Positions 1 to 64,000 of a stretch of 64,000 nt of DNA are shown one piece after another. Under the pieces are notes generated by a model. The model did no database searches. It was given only the letters and a program-made list of their open reading frames with translations, and had not been told where the DNA came from. Position 1 is the first letter of the stretch. Every line of letters starts with the position of its first letter. Source of the stretch: Phyllobates terribilis (lineage: Eukaryota); the NCBI RefSeq assembly GCF_046119375.1, contig NW_027362773.1, positions 135,098,001 through 135,162,000 of the forward strand. Direction: 5' to 3'. A program made the position numbers and the translations under genes.

Positions 1-2922
1 CATCAAGCCCAGGTTAGTAATGGAGAGGCGTCTATAAGACACCCCCATTACTAACCCCATAGTCAAAGTTAAAAAAAACACAAACACCCAGAATAAAGTC
101 CTTTAATTGAAATAAAGACACAATCCTTTATTGTTCTAAATTAAACCATACTTACTGTCACGCCCATTCCAGCTGAAGCCAACGATCTCCTGCAATAAAA
201 GAAAAATAATAAAGCAACCTCATCCTTACCTTTCCATGGTTCCCACGACAGCTTCAGCTCTGCTACATCGAGATGACAGGCTGGACCGCAGCAGAACGCT
301 GCCATCCAGCCTCTCATCCCGCAGACATTGAGAAGCGCAGGCTTGCTTGCGCTGCTCAGCGTCTCTCTGTGACGACATCCAGATGAGCCGAGTTCATGTC
401 CAATGAACTCGGCTCACCTCATGCACGTCACTGACAGCGTGGGAAAATTCTCACGCTGAAGCGGTGAGTGCAGGAGAATTCTCCCACGCTGTCAGTGACG
501 TGCATAAGGTGAGCTCATGTCCAATGAACTCAGCTCACCTCCTGCACTTCACTGACAGCGTGGGAGAATTCTCCTGCACTCAGCGCTTCAGCGTGAGAAT
601 TCTCCCACGCTGAAGCGCTGAGTGCAGGAGAATTTTCCCACGCTGTCAGTGACGTGCATAAGGTGAGCTCATGTCCAATGAACTCAGCTCACCTCCTGCA
701 CGTCACTGACAGCGTGGGAGAATTCTCCTGCACTCAGCGCTTCAGTGTGAGAATTCTCCCACGCTGAAGCGCTGAGTGCAGGAGAATTTTCCCACGCTGT
801 CAGTGACGTGCATGAGGTGAGCCGAGTTCATTGGACATTAACTCGGCTCATCTGGATGCCCTCACAGAGAGACACTGTGGAGCGCAAGCAAGCCTGCTCT
901 TCTCAGTGTCTGCGGGATGAGAGGCTGGATGGCAGCGTTCTGCTGCGGTCCAGCCTGTCATCTCGATGTAGCAGAGCTGAAGCTGTCATGGGAACCATGG
1001 AAAGGTAAGGATGATGTTGCTTTATTATTTTTCTTTTATTTCAGGAGATCGTTGGCTTCAGCTGGAATGGGCGTGATGGTAAGTATGGTTTAATTTAGAA
1101 CAATAAAGAATTGTGTGTTTATTTCAATTAAAGGACTTTTTTCTGGGTGTTGTGTTTTTTTTTAAATACTTTACTAGAAATTCATGGTGGTCATGTCTAA
1201 TATTGGCGTGACCCCATGAATTTCGGGCTTAGGGCCAGCTGATAATGCCAAGCTGGCCCTAACCCCTTTATTACCCAGTGAGCCACCGCACCAGGGCCCT
1301 GGATGAGTTGGGTACAGCGCCAGAAGATGGCGCTTCTATGAACGCGCCATTTTCCGGGGTGGCTGCGGACTGCAATTTGTAGCGGGGGGGGGCCCAGAAA
1401 GCTTGGGCCTCCCTGCGCTGCAGATTCCAGCCCCCAGCTGCCTAGTTGTACCTGGCTGGACACAAAAATAGGGCGAAGCCCCACGTACTTTTTTTTTAAT
1501 TATTTCATGAATTTCATGAAATAATTAAGAAAAAAAGGCCTTCCCTATATTGTTGTGTCCGGCCAGGTACAAATAGGCAGCTGGTGGTTGGGGGCAGCCC
1601 GTTCCTGCCTGCTGTACCTGGCTGGACACAAATATAGTGCGAAGCCCAACTTCAATTTTTTTAAATTATTTCAGGAAATTCATGAAATAATTTAAAAAAA
1701 ATTGACGTGGGGCTTCGCACTATATTTGTGTCCAGCCAGGTACAGCAGGCAGGAACGGGCTGCCCCCAACCACCAGCTGCCTATTTGTACCTGGCCGGAC
1801 ACAACAATATAGGGAAGGCCTTTTTTTCTTAATTATTTCATGAAATTCATGAAATAATTAAAAAAAAAGTACGTGGGGCTTCGCCCTATTTTTGTGTCCA
1901 GCCAGGTACAACTAGGCAGCTGGGGGCTGGAATCTGCAGCGCAGGGAGGCCCAAGCTTTCTGGGCCCCCCCCCCGCTACAAATTGCAGTCCGCAGCCACC
2001 CCGGAAAATGGCGCGTTCATAGAAGCGCCATCTTCTGGCGCTGTACCCAACTCATCCAGGGCCCTGGTGCGGTGGCTCACTGGGTAATAAAGGGGTTAGG
2101 GCCAGCTTGGTATTATCAGCTGGCCCCAAGCCCAAAATTCATGGGGTCACGCCAGTATTAGACATGACCGCCATGAATTTCTAGTAAAGTATTTAAAAAA
2201 AACACAACACCCAGAATAAAGTCCTTTAATTGAAATAAAGACACAATTCTTTATTGTTCTAAATTAAACCATACTTACCATCACACCCATTCCAGCTGAA
2301 GCCAACGATCTCCTGCAATAAAAGAAAAATAATAAACCAACCTCATCCTTACCTTTCCATGGTTCCCACGACAGCTTCAGCTCTGCTACATCGAGATGAC
2401 TGGCTGGACCGCAGCAGAACGCTGCCATCCAGTCTGTCATCCCGCAGACACTGAGAAGCGCAGGCATGCTTGCGCTCCTCACTGTCTCGCTGTGACGGCA
2501 TCCAGATGAGCCGAGTTCATTGGACATGAACTCGGCTCATCTGGATGTCGTCACAGAGAGACGCTGAGCAGCGCAAGCAAGCCTGCGCTTCTCAATGTCT
2601 GCGGGATGAGAGGCTGGATGGCGGCGTTCTGCTGCGGTCCAGCCTGTCATCTCGATGTAGCAGAGCTGAAGCTGTCGTGGGAACCATGGAAAGGTAAGGA
2701 TGAGGTTGCTTTATTATTTTTCTTTTATTGCAGGAGATCGTTGGCTTCAGCTGGAATGGGCGTGATGGTAGGTATGGTTTAATTTAGAACAATAAAGGAT
2801 TGTGTCTTTATTTCAATTAAAGGACTTTATTCTGGGTGTTTGTGTTTTTTTTAACTTTGACTATGGGGTTAGTAATGGGGGTGTCTTATAGACGCCTCTC
2901 CATTACTAACCTGGGCTTGATG
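1..2922. repeat. Nested long inverted repeats (palindrome of palindromes)
   Basis: 1-390 pairs with about 2530-2922. 842-2516 is a near-perfect palindrome centred at about 1678. There are further symmetry centres at about 617 and 2520, and 154-bp hairpin units in tandem at about 385-850. Confidence 0.9.
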
Positions 2923-3374
2923 TCAGCTGGCATTATAAGCTGACATCAACCCCAACCCTATTACCCCCTGCCACCGCACCAGGGCAGCGTGGAAGAGCGA
3001 GGCTAAGTGCCAGAATTGGCGCATCCTATGAATGCGCCATTTCTGGGGCGGCTGACGGCTGGTGTTTCTAGCCTGGGAGGGGGCCAATATTCATGGCTCC
3101 CTTCCTGGGCTATTAATATCAGCCCTCAGCTGTCTGCCTAGCCTTTGCTAGCTATTAAATTAGGGGGGACCCCACGTCATTTTTTTGGGGGGGTCCCCCA
3201 TTTTAATAGCTAGTAAAGGCTATGTATTCAGCTGGGGGCTGATATTAGTAGCCTGGGAAGCTCCGTGGGTATTACCCCCTTCCCAGGCTTCAAACATCTG
3301 CCCCAGCCGTCTGCTTAACCTCCGCTAGAGCCTAAAATTAAGGGGAACCCCACGCCAATTTTTTTAATAATAAA

Positions 3375-3945
3375 TCCTTTATTTTAATACTAAATGACAA
3401 GTACAGTAACCAACACTATCACTGTACTTCATATATATGTGACTGACATGTTTCTATCTATCTAATCTATGTGTGATGCTCTATCTTTCTGTTCTAAATT
3501 GTCGGGTACCGCTGCTGAATTGCCGGCCGGCTTTTTTAAAGAGACAGTGCATGAAAACACTATTATTTTTTTAAATAAATCCTTTACACTAAATGACAAG
3601 TACAGTAAGCAACACTATCACTGTACTTATTATATATGTGACTGACATGTTTCTATCTATCTAATCTATGTGTGAAGCTCTATTCTTTCTGTTCTAAATT
3701 GTCGGGTACAGATGCTGAATTGCCGGCCGGCTTTTTTAAAGAGACGGTGCATGAAAACACTAATATTTTTTTTAATAAATCCTTTACACTAAATGACAAA
3801 TGCAGTAACCAACACTGTCACTGTGCTTCTTATATGTGTGACTGACATGTTTCTATCTATCTAATCTATGTGTGATGCTCTATTCCTTCTTGTCTAAATT
3901 GTCGGGTACCGGTGTATGCCGCTGCTGAATTTGCCGGCCGGCTTT
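3375..3945. repeat. About 200-bp tandem repeat, 3 copies, inside the hAT element
   Basis: TAAATGACAA anchor at 3391, 3590 and 3790. Two copies occur in the related element at about 55600-55960. Confidence 0.85.
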
Positions 3946-4165
3946 TTTAAACAGAGTGTCTTCTGAGCAGTTTGTCAGCTTTTGGACACCTTTGCAGGTG
4001 TTTTCTATGTGTTTCTATGTGTTTTTGTTTGCCTGCCATTGGTTTTAACGGTGTTCGACGGTGTTCTAAGGTGTTCGACGAACAGTTCGACGAACAGTTC
4101 CTCGAACATCCCGGTGTTCGACGAACCGAACCGAACCCGAACATTACGGGGGTGGCTCAACACTA

Positions 4166-4653
4166 GTAGTGAATCTCACAGTTCCAACTTGCCAACCGTG
4201 GGACCGTCAAGTGTTCAGCACTCAAACCGTAACAGAACCACAGTATCTGCTGGTAACATCAATTTTGCGGAATCATTTCACCACTTTTTTAGCCCATCCT
4301 TTGCAAGGCCACAGGAGACAAGAAGTCTGACACATAGTCAACGCCTAGAGACGATGGTACAGGAGTATCTCCAAGTAAACATTGAAGCCACGACTGTGTC
4401 ACTGGACCCTTTCTCTTTTTGGGCTTCCAATCTGGATAAATGGCCGGAGCTAGCCACTTACGCCTTGGAGATCTTGTCATGCCCCGCAGCCAGCGTTCTG
4501 TCTGAACGTGTGTTCAGCGCTGCTGGTGGTGTGCTGACAGATAAGCGCACGCGGCTCTCCACTGATAATGTAGACAGACTCACGTTCATAAAGATGAACA
4601 AATCATGGATCCGAAACGTCTTTTCTACCCCTGTGTCATCCTGGGGAGAGTAA
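4166..4653 (+). pseudogene. hAT transposase C-terminal fragment (hATC dimerisation domain)
   Basis: Translation DPFSFWASNLDKWPELATYALEILSCPAASVLSERVFSAAGGVLTDKRTRLSTDNVDRLTFIKMN matches the hAT dimerisation motif (W...P.L...A...L.CPA.S..SER.FS). The 5' part of ORF 3982-4653 is read-through from MITE DNA. Confidence 0.85.
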
Positions 4654-4976
4654 AAGCTTGATGATTGGTTAAAATCACCCTACCAACTGTTTTAAGCTTT
4701 CAAATTACTAATCATGTTTATCTGTATCTTGACTGGAAAATAATTTGGGCTTTGTAGCAGTGTGCAGCACTGATCCTATTAGGCCATCTATAATAAGCTT
4801 CACCAGATTTAAAATTAAAAATAATTTTTAGCTGCATCTAGCCCGGAAAATAATTTTGGGGCTCCGAGATGCGCAAGACACATAAGTGCCTTCTTGCTGC
4901 ACTACCTGCAGCATGACCCTCATATTGTCAGAATTCGAAGTAATCATGACTACTGGGTTGCCACACTCTTAGATCG

Positions 4977-6352
4977 CCCAAACTTTTCGATCAACCTTTT
5001 CATTTTAATAAAGACCAAAAAAATGGTCATTTTTGAAATTATAAGCATTAGCAGGTTGTTAGAAACTGAAATCAAACAGTTTTCAACTCAAAACTTTATT
5101 CTAGGTGATGTTACATTTTCACATAGGACCCCTTGTTCGAAAGGAGCTTCTGAACTCTCTCGTCCATTGAATTTGTCAGGTTTTGGATGGTTTCTGCTTC
5201 AATTGTTTTGCATGAGGACAGAATACCCTCCCAGAGCTGTTGCTTAGATGTGAACTGCCTCCCGCCATCATAGACACTCCTTTTAATGATGCTCCAAAGG
5301 TTCTGAATGGGGTAGAGGTCAGGGGAGCATGGGGGTCACACCATAAGTTTGTCCCCTTTTATGCCCATATCAGCCAGAGATGCAGATGTTTTATGTGCAG
5401 CATGAGATGGTGCATTATCATGCAGAAAAATGATCTTGCTGTGAAATACACGGTTCTTCTTCTTGAACCATGGCAGGAAGTGCTGTTTGAGAAAATCCAC
5501 ATACATTATGGAGTTCATCTTTAGCGCCTTCAGGGATCCTAAAGGGGCCGACAATCTCTCTCCCCATGATTCCAGCCCAAAACATTACTCCACCTCCTCC
5601 TTGTTGGCGCTGTAGCCGTGTTTGCTTGGGGTGTCCATCAACCAGCCATCCTCCACTCCATTCATCTGGACCATCGAGCGCTGCACGGCACTCATCCGTG
5701 AACAAAACAGTTTTGAAATCAGTCTTCATGTAATGTTTGGCCCACTGGAGCCGTTTCTGCTTGTGTGAAGTGGATAGAGGAGGTCGACAGGATGGCATAT
5801 GCACAGCTGCAAACCTCTGAAGGACCCTGCATCTTGTTGTTCGGGGGACGTTGGAGGCACAAGCAGCTTCAAAAACTTGTCTGCTGCTATGACAAGGCTT
5901 TTTTGCCGCTGCTGTTTCAACCTGACGTAATTGCCTGTAGGAAAGAGTCCTCAATTTGCCCTTATCAGCACGCACACGTGTGTACTGTGAATCAGCTACA
6001 TACTTCTTGATTGCCAAGACACTTCATCCTGATCATCGCACAATGTTGATTGTAGTCATGCCTTGACCTAAACACTCCACAATTTGTTGCTTCTCAGCAG
6101 CCGACACATCCTTTTTCTTTCCCATTTTGGCAGAAGATGTAGGCTGCTTAATAATGTGAGAGAGCCTTCTTAAGTAGTCTTGCCTTTCATTGGACACACC
6201 TGCCAAACTAATTAGCACAGGTGTCTGCAATTGCTTACAGTGATATAAAGAGCCCTGACACACATCACCATCAATGAGTTTAACTGACAAACAAACAAAT
6301 TCTTCCCTTATCACTCCTAAACACTTTTTGCATAATAATTTGGAACGCGGTG
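4977..6352 (-). mobile_element. Tc1 transposon relic, copy 1 (one terminus missing)
   Basis: Frameshifted DD34E transposase pieces (VLFTDECRAALDG, GGGVMFWAGI, IIFLHDNAPSH). The terminus reads TA|CACCGCGTTCCAAATTATTATGC on the minus strand at 6352. Left boundary is approximate. Confidence 0.85.
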
Positions 6353-6424
6353 TACATGTGCTTTTCCACAAAACACCAGTGGTTCACGTAGTGAATCTTA
6401 CAGTTCTAACTTGCCAACCGTGGT

Positions 6425-8123
6425 CTGTATGGAATTGTTCAATAAAGGGCCCAAAATTAAGATAACATAGATGGGAGAGGTCTCTATGAATAGGAATTCC
6501 TAAGTATTTGATACCCTGTGAGGGCCAGGCAAAGGGAAAGTTGGACTGGATGGAATCCTATATGGATTTAGGGAGGGAGACATCGAGGGCCTCAGACTTC
6601 GCTGCATTGATTTTAAAATTTTACCATGTAACAAAGTGATCTATTTCAGCCATAACAGCAGGGATGGATATATGTGATTGAGTGATATATACTAGGACAA
6701 CATCAGCAAATAGAGAGCACTTGTACTCGGTGCCTCCCACCTCAATCCACCTAATATTGGGGTTATGGCGAATTGATGAGAGCAGGTGCTCCGTCACTAG
6801 GATGTATAAGAGAGGGGACAGAGGACATCCCTGCCTTGTCCCATTGGTGATTGTGAAAGGTGATGAAAATGTTCTGACGCACCCCCTGGGCCTTGGGACA
6901 CCCGGAGCCGGACCCTTTTTGGTGGATGCTGGTGGTTGTAGTCTTCGTGGCGGCGATCCGGTTCCGTGGCTCAGGGCGGTCAAACCAGTGGCGGAACTAT
7001 TTATGTGGTTTTGATGTTTAAATGTCCGACTACGCCACCCGTGGATTGCGGTCAGAGTGAACCGCCGCTACAGGGCAGACCGCTAAGACTGGTGTTGTGG
7101 GTGCAGCAGAGCGTAGCATAACTCCCCACGGGAGGAGTATAGCCTCAGGGCAGTGTATGCGGAGGATGGGGGTGATGGTGCAGGGCAGCAGCAGTAACGA
7201 CACGGAGTCAGTGATGCAGTTCAGGGCCTTTACTCACAGTTCTTATTATCCAGACCACGTCTGCAGGTAACGGCTGCCCACGTCGTACTGTGCTCACCAG
7301 GTGAGGGGCTCAGACAACTCCCAGATAACTTTGGAGCGCTTCACAGGACCCCCTTTGTGTGTCCTTTGTCTGGCCTTTCTTACCAACACTTCTGTCCGGC
7401 TGCCTCGGGCCTCCTCTTGGTAAACTTGGCGCCAGTTTCCCTGACCCTATGTGGTGCCTTCCTAGCGGGTGGAGCAAGGGGCTGCGCCACATAAAATGTC
7501 AGAGCCTCCGGTTTCTAGCTGAGGGTCGTTTCCTGCCTCCACTAGTTCGGGGACCGGTCTCCCCCTTTGGCCTGACCCCTCCACGCAGGTGGATTCGGGC
7601 GTGCGGTGGCGACTCGCCCGTCCGCACCCCTGGGATCCCTTCATTCCTCGTTCCTGGAGCCTTCTCCGCTCCTCTTCCTTCCTTCTCCCTCTTGCAGGCC
7701 TGGGCCTCTGTTACTAGGCCCGCCTCCGGAGCAGAGCTCATGCAGAGCCCCTGCTCCCTGCCACTTCTGCTCAGACTTCTCTGCACTGAACTAAGATGGT
7801 GCCCACCTTTTATACTCCCTTCTCAATGCACCCAGGAACTGCTTCCTCCCTGCTCCTGCACTGCAGGGTTCCCCTTCCTCAGTGTTCCCTCCCCCCACTC
7901 CAGCCAGGGACAGGGACTGTCGTGCCCATCTCAGGGGCATATTGGTCGCCCTGCCCCACGGCAATGTGGTGTAATGCATGCAGGTGTCGGGTCCTGATCC
8001 ACACTCCATCCTTATCTGAGAGTGAGATATCACACCTCTGGGTGAGGTGCAATACGTCTGTAGCAACCGAGCCCTCGGTGCTACAGTTCCATTTATCTTC
8101 AGCCTAGGTGACGTATTGTGATA
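6425..8123 (-). mobile_element. LINE-1 ORF2 reverse transcriptase fragment, copy 1 (6425-6874 plus 8086-8123), split by a solo LTR
   Basis: NGTRQGCPLSPLLY...SLFADVVLVY...KYLGI motifs of the L1 RT domain. Confidence 0.85.
6875..8085 (-). mobile_element. Solo LTR related to the LTRs of the 18751-23234 element
   Basis: TG...CA ends. The minus-strand start TGTAGCACCGAGGGCTCGG resembles 18751. 4-bp TSD GTTC at 6871-6874 and 8086-8089. The empty site is visible in the duplicated segment at about 15721-15750. Confidence 0.92.
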
Positions 8124-8344
8124 CAGGGCCGTGATTTTGGCTATAAAAGGGTCCCCTAGACCCCTACCCCAAGCTTTTTAAGAGAATCATATATGGCGTG
8201 CCAGGAGACTCTATGGAATGCTTTCTCAGCATCCAACGAGAGTATCTACTTACAAATTTTTAACTGCATCTAGCCCAGGAAATACTTTGTGCCTAGTAGC
8301 AGTGTCTGCTAGTCAGCGGATTATCCCGGCTGTTAAGCAAGCTA

Positions 8345-8628
8345 CACCACCTGTAGTTTGGACACTTAATTTTTTCAAAGGAAATGCTTCGGGACCACGG
8401 GATACTTAGTGAAGAGCATCAGGAGGCACCCCAAGGCATAGGGGCTGGGACTGGCACTAGGATGCCTTGCGGTGGACAGCCGAGCTCGATCCTTATAAAA
8501 GCTTTTTAACTGCAGCAGCTTTAGTGGACGCTACTGGAGCTGGAATTACGCGGCTGCTGGCATGAGACTTGCCCTCCAATAGATCCTCGTAAATGGATTT
8601 AAAGTGTATTCATTTAAATTAGAGGGAC
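8345..8628 (-). pseudogene. Degraded 18S rRNA gene fragment (530-loop region into V4)
   Basis: Minus strand reads GAGGATCTATTGGAGGGCAAGTCTCATGCCAGCAGCCGCGTAATTCCAGCTCC...GCTGCAGTTAAAAAGCT...CCCGAAGCATTTCCTTTGAAAAAATTA, collinear with the conserved eukaryotic 18S sequence but with many substitutions. Confidence 0.88.
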
Positions 8629-8925
8629 AATTTAAATTAAAAAGCTTAGAGCTGCCTCCACCACAGGGGGGCTCTCTCGACCCACCAGCGGACAGGCACC
8701 AGTATTGGGAGAGGGGGGCTGGCCGTCAGGGTTCACCGCGGCTCTGGCACAAACCCGGCGACACCGAGGTGGCACGGGCAGGAGCGGACTGGCCGTCTCG
8801 GCTTCTCACTTTTTGGATTTTAGAAGGGCATGACATGCCTATATCTGTGTCTCCCCCTCCTTTTACTCCTCCACCTCTTTTCTTTTCGCATGACTATATG
8901 TACTTGTCACTTTTCCATGTGTTAG

Positions 8926-9128
8926 TTGTGTCTTCTGAGCAGTTTGTCAGCTTTTGGACACCTTTGAAGGTGTTTTCTATGTGTTTCTATGTGTTTTTGT
9001 TTGCCTGCCATTGGTTTTAACGGTGTTCGAAGGTGTTCGACGAACAGTTCGACGAACAGTTCGGCGAACACACGGGTGTTCGACGAACCGAACCGAACTC
9101 GAACACTACGGGGGTGGCTCAACACTAC
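8926..9128. mobile_element. Isolated about 200-bp right terminus of the same hAT MITE family
   Basis: Near-identical to 3957-4165 and 55966-56153; ends GGCTCAACACTA. Confidence 0.85.
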
Positions 9129-10570
9129 TTATGAACTGTCTCGTCCATTGAATTTGTCCGGTTTTGGATGGTGTCTACTTCAATTGTTTTGCATGAGGAC
9201 AGAATACCCTCCGAGAGCTGTTGCTTAGATGTGAACTGCCTCCCGCCATCATAGACACTCCTTTTGATGATGCTCCAGAGGTTCTCAATGGGGTTGAGGT
9301 CAGGGGAGCATGGGGGTCACAACATAAGTTTGTCCCCTTTTATGCCCATATCAGCCAGAGATGCAGATGTGTTATGTGCAGCATGAGACGGTGCAGTATC
9401 ATGAAAATGATCTTGCTGCGGAATACACGGTTCTTCTTCTTGAACCATGGCAGGAAGTGCTGTTTGAGAAACTCCACATTCATTATGGAGTTCATCTTTA
9501 CCCCTTCAGGGATCCTAAAGGGGCCGACAATCTCTCTCCCCATGATTCCAGCCCAAAACATTACTCCACCTCCTCCTTGTTGGCTCCGTAGCCTTGTTTG
9601 CGTGGGGTGTCCATCAACCAGCCATCCTCCACTCCATCCATCTGGACCATCGAGCGTTGCACGGCACTCATCCGTGAACAAAACAGTTTTGAAGTCAGTC
9701 TTCATGTATTGTTTGGCCCACTAGAGCCGTTTCTGCTTGTGTGCAGTGGATAGAGGAGGTCGACAGGATGGCTTACACACAGCTGCAATCCTCTGAAAGA
9801 CACTGCATCTTGTTGTTCGGGGGACGTTGGAGGCACCAGCAGCTTCAAAAACTTGTCTGCTGCTATGACAAGGCTTTTTTGCCGCTGCTCTTTTAACCTG
9901 ACATAATCGCCTGTAGGAAAGAGTCCTCAATTTTCCCTTATCAGCATACACACGTGTGTGCTGTGAATCAGCTACATACTTCTTGATTGTGCGATCATCA
10001 GGTTGAAGTGTCTTGGCAATGTTGATTGTAGTCATGCCTTGACCTAAACACTCCATAATTTGTTGTTTCTCAGCAGCCAACACATCCCTTTCTTTCCCAT
10101 TTTGGCAGAAAATGTAGGCTGCTTAATAATGTGGGTGTTATGATCTGCTACAAGCACTAAGGAAAGACTGGAGATCTGTCCCTACAATAGAACTAAGCTT
10201 GATCCCTACGATGTAACGGGGAACCTGATCCTGCGATCAGACCCGCTAAAGTCCTCAGCTAGTCTGTACGAAGACCTATAGCTGTGAGGGAGGGATCCCG
10301 TCAAGAACTAGGGATTGGGAGTAAGATGGACACCTCCTAGCGGAAATTGTAGCAGAAAAGGACAAACAAACAACATAGAAAATATAGGTCAAGAGACCTA
10401 GCTAAACTAACGGAGTAAGGTAACAAAGCACCTGGCTAGTTTAAGAGTTGAAATTACAATGAAGTCCAGCAAGGCCAGAAGGACGGAGCAGGATTAAATA
10501 GGCAAAAAAGGTCATGTGACCAGCAAACTAGAAAAAACCTAACAGGATAGTTTTAACAGTACCCCCTCTT

Positions 10571-13500
10571 CTATGAGGATCCTCCAGATCCCCTAGGCCC
10601 AGGCTTATCAGGAAACCTCCTTTGAAACGCTCTGACAAGTCTGGAAGCAGAAACATCATCCCCCCTCACCCATGAGTTATCCTCGGGACCGAAACCCTTC
10701 CAAGCGACGAGATACTGCAAACTCCCTCTATACCGTCTAGAATTAAGGATGCAGGAAATTTCATATTCCCCGTCCTCCACCACCGGAGGAACAGTGGCAG
10801 TGGCGTCTCTATCAGATACATCAGCTTTTTTCAATAGAGAAACATGGAACACCGGATTAATCTTCCAGGAGGTGGGAATCTCCAACCTAACAGCAGATTG
10901 GTTGACTACCTGAAGCACCTTAAAGGGCCCTACAAACTTGGGACTCAATTTTTTAGAAGGAATCCTCAACCGCAGATTCTTAGAGGACAACCAAACCATG
11001 TCACCAGCCGTAAACAAAACCTCTTGACGTTTCCTGTCAAAATACCTCTTAGATTTTTTGTTAGCCTCCTGTAGATTACCACGCACATCCATCCAAACTC
11101 TTTCCAAATCACCGGAAAAACTCTCCTCCTCAGGCACAGCCGATACCAATTTGGAGAATGACCCAAAAGACGGAGGTCTCCCAGAACAACAAAAAAAAGG
11201 CGAGCACCCAGCAGAAGAGGATATATGGTTGTTAAGAGCAAATTCAGCAAGCGCCAGAAACTCAGACCGCCCTTCTTGATTGTCTGCCACAAAACAACGC
11301 AAAAACTGCTCAACATCCTGGTTCTTCCTTTCTGTCTGGCCATTAGACTCAGGATGATATCTAGATGAAAATGACAAATGAACTCCCAACCTGTCACAAA
11401 AGGCACGCCAAAAACGAGCCACAAACTGAGGTCCCCTATCAGAAACAATGTCAGTAGGAAGACCATGGAGTCTGACAATCTCCTTGACAAAGGCCTTAGC
11501 GAGTGTCTTAGCGCAGGGCAGTTTGATGAAGGGAACCAAGTGACACATCTTGCTAAAATGGTCCATGACCACCCAGATGACCGTGAAACCCTCAGAGGGG
11601 GGAAGGTCAGTAATAAAGTCCATAGCCAGATGTGTCCAAGGTGCACTAGGAACCTCCAGAGGGCAAAGCAACCCCGCAGCAGGAGCATGCGAAGACTTAG
11701 ACCTAGCACACACAGTACATTGACGCACCCACTTAATGACTTCCTTCTGCCATCCAGGCCACCAAAAACTGCGACCCACAAGTCTCTTGGTCTCAGAAAT
11801 TCCTGGATGACCTGCCAACCGAGACTCATGACACTCAACAAACAAATCTCTCCTAAAGGTCCTAGGCACAAACAACCTCCCATGGGGAGTGTTAAATGGG
11901 GCATTCTCCTGAGCTTTAAGAATCTTATCTTCCAACACGGAGTCCAATGCAGCAATCACCACACCTTCTTGTAAAATGCTCTCCTCCTCCTCAGCACCGA
12001 CCATGGGAGAAAAGCTGCGAGACAAAGCATCAGCTTTAACATTCTTGGTACCCGGGATGTAAGTAACGGAAAAATTAAACCGCGAAAAAAAAAGTGCCCA
12101 CCTAGCCTGACGGGCATTCAAGCGCTTGGCAGCATCAAGATAGATCAGATTTTTATGATCAGTGAAAACCTGAATGGGAAATTCAGCACCTTCCAAGAGA
12201 TGACGCCAGTGTTCAAATGCGAGTTTAATAGCCAGCAATTCCCGATTACCAATATCGTAATTAAGTTCCGTCTCAGAAATTTTTTTTGAAAAAAAGGCAC
12301 AGGGATGTACTCCATCCTTGATTTCCTGAGACAAAACCGCACCGACCCCCACAGAAGAAGCATCAACCTCAACCAAAAACGGCTTAGTCACATCAGGCTG
12401 CATAAGGATGGGGGCAGAGCTGAACCTCTCCTTTAGAAACACAAAAGCTTCAATGGCCTCAGTAGTCCACTGAACCGTATTAGCACCTTTCCTGGTGAGA
12501 TCGGTCAGTGGTTTAACAATAATAGAAACATTTTTAATGAATTTTCTGTAGTAATTGGCGAAACCCAAAAACCTCTGTATCGATTTCAAACCATTAGACC
12601 TAGGCCATTCCTGCACAGCTTGAACTTTCACAGGGTCCATCTCAAAACCCTCACGGGAGATAATGTAGCCCAAAAAACTAATTCTCTGTACAGCGAACTC
12701 ACAATTCTCCAGCTTAGCAAAAAGCGAATTGTCAATCAATAACTGCAATACCTCACGTACGCTTCGCCAATGAGACTCCAGATCAGGCGAATAAATAAAA
12801 ATGTCATCCAAATACACAACCACATTTTTGCCGATCAAAGGTCTAAGGATGTCATTAATAAGATTCTGAAAAAATGCTGGAGCATTGGTAACACCAAAAG
12901 GCATAACCAGATTCTCAAAATGACCCACAGGAGTGTTAAAAGCAGTTTTCCATTTATCACCTTCCTTCATGCGCAACAAATTGTATGCCCCCCGGAGATC
13001 AATTTTAGAGAACCATTTGGCCCCCACTAACTGGTTAAACAAATCAGGAATCAATGGCAGTGGGTAGGGATTGCATACAGTAATTTTATTAATCTCGCGA
13101 AAGTCCAGACAAGGACGTAAACCGCTGTCCTTTTTTTTAACAAAAAAAAATCCAACAGCCACAGGTGACTTAGAGGGTCTGATATGACCGGCGGCCAAGC
13201 TCGTCTGTATGTATTCCTCCAAAGCCTTTCTCTCAGGAATAGTAAGATTAAATAAACGACTTTTAGGGAGAGTCGCTCCAGGGACAAATTCAATGGTACA
13301 ATCATAGTCTCTATGAGGAGGCAAAATTTGCGACTCCTCCTCAGAAAAAACTTTCCAAAAATCCTGAATAGGTACAGGTAATTCCCCTTTATTGTGCAAT
13401 TTTAACCAGGGCAAACCCAAAACTACTGGAGAAGGCAAATTATTTAATACCACCAAATCCAAATTTTCTTGGTGAATACCATTAATAGTGAGGGGAAATT

Positions 13501-14548
13501 CATAAACCTTGTGAGTAACACATTTCAAGGGAGAAGCATCGACAGAAACCACGGCAATAGGGGATGACAAAGGTTTGGGTTTTAATTTAAGTTTTTCCAA
13601 GAATCCCCCATCAATCACATTCAGAGTAGAACCACAATCCACAAATACCCGAAATTCAATTAATTCTTCCTGAGCAGCGGTAGTAGCAGAAAGAAATACC
13701 CCCTTAGTATTTAAACAGGCTATACGGGCGTAACTGACCTTTTTTTTTTCTTTGTTCATACGAAGCACACAGTTCTTAATGAAATGGTCAGATTTTCTGC
13801 AATAAAAGCACAAACCTTCAGAAAATCTGCGGTCGTTTTCCTGAGAGCAGGGTGACATCGCCCCAATCTCCATCGACTCTCCAATGTCAGTACAGACCCT
13901 CTCAGAACTCGGAGCTGACATGGCAGAGGATTTACTCTCATTAACCCTTGCATGCAGTCTCCTGTCCACCTGTATAGCTAATTGCATTGCCTCCTGCAAG
14001 TTTCCAGGTGTAGGATTAGCAATCAGCAGATCCTTAACCCTTTCACCTAGCCCGGCAAGAAACAAACTTTTCAGAGCAGAATCGTTCCACTCCACCTGAG
14101 CAGACCACCGACGGAAGTGAGTACAATAATTTTCCACATTACCTGATCCCTGCCTCAAATGTCTCAATTCCATCTCAGCTGATGAGACACGATCAGGATC
14201 ATCATACAAAAACCCCAAAGCAGAAAAAAAACTATCCACTGATCTAAAGCACGGATAACTAGGTTGGAGAGAAAAGGCCCATCCCTGAGGTTCCTTGCGC
14301 AAAAGTGACATTATGAACCCTATGCACTGTGATTCATCACCAGAGGATCTGGGTCTTAAATGAAAATACAATAAACAAGCATTTTTAAAGGAAAAAAAAT
14401 CTTGTTGTTCACCAAAAAATAAATCAGGCAAACGTACCTTTGGCTCTACAAAATGCGCTCCAGAACAGCTACTCATGTGTTGTTGGAGCTCGGCCACCTG
14501 CAGAGAGAGTCCCTGCAAGCGTTGAGCCAAATTCTGAACCGACACCAT
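10571..14548 (-). CDS. Gag-Pol polyprotein, 1325 aa (Gag, CCHC knuckle, protease, RT, RNase H, integrase, chromodomain)
   Basis: CFYCRKSDHFIKNC knuckle; VFVDCGS protease; YLDD RT; VEVDAS/ELLAI/FTDH/ADALSR RNase H; HHCC plus D-D-E integrase (LAMDF, IVSDRG, QTER); C-terminal YEISCIL...QYLVAWKGFGPEDNSW chromodomain. No stop or frameshift. Confidence 0.95.
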   Translation of the reverse strand: MVSVQNLAQRLQGLSLQVAELQQHMSSCSGAHFVEPKVRLPDLFFGEQQDFFSFKNACLLYFHLRPRSSGDESQCIGFIMSLLRKEPQGWAFSLQPSYPCFRSVDSFFSALGFLYDDPDRVSSAEMELRHLRQGSGNVENYCTHFRRWSAQVEWNDSALKSLFLAGLGERVKDLLIANPTPGNLQEAMQLAIQVDRRLHARVNESKSSAMSAPSSERVCTDIGESMEIGAMSPCSQENDRRFSEGLCFYCRKSDHFIKNCVLRMNKEKKKVSYARIACLNTKGVFLSATTAAQEELIEFRVFVDCGSTLNVIDGGFLEKLKLKPKPLSSPIAVVSVDASPLKCVTHKVYEFPLTINGIHQENLDLVVLNNLPSPVVLGLPWLKLHNKGELPVPIQDFWKVFSEEESQILPPHRDYDCTIEFVPGATLPKSRLFNLTIPERKALEEYIQTSLAAGHIRPSKSPVAVGFFFVKKKDSGLRPCLDFREINKITVCNPYPLPLIPDLFNQLVGAKWFSKIDLRGAYNLLRMKEGDKWKTAFNTPVGHFENLVMPFGVTNAPAFFQNLINDILRPLIGKNVVVYLDDIFIYSPDLESHWRSVREVLQLLIDNSLFAKLENCEFAVQRISFLGYIISREGFEMDPVKVQAVQEWPRSNGLKSIQRFLGFANYYRKFIKNVSIIVKPLTDLTRKGANTVQWTTEAIEAFVFLKERFSSAPILMQPDVTKPFLVEVDASSVGVGAVLSQEIKDGVHPCAFFSKKISETELNYDIGNRELLAIKLAFEHWRHLLEGAEFPIQVFTDHKNLIYLDAAKRLNARQARWALFFSRFNFSVTYIPGTKNVKADALSRSFSPMVGAEEEESILQEGVVIAALDSVLEDKILKAQENAPFNTPHGRLFVPRTFRRDLFVECHESRLAGHPGISETKRLVGRSFWWPGWQKEVIKWVRQCTVCARSKSSHAPAAGLLCPLEVPSAPWTHLAMDFITDLPPSEGFTVIWVVMDHFSKMCHLVPFIKLPCAKTLAKAFVKEIVRLHGLPTDIVSDRGPQFVARFWRAFCDRLGVHLSFSSRYHPESNGQTERKNQDVEQFLRCFVADNQEGRSEFLALAEFALNNHISSSAGCSPFFCCSGRPPSFGSFSKLVSAVPEEESFSGDLERVWMDVRGNLQEANKKSKRYFDRKRQEVLFTAGDMVWLSSKNLRLRIPSKKLSPKFVGPFKVLQVVNQSAVRLEIPTSWKINPVFHVSLLKKADVSDRDATATVPPVVEDGEYEISCILNSRRYRGSLQYLVAWKGFGPEDNSWVRGDDVSASRLVRAFQRRFPDKPGPRGSGGSS

Positions 14549-14585
14549 GATGGAACTGGAGGTCTTTCCTTAGAGAAATTTTTGG

Positions 14586-14594
14586 GCTGGACTT
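14586..14594 (-). promoter_or_regulatory. Putative self-priming PBS of the Gypsy element
   Basis: Element-sense AAGTCCAGC lies 2 nt inside the 5' LTR boundary. It is complementary to GCTGGACTT / GTTGGACTT, which begins 30 nt downstream of TATTTAA in the LTRs. Confidence 0.7.
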
Positions 14595-15284
14595 ACTGTT
14601 ATGATCTGCTACAAGCACTAAGGAAAGACAGGAGATCTGTCCCTACAATAGAACTAAGCTTGATCCCTACGATGTAACGGGGAACCTGATCCTGCGATCA
14701 GACCCGCTAAAGTCCTCAGCTAGTCTGTACGAAGACCTATAGCTGTGAGGGAGGGATCCCTACAAGAACTAGGGACTGGGAGTAAGATGGACACCTCCTA
14801 GCAGAAATTGTAGCAGAAAAGGACAAACAAACAACATAGAAAATAGAGGTCAAGAGACCTAGCTAAACGGAGTAAGGTAACAAAGCACCTGGCTAGTTTA
14901 AGAGTTCAAATTACAATGAAGTCCAACAAGGCCAGAAGGGCGGAGAAGGATTAAATAGGCAAAAAAGGTCATGTGACCAGCAAACTAGAAAAAACCTAAC
15001 AGGAGAGTTCTAACAGTGGGACAGCCTTCTTAAGTAGTCTTGCCTTTCATTGGACACACCTGCCAAACTAATTAGCACAGGTGTCTGCAATTGCTTACAG
15101 TGATATAAAGAGCCCTGACACACATCACCATCAATGAGTTTAACTGACAAACAAACAAATTCTTCCCTTATCACTCCTAAACACTTTTTGCATAATAATT
15201 TGGAACACAGTGTACATGTGCTTTTCCACAAAACACCAGTGGTTCACGTAGTGAATCTTACAGTTCTAACTTGCCAACCGTGGT

Positions 15285-15768
15285 CTGTATGGAGTTGTTC
15301 AATAAAGGGCCCAAAATTAAGATAACATAGACGGGAAAGGTCTCTATGAATACGAATTCCTAAGTATTTGATACCCTGTGAGGGCCAGGCAAAGGGAAAG
15401 TTGGACTGGATGGAATCCTGTATGGATTTGGGGTGGGAGACATCGAGGGCCTCAGACTTTGCTGCATTAATTTTAAAATTTGACCACGTAACAAAGTGAT
15501 CTATTTCAGCCATAACAGCAGGGATGGATATATGTGATTGAGTGATATATACTAGGACATCATCAGCAAATGCAGAGCACTTGTACTCGGTGCCTCCCAC
15601 CTCAATCCACCTAATATTGGAGTTATGGCGAATTGATGAGAGCAGGTGCTCCGTCACTAGGATGTATAAGAGAGGGGACAGAGGACATCCCTGCCTTGTA
15701 CCATTGGAGATTATGAAAGGTGATGAAAATGTTCCATTTATCTTCAGCCTAGGTGATGTATTGCGATA
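15285..15768 (-). mobile_element. LINE-1 RT fragment, copy 2 (uninterrupted)
   Basis: ORF 15244-15657 contains CSAFADDVLVY...KYLGIRI; near-identical to copy 1. Confidence 0.87.
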
Positions 15769-16006
15769 CAGGGCCGTGATTTTGGCTATAAAAGGGTCCC
15801 CTTGACCCCTACCCCAAGCTTTTTAAGAGAATAATATATGGCGTGCCAGGAGACTCTATGGAATCCTATGGGACCCGTGAGCTGAGGAGAGCGGTGTCAG
15901 CGCCCGCCTCCCCCCCCCACTTGCTCAGGGACCCGGCACAATACTTTCCCCTCCCCGTGCCTCCGCAGCAGTTCCTGCATCCTCCGCGGCTGCTGCACTG
16001 TGACTT

Positions 16007-18099
16007 CTCAGGTCAGATGGTGCGGTGACGTCTTTACACCACACTCTCTCCTGAGCAGTCACAGCGCAGAGCGGGATGAGGCCGGCGATGCTGGAGTCCG
16101 GAGCAGCGGCAGCAGGTGAGACATGGGGTGAGTATTTGATTTTTTTTTTTATTGTATGGAGGCCTGTGGCAGTATAAGGGAGGGGGGTGAGGTGGACGTG
16201 TGTGACATCCTGCTTGGGGCATTATAAGGAAGGGGGTGTGTGTGACATCCTGCATGGGGCATTATAAGGAAGGGGGGGTGTCATCCTGCATGGGGCATTA
16301 TAAGGGGGGGTGACATCCTATATGGGGGGAACAGCCTGCATGGGGCATTATGTGGGGGGAACAGCCTGCATGGGGCATTATGTGTGGGGAACAGCCTGCA
16401 TGGAGCGTTATATGGGGGCCAGTATTCTGTATGGAGCATTATATGGGGGCCAATGTCCTGCATGGAGCATTATATGGGGACCAGTATCCTGCATGGAGCG
16501 TTATATGGGGGCCAGTATTCTGTATGGAGCGTTATATGGGGGCCAGCATCCTTTATGGAGCGTTCTATGGGGGCCAGTATTCCGTATGGAGCGTTATATG
16601 AGGGCCAGTATCCTGTATGAAGTGTTATATGGGGGCCAGTCTTCTGTATGGAGCATTATATGGGGGCCAGTATTCTGTATGGAGCGTTATATGGGGGCCA
16701 GTATCCTGTATGGAGCGTTATTTGGGGACCAGTATCCTGCATGGAGCATTTTATGGGGGCCAGTATTCTGCATGGAGCATTTAATGGGGGCCAGTATACT
16801 GTATGGAGCATTTAATGGGGGCCAGTATACTGTGTGAAGTGATTCACTGGTTTCTGAGCTATTGTGGAATGTACAATAGATATCACTCATGTAATGTAAG
16901 AAGTGAAATCTATGCATTGTACTATATATATATTTCTCTTCGGTATCTGTGCATCATGAATCGTGGTATGTGTTAAAAGGGCCCACTGAGACTCTTTCGC
17001 CCTGGGCCCACAAAAACCTGGAGCCGGCCCTGGGCCCCTGGCCCCATGATGAGCGCTAAGCGCTGGGACATCTCAGCGCTGCTTTCCTCTGTGTAATAGG
17101 GCAGCTCTGCCGCGGCAGCGCCTTTATGATTCCCCTGACTTCCGGTCATGTGACGGCGCCGTCACTTGGCCGGAAGTCAAGAGAACCTGGTGGCAGCGAT
17201 GGGGGGGGGAGAGAGCTGCACATGGGGGGGATGAGAGATGCACGGGGGGAGGAGAGATGCACGGGGGGATGAGAGATGCACATGGGGGGATGAGAGCTGC
17301 ACATGGGGGGGTGAGAGATGCACATGGGGGGGTTATGTTTACATAACTTTGTTGCCCTATGAAGGGCAGGGGGGGGGGCCCAAAAATTTCTTGCACAGGG
17401 GCCCACTACAGTCTGTGTCCACCCCTGGTCTCAGGTCAGAGGGTGCGATGACGTCTTTACACTACGCTCTCTCCTGAGCAGTCACAGTGCAGAGCGGGAT
17501 GAGGCTGGCGACGCTGGAGTCCGGAGCAGCGGCAGCAGGTGAGACGTGAGGTGAGTATTTGATTTTTTTTTTTTATTGTATGGAGGCCTGTGGCAGTATA
17601 AGGGAGGGGGGTGAGGTGGGGGTGTGTGACATCCTACATGGGGCATTATAACGGGGGGGTGACATCCTGCATGGGGCATTATAAGGGAGGGAGGGGTGAC
17701 ATCCTGCATGGGGCATTATAAGGGAGGGTGTGTGTGTGACATCCTGCAAGGGGCATTATAAGGAAGAGGGTGTGTGTGACATCCTGCATGGGGCATTATA
17801 AGGAAGGGGGGGGGTGTTATCCTGCATGGGGCATTATAAGGGGGGGTGACATCCTATATGGGGGGGGATCAGCCTGCATGGGGCATTATGTGGGGGGAAC
17901 AGCCCGCGTGGGGAATTATATGTGGGGAACAGCCTGCATGGAGCGTTATATGGGGGCCAGTATTCTGTATGGAGCGTTATATGGGGGCCAGCATCCTGCA
18001 TAAGCATTATATGGGGGCCAGTATTCCGTATGGAGTGTTATATGAGGGCCCACTGAGACTCTTTTGCTGGGGGCCCACAAAAACCTGGAGCCGGCCCTG
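16007..18099. mobile_element. Two tandem copies (about 16007-17032 and 17430-18099) of a minisatellite-bearing non-autonomous element with hAT-like end
   Basis: Both copies end CAAAAACCTGGAGCCGGCCCTG and share the body. About 130-170 bp of downstream sequence is also duplicated (17045-17190 vs 18115-18280). No TSD found. Confidence 0.65.
16399..16830. repeat. 31-bp minisatellite, about 14 copies
   Basis: Unit ATGGAGCGTTATATGGGGGCCAGTATTCTGT; the overlapping ORFs repeat every 31 aa. Confidence 0.9.
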
Positions 18100-20029
18100 G
18101 GACCCCGGACCCATACTGAGCGCTAAGAGCTGGGACATCTCAGCGCTGCTTTCCTCTGTGTAGCAGTGCAGCGCTGCTGGGGTAGCGCTGCTGTGGCAGC
18201 GCCTTCATAATTCCCCTGACTTCCGGTCATGTGACGGCGCCGTCACATGGCCGGAAGTCAGGACAACCTGGTGGCAGCAACGTGGACGAGCGCCAGGATT
18301 CTGGAGGGATCGCATGGGGGTAAGTATAACAAGTTTTATTTTTTTTTAAATACAATTAATTAACTAGGAGTGGGGAGAATCAGAGATGCACAGGGGGATG
18401 AGAGATGCACATGGGGGGGATGAGATGTACATGGGGGGGATGAGAGATGCACGGGGGGGATGAGATGCATGGGGAGGGTGAGATGCACGGGGGAAGTAAG
18501 TGCACTGGGGAGTGCACGGGTAATGTTGTGGGACCCGTGCTTATGGAAGGCGGAGAGGATACCGGAAAAAATCGTGGCGGTTGGGGACCTAGTATGGATA
18601 CCCGGTCGGCGCCGCCATAAGATTGTGGACAGCTTCCGCGTCCACGAGCCTAAAAGGCAACATTTCAAGTGCAAGCAGCTGCCAAGAAATCTGGCAGTTT
18701 AGTATTGTGGCCTGTGGGAGGGTGGGTGGCTGGCTGCATACTTGCACTTGTGTAGCACCCCGAGGGCTCGGCTGCTACAGGGGTATTGCACCTCGAACCA
18801 GAGGTGTGGTATTCCACTCCCGGGTAAGGATGGAGTGTGGACTAGAATTCAGTTAGCTGCATGCACGACATACATCCCATTTCCGGGGGACAGATCAACG
18901 GTACTCCCACCAGATAGATGTGCAGGTACGACAGCGTCTGTCCCTGGCTGGAGTGGGAGGGGGGGAGGAATATCCCAGTGGTGCAGGAGCAGAGAGGGGA
19001 GGGACTCTTGGCATAGGAAGGAGCCCATTGGTGGCTAGTCACCTGGGCTCGGGTGTCAGAGAGAGTATAAAAGGTGGGCACCATCTTAGGAGTGAGGGGA
19101 GTTCAGTCAGACAGAAGAAGAGGAGAAGAGTAGTGACAGGGAGCAGCAGCCCTGTCTGGGTGCTGCTCCTGAAGGGAGCAAGAGAGAGAAAGACAAAAGG
19201 AACAAGGAACAAGGAAGGAATGGAACCTGGAGAAAGGCCCAGAGACATGAAGGAAGAGGGAACCCTAACACGCTAGGAGTCTGCGGGTGAAGGGTTGGCA
19301 GATCAGGGTACCGAATCCCAAACTGGTGGAGGCCACTTATCCTCAGCCAGGAACCGGAGTCATGGCCACGTCTTGGCGCGACCACTCACTACACTCACCA
19401 CGAAGGCACGCCACATAGGGTCAGGGAAACCGGAGAAAGGTTTCGCCACCAGAAGGCCCGAGGAAGCTGGACATGGGTGGGTCCCTAGTGGGGACGGCCA
19501 GAGAAAGGAACGGAGAAAGGAGTTCAAGGTCACACTCTGGAACTGCCTGGGGGTTGGTCGAGCCCCGTACCTGGTGGACGCAGCACGGCTCGGGTCGTCA
19601 TCACCTGCAGGACTGACACTGATAACATCTGTGAGTAAAGCATTGAAAACTGCAATCAGTCTCTGTGTTCCATCGCACTACCAGCACTAAAGGTACCGGG
19701 ACGCTCTTTCTATCACTCCCTTCACCCGCACCAGCTGCCCTGAGGCCATACCTCTCCCGTTGGGGGTTATACCACCATTGCTGCACACATACCGCCGGCC
19801 TCAGCGGACTGTTCTGCAGCGGCGGCCTTGCGACCGCAAATCAACGGGTGGCGTAGTCGACACTTAAACAACATCTACAAAGACTGCCACACACTTAGTT
19901 TGACCACCCTGGGCACGGACCGGGTCCCCGCCACTCGGAGACTACTACCCCCATCGGATCCGGCTCCGGGTATTCCCCCGCGCACACGTGCGCCGCACTA
20001 CAGCACTGGCCCAGGGGGCGCGTCAACTT

Positions 20030-20047
20030 TGGCGTAGTCGGCAGGAT
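20030..20047 (+). promoter_or_regulatory. Primer-binding site for tRNA-Ser
   Basis: TGGCGTAGTCGGCAGGAT is the exact complement of the 3' 18 nt of vertebrate tRNA-Ser (...ATCCTGCCGACTACG-CCA). It starts 5 nt after the 5' LTR. Confidence 0.92.
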
Positions 20048-20453
20048 CTCGTGCCCGTAACCACCGGGTACTGCGTGCCTGAAAAAGAGACTTTTTACTT
20101 GCCTGTGGTGAAGTTTCCCGCCGTCCGGGGTCGTTTCCCGCCATCCGGAGCCGATTCCCGCCATCCGACGCCATCTTCTGCCTTCTTCCCGCCATCCGTG
20201 GAGTTTTCCCGCCATTGGACGCCATCTTGAGGACGCCGCGCGGGAAGAAGAGGGGCGTGGAATCCGAAAGCCCGCGAGAACTGAAGCCCCGCCTCACGTC
20301 CGGACGTTGCGTAAGGTCCTGGAAGGAGCCCAGCGACGCCGACGTCACAGGAGCGCGACGGAAGGTCCTCAACCCTGACGATCCACTGCGGAGCCGCGGC
20401 CTACGGAAGAGGATCATCGCCAGGTAGGCCACGGTCCATTAGGGGGGAGGAGG

Positions 20454-21507
20454 ATGTCGGATACGGAGGAGAACTTCACCGCCACAGCCGCCATACCAGA
20501 TTGCAGAGCTGCTAGCGGTGCTCCAGAAGGAAGAACCGGAGTACGCGCAGGCCGCGCTGGAGGAGCTGAACAGGAGGATGACCTGGGCGCAACGAGACGT
20601 GCTCGCCGGGTGGAAGGAGGAGTTGACCCGGCGCACGCTGACCTGCCAACCGGAGGTGCAGCCACCATCCAGCACCGCGTCCATCCCGAGAGGCAGCAGA
20701 AGCGGACCGGAGGCCGGGGACGACGCCGCGGGGGAGGCCGCAACGACAAGTAAGGGGAAAGCCGTTACTCCGGGCCCTGAGGCCGCGGACCTGCCCCTAC
20801 CTCCCGCCGCGGGACCCAAAGCTCTGGGTGCCGCACCGCCCACCGTACCTCCACCACCAGTAGTCAGCCCTCCAGCAGCAAGCTCTGCAGCGGAGCCTCG
20901 CCCTGAACCGTGCTCCCCAACACCGGGCACGATCAGAAAGTCACCGGCCTGGTTAAAAGGCCGAGTGCCCGCGGGCGCTGCACCCCAGCCGGGGCCCCCA
21001 GTCGTGCCATCATTGGGGAAAGACCTGTATGAGCAGCACACCTGCCCGGATGGGACACCATTCGTCTGGCCGCCTGGGTACACCAACCCCCGCTCCAGGA
21101 AGAGTCACCCCGTAGGAGTGGCTCCACATTAAAAACGTGGAGCAGAAGACAAAGGGCCGCCAGGACCCCCTCCCCGTACAGCTCATGGTCCCCGAGTCAC
21201 CGGGACTGTTGTTAAGTTTCACATGGCATGTGGCTGGGGCATCATCTAAGACCTGAAGACCATAAGCCGGGTGTTTGTTAACCGGAGCGACGTAGAGTCC
21301 CACCTACCGGAGGGGCACAGTGGACGGGACCTGGTGCCTGGAGATACCGTCACCTATACCAGGCATAAGGGAGTGAAGGGGTGGTACGCCCTTCATGTCC
21401 ACCGGGTCAAGGAGGAGGAGGAGCTATCGTACCAGGAGGAGAAGAAAGAGGGCCCGGACGGGTCTGAACCTGAGGAAGAGAAAGGAGCGTGTGGAGGACA
21501 CCGTTAA
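20454..21507 (+). pseudogene. Disrupted ORF: helical N-terminus, Pro/Ala-rich linker, cold-shock domain, acidic tail
   Basis: ORFs 20518-21132 and 21271-21507 are in the same frame, separated only by TAA at 21130 and TAA at 21247. 21196-21408 translates VTGTVVKFHMACGWGII*DLKTISRVFVNRSDVESHLPEGHSGRDLVPGDTVTYTRHKGVKGWYALHVHRV, collinear with CspA/YBX cold-shock domains. The start codon (ATG 20454, different frame) is uncertain. Confidence 0.8.
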
Positions 21508-24500
21508 TCGTAAACGGTAAAAGAGGAGATGTAAATAGTTACCCGACCGGGTATAAGGACTGTTGTGGGACTGTTTCCACTAAGAGTGTGGTCCCCGTTG
21601 GGACAGAAAGAGAACTGTTGCCTATTTTTGCCCTAATCCCTAACCTGACCGAGGACTGAGAGCGGTCATCCCTTCCCTCTACCTGGCCGAAGACTGAGAG
21701 CGGCCAGATCCCAAGATCCCAAGAACCCGAGAATTCAAGAATGTTTTATTTGAGAATGCCTTAATGTGAAATTTGATATGATGCCAAAGTTTTACATAGT
21801 GTTTTTGTAAAAGAGTTCCGGTGGCATTAGCCAGCTGTTGAGAAAACCTCCCATAAAGGGATGGATGAAAGTTGATGTGTTTTATGTGTACGTACACTTT
21901 AAAAATTGTTTTTACTCTATTTCAGCCCGAGGACGTGCTGTGGTTTACCAGGGGGGAATGTAGCACCCCGAGGGCTCGGCTGCTACAGGGGAATTGCACC
22001 TCGAACCAGAGGTGTGGTAATCCACTCCCGGGTAAGGATGGAGTGTGGACTAGAATTCAGTTAGCTGCATGCACCACATACATCCCATTTCCGGGGGACA
22101 GATCAACGGTACTCCCACCAGATAGATGTGCAGGTACGACAGCGTCTGTCCCTGGCTGGAGTGGGAGGGGGGGAGGAATATCCCAGTGGTGCAGGAGCAG
22201 AGAGGGGAGGGACTCTGGGCATAGGAAGGAGCCCATTGGTGGCTAGTCACCTGGGCTCGGGTGTCAGAGAGAGTATAAAAGGTGGGCACCATCTTAGGAG
22301 TGAGGGGAGTTCAGTCAGACAGAAGAAGAGGAGAAGAGTAGTGACAGGGAGCAGCAGCCCTGTCTGGGTGCTGCTCCTGAAGGGAGCAAGAGAGAGAAAG
22401 ACAAAAGGAACAAGGAACAAGGAAGGAATGGAACCTGGAGAAAGGCCCAGAGACATGAAGGAAGAGGGAACCCTAACACGCTAGGAGTCTGCGGGTGAAG
22501 GGTTGGCAGATCAGGGTACCGGATCCCAAACTGGTGGAGGCCACTTATCCTCAGCCAGGAACCGGAGGTCGTGGCCACGTCTTGGCGCGACCACTCACTA
22601 CACTCACCACGAAGGCACGCCACATAGGGTCAGGGAAACCGGAGAAAGGTTTCGCCACCAGAAGGCCCGAGGAAGCTGGACATGGGTGGGTCCCTAGTGG
22701 GGACGGCCAGAGAAAGGAACGGAGAAAGGAGTTCAAGGTCACACTCTGGAACTGCCTGGGGGTTGGTCGAGCCCCGTACCTGGTGGACGCAGCACGGCTC
22801 GGGTCGTCATCACCTGCAGGACTGACACTGATAACATCTGTGAGTAAAGCATTGAAAACTGCAATCAGTCTCTGTGTTCCATCGCACTACCAGCACTAAA
22901 GGTACCGGGATGCTCTTTCTATCACTCCCTTCACCCGCACCAGCTGCCCTGAGGCCATACCTCTCCCGTTGGGGGTTATACCACCATTGCTGCACACATA
23001 CCGCCGGCCTCAGCGGACTGTTCTGCAGCGGCGGCCTTGCGACCGCAAATCAACGGGTGGCGTAGTCGACACTTAAACAACATCTACAAAGACTGCCACA
23101 CACTTAGTTTGACCACCCTGGGCACGGACCGGGTCCCCGCCACTCGGAGACTACTACCCCCATCGGATCCGGCTCTGGGTATTCCCCCGCGCACACGTGC
23201 GCCGCACTACAGCACTGGCCCAGGGGGCGCGTCACTTGCATTCCAAGTAACAGAAAACTAAGCAGATGGTAGCCTCTATCATCGTCATGGCCTCACCTCG
23301 GCACTATGAACTCTACTGAAGGAGAAGCCAAGGCCCACCAGAGGAGTTTCCAGTTCTCTGGTGGGCCCATTCAGTCCTGCCGAGAAGCAGCCCTGGCAAT
23401 CAAAAGTGTGGGGGAAGGTTCCCGGACACTCTATGGCTGCTTTTTTAATGTGGATTGGACATGCTTATGCATATTATTTCTCAAACCGCATTGCAGATCA
23501 GGCCATTGCCCAACACTGTATTCATGAAATTAAATGTGCAAAGAAAGATGTTTGTATGTCAAAGCACCACCGACAAGTGTGAGTTGATGTTGGACGGGCT
23601 GCCATTGCTTCTGCAACAACCTGCATTAGAGGACTTCCTGGGAGAAATACCACCCAGGGTGGATACATTTTCCCTCTATGCCAGTCCTTTCACCGAGATA
23701 AATACAACTGTCAGCAAAAAAATCTGTGGACTGGCTTCGTATCATCCCTGGCCACATTCATCTGGAGAAATAGTGGAGGATGAGGACGGAGTATGGGCAT
23801 CCGGTCGCCGCCACCATAAGATTGTGGACAGCTTCCATCTCCACAAGCCTAAAAGGCCACATTTCAAGTGCAAGCAGCCGCCCAGAAATCTGGCAGTTTA
23901 GTATTGCGGCCTGTGGGATTGTGGGTGGCTGGCTGCATACTTGCGCTTGCATTCGAAGTAACAGAAAACTAAGCAGATGGTGGCCTCTATCATCGTCATG
24001 GCCTCACCTCAGCACTATGAACTCTCCTGAAGGAGAAGCCAAGGCCCACCAGAGTTGTTTCCGGTTCTCTGGTGGGCCAGTCCAGCCCTGCCAAGAAGCA
24101 GCTTTGGCAATGAAAAGTGTGGGGGAAGGTTCCCGGACACTCTTTGGCTGCTTTTTTTATGTGGATCGGCCATGCTTATGTATGTTATTTCTCAAACCGT
24201 ATTGCAGATCAGTCCATTGCCCAACTCTGTAGTCATGAAATTAAATGCGCAAAGAAAGATGTTTGTGTGTCAAAGCACCACCGACAAGTGCGAGTTGATG
24301 TTGGACGGGCTGCCATTGCTTCTGCAACAAGCTGCATTAGAGGACTTACTGGGAAAAATAACACCCAGGGTAGATACAGTTTCCCTCTATGCCAGTCTGT
24401 TCACCGAGCTAAATACAACTCTCAGCAAAAAAAAGCTGTGGACTGGCTCCGTACCATCCCTGGCCACATTTACCTGGAGAAATAGTGGCGGCTGAGGACG

Positions 24501-26082
24501 GAGTATGGACACCCGGTCGCCGCCGCCATAAGATTGTGGACAGCTTCCGTCTCCACGAGCCTACAAGGCCACATTTCAAGTGCAAGTAACTGTCGAAAAT
24601 TTGGCAGTATAGTATTGCAGCCTGTGGGTGGGTGGCTGCATACTTGCGTTTGCATATCAAGGAATGGGTTTAGGGACAACTGAACGCTGCTCTGGGACAA
24701 GGACGTGGACGGTGATTGCTGCAAGTCTGCAATGACAGGTGCATGGTGGGAGGCATCTTTGCATGCGCCAAGGGTCAGTTATGATGGGCACACTTTTAGG
24801 CAGTGACCTGGGAGTCAAAGATGCTTCCAGAGGTCTTTCCCATGACTTTTCAGGACTGTATGTATGTGTCTGAGGAGCTGTCACACACCACAAGGCCAGA
24901 TAAGGTTGTAAAATGTTAAAATGAAATTTCCTGGTGAATGCATTTGTCTTGGTTGAAAGCAATGCAAAAGTGCAAAAACGCATCAAAAACGCTACGTGTG
25001 AACATATCCCAAGGTGTGGAGGGGTATTTTTGGTTTTGGTTATTTATTTTGCCTTGTATGCAAGTCATTACCCTGGAAAGGATGTTCCTTAACATATGTC
25101 CCAGGAAAATCCATTTTGGTTTCGGTTTTGTATGTTTTATTGTGAGTCCGTAAAAGTGGCATAATACTCTGACAACGTTGTTGACAACAGTGACCTGGGA
25201 GTCAGAAATGCTTCAAGGGGTCTTCCACATGCTGTTCCCATGTCATTTGAGCACTGTTTCCATCGATTTGGGCAATTTTTAGTCCCTCTAAAGACCGCCG
25301 GCGGGAGCCGCCTGAAAAATGCACGCGTTTCCCATAGACTTACATTGGGCTCATTGCTCGGGTCGAGCACCCGAGTATTCCAATTTGCTTGACCCGAGCA
25401 ACGAGTACCCGAGCATTTTAGTGCTCGCTCATCACTAGCTATGAAATTTCTCATACAGATCACAGCACACACATTTCTTATTACACAAACAGCAGTAACA
25501 ACAATATGGAGGAGATTATACAACAGTACTGAGCAGTGCAGATGTGAGTACAACTCTTGAGTGTGGGAAAAAAAACCTCAGAAGTCTTATTGGAAGGCTT
25601 GGCATGATATTTCTGCATTTCTCTGCTTGTCGTCTCACTCAGCTTCTCATTCCAATTATCTCTCTCTTCTCCATAGAGTATAATAGGAGGTGTAACTTAG
25701 CCACCTCACTGTGCTAGAAGTTCATCTTATCTTTAGCTAGACAGAGTTATTAAAGCTGTTTTTTTTTGTTTTTTTTCATAGTGGACAGTGAATTCAAGAT
25801 TAAGGGAAAAAAAAGTGACTCATCAGTGGAGAAAAAAGCAGAATTCTCTGATAAGACATGTTACAAAGTTTTTTATCTTCCCTTGATCAATTGGTTTATG
25901 CAAAGTCTGTTGGAAATACAACTTTTATTCATTTTGTTTGCCACTTGTTTCTTACCGACGCTGATAGATCCTATTGAATTTAAATATGATTGCTCAGGTT
26001 TAGATCTTTGTATTTTGTTGGAATAAATAGAATAAAAAAAAATAAAGTAAACTATAGTTTATTTCAAATAAAAATTATTTAC

Positions 26083-26177
26083 CCTGTAGTACATATTTGG
26101 CTCCACTAGAGGATGACATGGGCTGAACACCCCAGTAGGATCCACAAGTAGTCCACACCAATGCCTCGCATATTGAG
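26083..26177 (-). CDS. Gel-forming mucin exon (start of C8 domain after VWD2)
   Basis: 95 nt, cag/gt flanks, phase 1-0. Translates (A)QYARHWCGLLVDPTGVFSPCHPLVEPNMYYR. Confidence 0.9.
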
Positions 26178-27594
26178 CTGAAAAATAAAAATTTGAAGAA
26201 TTTCTGATTTCAGAATTTTTTCTTTTCATTCACATAGGAAAAGGTTTATCTGTTAGCCTATCTCACACAAACATGCCTTTGAGCCAATAGAATAGGAAGC
26301 CAATAATATCATCAAGTTATTTTTTTGGATGTTTGTATGCTTTTGGTTCTAGCTCCCTTACACAAAGATAATGAGCAATTATCAATTTAGGCTATGTACA
26401 CACGCAACATTTTTTTATGCAGAAAATAAGCTGTGTCTTACAGTACAAACAAAAGCTATGAGATTTTAGAAAGCTCATGCACGTTTGTTTTTTGTCCTCT
26501 CTGAATTTACGCACTACAGCATTTTTAAATTCTGGAGCGTGTCAGTTTTTTCAGTGTTCTTGCAGCATTTTTTTTTTCCAAAGTGGAGGGTGAATTCAGT
26601 ATTAAGGGAAAAGAGAAGTGACTCATAAGTGGAGAAAAAAGCAGAATAGAAAGCAATGAGGCAATGAGGGCTTGCCGCATTTTTGCAGTGTTTTTGTGGT
26701 GTTTTTTGGTGAATAAAACTAACTTTATCAAACCATACATATATTCCGCACCCCCCCCCCCAAAAAATGGAATACAAAAGCACCAAAAAAAGAGAAATAA
26801 AATCCAGCAAAATCTGCATTTTGATTGTATTTTTACTACCAATAGAGCAGGTTTTGGCTGCAGAAAAAATGCTGCGTGTGAACTATGGCAGCTAGGCTAT
26901 GCTTCCACGATGAGCATTTGGTGCATTTTCTTTAGTATTTAGATAGATTATGTTACTTCCCTTTTCATTGAATTTTTTTGGCATCTTTTACTTGCGTTTT
27001 TATTGCATTTTTTCCTCTGCAGATTTTGTTTCCTCCTGGTATGTGAAATTTTAAATAAAATAACTTTGTTTTGGAAACTTCCTCATTGCTGACTTTATGG
27101 AAAAAGTCATGTGCACCTTACAAGTGTTTTTACTGTGAAAAAAGAATAATAACGCATGTGCATTGTTTATATGTAGATTTTCTGCATCTCTTTTAAGTTT
27201 ATGGGGAGAATCTTCAAATAAAATACACATTAACCGCAAGAAGACTTGAAATGCTACAAAATACAACAGGTCAAATTCGAAAACATTAAAAAAATCTCAT
27301 CTACTTTGCTGGAATTGTGATACACATATTTTATGTGCGAAAAAGATGTAGTAGTAAAAATGCACCAAATACTTATCATGGTAACTTAGCCTTAAAGAGG
27401 GATTGTCCAGGTTTGGCATGAAAGTCGGCAGTAACTGTAGAATTGCAAATCCTCACAGCACTCATAGTGTGCACTGTCAGGATTTTCCGATGCCGGCGGT
27501 GATACTGGGCAGTCATGTGAAGGCAAGGATGCAATTTTTACATACTTCCGGTCACATTCCCACTAGACCTGAGCAGCCTTGCTCAGAACCCTTG

Positions 27595-28350
27595 TGTAAG
27601 GGGGAAGACCGGAGTGTAAGTACTTTCAGAACAAGGGATCCGGAACTACCAGGGCCGTGCCTCTGGTTGCAGGGGGAAGACAGACTGCGAGCACAGGAAT
27701 AAGGTGACAGGGAAGCTGGGGGCGTGTCCAGAGCCAGAGCTCAGGGGTCAGGTGACCGGGGAGCTGGAGGCGTGTCTAGGAAGAGGGAGAAAAAGGAATT
27801 TTGCAAAAAGCAGGCAGTTGACAGTGGGAGTAAAGCCCGACTAGAGGGAGAAGAGACACAGGGTCCGTGGAGCCGAGCAAGTGAGGTGCAGTGTTATGGG
27901 CTAGGGGCTCAGTGGGTCAAACCGGAGACTGCCCGCTGCCACCAGAAGATGTGGAGCCGAGCAAGTGAGGTGCAGTGTTATGGACTAGGGGATCAGTGGG
28001 TCAAACCATAGACCGCCCGCTGCTGCCAGAAGACGGAGCATTGTTTAGGTGGGGAAGCCAGAAGAAAACAACAGCATCAGCTGGCATCTGCCTTGTTAGG
28101 AATAAGAGTCAGCAAAGTGTAAAACTGCCGATTACAACCGTGTCGACTCTACTACATCTAGCCAAACTGTGAATTGTCGTTTATAGTCTGTTACCTGCTG
28201 CTCCCCTTGTTGTCCCTATATTTCCCCATATTTCCCCTGTTACTCCCTGCGTGGAGATTGACCCTGTTACAGTAAATCCCCCTTGTTTATTAACCCTATA
28301 CTGGCTGCTCTGTGTTTCTGTGTCTCTGCATCTAAAGTACCTGTGTTACA
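27595..28350. mobile_element. Solo LTR inserted in a TTAA-type MITE
   Basis: TGTAAG...GTTACA ends; 4-bp TSD CTTG at 27591-27594 and 28351-28354. Confidence 0.8.
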
Positions 28351-28661
28351 CTTGTATTGAGTGAGGCCGCACACATATAGTCGGAATGTGGCCGGAAGTA
28401 TGTATATCACATACTCGCTGTCACATTATGGATTACATCATTGTAGCTCATTTAATTTTCAAGGCTACTATTAGGTTATGTGCGCTCTATGTCTTCAAGC
28501 CACACACTGTGGATTTTGTTCTCTAAGTTTCAGCCAATGGGGTTGTTTCAGACAAATGGCACAATTACAGAACTTGCCGTAGCAAAACCTGCAGCAAATA
28601 TGCAACGTGTGAACAAACTCTAAGTCGCTTAAAGAGATTATGGATGACATCAATTACCCAC

Positions 28662-28826
28662 CATTTTCTACAGAAAGACTACACGGATCGTCAATTATGT
28701 CATGAATGCTTGGACAATCAGAACTCAATCTCCATGTGTTGACAAAAGCGGCCGCCGTGCCCTCGGTAATATTAATCATAGTCTTGAAGTCATCATCTTG
28801 CTTGTTGTTGAAATTTCCACAAAGTC
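28662..28826 (-). CDS. Gel-forming mucin exon (VWD2 C-terminal part)
   Basis: 165 nt, phase 1-1. Translates GLCGNFNNKQDDDFKTMINITEGTAAAFVNTWRLSSDCPSIHDIIDDPCSLSVEN, a typical MUC2/MUC5 GLCGNF...FxNTW...DPCS segment. Confidence 0.93.
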
Positions 28827-29269
28827 CTGAAAAATAGGTCAATGTTAGCGGAATACATAAATGCATTATTATTGGCTAATAGGTAATTTGATAACATTTG
28901 ACATCATTTGTATTAATCAAGGCTCATAAAAAAGCCATAGACATTTCCATGCAGTAAAAAAAGTATTTTGCAAAACGTTAAATTGTTGTTGCAGCAATGA
29001 TATTTTTAAATTTACTAATACCAAACTTAATAAGTTGTCAATCGGGTTGACTGGGACTTAGATATTGATGGGAATGCATTTTATTTCTCATTCAAGTGAA
29101 TAACGTACCCCACTATGGCCATGAAACAATGTATAGGGCTGTTGTATTCTGCCTCATACATTGCTTATATCTGGCAACTGCTGGAGCAGATGTCAGCAGA
29201 TCAATGGGGATCCCCACCAATTTCATATTGGTAGTTTATCAATATCTATGTCCTACACAAACCCTTTAA

Positions 29270-30943
29270 AGGGGTGGCCCAAAATACAAATTAATTCTCA
29301 TCCTAAATCTCTATCTATTTAATGCCATAATCTAAGCTATTTTCTAATTACTTAAATTAAAAATTCCCTATCCCTCCTTAACTATACTACCTAACTGCTT
29401 TTCTTTTTTTATCCTTCTTCCTTTTTCATGATGCTTTGTTTGATAATTCTAGTGCACGCTGAGATACTCAAACGAAGCGTCATCAGAGGCCTCAGCCACT
29501 GCCCCCTTTGTTGCCAGCTCATTACTACTGATCTGAGCCAGCGAGAAAGCGTGCTGTCATTGTGCACATCACACAGTTACAGAGAAGGGACTAGCCCAGT
29601 GTAGCATACCTGGCGGCGTTCTTGCATAGGGCACCATCTCCCACTATGCAAGATCGCAAACTTGATCATCAGTCCAGTCTGCTAGCCTGGCTTCTTTCCA
29701 TGCTGTCTGTTTGTCTCTGTTATGACTGCCTAGGGCAGCGGCCCGGTCACTTCCTGTTTCTTGTAGCTGCTGTGGGCACACCCCTAATGCGTCCTCAGCC
29801 TATTGCTGTCATTCATGGATATTTAAACCAGCTTCACCTGGAGGCTGATGCCTGAGCAACGCTATCATTCAGTGTTCTGCCTTTCTCTGAATGTGCCAGG
29901 TCCTGTTCTGTTCTTGTCTGTTTCCACCACTCTGGGGACTGTATTCCCAGACTGGCTCCTGTATCTCCTTCAGTAGCAGTTCCTGTCTGAACTGTATCCT
30001 AGCCTGTTCGTCCCGCCTTCTAGGGGCCGCATATCTAGACCTGTTGTCTGTGTTTTCTTGCCTGTCTGTCCACCTTCCTGGAGGCTGTATTTCCAGGCCA
30101 GTCTGAACACGCTCCTAGCCTGTTCGTTCCACCTTTTCTGGGGGCCGCATACCCAGACTCGCTCCTGTATCTCACTGCAGTGTCAGTTTCTGTCTGAAGA
30201 CTCAGTTCCTGTCTGAACACTCTCCTAGCCTGTTTCCTGTTTTTCTCTATGTCCGTACCTTCCCTTTTTCTGCAGAGTCTGAACCTGCACCTAACTCCTA
30301 CTCGTTGTCGCTGTACTTCCGTTTGTGAGTTTAGAAGTACAGACTGCAGACTGCCCGCCTGTCTGCATATCTTTCGTGCCTGCCTATACCCACCAGTCAG
30401 TGTGCCAGCCTAACCTGCATGTTCCAGTATTCTCCGGTGTGGGTCAACAGCCATGTCCGGAGTCTGACCTGGAGTAGCACCTGGTCCCTCTGCTCGGTTC
30501 CTCCCTGGTGCACTGGCGTCGTTAGCCGTCGTGCGACCTTGGTCGGATCGGGTAGATACTTAGTTACGCCCCTCCAGGCACTCTCCGGTTCATGGTCCAG
30601 TGGGATCACTAAACATGCCTATGCCAGTCAGTCCGGGCGTGTGCATAACACCCAGCCCGTGAAATGGGTGTCACTGATGATGCTTCATTTCAGGAAGGGG
30701 GCAGGGAGTGAAACAGTGACTATAGCCTCTGCCTCCTGATGACGCTTTATTTGAGTAACCCAGCATGCACTGGGATTCTTAAACGGAGCGTCTTAAAAAA
30801 GGAAGTAGGAAAACAAAAAAAATTGTGCATTTAGGGAAGGATAGGGAATTGTTACTTCAAGTATAATAGAAAATAGTTTACATTATGGCACTAAATAGAT
30901 AGGGATTTAGGATGAAAATTCATTTGTCTTTCAAACCACGCCT
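29270..30943. mobile_element. T2/Kolobok-type MITE with TTAA-like flanks, containing a solo LTR
   Basis: TTAA|AGGGGTGG...CCACGCCT|TTAG; about 200-bp inverted arms. Confidence 0.7.
29600..30650 (+). mobile_element. Solo LTR (Gypsy-like)
   Basis: TGTAGC...ATAACA ends; 5-bp TSD CCCAG at 29595-29599 and 30651-30655; TATTTAAA at about 29820. Confidence 0.82.
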
Positions 30944-32063
30944 TTAGCTAAAGATGCATGCACATTTTATTTCAGGTTCAAGTACTGCACTGGAGTATCT
31001 CAGTAGCACAATGTGTAGACCAATCAAGAAATTAATTGGCCACATACTATTCTTTGCTTCAGCCATAGCCACTGGGGAACCATATTTCATCTCTTATGTG
31101 TCCTTTTTTACCTAATCTGTTGGTTCAACATGTTTGGCTTTAAAATTAATACTCTGTCACAAGATGTCTATGCTATTTATGTCTGTGTGTGGCTAACCCA
31201 ATGGCTGTGATGTGAATTGCAGCCCGTCCTTAACCAAATTCTAGAAAAGGTAAGTAAAGGCAAGTAAAACAAATTGAAGGCTATGCGTCTCTTAGCTGAC
31301 TCTTATCAAGAACGGACATTTCTTCATTTTTTTTTTTTTTTTTCTGCTACTCAGTCCACAAAAAACATGGACATGTCAACAGCCTCATGGACTATTAGAG
31401 GTACATTTTCTTTCTGTATAAAACATGAAAAGACATCATATGTGAAAAAAGGATGTCTGAATTGGTTCCCCATCTAGGTGTCTGTCCCAGGGACAAGTAG
31501 TCTCTGAATTACTAGTAGGAAATTGATATTAGGTAATTCTCTAATTTTGGACTGGGCAAGTGTCACCTGCTGAAAGGAAGCACAATATATAGCAAAGAGT
31601 ATAAAATGATGGAGGAAAAAGAGGCAGGAAAAAAATGGAAATCCATGTTTGACATTTTAACAGTTTGTAATAACTGGATGATGAATGGATTTGCAGCTAT
31701 CTAATAATAGCTTATCTTCCAGCCATGGGGCAGCAGCAGCTGGTTTTCTTCATGCCTTCATTGGGGTTGTGCCTGTCACAAGTCCATCAGGTGAGTGTAA
31801 CCAGCACTCTCTTACTCTCCCTCCATAGGGTATCACCCTATTATGCGCTCTGTTTCCCACATTTAGATCTACACTAATAATAGCTAGCATAGCTTCTTTT
31901 AAAGGGGATTGTCCTGTTAAACCAACCCCTTTAAGGACATCTCAAAAATATGAAGTAATTAATGCACACAATTTTGATTGGCAAACTCAAGGCATAAAAG
32001 TGTGTATATGGTAAATAAGGCCTACTTGACAGCAAATGTTATCCTACAATTAGCTGCAATGTA

Positions 32064-33582
32064 CAGTGGGGAAAATAAGTATTTGATACACTGACGATTT
32101 TGCAAGTTTTCCCACCCACAAAGATTGGAGAGGTCAGTCATTTTTATCATAGGTAAACTTCAACTGTGAGAGACAGAATATTTTCAAAAAATCCAGAAAA
32201 TCACATTGTATGATTTTTACAAAACTAATTTGTATTTTATTGCATGAAATAAGTATTTTATACAATAGAAAAACAGAATTCAATATTTGGTACTGAAACC
32301 TTTGTTTGCAGTTACAGAAGCCAGATGTTTCCTGTTGTTCTTGACCAAGTTTGCACACACTGCAGCAGGAATTTTGGCCCATTGATCCATAAAGATCTTC
32401 TCCAGATATTTCAGGTTTCGGGGCTCTTACTGGGCAACATTGAGATTCAGCTTCCTCCAAAGATTTTCCATTGGGTTTAGGTCTGGAGATTGGCTAGGCC
32501 ACTCCAGGACCTTGAAATGCTTCCTATGGAGCCACTCCTTAATTACCCTGACTGTATGTTTTGGGTCATTGTCATGCTGGAAGATCCAGACACCACCCAT
32601 TTTCAATGCTCTTACTGAGGTAAGAAGGTTGCTGGCCAAAATCTTGTGATAAATGACCTCATCCATCCTCCCTTCAATACGGTACAGTCGTCATGTGCCC
32701 ATTGCAGAAAAGCACCCCCAAAGTATGACGTTTCCCCCATCATGCTTCACGGTTGGTTCAGTGTTCTTCGGGTGGTGCTCATTCTTCTTCTTCTTCCAAA
32801 TACGGCGAGTGGAGTTGATACCAAAAAATTCTATTTTTGTCTCATCTGACCACATGACCTTCTCCCATATCTCCTCTTGATCATCAAGATGGTCATTGGT
32901 GAAATTCAAAAGTGCCTGGACATGTGGTGGTGTGTGCACTGCAGGAATTTAATCCATGACAGCATAGTGTGGTACTAACAGTAATGTTTGAGACTGTGGT
33001 CCCAGATCTCTTCAGATCATTGACCACGTCTTCCCATGCAGTTCTGGGCTGATTCCTGACCTTTCTCAGAATCATTCAAAAAGGTGAGATTTTGAATGGA
33101 GCCCCATATCGAGGAAGATTGACAGTCATCTTGTCTTTCTTACATTTTCTAATAATTGTGCCACCAGTTGTTACCTTCTCATTAAGCTGCTTGCCTATTG
33201 TCCTGTAGCCAATCCCAGCCTTGTGCAGGTCTACAATTTTGTCCCTGGTGTCCTTAGACAGCTCAATAGTCTTGGCCATGGTGGAGAGATTAGAGTGATT
33301 GATTGAGTGTGTTGACAGGTGCAGATCAGGAGGGTTTTTTAATTTAAAACAAGGAGGTCTGTGAGAGCCAGAATTCTTGCTGGTTTGTAGGTGATCAAAT
33401 ACTTATTTCATGCAATAAAATGCAATTTAATTATTTAAAAAACTTAAAATTTGATTTTCTGATTTTTATTTTTAGATTCTGTTTCTCATAATTGAAGTGT
33501 ACCTATGATAAAAATGAAAGACCTCTCCATTCTTTGTAGGTGGGAAATCTTGCAAAATCGACAGATATTATTTTCCCCACTG
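32064..33582 (-). mobile_element. Tc1 transposon with long (about 200-bp) TIRs and frameshifted transposase
   Basis: TA|CAGTGGGGAAAA...TTTTCCCCACTG|TA. Peptides [49 protein letters not shown] (DD34E). Confidence 0.93.
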
Positions 33583-33683
33583 TATGTCGAAGAAAGCAGG
33601 ACATAGACGTTACAAACATCAGAATGTACAAACATCTTCTAAATTCTATTTTATTTGCTGTTTACATGAAGATTCATTCTTAC

Positions 33684-33824
33684 CACAAGTGCAAGTTTCA
33701 AATGAGGGGTCCAGTACCACGTATAGCTGCATTATGGGTGATAATTGGACCACCACCTGAAGACCAAAGTTGGTTGACTGCACAACAATGAAGAAGGCTG
33801 AAGGCTGAAACATGATGTATTTTT
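33684..33824 (-). CDS. Gel-forming mucin exon (VWD2)
   Basis: 141 nt, cag/gtaag, phase 1-1. Translates (E)KYIMFQPSAFFIVVQSTNFGLQVVVQLSPIMQLYVVLDPSFETCTC. Confidence 0.92.
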
Positions 33825-35691
33825 CTGAGACTAAATTCAGACAGACAAAAAAAAAATAATCATAGAAAATTAGTCACTTTTTGTTTAAAGCGAGACATTT
33901 TCTGCTGTATTTTTTAACTTAGTATTTCTAAAAACTGTGATATAAAATATGGGTTTACCTGACAATCTAATGTGAAAGTGAGTCCCGGACAATTTATCAA
34001 TCCAGCATATTGAATATTGGTCTGCTGATCATAGTGTCTCCCTGCAAAAAGCCACCGCCAGACATGGTGACAGCTCTGATAGAGAACACTGGAGTACTTG
34101 GCTGAACAAGTGCTCCCGTGTATGCAAGACAAGGCCAATATGGCTGCCAGCTGAATGAGCAGCTGACCAAATGTTTGGCTGACAGACATCTAATGTGTAT
34201 GGTGGCCTTAACACATTCTCATTAATTAAAGTAAGATCTGCCTTTAGAAGGCTGAACTCACACTTCTCATAAGATATATTGTATGTCAAAATTATTCCAA
34301 GGCTGACATTCATCCAAATGGAGGTAAAAAAAAGAATCCTTTTTGGCCTCCATTTGGTTTGCCTACTTTTTTCATGGAACCATATAAACAATTTAAGCCA
34401 CTGCATGGTTATACAGTTGCCTATTTTGGAGGCATCTGTTGGAGGTATATGTGGAGAGAAATAATTTTTATGGTACTATGTGTGGATTGCTGAGAAAAAA
34501 AATATTAGTATGTTAGACAATAGCCTCATGCCTAAAATTAAGACTAAATTCTGGTTCCATGTCAATTGAGATAAAACTCATTCACTTTGCTGGTACAGTA
34601 TAAGGATGGTACGTCGATTTTACTTAGCAGTAGGTAAGTCCGAACTGGCCATTGGGCAAGTTTGGCAAATGGCAAGTGGGCCGGTCTGGCTGATGGCAGC
34701 ATCGATTTCGACACTGTTAACAGTATCGGTGTCCTCAAGTGCATACTTTATTTTTTTAGTAGGAAAAGGGAAAAAGCCACTGTCAGACACCTCTATCAGT
34801 AGATCATCCCCTGCAAAGCCAGAAATATCTAACATTTAACATGTCCAGTTCTTTTTTCTCCACATATCTGCCACCCCCATATATATAAAACAGCCATACA
34901 TTCCTGCCAAAATTAGCCAGATACTTTAGGCCAACCTTTACTTTTTGTACATGGATCACTTTGATTTGGTTTCACACACAGGGGGGACATAATCATGAGG
35001 AAATTATTTGGGGTCAGTTTTTAAACTCATCATACTTTTTATCAATTATTTGTTGACAAAATTATTAAACAGGCACACCATGAATGTTAAATTTAGGGGT
35101 GTGAAAGGGCATGAAAAAAAAAACAGTAAAAAACAAGTTCATTCCTTAAAACGAAGTAAATAGAAATAATGGTAAATGATGTAAGGCTCTGGTCATATCA
35201 TGTCTGAGCCTATATCAAAAGTTAATCAGAAGGCTATTTTTTTAGGGGGTGAAGTAGAGTGGTAGTGTCTTTGCATAGAAAAGTACAGGTAATTCTGTTT
35301 ATTTTTCTACAAGTAAAAAAAAAATACAGAAATGCTTATTAGTCAAAATAATGCACTATTTGCCTTCTTTCAGTTACTGTGCCCTTTGGATATGTTTAAA
35401 GGGAATCTGTCAGCAGATTTTTGCTACTTCATCTGAGAACAGCGTAATGTAGGAAAAGAGACCCTAATTCCATTGATGTATCACTTAGTCTACTGGGTCC
35501 AATGGTTGTGATGCAATTAGAGTTTTTAAACGTAGTATGGAGCAGAGCTCAGAAAACGAAGCCCGCCCACACCACAGCTTTTAGTATGCATTGTCAATTA
35601 ACAGTGAGCTGCTTATCAGAGGAGGGAGACTGGTCAGACCACTTGGCATGAGGGAGCTAGTCTGGGTAATGATAATATCCTGGTGGTCAAA

Positions 35692-37446
35692 CAGGGGCAT
35701 ACATAGAAATCATGGGGCCCCATAGCAGAAGCTCTAATCCCCCCCCCCGCCCCAAATAAATAAATATTTGTCTGTGTCACAGAAGAGCAGATCTCACAAC
35801 TTTCCAGCCTTTACATAGTAATTTTCCTTCTGCTAAAGTCCTAGATCCCTCTTTCATTTCCCCATAAAGTATGATGCCAACAAAAGTGCCCCCCAAACAC
35901 AGTATGACACCCCCATGGTGCCTTCCTCCACATTAGCCTCCACATGCACAGTATAATGACCCTACAGTACCCCAATTCAACTCTCAAGGCAAAGTATACA
36001 TACAGTATAATGGCCTGCACTAGCCTTCCAAACAGTATAATGGCCCCCCACATAGCCCTCAAAATATTATAATGGCCCCACATAGCCTTCCATAGAGTAT
36101 AATACGCCACTGATAATCCTCCATATAGTATTATGCGCCCCCCATAATCCTTCATATAGTATAATGAACTTCCCATGGTCCTCCATAGAATATAATTCAC
36201 TCCCCACAGTCCTCCATACAGTATATTACACACCCCATAGGGTAAAATGCCGCCCCCATATAGTATAATGCACCCCACAGTCCTGCAGTATTATGGGCAC
36301 CACATACTCACTGATTTTTAAAATACTGTATATTTTAAATAAGCCGACCCGTGTACAAGCCGAGGCCCCTAATTTTACTACAAAAACCTGGAAAAACGTA
36401 TTGACTCGAGTGTAAGCATAGGGTGGGAAATGCAGCAGCTAATAGTAAATTTCCCAATCCTGGTAAGTATGGCACCCCTCATCCCCCAATCCTGGTATGT
36501 ATGGCACCCATCATCCCCCAATCCTGGTATGTGTGGTCTCCTCAATCCCCCAATCCTGGTATGTGTGGCCTCTTCAATCCCCCAATCCTGGTATGTGTGG
36601 CCTCCTCAATCCCCCAATCCTGTTATGTGTGGCTTCCTCAATCCCCCAATCCTGGTATGTGTGGCCTCCTCAATCCCCCAATCCTGGTATGTGTGGCCTC
36701 CCAAAACCCCCAATCCTGGTATGTGTGGCCTCCTCAATCCCCAAATCCTGGTATGTGTGGCCTCCTCAATCCCTCAATCCTGGTATGTGTGGACTCCTCA
36801 ATCCCCCAATTCTGGTATGTGTGGCCTCCTCAATCCCCCATTCCTGGTATATGTGGTCCCCTCAATCCCCCAATCTTGGTATGTGTGCCCCCCCCAAACC
36901 CCCAATCCTGGTATATATGGCCCCCTCATCCCCCAATCACTGCACACACAAAAAAAAATAAACACTACTCACCTTCCTTCCTCACCTCTCCTCCAGTGCT
37001 GCATCCTGTTTCCTGCAGCTCATGTCGGCATCTGAGCAACGCGCGCTCTCAGATCCCGAGGTGAGCTACTGCTGCCGGCATATTCACTCCTCTCCATGCC
37101 AGGACTATGGGCATGGAGAAGCGTGAATATGCATTTTCTTTAGTAGCAGGCACTGTCAGCAGGAGCTGCGACTCAGCGCTCCTCTGTGCCCACTACTAAA
37201 GAGAATGAATGTTCCCTCTTCTCCACGCCCATGGGAGTGGAGAAGAGGGAATATTCATGTTCCTTTAGCAGCGGGCACACGTGATGTGCTCCGCTCCGCC
37301 GCAACCTGCCTCCCCCCACCACTATCCACCAATACTCACCTATACAACTTGTCCCCACGCTGCTTGGGTCACCCCGCTGCTTGGGGCCCCTTGGCTCACG
37401 GGCCCCCCGTGGTCACAGGCCCCATAGCAGTGGTGGTACACCACTG
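35692..37446. mobile_element. hAT-type MITE nested in the T2 MITE
   Basis: CAGGGGCATAC...GGTACACCACTG ends; 8-bp TSD TGGTCAAA / TGATCAAA (7 of 8 match). Confidence 0.72.
36455..36935. repeat. 32-bp minisatellite, about 15 copies
   Basis: Unit CTCCTCAATCCCCCAATCCTGGTATGTGTGGC; overlapping ORFs repeat every 32 aa. Confidence 0.9.
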
Positions 37447-37713
37447 TGATCAAATATTCATTGTATGGAAACAACGGCACACTGCTTGATAAGTGCCACA
37501 TCCTTGAAGTCTGTGTCTCAGCCCTACTTAAGCCTATCCTCAGATTGCATAGCAAAAACCTGCTGAAAGATTCCCTTTAATGCCAATGCCAGGCGGTTCC
37601 TGGAGTATACAGCATATGTAGAGATTAAGTGAACAAAGCATTTTATTTGAACATGTGATTGGTTTGTCACTATCACAACCTATTCTCTATCATTGAAAGT
37701 ATCAGTCTTATAC

Positions 37714-37783
37714 CTGAATGTACAGGCAGCGTACTAATCATTCCATTCACAAAGACTTGGCCGGAATTTGCAATATCCAGTCT
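37714..37783 (-). CDS. Gel-forming mucin exon (VWD2)
   Basis: 70 nt, tag/gtata, phase 0-1. Translates RLDIANSGQVFVNGMISTLPVHS. Confidence 0.88.
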
Positions 37784-38409
37784 CTAAAAAAAAGAATACA
37801 AAATATATAAACTACTTCAAAGTACATTTTTATTGCTGTTGCTGCACAGCTTTTAGTGGAAAATGTAAATGTCAATTTTGTATTAAATAGATTATTGCAG
37901 ACAATTTTAGGTAAAATATAACTAGAATGTTTTTGAACATAACACAGACTGTTTAAAATGACTAATTGTTACAAAATTTTCTGCATATATTTCACATTTT
38001 CAATACGTATGCTAAAAAATTTGTTACAAAACATAGTTCTGTTAACTGTACAGTTATTAGCACCTACAGAATCAGGAGTATTACGATCAAAGTATCTACA
38101 AATATATAAAAAATTATTGAAATTATTATAATTATTATTTATTTCTATAGCAAATAGCACGTCAAGTTGTGCAGCAGCTGGTCTCCTCTCCTCCACTCTC
38201 TGGCCATAGGTAATTACCTAGTATGTGCACAATATTCAGTATAATCTGTTGAGATTTTTTTATTATTTTGTGATCCTTTCGGCATTGTGGGATGAGACTT
38301 GTAGATATTTTTATGGCTATTACAGTGTGCATTACAGATATTCTCTGGTCGCTGGTTCATATCTGCAGTTGTGTATAATTCATTGCACATTTATTGTATA
38401 TGTGCCTAT

Positions 38410-38565
38410 ATAATAATATTTTTTATTTCTATAGCGCCTGCATATTCCTCAGCACTTCACAATTTTAGAGGGGACATGTACAGACAAAAAAGACATTAAA
38501 GAATAACCCAAACTCAGATGCAAAAAGAAGTGAGGGCCCTGCTCGCAAGCTTACAATCTATGACA
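38410..38565 (-). mobile_element. 3' end fragment of an L2-type LINE or its SINE partner
   Basis: Similar to the 3' tail of the L2 fragment at 44631-44800 (TATAGCGC...GAGGGCCCTGCTCGCAAGCTTACA). Confidence 0.6.
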
Positions 38566-39224
38566 TGCATTTCCTACCCATGTATATGGACTTGTAACAG
38601 AGCCACTGCTGTGCTTTGCTGTTTCTTGCATTTCTGTCAATGTTATCTATTGATTTTACTACAAACAGTATTTTTGCTGTTTTTTGTATATATTTTGTTG
38701 ATTTCAATACATTTTGCTAGATACTCGGATCATAATACTCCTTCTTGTGACGCTGAAGGTGCTATTAATTCTTTTGAAGAGATCAGTGATTTATTATTTT
38801 GAGGGTTTCTATTTTATATAAATGTACAGTAATTAGTCTATGAGCGAAATTAAATAAGACCTGTGATTTTTACCCCAGCCTGGAATAAGATTCGCCTAAT
38901 TTATCCAGAGGTGAACATGCTCCAGAAAATCAAACCACAGGCGCAGAGTTACACTATAATTCAAACGAATTTTTATCATACATTAGAATAAATTTATTTC
39001 TTGGGCAGTGCATGACCCTGAATCCTTCTGCTAAGCTTGATCACTTTATATAAAATATATTTTCCACTGGTTGTAAAAAATGTTAAAAAAAAAGTGTTGC
39101 ATGATAGCAAACAGAGATTGTGGGGAACTGAGGCAGAAACTATATTTCTGTATACCGTATTTTTCGCTTTATAAGACGCACTTTTTTCCCCTCAAAGTGA
39201 AGTGGTGAAGTGAGCAGCCAGCGG

Positions 39225-39885
39225 GCTCTGCACCGGCGAGCTCTGTGATGCGGCCAGTGGGCTCTGCAGTGGCGAGCTCTGTGATGCGGCCGGTGGGCTC
39301 TGCAGCGGCGAGCTCTGTGGTGTGGCCGGTGGGCTCTGCAGTGGCGAGCTCTGTGATGTGGCCGGTGGGCTCTGCAGTGGCGAGCTCTGTGATGCGGGCG
39401 GCGGGCTCTGCAGCGGCGAGCTCTGTGGTGTGGCCGGTGGGCTCTGCAGCGGCGAGCTCTGTGATGCGGCCGGTGGGCTCTGCAGTGGCGAGCTCTGTGA
39501 TGCGGCCGGTGGGCTCTGCAGCGGCGAGCTCTGTGGTGTGGCCGGTGGGCTCTGCAGTGGCGAGCTCTGTGATGTGGCCGGTGGGCTCTGCAGTGGCGAG
39601 CTCTGTGATGCGGGCGGCGGGCTCTGCAGCGGCGAGCTCTGTGGTGTGGCCGGTGGGCTCTGCAGCGGCGAGCTCTGTGATGCGGCCAGTGGGCTCTGCA
39701 GTGGCGAGCTCTGTGATGCGGCCGGTGGGCTCTGCAGCGGCGAGCTCTGTGGTGTGGCCGGTGGGCTCTGCAGTGGCGAGCTCTGTGATGTGGCCGGTGG
39801 GCTCTGCAGTGGCGAGCTCTGTGATGTGGCCGGTGGGCTCTGCAGTGGCGAGCTCTGTGATGCGGGCGGCGGGCTCTGCTGCGGC
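39225..39885. repeat. 36-bp GC-rich minisatellite, about 18 copies, with a 6-unit higher-order repeat
   Basis: Unit TGCAGCGGCGAGCTCTGTGGTGTGGCCGGTGGGCTC; variant order ABCDEF-ABCDEF-ABCDDE. Confidence 0.92.
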
Positions 39886-42142
39886 CGGGCTGTTCATTAA
39901 CTTCATTATAGCAGCAGCACGCAAGCAAGCACAACGCCACTAAATCCTCCTCCCCCTATGAAGGCCCGGATGACGTCGGCTGCATTTAGTACTCCGCAGC
40001 AGCTGGGACCTTCAGAGAGAGAGGAGAGAGGACAGCGATTCTCCTTCCCCTCTGCAGGGCTGGATGCTGATTGGTGGAGGGACCTGTTGCTAATCAGCCT
40101 CCACTAGTGATGAGCGAGTACCGTAATATTCATAATCGCTATACTCATAACGAGTACTTTGTAATAATCGCGTATTCGTTCCGAATAGCGAGTACAATGC
40201 AAGTCAATGGGAAATGCGAGCAATTTTCTGCTGGACCCAACAAAGGGGTCTGGGGGCCTGAGGAAAAGGCTGAAATGGATGGGAAAGTGATGAAACAGAA
40301 TGGGAAGAGCCTGGAGAATATGCCTGCATGCATTTCTGACTCACATATGGTTTCTGGGAATAAGTTTGTCGCAGTATTACGCCACTTTTACAGACACACA
40401 AGAACAACTACCAAACCTAGCTTAAATTGCATTTAACAGGCCAAAAAGGTTAAAAAACTGTTTTTCCTGCACAATCACTTTTATACAAGGCTAAATAAAC
40501 CAGATAAACAAAAAAAATATCCCATTTAGCGCTTGTTCACGCATACTGTTGTGGCTTTTGTTCGCCTTTTACAATTGGGAGGGCCCTGACTTTCACATTA
40601 TGTAGGTCCCTCTGTCATACATCATTTTTAGTTCGCTATTCCCCAGCACTTTACAAGCACAGCTAGAACGTATTAGTAGTTATGTTGATCTTTGAGCTGA
40701 GAGGCCTCAGGTGGCTCTGTAACATGCGTTTTGGAGGGACAGCTGTTACTAAGACATTTGGGCGGTCCCTCAATCATTGACACTCAGATAGTGGAATACA
40801 TATTCAATAGCAGTTTACAATGTGCCCATTGTAGCGTTGGGCTTGACCCTCCTCCTCCTCCTCCTCCACCACCATGTGACACTGCGGCCCTAAATTCAAA
40901 TGTTCAGCGGGCCTGCGGTAGCTGACTTTTGTGAGAGCCCTCGTGTGGCCCTGTAACATACATTTTGAAGTGTCCTCCTCTAGAGATTTTGGAGGTCCCT
41001 CTTGTGTACAATACATTTGAGAGTGCCCTCACTTATTCATATTGTAGGGCCCTCACTCTATTATTTAACTCATTTAAGGGCAGAGACTACAGAGAAAAAG
41101 GAAAAGAGATATGAAGTACTACAAGGTAGCAGTAATTGCGGCCTGCGATCCGCAGGTATAGCTGAGCTCTGTGAACCGGAAAAATAAAGCTTCACTAGTC
41201 AACTGGATGACGAACTCAAATATATCACTTGTGCAAGTCAATGGACAAAGGATATATGGTGCCCCCCCTCCAGGATGGGTTGGAGAAGCTTCTCCAAATG
41301 GCTCAGAGATTTTGATTGTCAATATTCCCCAGATTATATAGGAAGAGATACTGTACTACTTGATCCAGTGCAGAATGTGCATCGTATTTTCAAAAATTAC
41401 TCCTGGGGGCTGTGTCATAGGTGAAGGAAGATTCCATGACAAGGGCCTCCCTTGACAAACATTATATACGATGGAGTACTGTAGTAGTTGTGGCCCTCAA
41501 TTCAAGTTTTCAGAGGGCCATCAGTCGGTCATCAACAGTCAGTGTAAATTTCTATTGAATATGTATCCCCTATCTCAGTCACAATTTGGCACAACCTGTG
41601 ACAAGAGCCTCCAATGACAAATATTACTTTGGTAGTACCACTGTACATTCCAGATTTGTCCACTTCACAATGTGCATAGTGTTTGTAAAAACTAGCCCTA
41701 TGGGCTGAGTGAAAGTTGACGCAGGAGGCCACCATCCCAAGGGCCTCCAATCACAAATAGTAGTTAGGCTGGAGTAGGAATACTGTCCTGGTTTGTCCAC
41801 TGCACAATGTGCATAGGGTTTGTAAAAATTAGCCCTATGGGCTGAGTCATGGTTGACTCACTATTTTGGCTGTGACAGCTAGCTTGGCTTGTGCCATCAA
41901 CATCTGATAATCTGTCAACAAAACCCAAAATGCCAAAATAGCCTGTTGTTAAGGGATGTGAACGCGAACATGGTGTTGTCAGTGGTGCGCGAGAAGGCAC
42001 TCAGTCTGTGTCAGGTCAGAAGAAGCTTGATGCATTCACTATGTTCCTGGAAAAATTTCCCAGTCTGGAACATAAATGTGTGTGGAAGCCAGAAGAGTGA
42101 GAGCAGATTCTGTCTTGGATAGAAGACAAGGCCTCTACGCAT

Positions 42143-45100
42143 TTGCCAAGCAGCAACAAATCTTCCATGACCACAGAGTCTACTGTGGATACACAGAAAG
42201 CTGGCCCATCCAATCCTGAAGCTGGTTCTCCTTCCTCCCGCCATTATCATTTACAGGAGACATATGACCCCAAGCTTGTCCACTCCGAGGATCTGTTTGG
42301 TACCTATCTTCTGGTTGGCTCTGGCCTATCACCGTGCAGCTTTGAAGAGGGACAAGAGGAGGTGGCATGCGTTGATGCTCAAGTATTTGAGGACATACGG
42401 CCAGAAGAAAGCCACTTGGAGGAACGTCATTTACTGTCTCCAGAGGTGGAGGCTGATGATGATGAGCCACAGTTGCCATCAGGTCAGCCTACAATGTCAA
42501 CTGGGAAGGAGGATGAGATGGAAGACGAGGTGGTCGATGATGAGTCCACAGATCCGACCTGGAACGTTGGCACGCATAGCCATGACAGCAACACAGAGGA
42601 AGATGGATATGTATCACCAACACAAGCACCAAGGGGTCGTGGTTTGCCCAGAGTGAGAACTGGGTCAACTGTTCTCAAGAGCATCCCCGCTGTGCGCCAA
42701 GTCAGGGCAAGGAGGCGTTCAGCTGCTGTGTGGAATTTTTTTTCTGAAAGTCCTTCAGAGAAAAACATTGTAGTCTGTAGCATCTGCCATACCAAGTTGA
42801 GCAGAGGCCAGGGCAAAGGCAACCTGAGCACCACCAGTATGCAAAACCACATGGCAGCCAAGCACCCCAGTAGGTGGGCGGAACACCAGGGTACCAAATC
42901 TGCATCTGCAGATCAAACCAATGGTATGTTGCCTGGGCTATGTCCTTCAGCATCTGCTGTTCACGTAGCAGGCACTCATACCTCCTGCTCACAAACTGCT
43001 GTTGCTCACACACAACAAACATTAATCACATCCACTTCCTTGTCCCAGCGAAGCGTCCAATTGTCCGTGCCTGAGAGCTTGGAAAGAAAGCGTAAATACC
43101 CAGCCACCCATAGGCACAAATACTAAACTCGCACATTGCCAAATTGCTAGCTCTGGAGAATTTGCCATTTAGGCTTGTGGGAACACAGTCTTTCCATGAT
43201 CTCTTGGCTGTGGCTGCTCCAGGATACAGTGTTCCCAGCTGCCACTATTTTGCCCGATGTGCCGTCCCTGCGTTATACAAGCACGTGTTAAGCAATCTGA
43301 ACCGTGCTCTCACCAAGGCCGCAACCGGGAAGGTCTACCTAACAACAGACACCTGAACAAGTTGTTGGGGACAGGGATGATATATTTCTGTCACGGCACA
43401 CTGAGTGAACCTGGTGGAGGGTGGGACAAAGGTGCAAACTGGAACATCAGACATCCTACCCACACCAAGAATAGCAGGCCCAACTTCTGTCAGGGTTTCC
43501 GCCTCTTCATATTCCACTTCCTCTTTCCCCTCCTCCTGGTCCTCATCCTTTGCTGAATTACCCTCCCCATCACTGCCAAGCTGGGACCTGTGCAGCAGCC
43601 CATCAGCAAAGCAGCAACATGCTCTGCTGAAGCTGATCTGTTTAGGTCAGAAAGCACACACTGCAGCAGAGCTTTTGCAAGCTTGAAAACAACAGATCGA
43701 TCAGTGGCTCTCCTCACTGCACCTCCAATCCGGTCTGGTCGTCTGCGATAATGGGCGTAATTTGGTGGCGTCTTTAAAGGTCGGCAAGCTGGTACACGTG
43801 CCATGCATGGCTCACGTGCTGAACCTAGTTATTCAGAAATTTCTGAAAACTTACTGTGACTTGCTGTACCTATTTGAGAAGGTATGCCATATTAGCGCCC
43901 ATTTCCACCATTCCTCTACTGCTTTTGCTGCTTTTACAGCACAGCAAAAGCGCTTGAATTTGCCATGCCACCGACTCATTTGGAACCTGCCAACGCGGTT
44001 GAACTCAACCTATCATATGGTGGCGAGGATTAGTGAACAGCAAAGGGCAGTAGCTGAATACTAGCTTAAACATGTCCGTCAGACTGAAAGTCAGCCACCA
44101 CACATAACAACTGTCGAGTGGGTGTGGATCGCTGACAGTTGTGAGGTTCTTAAGAACTTTGAGTACTGTACCAACCTCGTGAGCGATGATCAGGCTATTA
44201 TCAGCGTAACCATCCCACTGCTGTGTCTCTTGAAACAATCACAGCATAATCTCAAAGAAGAAGCTTTGAGTGCCCAGCATGTTGGTATGGAGCCAAATAT
44301 CCCAATGGGTGATACTACCCAGCCCAGCCAATATTCTGAGGCAACATTGGGTGATGAGGAGGAAGATGAGGAGGGAGAGGACTTGTTTTTCTGTGCTACC
44401 AAGGGGACTCGTAATGCTCCAGAGGGGACACCCAACCCAAGCTTCATGTCTGTCCAGCCTGGATGGGCTGGAGAGGAAGAGGTGGAGCAGGAGGAGGCGA
44501 GTCAGCATGAGGAGAAGATGGGTACTGTTTCTACTGTTGGGGACACAGAACATTTGCCTTTTTGCAGCTTGGCACAGTTCATGTGTAAGTGTATGTAGCA
44601 AGACCCTTGCATGATACACATTTTATCCAACAATAATAATAATAATAATTTTTATTTATATAGCGCAAACATATTCTGCAAAACTTTACAATTAAGCGAG
44701 GACATGTACATATAATAAATTCAATACAAGGTAATACAGTTTAAACAATTAGATTAGGAGTGAGGTCCCTGCTCGCAAGCTTACATTCTACAAGGAAATG
44801 GGTGGGCACAATAGGTGAAAAGTGCCTGTTATTTCAGGTCTGGTGATTATAATAAGTAGGCATTTTCATGTAAATCTGCATGATAAGGTCATTAGCCAGT
44901 ATGCTTAAGTACAATAATCAAGTATTGAGTGCAGTTATCGTGTGCATGGAGGGTGCGGAGACAGGTAAATAGTAGGGTGCAGATTCTGAATAATATTTAG
45001 AAGGAGGGAACAGGGGAAAGTTAGTTTACTGAGTAGTTGAGGTGGTAGGCTTGTTTAAAGAGATGGGTTTTTAAAGTGCGCTTGAAGACGTGGGGGCTAG

Positions 45101-46206
45101 GCATCAGTCGGATCATCTGGGGTAGAGCATTCCAGAAAATTGGTGCAGCATGAGAGAAGTCTTGGAGACGGAGGTGCGAGGTTCGGACTATGGGGGATGT
45201 TAGACTTAGGTCATTTGTAGAACAGAGGTCATGTGTAGGGCGATAGGCAGAGATGAGAGAGGAGAAATAAGGCGGTGCAGAACTGTGGAGAGCTTTGTGG
45301 GTGAGAGTGATGAGTTTATATTGGACCCTGTAGCGAATGGGCAACCAGTGTAATGACTGGCACAAGGTGGAGGCATCGGTGAAACGGCTGGACAGAAATA
45401 CGACCCTAGCTGCTGCATTCAGTATGGATTGGAGATGAGAAAGTTTGGTAAGAGGGAGATCGATCAGAAGAGAGTTGCAGTAGTCCAGACGAGAGTGAAT
45501 AAGAGCGACAGTAAGAATTTTAGCAGTTTCAAAGGTGAGTAAAGGTCGGATTCTTGAGATGTTTTTAAGATGCAGGTGACAAGAGCGACCTATAATGGTT
45601 GGCCACCTTTCTCGATCCACAGTACAAGGAGAAATTTCCTTCTCTCCTTTTGGAGTCACCATAGAGTTTTACAATGGAATTGTTCAAGAGAGCCATTGTA
45701 GATCAGTTGCTGAAAACATCACCCTCAGACAATGCTGGTGGCAGAGGTACCAGCTCTTTTCAACACCAAGGAATAATGGGGAGAGACACGAACACCAGAG
45801 GTGGGGGGAAATGTGCACAAATTGGGCAATTTTCAATAAACCAGCACAACAGCAAGGGCTATCTGTGCCTGTAACAATGCCAAGGAGGGATAAGTTGCAG
45901 AACATGGTCAAGGGGTACTTAAGTGACCATACGTGCGTCCTTTCTGACGCTTCAGTTCCCTTTAATTATTGTGTGTCTAAGCTGAACACTTGGCCCGACC
46001 TCTCCTTATATGCTTTGGAGGTTCTGGCCTGCCTGGCTGCTAGTGTGGTGTCAGAGCGTGTTTTCAGTCCAGCTGGGGCAATTATCACTGATAGGCGCAC
46101 ACGCCTCTCCACGGAAAATGCAGACAGACTTACTCTGATTAAATTCAACAAGGACTGGATATCTCCACAGTTTGTAATCCCTCCAGATAACAGCAAGCCA
46201 ACCTAA
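42143..46206 (+). pseudogene. hAT transposase pseudogene (BED finger, RNase H-like core, hATC domain)
   Basis: SAAVWNFF...CSIC...HMAAKH BED finger; YLTTDT and DNG catalytic regions; HVPCMAH CxxH motif; WPDLSLYALEVLACLAASVVSERVFS hATC. Several stops and frameshifts, and an L2 insertion. Confidence 0.9.
44631..45590 (-). mobile_element. 5'-truncated L2-type LINE (ORF2 C-terminus, 3' UTR, (ATT)n tail)
   Basis: Peptide LIHSRLDYCNSLL...LQSILNAAAR...LHWLPIRYRVQYK; (AAT)n on plus at about 44631-44648. It splits the hAT ORF between DPCMIHILSNN and WLATFLDP. Confidence 0.88.
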
Positions 46207-48519
46207 ATTCACCAAAAATGCAGATCATGCTACTGCTGTTAACATCACCCCCTCCCATAAAAAACAGTTTCCTTCCTTCGTCAAGGAAACCCTTTGCACA
46301 TTGTGCAGTGGACAAACCAGGATAGTATTCCTACTCCAGCCTAACTACTATTTGTGGTTGGAGGCCCTTGGGTTGGTGGCTTCCTGAGTCAACCATGACT
46401 CAGCCCATAGGGCTAATTTTTACAAACCCTATGCACATTGCACAGTGGATAAACCAGGACAGTATTGCTACTCCAACCTAACTACTATTTGTGATTGGTG
46501 GCCCTTGGGATGGTGGCTTCCAAAATAGTGGGTAAAATGGCCTGGTGCGTGCTTGGTAGCAGGCAGTAGGAAATGTTTGGACTACTGCTTTGTGTAGGGC
46601 ACTAAACGCCTTTTAAGTGGACTAATGTGGACAGAAGACAGGCTGTCACCCCTAAAACAGTGGGGAAAATGGGCTGGTGCGTGCTTGGTAGCACGCAGTA
46701 GGAAATGTTTGGACTACTGCTTTGCATTGTGCACTAACCGCCTTTTTAAGTGGACTAATGTGGACAGCAGAAGCCAGGCTCTGACCCCTAAAACAGCAGA
46801 GAAAATAGACCAGTGCTTTTAAAAATAAATGCAGCACAAAATGCTACTACTCTGTGTGGTGGAAAAATATTGCTTAGCCTCTGACAAGAGCTGTTTTAAG
46901 ATGGACACTGGAAGAATACTTTAACCTCTCCCTACCTAATATACAATCTCTTCCTCCCTGTACTCTGACTTTGTTGTGTGTCTTCAGCTCTGAAAAGAGC
47001 TATTTTTTGGTGGTATTACGGAGCTAGTGAGCGGCTCCTTTAACCCCTTAACAACATCTGACGTACTAATACGCGTCTGTGCCCTGGGACATAAGAGCCA
47101 GACCCGTATTAGTACGTCATCGCGATCGCGCGCGCACACAGGCTATGCGGGCGCGATCGCCGCCGGGTGTCAGCTGATTGTCACAGCTGACACCCGGTAC
47201 TATGTGCAGGGAGCGGTCCTGCACCGCTCCCAGCACATTAACCCCTGCGATGCTGTGATCGAAGTCAATCGAAGTCGATCGCTGCATTGCGGGGGCAAGG
47301 GGAGGTGATCGCCGATACTCACCTCCTCTTCCGGCTTCCAGCGCAGTCTGCAAAGGCTTCCCGGGTGTTGCCATGACGACCCGATGTCGTCATGACAACA
47401 TCCGGGTCACCAGACAGCAGGAAGATTGTTTGGACATGCGCAGTGCATCCCCAAACAATCTTCACACTGTGCACCGCTGACAGCCTGCATGGCATAGGGA
47501 TGGTGCTCCATTCCTATGCCATGCAGGCGATCAGAGAAAAAAAAGTGAAAGTCCCAGAGTGGGACAAAGTAATAAAGTGTATAAACTGTCTGAAAGTGGA
47601 AAAAAAAAAAAAAAAAAATTGCAAAAATATAAAAAAAAAAATAATCCACCAAAAATAAAAATATAATGTACCCATCAATAAATATTATTATAAAAAAAAA
47701 AAAAACAATAAAAGTACACATATTTTGTATCACCGCGTCCGGAACAACCTGACCTATAAAACTGTCCCACTAGTTAACCCCTTCAGTGAACACGGTAAAA
47801 AAAAAAAAAAAAAAACAAAGCAAAAAACAATGCTTTATCACCATACCGCCAAACAAAAAGTGGAATAACACGCGATCAAAAAGACACATATAAATAAAAA
47901 TGGTACCGCTGAAAATGTCATCTCGTCCCGCAAAAAACAAGCTGCCATACAGCTCCATCAGCCGAAAAATAAAAAAGTTATAGCTCTCAGAATAAAGCGA
48001 TGCTAAAAAATATTTTTTTCTATAAAATAGCTTTTATTGTGTATAAGCGCCAAAACATAGAAAAATGATACAAATGTGGTACCGCTGTAAACGTACTGAC
48101 CCGAAGAATAAAGCTACCTCATCAATTTTACCACACGCGGAACAGAATGAAAAAAAAAAAAAAATAACAATTCCTGAATTGTTGGTTTTTGTTTATTCTG
48201 CCTCCCAAAAATCGGAATAGAAAGCGATCAAAAAATGTCACGTGCCTGAAAATGGCACCAATAACAACGTCAAGTCATCCCGCAAAAAACGAGCTGTCAC
48301 ATGACTGTCTGCCAAAATCTGGAAAAATTATAGCTCTCAAAATATGGCGATGCAAAAACTAGATTTTACAAAAAATGCGTCTTTTAGTGTGTGACAGCTG
48401 TCAGTCATAAAAACCCCATATGATTCTGGCATTGCTGTAATCACACCGACCTAAAGAATAAAGTCGTCTAATCACTTATACCGCACAAGGAACGGCGTCA
48501 AAAATAAACTCTTGGGTTA

Positions 48520-48670
48520 GCATTGGGCTAGGGTTAGGGCTGGGTTTGGGGCTAGGGTTGTGCTGGGGCTAGGGTTGTGCTGGGGCTAGGGTTGTGCTGG
48601 GGCTAGGGTTGTGCTAGGGCTTGGGTTGTGCTATGGTTAGGGTTGTGCTAGGGTTAGGGCTGGGGTTGGG
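48520..48670 (+). repeat. Telomere-like G-rich array with a 17-bp unit
   Basis: GCTAGGGTTGTGCTGGG repeats flanked by GGGTTAGGG variants. Confidence 0.8.
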
Positions 48671-48712
48671 ATTTTTTTCAAAAGTAAGAAAAAAAGATGA
48701 CGATATGGCGAC

Positions 48713-49011
48713 TAGTGTTGAACGCAAGTGCTCGCTACTTGAGTTTGCATCAGGTGCTCTGGTATGCATTGAGTATCGTGGGTATTTGAGTGACATGCTC
48801 GAGTCTCTGCCCCATATGCTTCGCGGCCAAAAACTTTACGGGGATTGCCTGCCATGCACGAGCGATCCCCGCATGTTTTTTTTTGGGTGTCTAATAACCG
48901 TGAAACATGCGGAGCAGGGACTCGAGCATGTCACTCGAGCACACGCTGTACATGGTGCATACCTGAGTACCCGATGCAAACTCAAGTAGCGAGCACTTGC
49001 GCTCAAGAATA
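48713..49011. mobile_element. About 300-bp palindromic hAT MITE nested in the piggyBac-type element
   Basis: TAGTGTTGAACG...CGCTCAAGAATA ends; flanks ATGGCGAC / ATGACAAC (6 of 8 match, both differences G>A). Confidence 0.65.
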
Positions 49012-51060
49012 ATGACAACTTATTCAATATGATGACCTTATGTAAACAAATTCTGTGCCGTACCTCTGGGTTCAAAATGTTCACTATACACCTTAATAAA
49101 ATCCTTGAAGGGTATAGTTTCCAAAATGGGGACACTTGTGGGGGAGCTCCACTGTTTAGGCACATCACAGGCTCTCCAAACGCGACATGGTGTCCGCTAA
49201 CGAATTGAATGGAAAATCGGCTCAAATTGTTAGCGGATGCCATGTTGCGTTTGGAGAGCCCCTGTGTGCCCAAACTTTGGAGCTCCCCCACAAGTGACCC
49301 CATTTTGGAAACTAGACCCCCAAAAGGCACCTATCTAGATGCATAGTGAGCACTTGGAACCCCCAGGTGCTTCACAAATTTATTCGGAAAAATGAAAAAG
49401 TGTTTTTTTTTCACTTTTTCATTTTTACGAATCAATTTGTGAATCACTTGTGGGGGATCTCCAAAGTTTGGGCACACAGGGGCTCTCCAAACACAACATG
49501 GCGTCCGCTAATTATTCAAGCAAATTTTACAATCAAAAAGTCAAATGGCGCTCCTTCCCTTCCGAGCCCTGCCGTGCGCCCAAACAGTGTTTTTTCCCCA
49601 AATATTGGGTATCTGCGTGCCCAGGGGAAATTGCTCAACAAATTTTGCGGTCCATTTTTTCTTGTTACCCCTGTGAAAATAAAAAAAAATGGGTCTAAAG
49701 TAACATTTTTGTGAAAAAAGTTAAATGTTCATTTTTTTCTTCCACATTCAAAAAATTCCTGTGAAGCACCTGAAGGGTTAATAAAGTTCTTGAATGTGGT
49801 TTTGAGCACCTTGAGGAGTGCAGTTTTTAGAATGGTGACACTTTTGGGTATTTTCTGTCATAAAGACCTCTCAAAGTGACTTCAAATGTGATGTGGTCCC
49901 TAAAAAAATGGTTTTGTAAATTTTGTTGGAAAAATGAGAAATCGCTGGTCAACTTTTAACCCTTATAGCTAACTAACAAAAAAAATTTTGGTTCCAAAAC
50001 TGTGCTGATGTAAAGTAGACATGTGGGAAATGTTATTTATTAACTCTTTTGTGTGACATATCTCTCTGATTTCAGGGCTTAAAAATTAAAATTTTGAAAA
50101 TTGCAAAATTTTCAAAATTTTTGCCAAATTTCCATTTTTTTCACAAATAAACGCAAGTGATATCGAAGAAATTTTTCCACAATCATGAAGTACAATATGT
50201 CACGAAAAAAACAATCTCAGAATCAGGGGGATCCGTTGAAGCGTTCCAGAGTAAATAACTCATAAAGTGACAGTGGTCAGAATTGTAAAAATTGGCCTGG
50301 TTATTAACGTGCAAACCACCCTCGGGGCTTAAGGGGTTAAACAGTCCCTGCTCGAGTATCTGTACCTCCCTACTCTACACTGGTATATATAAACTATATA
50401 AACTAGTATACACTGCAGGTAGCCCTGAAAAGGGCTTTTGCATTATCAAGAGGCCTAAACAGTCTCCCTAGCAGCTCAGTGATCTCTCCCTCTGCTTGTA
50501 GAATGCAGGCTCCGGACACAATGTGTTCAAAATGGCAGTGGCAGGTTTTAAATAGACCCTATGATGCTGGGCGGCCAGCCAATCACAGTAGTGCCACAAC
50601 CAAGATGTCTGTGGCATTACTGTGATTGGTTAAGAAGCCAGCATTTTTAGTGGCTGCAAAGGAGGCACCAAAACTGCCGGGCGGGACATCCAAATATAGG
50701 GAGGCGAGTACACAAATACTCGCAATATAACTAGTAACTCGCTCATCACTAGCCTCCACATATCAGTGATCTGTCAGTGACAGAAAAGTGTCACGTGTAT
50801 GAAAGGTTCTGTAGGCTAAAGCTTTAATAGACATCTACAGCTTTATAGGTGAGCACTGCAGCAGAGACACTGAAGGGGAGTAACTACAGCCACCATCATC
50901 CTTCAGTCTATACTGTACCAATTGGTATATTCTGAAGGATGATATTGATTGTAGTCATATTTAGTATGGTACACTGCCTGGACTGTTTATAAGTGGCCAA
51001 AGTACTGTTTATTGTAAATGTGACTACCACCCCCCTCATCTTTCTGAATATACTCATGTA

Positions 51061-52677
51061 CAGTGGGTACAGAAAGTATTCAGACCCCTTTAATTTTTTC
51101 ACTCTTTGTTTCATTGCAGATATTAGGTAAATTCTAAAAAGTTCATTTTTTTCTCATTAAAGTACACTCTGCACCCCATCTTGACTGAAAAAAACAAATG
51201 TAGAAATGTTTGCAAATTTATTAAAAAACAAAAACTGAAATATCACATGGTCATAAGTATTTAGACCCTTTGCTCAGACACTCATATTTAAGTCACATGC
51301 TGTCCATTTCCTTGTGATCCTCCTTGAGATGGTTCTACTTCTTCATTGGAGTTCATCTGTGTTTAATTAAACTGATAGGACTTGATTTGGAAAGGCACAC
51401 ACTTGTCTATATAAGACCTCACAGCTCACAGTGCATGTCAGACTAAATGAGAATCATGAGCTAAAAGGAACTGCCCAAGGAGTTCAGAGACTGAATTGTG
51501 GCAAGGCACAGATCTGGCCAAGGTTACAAAAGAATTTCTGCATTATTCAAGGTTCCTAAGAGCACAGTGGCCTCCATAATCCTTAAATGGAAGAAGTTTG
51601 GGACCACCTGAAGTCTTCCTAGACCTGCCTGTCCAGCCAAACTGAGCAATTGTGGGAGAAGAGACTTGGTGAGAGAAGTAAAGAAGAACCCCAAGATCAC
51701 TGTGGCTCATCTCCAGAGATGCAGTTGGGAGATGGAAGAAAGTTCCACAAAGTCAACTATCAGCCCTCCACCAGTCGGGCGTTTATAGCAGAGTGGCCCA
51801 AAGGAAGCCTCTCCTCAGTGCAAAACATATGAAAGCCCGCATAGAGTTTGCTCAAAAACACACGAAAGACTCCCAGACTATGAGAAATAAGATTCTCTGG
51901 TCTAATGAGAACTTTTTGGTGATAATTCTAAGCGGTATGTGTGGAGAAAACCAAGCACTGCTCATCACCTGCCCAATACAATCCCAACAGAGAAACATGG
52001 TGGTGGCAGCATCATCCTATGGGGGTGTTTTTCAGCTGCAGGGACAGGACGACTGGTTACAATTGAAGGAAACATGAATGCGGCCAAGTCCAGAGATATC
52101 TTGGGTGAAAACCTCTTCCAGAGTGCTCTGGATCTCAGACTTGGCCGAAGGTTCACCTTCCAACAACACAATGACCCTAAGCACACAGCTAAAATAACAA
52201 AGGAGTGGCTTCAGAACAACTCTGTGACCATTCTTGACTGGCCCAGCTAGAGTCCTGACCTAAACCCAATTGAGCATCTCTGAAGAAACCTGAAAATGGC
52301 TGTCCACCAACGTTCACCATCCAACCTGACGGAACTGGAGGGGATCTGCAAGGAAGAATTGCAAAAGATCCCCAAATCCAGGTATGAAAAACTTGTTGCA
52401 TCATTCCCAAGAAAACTTATGGCTGTACTAGCTCAAAAGGGTGCTTCTACTCAATACTGAGCATAGGTTCTGAATACTTATGACCATGTGATATTTCAAT
52501 TTTTCTTTTTTAATAAATTTGCAAAAAATTCTACATTATTGTTTTTTTTCAGTCAAGATGGGGTGCAGAGTGTACTTTAATGAGAAAAAAAATCAACTTT
52601 TTAGAATTCACCAAATGGCTGCAATGAAACAAAGAGTGAAAAATTTAAAGGGGTCTGAATACTTTCCGTACCCACTG
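51061..52677 (+). mobile_element. Tc1 transposon, full length, transposase inactivated
   Basis: TA|CAGTGGGTACAGAAAGTATTCAGACCCC...CCCACTG|TA. ORF from ATG 51456 (MS*KELPKEFRD*IVARHRSGQG) to about 52478, with KHGGGSIILWGCFS and FQQHNDPKHT. Confidence 0.93.
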
Positions 52678-53767
52678 TATACAGTACATGGGTGTATTCT
52701 TAAGGATGAGGGGGGTGGTGGTCAAAATGTGACTACCATCCCCGTCATTCTTTAGAATACACTCATATGTACAGTACGTGGGTGTATTCCTAAGGATGAG
52801 GGGGTGATGGTCAAACAGGGACTGCACTGCAGGGTAATAGGTCCAAATGTTTTTTGTATTTTAATATGACAATAACCCTTGTCATCCTTAAGAATGCATC
52901 CACACCGTGGATACGGTAGGAGAATTCTAAATGGATGATGGGAGCTGTAGCCCCATTTAATGTACCGTAAACACAAATCTCCCACAACAGCGTGTCCTCC
53001 GCTGATCCCCACAACAGTGTGTCCTCCGCAGATAACCACAACAGTGTGTCCTCCACAGATCCCCACAACAGCGCATACTCTGAAGATCCCCACAACAGCG
53101 CATCCTCCACAGATCCCCACAACAGCGCATCCTCCGCAGATCCCCCTTAACAGCTCGTCATCTGCAGATCCCGATATTTCGCTCAAAATATATTTTTTTC
53201 TTATTTTCCTCCTCTAAAACTAGGTGCGTTTTATAATCAGGTGCGTCTTATAAAGCGAAAAATATGATACTTTATATTTTCTAAATAATATATATTATCT
53301 GCTTACAATGGAATATCCCTTAAAACAAACCTTGAAAATGTTGATCTTACATTTTTTTTTAATTTGGAATAAAATGTCTACTCTCCTGTAAGATAATCCT
53401 TAAGTGTACATGCACATGTATCGAAAATGCAGTGCATTTTTCACTACGTTTTCACTAAGAGTGATTTCACATTGAGTTCAGGGACACACTTGGTGGCCCC
53501 CTCGGGGCATATGTTCGAACTCCCTGCAAAACAGGATTTGGATGTATGCGCCAATGGGGTGATAGACTGTAATGGTGCTGGCAGACTGAACACGCACTCT
53601 GACGTGCAACATTTTTGGGAGTGTACGCCTACTGGATGCGTACACTCATATGCAGTTTTGCTGTGGATTAGGATGTATGCCCCGAAAGGGCCACTGAGCA
53701 TGTCCCTAAACTGAATGTGAAAGCACCCTTATGAAACATTTTAGAATCAGCATATTTTGCTCGAGAT

Positions 53768-56153
53768 TAGAGATGAGCGGTATTCGACTAGAACTGTTCG
53801 CCAATCTCAAATTCGAGCTGTTTTGGGCGGTGTTCTAGTCGTTCGACGAATGCGAACGATTTGCAAAAAATTCAGCTGTTCGAGGTTATGTTCAATAACT
53901 GTTCGCGCACCAAAAGCGTTACTGGATTTTTTCACATCATGCAGAGATTGCCTGCCACTCACTCTAATGCCACAGCCATGGTAGTTGTGGCATTACAATG
54001 GTTGCCCAAATCGATGGGAACAGTGCTCACAGTGAAACATGAAAAGCCGGCAATTCATTAGCGGCATACACCGGTATCCGACAATTTAGAACAGAAAGAA
54101 TAGAGCATCACACATAGATTTGATAGATAAAAACATGTCAGTCACATATATAAGAAGTACAGTGACAGTGTTGCTTACTGTACTTGTCATTTAGTGTAAA
54201 GGATTTATTAAAAAACATAATAGTGTTTTCATGCACCCTCCCTTTAAAAAAGCTGGCAGGCAATTCAGCATCAGTACCCGACAATTTAGAACAGAAAGAA
54301 TAGAGCATCACGCATAGATTAGATAGATAGAAACATGTCAGTCACATATATAATAAGTACAAAGATAGTGTTGATTACTGTACTTGTCATTTAGTGTTAT
54401 AATAAAGGATTTATTAAAAAAAAATGGGCGTGGGGTTCCCCGTAATTTTAGTCTCTAGAGGAGGTTAAGCAGACGGCTGGGGCAGATGTTTGAAGCCTGG
54501 GAAGGGGGTAATACCCATGGAGCTTCCCAGGCTACTAATATCAGCCCCCAGCTGAATACCTAGATACCTACCTAGACATGTCCAATGAACTCAGCTCAAT
54601 TCATGCACATCACTGACAGCATGGGAAAATTCTCCTGCGCTTAAGGTGAGCGTGAGAGAATTCTCCTGCGCTCACTGCAAGCGCAGGAGAATTTCCCCAT
54701 GCTGTCAGTGACGTGCATGAGGTGAGCTGAGTTCATTGGACATGAACTCGGCTCATCTGGATGCCGTCACAGCCAGACACTGAGGAGCACAAGCATGCCT
54801 GCGCTTCTCAGTGTCTGCTGCATGGCAAGCTCGATGGCAGCTTTCGGCTGCGATCCAGCCTGTCATGTGAATGTAGCAGAGCTAAATCTGTCCTGGGAAC
54901 CATGGAAAGGTAAGGATGAAGTTGGTTTATTATTTTATTTTTATTGCAGGAGATCGTTGGCTTCAGCTGGAGTGGGCGTGACGGTAATTATGGTTTAATT
55001 TAGAACATTAAAGAATTGTGTGTTTATTTCAATTAAAGGACTTCATTCTGTGTGTTTGTGTTTTTTTTTTACTTTGACTATGGGGTTAGTAATGGGGGTG
55101 TCTTATAGACGCCTCTCCATTACTAACCTGGGCTTGATGTCAGCTGGCATTATAAGCTGACATCAACCCCAGCCCTATTACCCCACTGCCACCGCTACAG
55201 GGCAGTGGGAAGAGTGAAGCTAAGTGCCAGAATTGGCACATCCTATGGATGCGCCATTTATGGGGTGGCTGACGGCTGGTGTTTCTAGCCTGGGAGGGGG
55301 CCAATATTCATGGCACCCTTCCTAGGCTATTAATATCAGCCCCAAGCTGTTTGCCTAGCCTTTGCTAGCTATTAAAATAGGGGGGACCCCACGTCATTTT
55401 TTTTTTTTGGGTCCCCCATTTTAATAGCTAGTAAAGGCTAGGTATTCAGCTGGGGGCTAATATTAGTAGCCTGGGAAGCTCCGTGGGTATTACCCCCTTC
55501 CCAGGCTTCAAACATCTGCCCCAGCCGTCTGCTTAACCTCCGCTAGAGACTAAAATTATGGGGAACCTGATGCCAATTTTTTTTTAAATAAATCCTTTAT
55601 TTTAACACTAAATGACAAGTACAGTAATCAACACTATCACTGTACTTATTATATATTTGACTGACATGTTTCTATCTATCTAATCTATGTGTGATGCTCT
55701 AATCTTTCTGTTATAAATTGTTGGGTACCGATGCTGAATTGCCAGCCGGCTTTTTTACAGAGACGATGCATGAAAACACTTTTATTTTTTTTTGTAAATC
55801 CTTTAACACTAAATGACAAGTACAGTAACCAACACTGTCACTGTATGTTCTTATATATGTGACTGACATGTTTCTATCTATCTAATCTATGTGTGATGCT
55901 CTATTCTTTCTGTTCTAAATTGTCGGGCACCGATGCTGAATTGCCGGCCGGCTTTTTTAAAGAGAGTGTCTTCTGAGCAGTTTGTCAGCTTTTGGACACC
56001 TTTGAAGGTGTTTTCTATGTGTTTTTGTTTGCCTGCCATTGGTTTTAATGGTGTTCGACAGTGTTCTAAGGTGTTCAACGAACAGTTCCAAGAACATCCC
56101 TGTGTTCGACGAACCGAACCGAACCCGAACACTACGGGGGTGGCTCAACACTA
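53768..56153. mobile_element. Complete non-autonomous hAT element, largely palindromic
   Basis: TAGAGATGAGC...GCTCAACACTA ends; perfect 8-bp TSD CTCGAGAT at 53760-53767 and 56154-56161. Confidence 0.95.
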
Positions 56154-57365
56154 CTCGAGATTTTTAAGAAATCTTAAGCGTACACTGTGAGAAATATCTG
56201 CAGCATAAATTGACCAATGCGATTGATTTGAAATCTGCAGCATGTGAATTTATCCTATGGATGTCATTGTATATTTCACCCTTCACAATGCATAGGATGG
56301 AATGTGCAGTGTACCTGTGCCTTTTTTTCCCTCAATGATTTCACTGTGACATCTCTATTTTGTGGGAGGTACGCAGTCGAGAATCTATGTGGGAACATAC
56401 ACAAAAAACGGATACATGTCTCTGTGTGTTTCCATTCCACTCATCAGTAGCATGTGTCCGGAGATAATACAACTGTTCAACCCAGTGGTGTAGCTTGAAG
56501 CCCTGGGCCCCAATGCACATTATCCAATATAGCCCCATCTATCATTGGTTTTTAATAAAATTGGTCCTCTCATAAGGGGCAAAGGGACCTTGAAACTCAA
56601 AGAAACGGGTGCAACTGCAACCCTGCACCCACTACAGTTACGACCTCGGTCCAGCTATGATCATGTATAACTATATGCTGTTGAGAAAATGAAATGGTAG
56701 TTCCCAGTTTTCTATTTATTCATACATTTCAAGAAGCTATTGCAAAGATCTACAAAAGTTGATCCAAAATTGTTACTAAAAGGAGAATAGAAGGAGAGCT
56801 GAAAGGTTTTCCTAAAAGATATAATCACTATTGTATTTATGTTTGCTCAAATATAAGCAACTTCCATATACAAATAACAAAAGAGCTTGTTGCATATCTA
56901 AGAAAGGGAGAGGCACAACACTGATCATGCACCGTGGATCACCCGAAAATTCAACTCCAATAGCAAGATGTGAAAAAAATTAAATTAATTAAGCATCATT
57001 AAAATGTAAAGATATTTAGCAAACAATAGTAAGGCAAAAAGACAGCAGTCCACCATAAGTAAACAACATCACATAAGAGAGTACAATGTATATGGCACGT
57101 GTAAATGTGGCAGACAACCCCAAAACAAAAACCTCTGTAAGGTCAATTGCAAAGTGCACAAAGAAACCAATAGTCACAATATAATATGGGGTATAGGGAG
57201 GGCGGCGGTCTTACCACCTTGGGGTTGATAATGCAGGTGAAATACCGAGGGTATGTAGGAGTAACCTGACGCGCGTTTTGCGTTATCCAAACGATTTCTC
57301 AAGGGTCACCTGGATATTCCTTTCAAATTACTTATGAATGTAACATCTAAAACCTTTAAAGCTAA

Positions 57366-58567
57366 TGTGGCGCCCCTGAGGGTTCGACCGCCACAGGGAT
57401 GCTGCACTTCTTTAATGGGGTGTAGTGTTCCTCCTTTGAGGTAAGAACAGTGCGATGGTCAGGACCCCACCTCCACATCCAACACCACACTTCTACCCCC
57501 TACTGGAAGTTGGGAGACTGGAGAACCAAGAGATAGGGGAACCAACTAGTGGGTGAGGGTGGAGGATTCACATTTTAGTGACACTTTAAATTCACATTTT
57601 AGTGACACTTTAAATTTCATATTTAATACACAGCCATCTTGACTCTGGGTTCTTTGATTGTGATCTCCCTCCCTGAACGTGGATCCTGTGTGGACCTGCA
57701 GCGGATGGAGACACGGCCCTCGTACCCTGGCCTTGGGTCGAGGGGCAGGTTGCAGATATTGTGTGTCTCAGCCCGGTCAAGGACCATGACCAACAAGGCC
57801 CGGAGCTCAGGAGTGTAGCTCCACCGCAAATGGATCCCAGGGGGATGCAGACGGAGCGGTATACACCACCTGTCCTCGCTATTCTGATCCAGTCAGAGGG
57901 ATTAAGGCTGCAAGAGGGGTACCGGCCCCCGACACCTGACCTTGCTACTCTACGTCCTGGTCAGGGAAGCCCAGTAGGCCCAAAGGATCCCACCGGGTAA
58001 CGGAAGGAGCGGAGCTGCCACCCGTACCCTTTTTCTGAGCGAAGTCCAGAGGGAGACCCGGCCTATCTACCCACACACAGACAGGAAAGGACCCGGTCTG
58101 TAGTCTAGGAACACTCTGGTGTGCAGTCCTGATCAAACACTTGACTTACTCGGAGGTTGTCGGACCCCCCCGTCTCTGGTGACCGCAGAACTCCGCAAGG
58201 AGCAGGGAGAAGCATTTCAACTGCACTCCCCACCATGAGTAAAAACCCTGGAAGTTAACCCCTATGGCCTCCGGACTCTTTATTCTGCACTACACCGCAC
58301 TACATGGCACCAGGACTCCTACACTACAACCCCCTCCATCCTGCCTCTCTGTCCTGAGGCCCTGCTCCGCCTGTGAGGAGTAGTATCAACGCCGGCTGCC
58401 ACAACGTCCCGCCTCAGAGGACTGCAGCAGCACTGGTGGCCTTCACCAGGTACCACAGGTGGCGTAGTCGAGATCAGCCACTCAACCCGGATAAACCCCC
58501 CCATCGACAACATAGGACCCGGCTCCGAGTCCCCCATCTCCCAGGGTAGGGCTTCCAGCATCACACA
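57366..58567 (+). mobile_element. Solo LTR, distantly related to the tRNA-Ser-primed LTR family
   Basis: TGTGGCGCCCCTGAGGG...CACACA ends; 4-bp TSD CTAA at 57362-57365 and 58568-58571; shares the internal TGGCGTAGTCG motif. Confidence 0.85.
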
Positions 58568-59292
58568 CTAAGTCCCGGAGAACCCCTTTAACAAGTGGGG
58601 AATGGTTTCTAGTGTAATACTAGTAGATACTGGTGTGCACATAGCAATGATCAAATTTGACCCTATTTTATTATTTTAGTGTAGATTTTGCCACTGAGTT
58701 CAGCCCAACCTGTTGCTTGTTTCCAATCCTCCTATTTTCTCACTTACAATACATTTCTTTTTGAGAAGGGAGACCTGTACAAGTTCTCACAACAAAGTAG
58801 TGCAGGGTATTTGAATAACCAGGGATCCCTCTCATCAAGGACACTAAAACAGCCACACAGTATGCCTGTATGGTAGGTACGTATGTCTGCAATACTGGAA
58901 AAATTAACAAAAGTTGCTAAGGTGCAAAAGCTTGGAAACATTTCTTTTTGATGTTATAGCGTTATTTTTATTTTTTGGCAGCACTGAATTTACTTGTTAC
59001 TGTAGGTTTTAATCTAAGGGTTTAACTGGATGTTTGTGTAAACGTTTGCACATATTCAATTTTCTTTAGAAAATGTTTAAATATATCTACTGTATATTTG
59101 TGTTCCCAGCCCATGTGGTGTTAAAGGAGTTTATTTAGATTTAGGAAAAGAGAGTTTTATTAATGAAAAGGGACACAAACTTCTAATTTATTTAAGTTTG
59201 AATTTTTTGCATTCTTTTAGATCTAGTTTTGATGACAAAATTTAAATTAAAAATATTCTTAAAAATTCTAACATTATGAGCAGATCACTTAC

Positions 59293-59403
59293 CGTCATTT
59301 CATTATTTAAGACAATGGTGACACTTGTAAGACAGACTTCTGTCTGTCTTAATCCACATTGTCTTATGTTCCCCAAGATAGCATAAAGAGAAGTCTTGCA
59401 ATC
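59293..59403 (-). CDS. Gel-forming mucin exon (VWD2)
   Basis: 111 nt, tag/gtaagt, phase 0-0. Translates DCKTSLYAILGNIRQCGLRQTEVCLTSVTIVLNNEMT. Confidence 0.92.
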
Positions 59404-61021
59404 CTAAGAAATTAATACATTTCATTAGAAAATTCATGAAAACTTGACTATGTGTTGCATCTATGACTGTTCATACCTGTGTTCTGTGAATTCCCATCAG
59501 TCCTATTCTTAGCATGAAAAATGCATTAACATCTAAAAAGTCTGTAAAGGCCCTTTAAAAATAGAACCTGAAGACCCGTTTATGCAACTTTTTAATATGC
59601 AAATTGTCTCTTCAATTTGCATATTTAATTTCCCAAAGGAGCATACATGGCTTTTAAGTCTCCTCACTCTCACATGCCAGGCTTGGCTTGTTACTCTCCA
59701 CAAGGAGAAACTTTAACCTTTAGATCTCCTATGCAACTTTTTAAAATGTTTAAAATAATAAATTAAGTAAAATCAGTCTCTCTAATGGAACTTTTTCAGA
59801 CATAAATCCATAAAAGTGCAAAAAATATGTTTAATGAGATGAAAAAAACACCCCAAATGCCATAAAAAGCTTCAAACAAAACTTGATGATTCGCTTACAA
59901 AGCTAACACCTCCCATTAGTTGGCTTAGTGTATGTTAGAAATTTGGACAACATTTTGACTCATTTTTCTGCATGTGGTGTTGTATGTTAAACCAAGCTTC
60001 TATTTCAGAACTCATCTTTTCAGGCAAGCCAGGACTATTCGTCAATAAAGGAACAGAAAACGGGTAATTTTTTAGCTCAAATTTTGCCCAAATTATTTCA
60101 AATTTTGCTGAATAAATCTACTCACTATTTTATTTCCGTAGGTAAGTTAAAAACATTTAAATTAGTCATTGAAGCAATGCAAGAGACTGGGATCTTGATG
60201 CTACTTTGTTTTTTGAGCACATATTGCTATACAAATGATACTTATTTTTAATTTGTTCTAAGTATTTATGATGCAAAATTATCAGGTTTTTTTTTTTTGT
60301 TCAATGGATTCTAAGACTGATGTCATTAAGTGGAGACTTCAAATATTTAAAGGGACTCTGTCAGCATAGAATGACTGTTCAAACGAAGTACCACCAATTT
60401 GTGCTTCACGGCGGGGCCAATCATTTAAATACACCTTCAGACCTGCTTGTTTGCCATTAATCTCCACCCAGTCTCTTCTTTGATTGACAGCTCTGGCATT
60501 ATAGGGCCGCAGTAGGGCGCAGATAAATGGAAAACAAGCAAGTAGGAAGATGTGTTTCAATGACTGGCCATGCCAAGGGTTGCGCCAAGAGCCTGTACTA
60601 GGCTGGCCAGTTTCCCTTTTAGGGTGTTATATGAGTACCATTTTAGTACTGTATTGAGTCTTATGATGAAATAAATAAGAGATGACATTGAAGTGCCAGA
60701 AATTCATTGATGTTCACTGCTTGGCTTGATCCTGGAACCCTTGGAGCCCTGTAGCCCTTGGAGTGAGATGCACCACATTTTTTAAAAGGATAATCAATTT
60801 GGTGCATCCTTTGGTTGCCTGCGCACCAAAAAATGAAATATACACCAGTCACAAGCTGGCATAAATTACAGTAATTTTTTTTGCATGATTGTAGCTAAAC
60901 TGACTTTTGCTAAGACCTGGAAAAAAAGTGTGAGGAATGAAGCAAAAGGAAAAAAAAGAATAATTTTTTCTGCCGCAACATCTCAAGTAAAATTATTGTA
61001 GAGATATAATAATGTTCATAC

Positions 61022-61160
61022 CTTAGAAATCACATATTCACAGTCCCCTTGCATATGATATTGCAGCTGATCAAAAGTTGTTATATGGGAGCCGCCTTCT
61101 ATAGAACAGGTTGCAGAACACGGAATGGCTGTACAATTCCATTTGCCACTATAACATGAA
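61022..61160 (-). CDS. Gel-forming mucin exon (end of the D1 assembly, start of VWD2)
   Basis: 139 nt, cag/gtatg, phase 2-0. Translates SCYSGKWNCTAIPCSATCSIEGGSHITTFDQLQYHMQGDCEYVISK (CSxxGGSHITTFD...GDCxYV signature). Confidence 0.93.
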
Positions 61161-61538
61161 CTGTATAGAAAGCATAGTCAAAAGTTCTCGTAAATATGGA
61201 TTGGATTAGCACAGCATTGATTTTATATTGTAGTATGCTAAGGGGGAAAAAAGGGATGGGTCGTTGGTAGCTCACCACGTCTCCTAATACGATTCCAGAT
61301 AGCCACATGGAGTTGCTCCTGTGGGTGTCATATCCGCTGGTGATTGCAGCCGTGGTGTAAACAGAAGAGAGGATTTTCAAGGCACGTCCGACCAGGAGGA
61401 ATAAAATTCAATCTTTATTGGAAAACTTTAAAATTGCATGTTAAAAACATAGAAACCTGGCGTGTTTCCGGTGCATATCAGCAACTGTACTCAAAGGATA
61501 CTAGTAAAGCTAAAAACCATCATATATATATATATATA

Positions 61539-61864
61539 CAGTACAGACCAAAAGTTTGGACACACCTTCTCATTTAAAGATTTTTCTGCATTTTCATGAC
61601 TATGAAAATTGTACATTCACACTGAAAGCATCAAAACTATGAATTAACACATGTGGAATTATATACTTAACAAAAAAGTGTGAAACAACTGAAAATATGT
61701 CTTATATTCTAGGTTCTTCAAAGTAGCCACCTTTTGCTTTGATGACTGCTTTGCACACTCTTGGCATTCTCTTGATGAGCTTCAAGACGTAGTCACCGGA
61801 AATGGTTTTCACTTCACAGTTGTCCCCTGTCAGGTTTAATAAGTGGGATTTCTTGCCTTATAAA
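61539..61864 (+). mobile_element. Left part of a Tc1-type element in a (TA)n tract, cut by a hAT insertion
   Basis: (TA)n|CAGTACAGACCAAAAGTTTGGACACAC terminus. Confidence 0.7.
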
Positions 61865-64000
61865 TAGAGATGAGCGTTGTTCTACTCGAACTGTTCGCCA
61901 ATCTCAAATTCGAGCTGTTTTGGGCGGTGTTCGAGCCGTTCGGCGAACACGAACAATTTGAGAAAAATTCGGCTGTTCGAGGTTATGTTCGATAACTGTT
62001 CGTGCACCAAAATCATAACTGGATTTTTTCTCAGTAATGATGAAAATTAATGTTAATACGCAGTTTGAGTGTACTGCGGGGTGGGGGGAGGGGCAGGGGA
62101 TGGATCTCTGCAGGAACAATGAAGATCTCCATTTTTTTTTTTCTCTTTCCCGCATTTACAGTGGGGAGGTGCAATCTGTCAGCCTATCAGCAGCGCACAC
62201 ACGGAGCGAAGTGCTTTTTTTCACACAAGCAAGGGCATGTGTCATTGGCAGTGTATGTCACATGTCCTTGCCCTATAAGACCAAGCCATTTTCCCCGTCG
62301 CCACCATTTTCTCACTGCTGCAGCTGCGTGTTAGACGGCACCGCTGTTGCTGTGTGCGCTATACCTTGTTAATTTCAAGCCAATTTTCGCACAAATCTAC
62401 AGATAGCTTGGGAGTAGGGAATAGTTGTGATTGCAGTCCTTTTAAGGACTAGGTTACAGCATTTCCTATGACTTTTATCAGGCAGGTCTGTGCTCTTAAA
62501 TAGATAGGTTGTGGGAGTAAAGACTAATTGTAATTGGAGTCCTTTTCAGGACTAGGTTACATCAGTTCCTATCAGTTTTTGCCAGGCAGGTCTGTGCCAG
62601 TGCTGTGCAAGTTTTTTTCACAGCATTTGGCTGAATCTAGCAAAGCTAATCCTTTTTGGATTATTGCAGAGTGTGTTAGTCAGTGGAGTAGCCTATCTGT
62701 GTTGCAAAATATACCACCTGTGTATAGAATACCAATTTTTTTACTGCACCTAGTGAAGTAAAATCTTTTGGGCATAGCATCATTCTATTAGTCCATCTAT
62801 ACTGACCTCCATCAGGTTGCAAATTGAATATAATTTTTTTCTGCATCTAGCTCTGAAAAAATATTGGGCTTCTAGCTGTGTGTGGGACTTGTTGTATTAG
62901 TCCATCTATACTGACCTCCATCAGGTTGCAAACTGAATATATTTTTTTCTGCATCTACCTCTGAAAAAATATTGGGCTTCTAGCTGTGTGTGGGACTTGT
63001 TCTATTAATCCATCTATACAGACCTCCATCAGGTTGCAAACTGAATATATTTTTTTCTGCATCTACCTCTGAAAAAATATTGGGCTTCTAGCTGTGTGTG
63101 GGACTTGTTGTATTAGTCCATCTATACTGACCTCCATCAGGTTGCAAATTAAAAATAATTTTTATCTGCATCTACAGTACCTCTGAAAAAATATTTGGGC
63201 TTCTATCTGTGTGTGGGACTTGTTCTATTAGTCCATCTATACTGACCTCCGTCAGGTTGCAAATTGAATATAATTTTTATCTGCATCTAGCTCTGAAAAA
63301 ATATTTGGCCTTCTAGCAGTGTGTGGGACTTTCTCTATTAGTCCATCTATACTGACCTCCATCAGGTTGCAAATTAAAAATAATTTTTATCTGCATCTAC
63401 CTCTGAAAAAATATTTGGGCTTCTAGCTGTGTGTGGGACTTGTTCTATTAATCCATCTATACAGACCTCCATCAGATTGCAAACTGAATATATTTTTTTC
63501 TGCATCTACCTCTGAAAAAATATGTGGCCTTCTAGCAGTGTGTGGGACTTTCTCTATTAGTCCATCTATACTGACCTCCATCAGGTTGCAAACTGAATAT
63601 AATTTTTTTCTGCATCTAGCTCTGAAAAAATATTTGGCCTTCTAGCAGTGTGTGGGACTTTCTCTATTAGTCCATCTATACTGACCTCCATCAGGTTGCA
63701 AATTCAAAATAATTTTTTGTCTGCATCTAGCTCTGAAAAAATATTGGGCTTCTAGCTGTGTGTGGGACTTGTTGTATTAGTCCATCTATACTGACCTCCA
63801 TCAGGTTGCAAATTAAAAATAATTTTTATCTGCATCTACAGTACCTCTGAAAAAATATTTGGGCTTCTAGCTGTGTGTGGGACTTGTTGTATTAGTCCAT
63901 CTATACTGACCTCCATCAGGTTACAAACTGAATATATTTTTTTCTGCATCTACCTCTGAAAAAATATTGGGCTTCTAGCTGTGTGTGGGACTTGTTCTAT
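61865..64000. mobile_element. Left part of a hAT element continuing beyond the window
   Basis: Starts TAGAGATGAGCG; first 170 bp are homologous to 53768-53935. Confidence 0.85.
62785..64000. repeat. About 109-110-bp tandem repeat, at least 11 copies, running off the window
   Basis: Anchor GTCCATCTATAC at 62791, 62900, 63008, 63116, 63231, 63341, 63451, 63560, 63670, 63780 and 63895; two units carry a 6-bp insertion. Confidence 0.93.

Follow-up and report, generated by a model that had tools for sequence, protein, structure and literature searches.

An LTR retrotransposon in the window (the whole 64,000-nucleotide stretch of Phyllobates terribilis DNA analyzed here) is interpreted, with middling confidence, as a broken copy of an enzyme-less family that is likely mobilized by a Ty3/gypsy helper and whose cold-shock domain (CSD) protein would favor the stability and particle entry of its own RNA. 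The observed basis of this explanation consists of the anatomy of the element, the copy number of the family, its open reading frames (ORFs), the purifying selection acting on them, the CSD match, a helper that lacks the ORF, and mosaics between satellite and helper.

Regarding the boundaries of the element, all features lie on the forward strand. The 5′ LTR (18751..20025, TGT...TCA) and the 3′ LTR (21959..23234) are 99.3% identical across 1276 columns and are flanked by a CTTG target-site duplication (TSD) at 18747..18750 and 23235..23238. The primer-binding site (PBS) at 20030..20047 has the same sequence as in the helper and corresponds to the 3′ end of genomic tRNA-Ser(AGA) and tRNA-Ser(TGA) genes (tRNA genes were present at two of the four loci checked), and a polypurine tract (PPT) is located at 21950..21958. 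These results bear out the original prediction, which had reported LTRs of about 99% identity, a 4-bp TSD, a tRNA-Ser PBS, and a PPT. The 5′ LTR contains a TATA-like TATAAA at 19066 and a poly(A)-like AGTAAA at 19634; it is satellite-specific to approximately 19717, and the stretch 19718-20025, presumably U5, is common to the helper at approximately 75% identity. Paired LTRs with TG...CA ends, a PBS, a PPT, and a TSD are hallmarks of non-autonomous LTR retrotransposons, as is the combination found here of a satellite without reverse transcriptase (RT) or integrase and, in the same genome, an autonomous element whose cis signals match.

The interior begins with a helper-derived patch (20050..20489, left border approximate) comprising the leader and the first 12 gag codons. 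It is followed by a remnant of the family ORF (20490..21114) with a helical segment, a Pro/Ala linker, and conserved LGxDL...WP motifs, a break region (21115..21198), the CSD (21199..21405), a short acidic tail with a stop codon (21406..21507), and a family-specific 3′ untranslated region (21508..21949) that has no similarity to the helper. Positions 20201-20400 are 94-100% identical to three helpers, versus 39-57% to the parent satellite type. The patch takes the place of the family's own start and N-terminal ~100 codons, and its helper gag ATG at 20454 is out of frame with the satellite ORF. A 217-nt part of the conserved charged-helix region, which 21 siblings have near 21115, is missing from the break region; therefore, approximately 60 nt thereafter are in another frame, in which the stop at 21130 arises. 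The single frame at 20518-21507 with two stops that had been described earlier does contain both stops (21130 and 21247), but it is not the reading of the family because the deletion shifts it. Likewise, the reported absence of a recognizable gag knuckle, RT, and integrase from the interior agrees with the lack of Pfam matches to gag, RT, and integrase domains in that frame, but the patch itself is a gag remnant. The window copy is dead, being a mosaic with a helper leader that also carries the deletion and a stop within the CSD (at 21247), and it is unable to make the family protein. Its patch junction occurs exactly in 232 copies, and none of the 30 copies closest to it has an open frame; the gene is thus dispensable in cis, which speaks against the preferred explanation. 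The window lineage appears to have lost the gene and gained a helper leader, and it would therefore move as a non-coding passenger. In the siblings, a stop-start overlap was considered as a sign of coupled translation; a frameshift fits better, since the 166-168-aa frame that follows is uninterrupted in just 6 of the 21 siblings.

The family to which this copy belongs is abundant and young. Its exact 3′ junction occurs 24,571 times in the 10.6-Gb genome, which at ~4.9 kb each amounts to roughly 120 Mb or 1.1% of the assembly, solo LTRs excluded. The first 50 LTR-PBS junctions on one contig (C1) belong to 32 satellites, 16 gag-bearing elements, and 2 others. LTR pairs of the sampled copies are 98.4-100% identical, indicating that most are very young, and a 4-bp TSD flanks 32 of 37 full family copies. 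In 21 of the 32 sampled satellites, a CSD-encoding ORF of 507-630 aa is open from ATG to stop; it starts ~250 nt past the PBS in one conserved start context (34 copies), and its C-terminal part consists of a long charged helix and the CSD. Pairwise dN/dS was estimated by a simple counting method on 15 cluster representatives, whose pairs share ancestry and whose values are biased downward by such counting. The median was 0.12 for the CSD (87 usable pairs, between subfamilies), 0.18 for the charged-helix region (88 usable pairs), and 0.35 for the whole ORF, with 105 of 105 pairs below 1. Shifted and reverse frames of the whole ORF gave 0.92-1.30 in seven chosen pairs. The N-terminus and linker change faster than the CSD and charged helix, and selection persists across subfamilies that lack pol and are only 41-45% identical. 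Judged from these codon comparisons, the family ORF is under purifying selection. The earlier suggestion that this is an LTR family carrying its own CSD protein is upheld: the family is non-autonomous, its ORF is open in many copies, and dN/dS is below 1, as had been proposed for examination. As for expression, no RNA sequencing run carrying the element was found among the runs listed. Four sequencing runs under three organism labels yielded contigs that covered 29-30 of 30 bins (80% likeness); as it is uncertain whether these runs are RNA, they are uninformative on expression; no GT-AG joint occurred among the 15 of 57 joints listed from such contigs.

The identity of the CSD rests on sequence and predicted fold. 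In the window frame, with X at stops, PF00313 was the sole Pfam match (E 1.2e-5, 25.5 bits), just below the curated cut-off of 27 bits; an intact sibling reached 27.0 bits and open natural relatives 36.9 and 39.6 bits, so that the family CSD passes the cut-off in open copies and the original assignment of a CSD stands. An AlphaFold2 model of the CSD is a five-stranded OB barrel (block pLDDT 65-86 except one loop), whose best Foldseek match is the CspA structure 1mjc (E 1.2e-6, target TM 0.85). AlphaFold2 gave no confident fold for the N-terminal 100 aa, the N-terminal 160 aa had no ESM Atlas match, and neither Pfam nor ESM Atlas assigned the N-terminal and helical parts to a family; with the family protein, ESM Atlas returned only generic CSD clusters under 0.9. 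RNP1 reads GWGII in the window lineage versus GWGFI in the remaining family. All 16 aligned copies have W103, F105 and F116 vary very little among them, and 20 CSD columns show no variation over the two satellite classes. The three aromatic RNP positions are kept. In YBX1, a Trp and a His contact RNA; the family has Lys/Arg and Thr/Asn at these positions, an observation unfavorable to the preferred explanation.

The resemblance to Y-box proteins holds only in part. The predicted fold is that of YBX1/YBX2 (FRGY2) and CspA, with 34-36% identity over ~70 residues, and the loop length is Y-box-like, with one gap versus YBX1 and five versus CspA. In the Y-box layout, however, the CSD is N-terminal and is followed by a long tail of alternating charge, whereas the family CSD occupies residues 440-507 of 545; a charged helix of 45 residues precedes it and only ~35 acidic residues follow, with no long basic/acidic tail. 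The family protein does not have the Y-box layout, and this part of the original prediction is not borne out. In a tree of 62 rows and 71 columns, which includes three Y-box-like rows and no named vertebrate YBX row and has weak deep support, the family CSDs form their own long branch apart from the Y-box-like and CSDE1-like rows, consistent with the earlier view that the domain is not a recent YBX capture. That the domain came from a host CSD gene through a processed pseudogene or a recent capture was considered and rejected: the best non-family CSD scores 41.5 bits, versus 58-143 within the family, and the host CSDE1-like copies group apart.

The candidate helper is a Ty3/gypsy element with a PNMA Gag, CCHC, protease, RT, RNase H, and integrase. 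It has U5, the tRNA-Ser PBS, the PPT type, the termini, and the 4-bp TSD in common with the satellite, whereas the satellite differs in U3/R and the 3′ region, has an unrelated ORF, and lacks Gag-Pol. The search for an autonomous partner that had been suggested for this family thus produced one, and the CSD ORF is absent from all 16 gag-bearing copies, which also disposes of an autonomous element carrying the CSD as a third ORF among the copies examined. A chromodomain-bearing gypsy at 10574-14569 of the window was rejected as the helper, as it is of another lineage without similarity to the element. Helper 3′ junctions number 28,909, short derivatives included; the helper has its own CCHC nucleocapsid and reaches similar numbers without a CSD, which weighs against the preferred explanation. 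In all 18 satellites tested, U5-PBS is much nearer to their own helper class than to the other (138-363 versus 38-106 bits). Helper-satellite mosaics have at least three independent origins, as expected if both RNAs share a particle; they could also arise through DNA-level gene conversion, a route less favorable to the preferred explanation. A CSD-less gag/tail chimera has >140 near-identical copies, again a point against it. A second, older satellite-helper pair uses a different primer site; its first 30 junctions comprise 14 satellite-only elements, 12 gag-pol elements, 2 chimeras, and 2 others, and its satellite and helper decayed together.

According to the preferred explanation, the helper Gag-Pol very probably packages, reverse-transcribes, and integrates satellite RNA via the shared U5, PBS, PPT, and termini. 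It is probable that the germ line produces the CSD protein and that this protein binds single-stranded nucleic acid; it would help satellite RNA compete for the helper machinery. The benefit seems somewhat likely to fall mainly on the RNA encoding the protein, which is proposed as the reason why selection keeps the gene. A cellular Y-box protein, YB-1, is reported to support HIV RNA metabolism and virion production (PMC6040738). A less probable account, though a serious one, is that the protein counters host silencing of the element: it would, for example, drive Y-box masking proteins or small-RNA machinery off the element's RNA, or act on its LTR promoter, and packaging would be the task of the helper Gag. 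A strongly selected CSD and charged helix beside a faster-evolving N-terminus and linker, and the Y-box-like loop length, would suit such a factor, the spread of non-coding lineages without the gene fits a trans-acting product, and ova of a related poison frog are reported to contain much Gypsy RNA (PMC6278860). However, pairwise dN/dS exceeds 1 in no region of the ORF, a host target is without direct evidence, and if the product acted purely in trans, free riders could exploit it and selection could hardly maintain the gene. That the satellite protein also boosts the helper, making the two partners instead of parasite and host, is doubtful: both families recently expanded to similar numbers and the older pair is likewise mixed and jointly decayed, but a dependent parasite would also rise and fall with its helper, selection on the satellite gene requires a benefit to the satellite, and none of the 16 helper copies has taken up the ORF.

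A derivation of the ORF from Gag was rejected, since it matches no Pfam Gag family and no helper Gag or Pol profile; remote homology of the N-terminus is possible. The same absence of matches makes it improbable that the ORF is a third gene or diverged Gag of a missed or extinct autonomous element, with the satellites as its deletion derivatives, as do the conserved start and the selection across pol-less subfamilies; in favor of this origin, the full examination covered no more than 16 gag-pol copies, no family is assigned to the N-terminal and helical parts, and Gag-only non-autonomous LTR families are known, such as BHIKHARI with its Gag (PMC13269885). It is very improbable that the protein has no function and that its frame is open through copy youth or only to spare the RNA from decay. 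The youth of most sampled copies and the spread of dead lineages would allow this, but CSD dN/dS of 0.08-0.29 at dS 0.5-1.9, specific to this frame, largely refutes it, and the CSD columns invariant across both satellite classes and relatives in two other frog genera argue in the same direction.

The preferred explanation can be set against several known systems. In mouse, ETn and MusD have LTR and leader in common around an unrelated interior, and ETn is a non-coding betaretrovirus-type element. ETn resembles the frog family in being a non-autonomous LTR element that has an autonomous partner (PMC3183085), but the frog family probably depends on Ty3/gypsy and keeps a 500-630-aa gene under purifying selection. 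LINE-1, an autonomous non-LTR element, encodes ORF1p, in which a long helix precedes an RRM and which acts on its own encoding RNA; the frog protein has the same order of helix and RNA-binding domain, a functional analogy only, since its domain is a CSD and its element a probably helper-dependent LTR element. Non-autonomous elements are usually taken as non-coding or Gag-only. The mammalian MaLR, a Gag-only non-autonomous family, has one ORF between its LTRs, and both MaLR and zebrafish BHIKHARI lack pol. BHIKHARI also has one ORF between LTRs (PMC13269885), but the ORFs of these two are Gag or Gag-derived, whereas the frog ORF shows no homology to Gag and has a host-type RNA-binding domain at its end. 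The CSD (pfam00313) was captured in 46 bird endogenous retroviruses in several independent events, which the authors suggest to be adaptive (PMC12287698). As described there, these are retroviruses found by RT with the CSD at varying places, whereas the frog family lacks RT, numbers tens of thousands of copies, and has the CSD at the end of its only ORF. Capture of a CSD by LTR elements is therefore already known, and the literature suggests that a family of this type is apparently undescribed: no description of it or of any CSD-coding non-autonomous LTR family was found, in a search that may overlook relevant work.

More broadly, and only tentatively, the family may be a satellite retrotransposon with an evolved hijacking protein of its own (a captured CSD with a charged-helix arm), which has followed one Ty3/gypsy helper after another from a time before dendrobatids and aromobatids diverged, which is parasitized in turn by non-coding cheaters, and which has helped drive genome gigantism. 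If so, it would be a retrotransposon counterpart of phage satellites and helper-dependent viruses. In this family, a non-Gag, host-type, predicted RNA-binding gene is kept by strong selection in young copies that number in the tens of thousands. One genome contains three tiers (probable helper, coding satellite, and non-coding cheater) and two dated waves, so that competition for packaging can be studied from sequence alone, and the reason for the repeated capture of CSDs by retroelements can be tested on this family. It also identifies one constituent of the repeats of giant poison-frog genomes, which largely lack a classification; 62.6% of reads are reported as unclassified (PMC12208295). 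A word-based protein search with the 166-aa sibling ORF gave no match and one with the C-terminal 206 aa matched one protein. Related proteins, annotated as uncharacterized, are present in Ranitomeya and Anomaloglossus, where they probably lie inside LTR elements.

The element in the window is a chimeric, dead member of a poison-frog LTR family that encodes a protein and very probably depends on a helper. The element (18751-23234) is bounded by an LTR pair of 99.3% identity and a CTTG target duplication, with an 18-nt primer site at 20030, complementary to genomic tRNA-Ser(AGA) and tRNA-Ser(TGA) genes, and a purine tract at 21950; the LTR element of the original prediction is real. With X placed at both stops of the interior frame, PF00313 was the sole Pfam match (E 1.2e-5), confirming the cold-shock domain (CSD). 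The copy is 92-100% identical to L007, a locus of the non-autonomous satellite family, across 19401-20000 and 20501-20700, and 94-100% identical to three gag-bearing helpers across 20201-20400; it is a satellite/helper mosaic. Its own ORF start has been supplanted by the helper leader and gag start, and the exact leader/ORF junction is found in 232 copies. The suggestion of an LTR family that carries its own CSD protein is supported, but the window copy, which has also lost 217 nt and carries one stop inside the CSD, cannot make that protein. None of the 30 copies nearest to it keeps its frame open between the first helix and the CSD; the RNP1 Phe is replaced by Ile in all 28 in which the motif was located. 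In siblings of the window copy (loci L017, L020-L023 and L027), the stop of an upstream frame and the ATG of a helix-plus-CSD frame of 166-168 aa overlap; the latter frame is open in 6 of 21.

Regarding the family as a whole, it is larger than could be seen from the window. A CSD search of the genome (G000, 10.57 Gb) returned 33,380 first-look candidates, and all 150 that were scored lay above the cut-off; inspection of 30 loci assigned 20 to one dispersed family, eight to CSDE1-like sequences, one to a Y-box-like sequence and one to a divergent type. The exact LTR-primer junction occurs 32,316 times, and the first 50 junctions, from the first 16 Mb of contig C1, comprised 32 satellites, 16 gag-bearing elements and two others, a sample skewed to young copies because an exact junction was needed. 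A single ATG-to-stop ORF including the CSD is present in 21 of the 32 satellites. The family-type 3′ junction has 24,571 occurrences, a count that takes in derivatives without the CSD, and full copies, of mean length 4.9 kb, show a 4-bp target duplication in 32 of 37 cases. Head-to-tail arrays with a regular 2.4-3.4-kb spacing and apparently common LTRs were seen at L020-L022 and in further pairs and triples. At L081 and G000:C11:491747817-491754629, the primer site extends to >30 nt of tRNA-Ser, as opposed to the usual 18, and three such matches spaced 3,391 nt apart resemble a tandem array. In the youngest subfamilies (L061-L063, L072-L076 and others), the ORF frame stays open upstream, past the primer site and on into U5, and some copies have an in-frame ATG close to the LTR end.

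Natural open ORFs number 34, of which the junction sample supplied 21 and the top CSD matches 13; they encode 507-630 aa, have one common start context and form 15 clusters at 41-89% identity. An intact sibling CSD, at 27.0 bits against PF00313, finds YBX1 and YBX2 as its top relatives of solved structure (E about 0.007-0.02); a profile from 15 natural copies matches CspA (E 2e-8) and YBX1 (E 9e-8) almost equally. AlphaFold2 with a 22-sequence alignment gave a mean pLDDT of 48, with high confidence only at a helix (385-429) and a barrel (438-508), moderate confidence at helices 107-156 and poor confidence elsewhere; Foldseek retrieved cold-shock proteins and YBX1/2 with the predicted structure. 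The proposed check on collected copies gave dN/dS below 1: the median for non-independent pairs among cluster representatives is 0.12 in the CSD (87 of 105 pairs usable, the remainder having dS too small or saturated), 0.18 in the helix region (88 pairs), 0.36 in the first helix (105), 0.52 in the linker (104), 0.59 in the N-terminus (102) and 0.35 over the whole ORF (105). Seven hand-picked pairs put the CSD at 0.08-0.29 (bootstrap upper bounds 0.21-0.59), against 0.91-7.8 when the same region is read in shifted or reverse frames. Selection on the N-terminus is less clear, because one shifted frame there is likewise low (0.38-0.94 in hand-picked pairs).

The search for an autonomous partner yielded a likely helper, a gag-pol element with the same primer site. 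Seven of eight gag-bearing copies fetched whole have a 5.8-6.0-kb interior and 1.0-kb LTRs that are 99.1-100% identical, and the eighth has an internal deletion. Pfam detects a CCHC knuckle, protease, RT, RNase H and integrase and, under the cut-off, a PNMA-like Gag; a chromodomain was not found. Likeness between satellite and helper, at 72-77% identity, covers the 3′ end of the LTR, the primer site and some 350-500 nt surrounding it, but does not extend to the 5′ portion of the LTR or to the 3′ region. In helper copy L150, gag and pol are joined in one 1720-codon frame, while most other copies have separate overlapping frames. A second primer site, which we take to be that of tRNA-Ser(CGA), has 1,198 exact matches in the genome, and its first 30 elements comprise 14 satellites, 12 gag-pol elements, two gag/CSD chimeras and two others. 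LTR pairs here reach only 93-97% identity and the frames are interrupted, which marks this pair as an older wave. Over the U5-primer region, the 14 old satellites score 138-363 bits against their own helper class and 38-54 against the other, and four young satellites score 181-293 and 56-106, respectively, values that come partly from the shared primer site itself. The CSD is found in 0/8 young-class and 0/8 older-class helper copies.

That the satellite depends on the helper is very probable, given what is established about retrotransposons together with the signals in common and the mosaics, and for such a passenger to retain a gene, selection would require a benefit to the encoding lineage. 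The simplest reading, to which we give about an even chance, is a putative RNA-binding factor for its own message, in which the CSD would act from a long helical arm. The CSD gene is under selection in the main lineages, yet spread is possible without the gene in cis: a reciprocal chimera, with 99 Gag residues joined to the acidic tail, accounts for >140 near-identical copies among 150 scored. This dispensability counts against a strict packaging role. A role in counter-defence, in which the protein would shield the element from host silencing, is rather unlikely, and mutual benefit between satellite and helper is improbable. That the ORF is a remnant of an autonomous element so far unfound is more doubtful still; the satellite ORF profile had no match in the helper Gag-Pol. 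An ORF without function, set against the low CSD dN/dS in the coding frame, is very improbable. Compared with these, the RNA-binding reading remains the one we prefer.

A profile search over 1.84 billion representative proteins found six with 58-141 bits against the profile of the family CSD, labelled as from Phyllobates terribilis (one), Ranitomeya variabilis (two), Ranitomeya imitator (one) and Anomaloglossus baeobatrachus (two), annotated as uncharacterized or CSD-containing; all others score ≤41.5, and the rest of the top 150 are mostly multi-CSD proteins. This range is read from annotated proteins, and as repeats are usually masked ahead of gene calling, other frogs may be underrepresented. 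In a CSD tree of 62 rows, 23 family rows and two divergent rows from the genome form one branch (support 94/100, bootstrap not settled), separate from the CSDE1-like and Y-box-like groups, the outside rows being the 30 best-scoring of some 280, with no named vertebrate YBX or LIN28. No description of the satellite family was found in the literature, with Repbase, Dfam and subscription journals outside the scope. One study records 46 bird ERVs with a CSD (PMC12287698), and the word "cold" is absent from the main text of three frog papers (PMC6278860, PMC12822217, PMC12208295). Other literature covered the mouse ETn/MusD pairing of a non-autonomous with an autonomous LTR element (PMC3183085), zebrafish BHIKHARI with its Gag ORF (PMC13269885) and the part that YB-1 plays in HIV RNA metabolism and the production of virions (PMC6040738).

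The divergent CSD type, represented by L041 (G000:C4:791520011) and L216, which lie 17 kb apart and are 88% alike, keeps the RNP2 His and clusters with the satellites in the tree, where its branch is long. Neither copy has an assigned LTR pair, and the type may represent an older family or a gene settled in the host. L031-L036 (G000:C1:734436000-734450000) are tandem intron-less CSDE1-like copies, one frame of which continues into LINE-like sequence. Elsewhere in the window, an older LTR-like stretch (about 6930-8090, minus strand) is 65% identical to the satellite LTR, and a 1332-aa open gag-pol frame (10574-14569, minus strand) belongs to a Ty3/gypsy element with a chromodomain, unrelated to the satellite's helper. 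Transposase fragments picked out by eye, presumably hAT-like and Tc1-like, and many minisatellites were noted at 3967-4650, 42101-46203 and 5421-6023.
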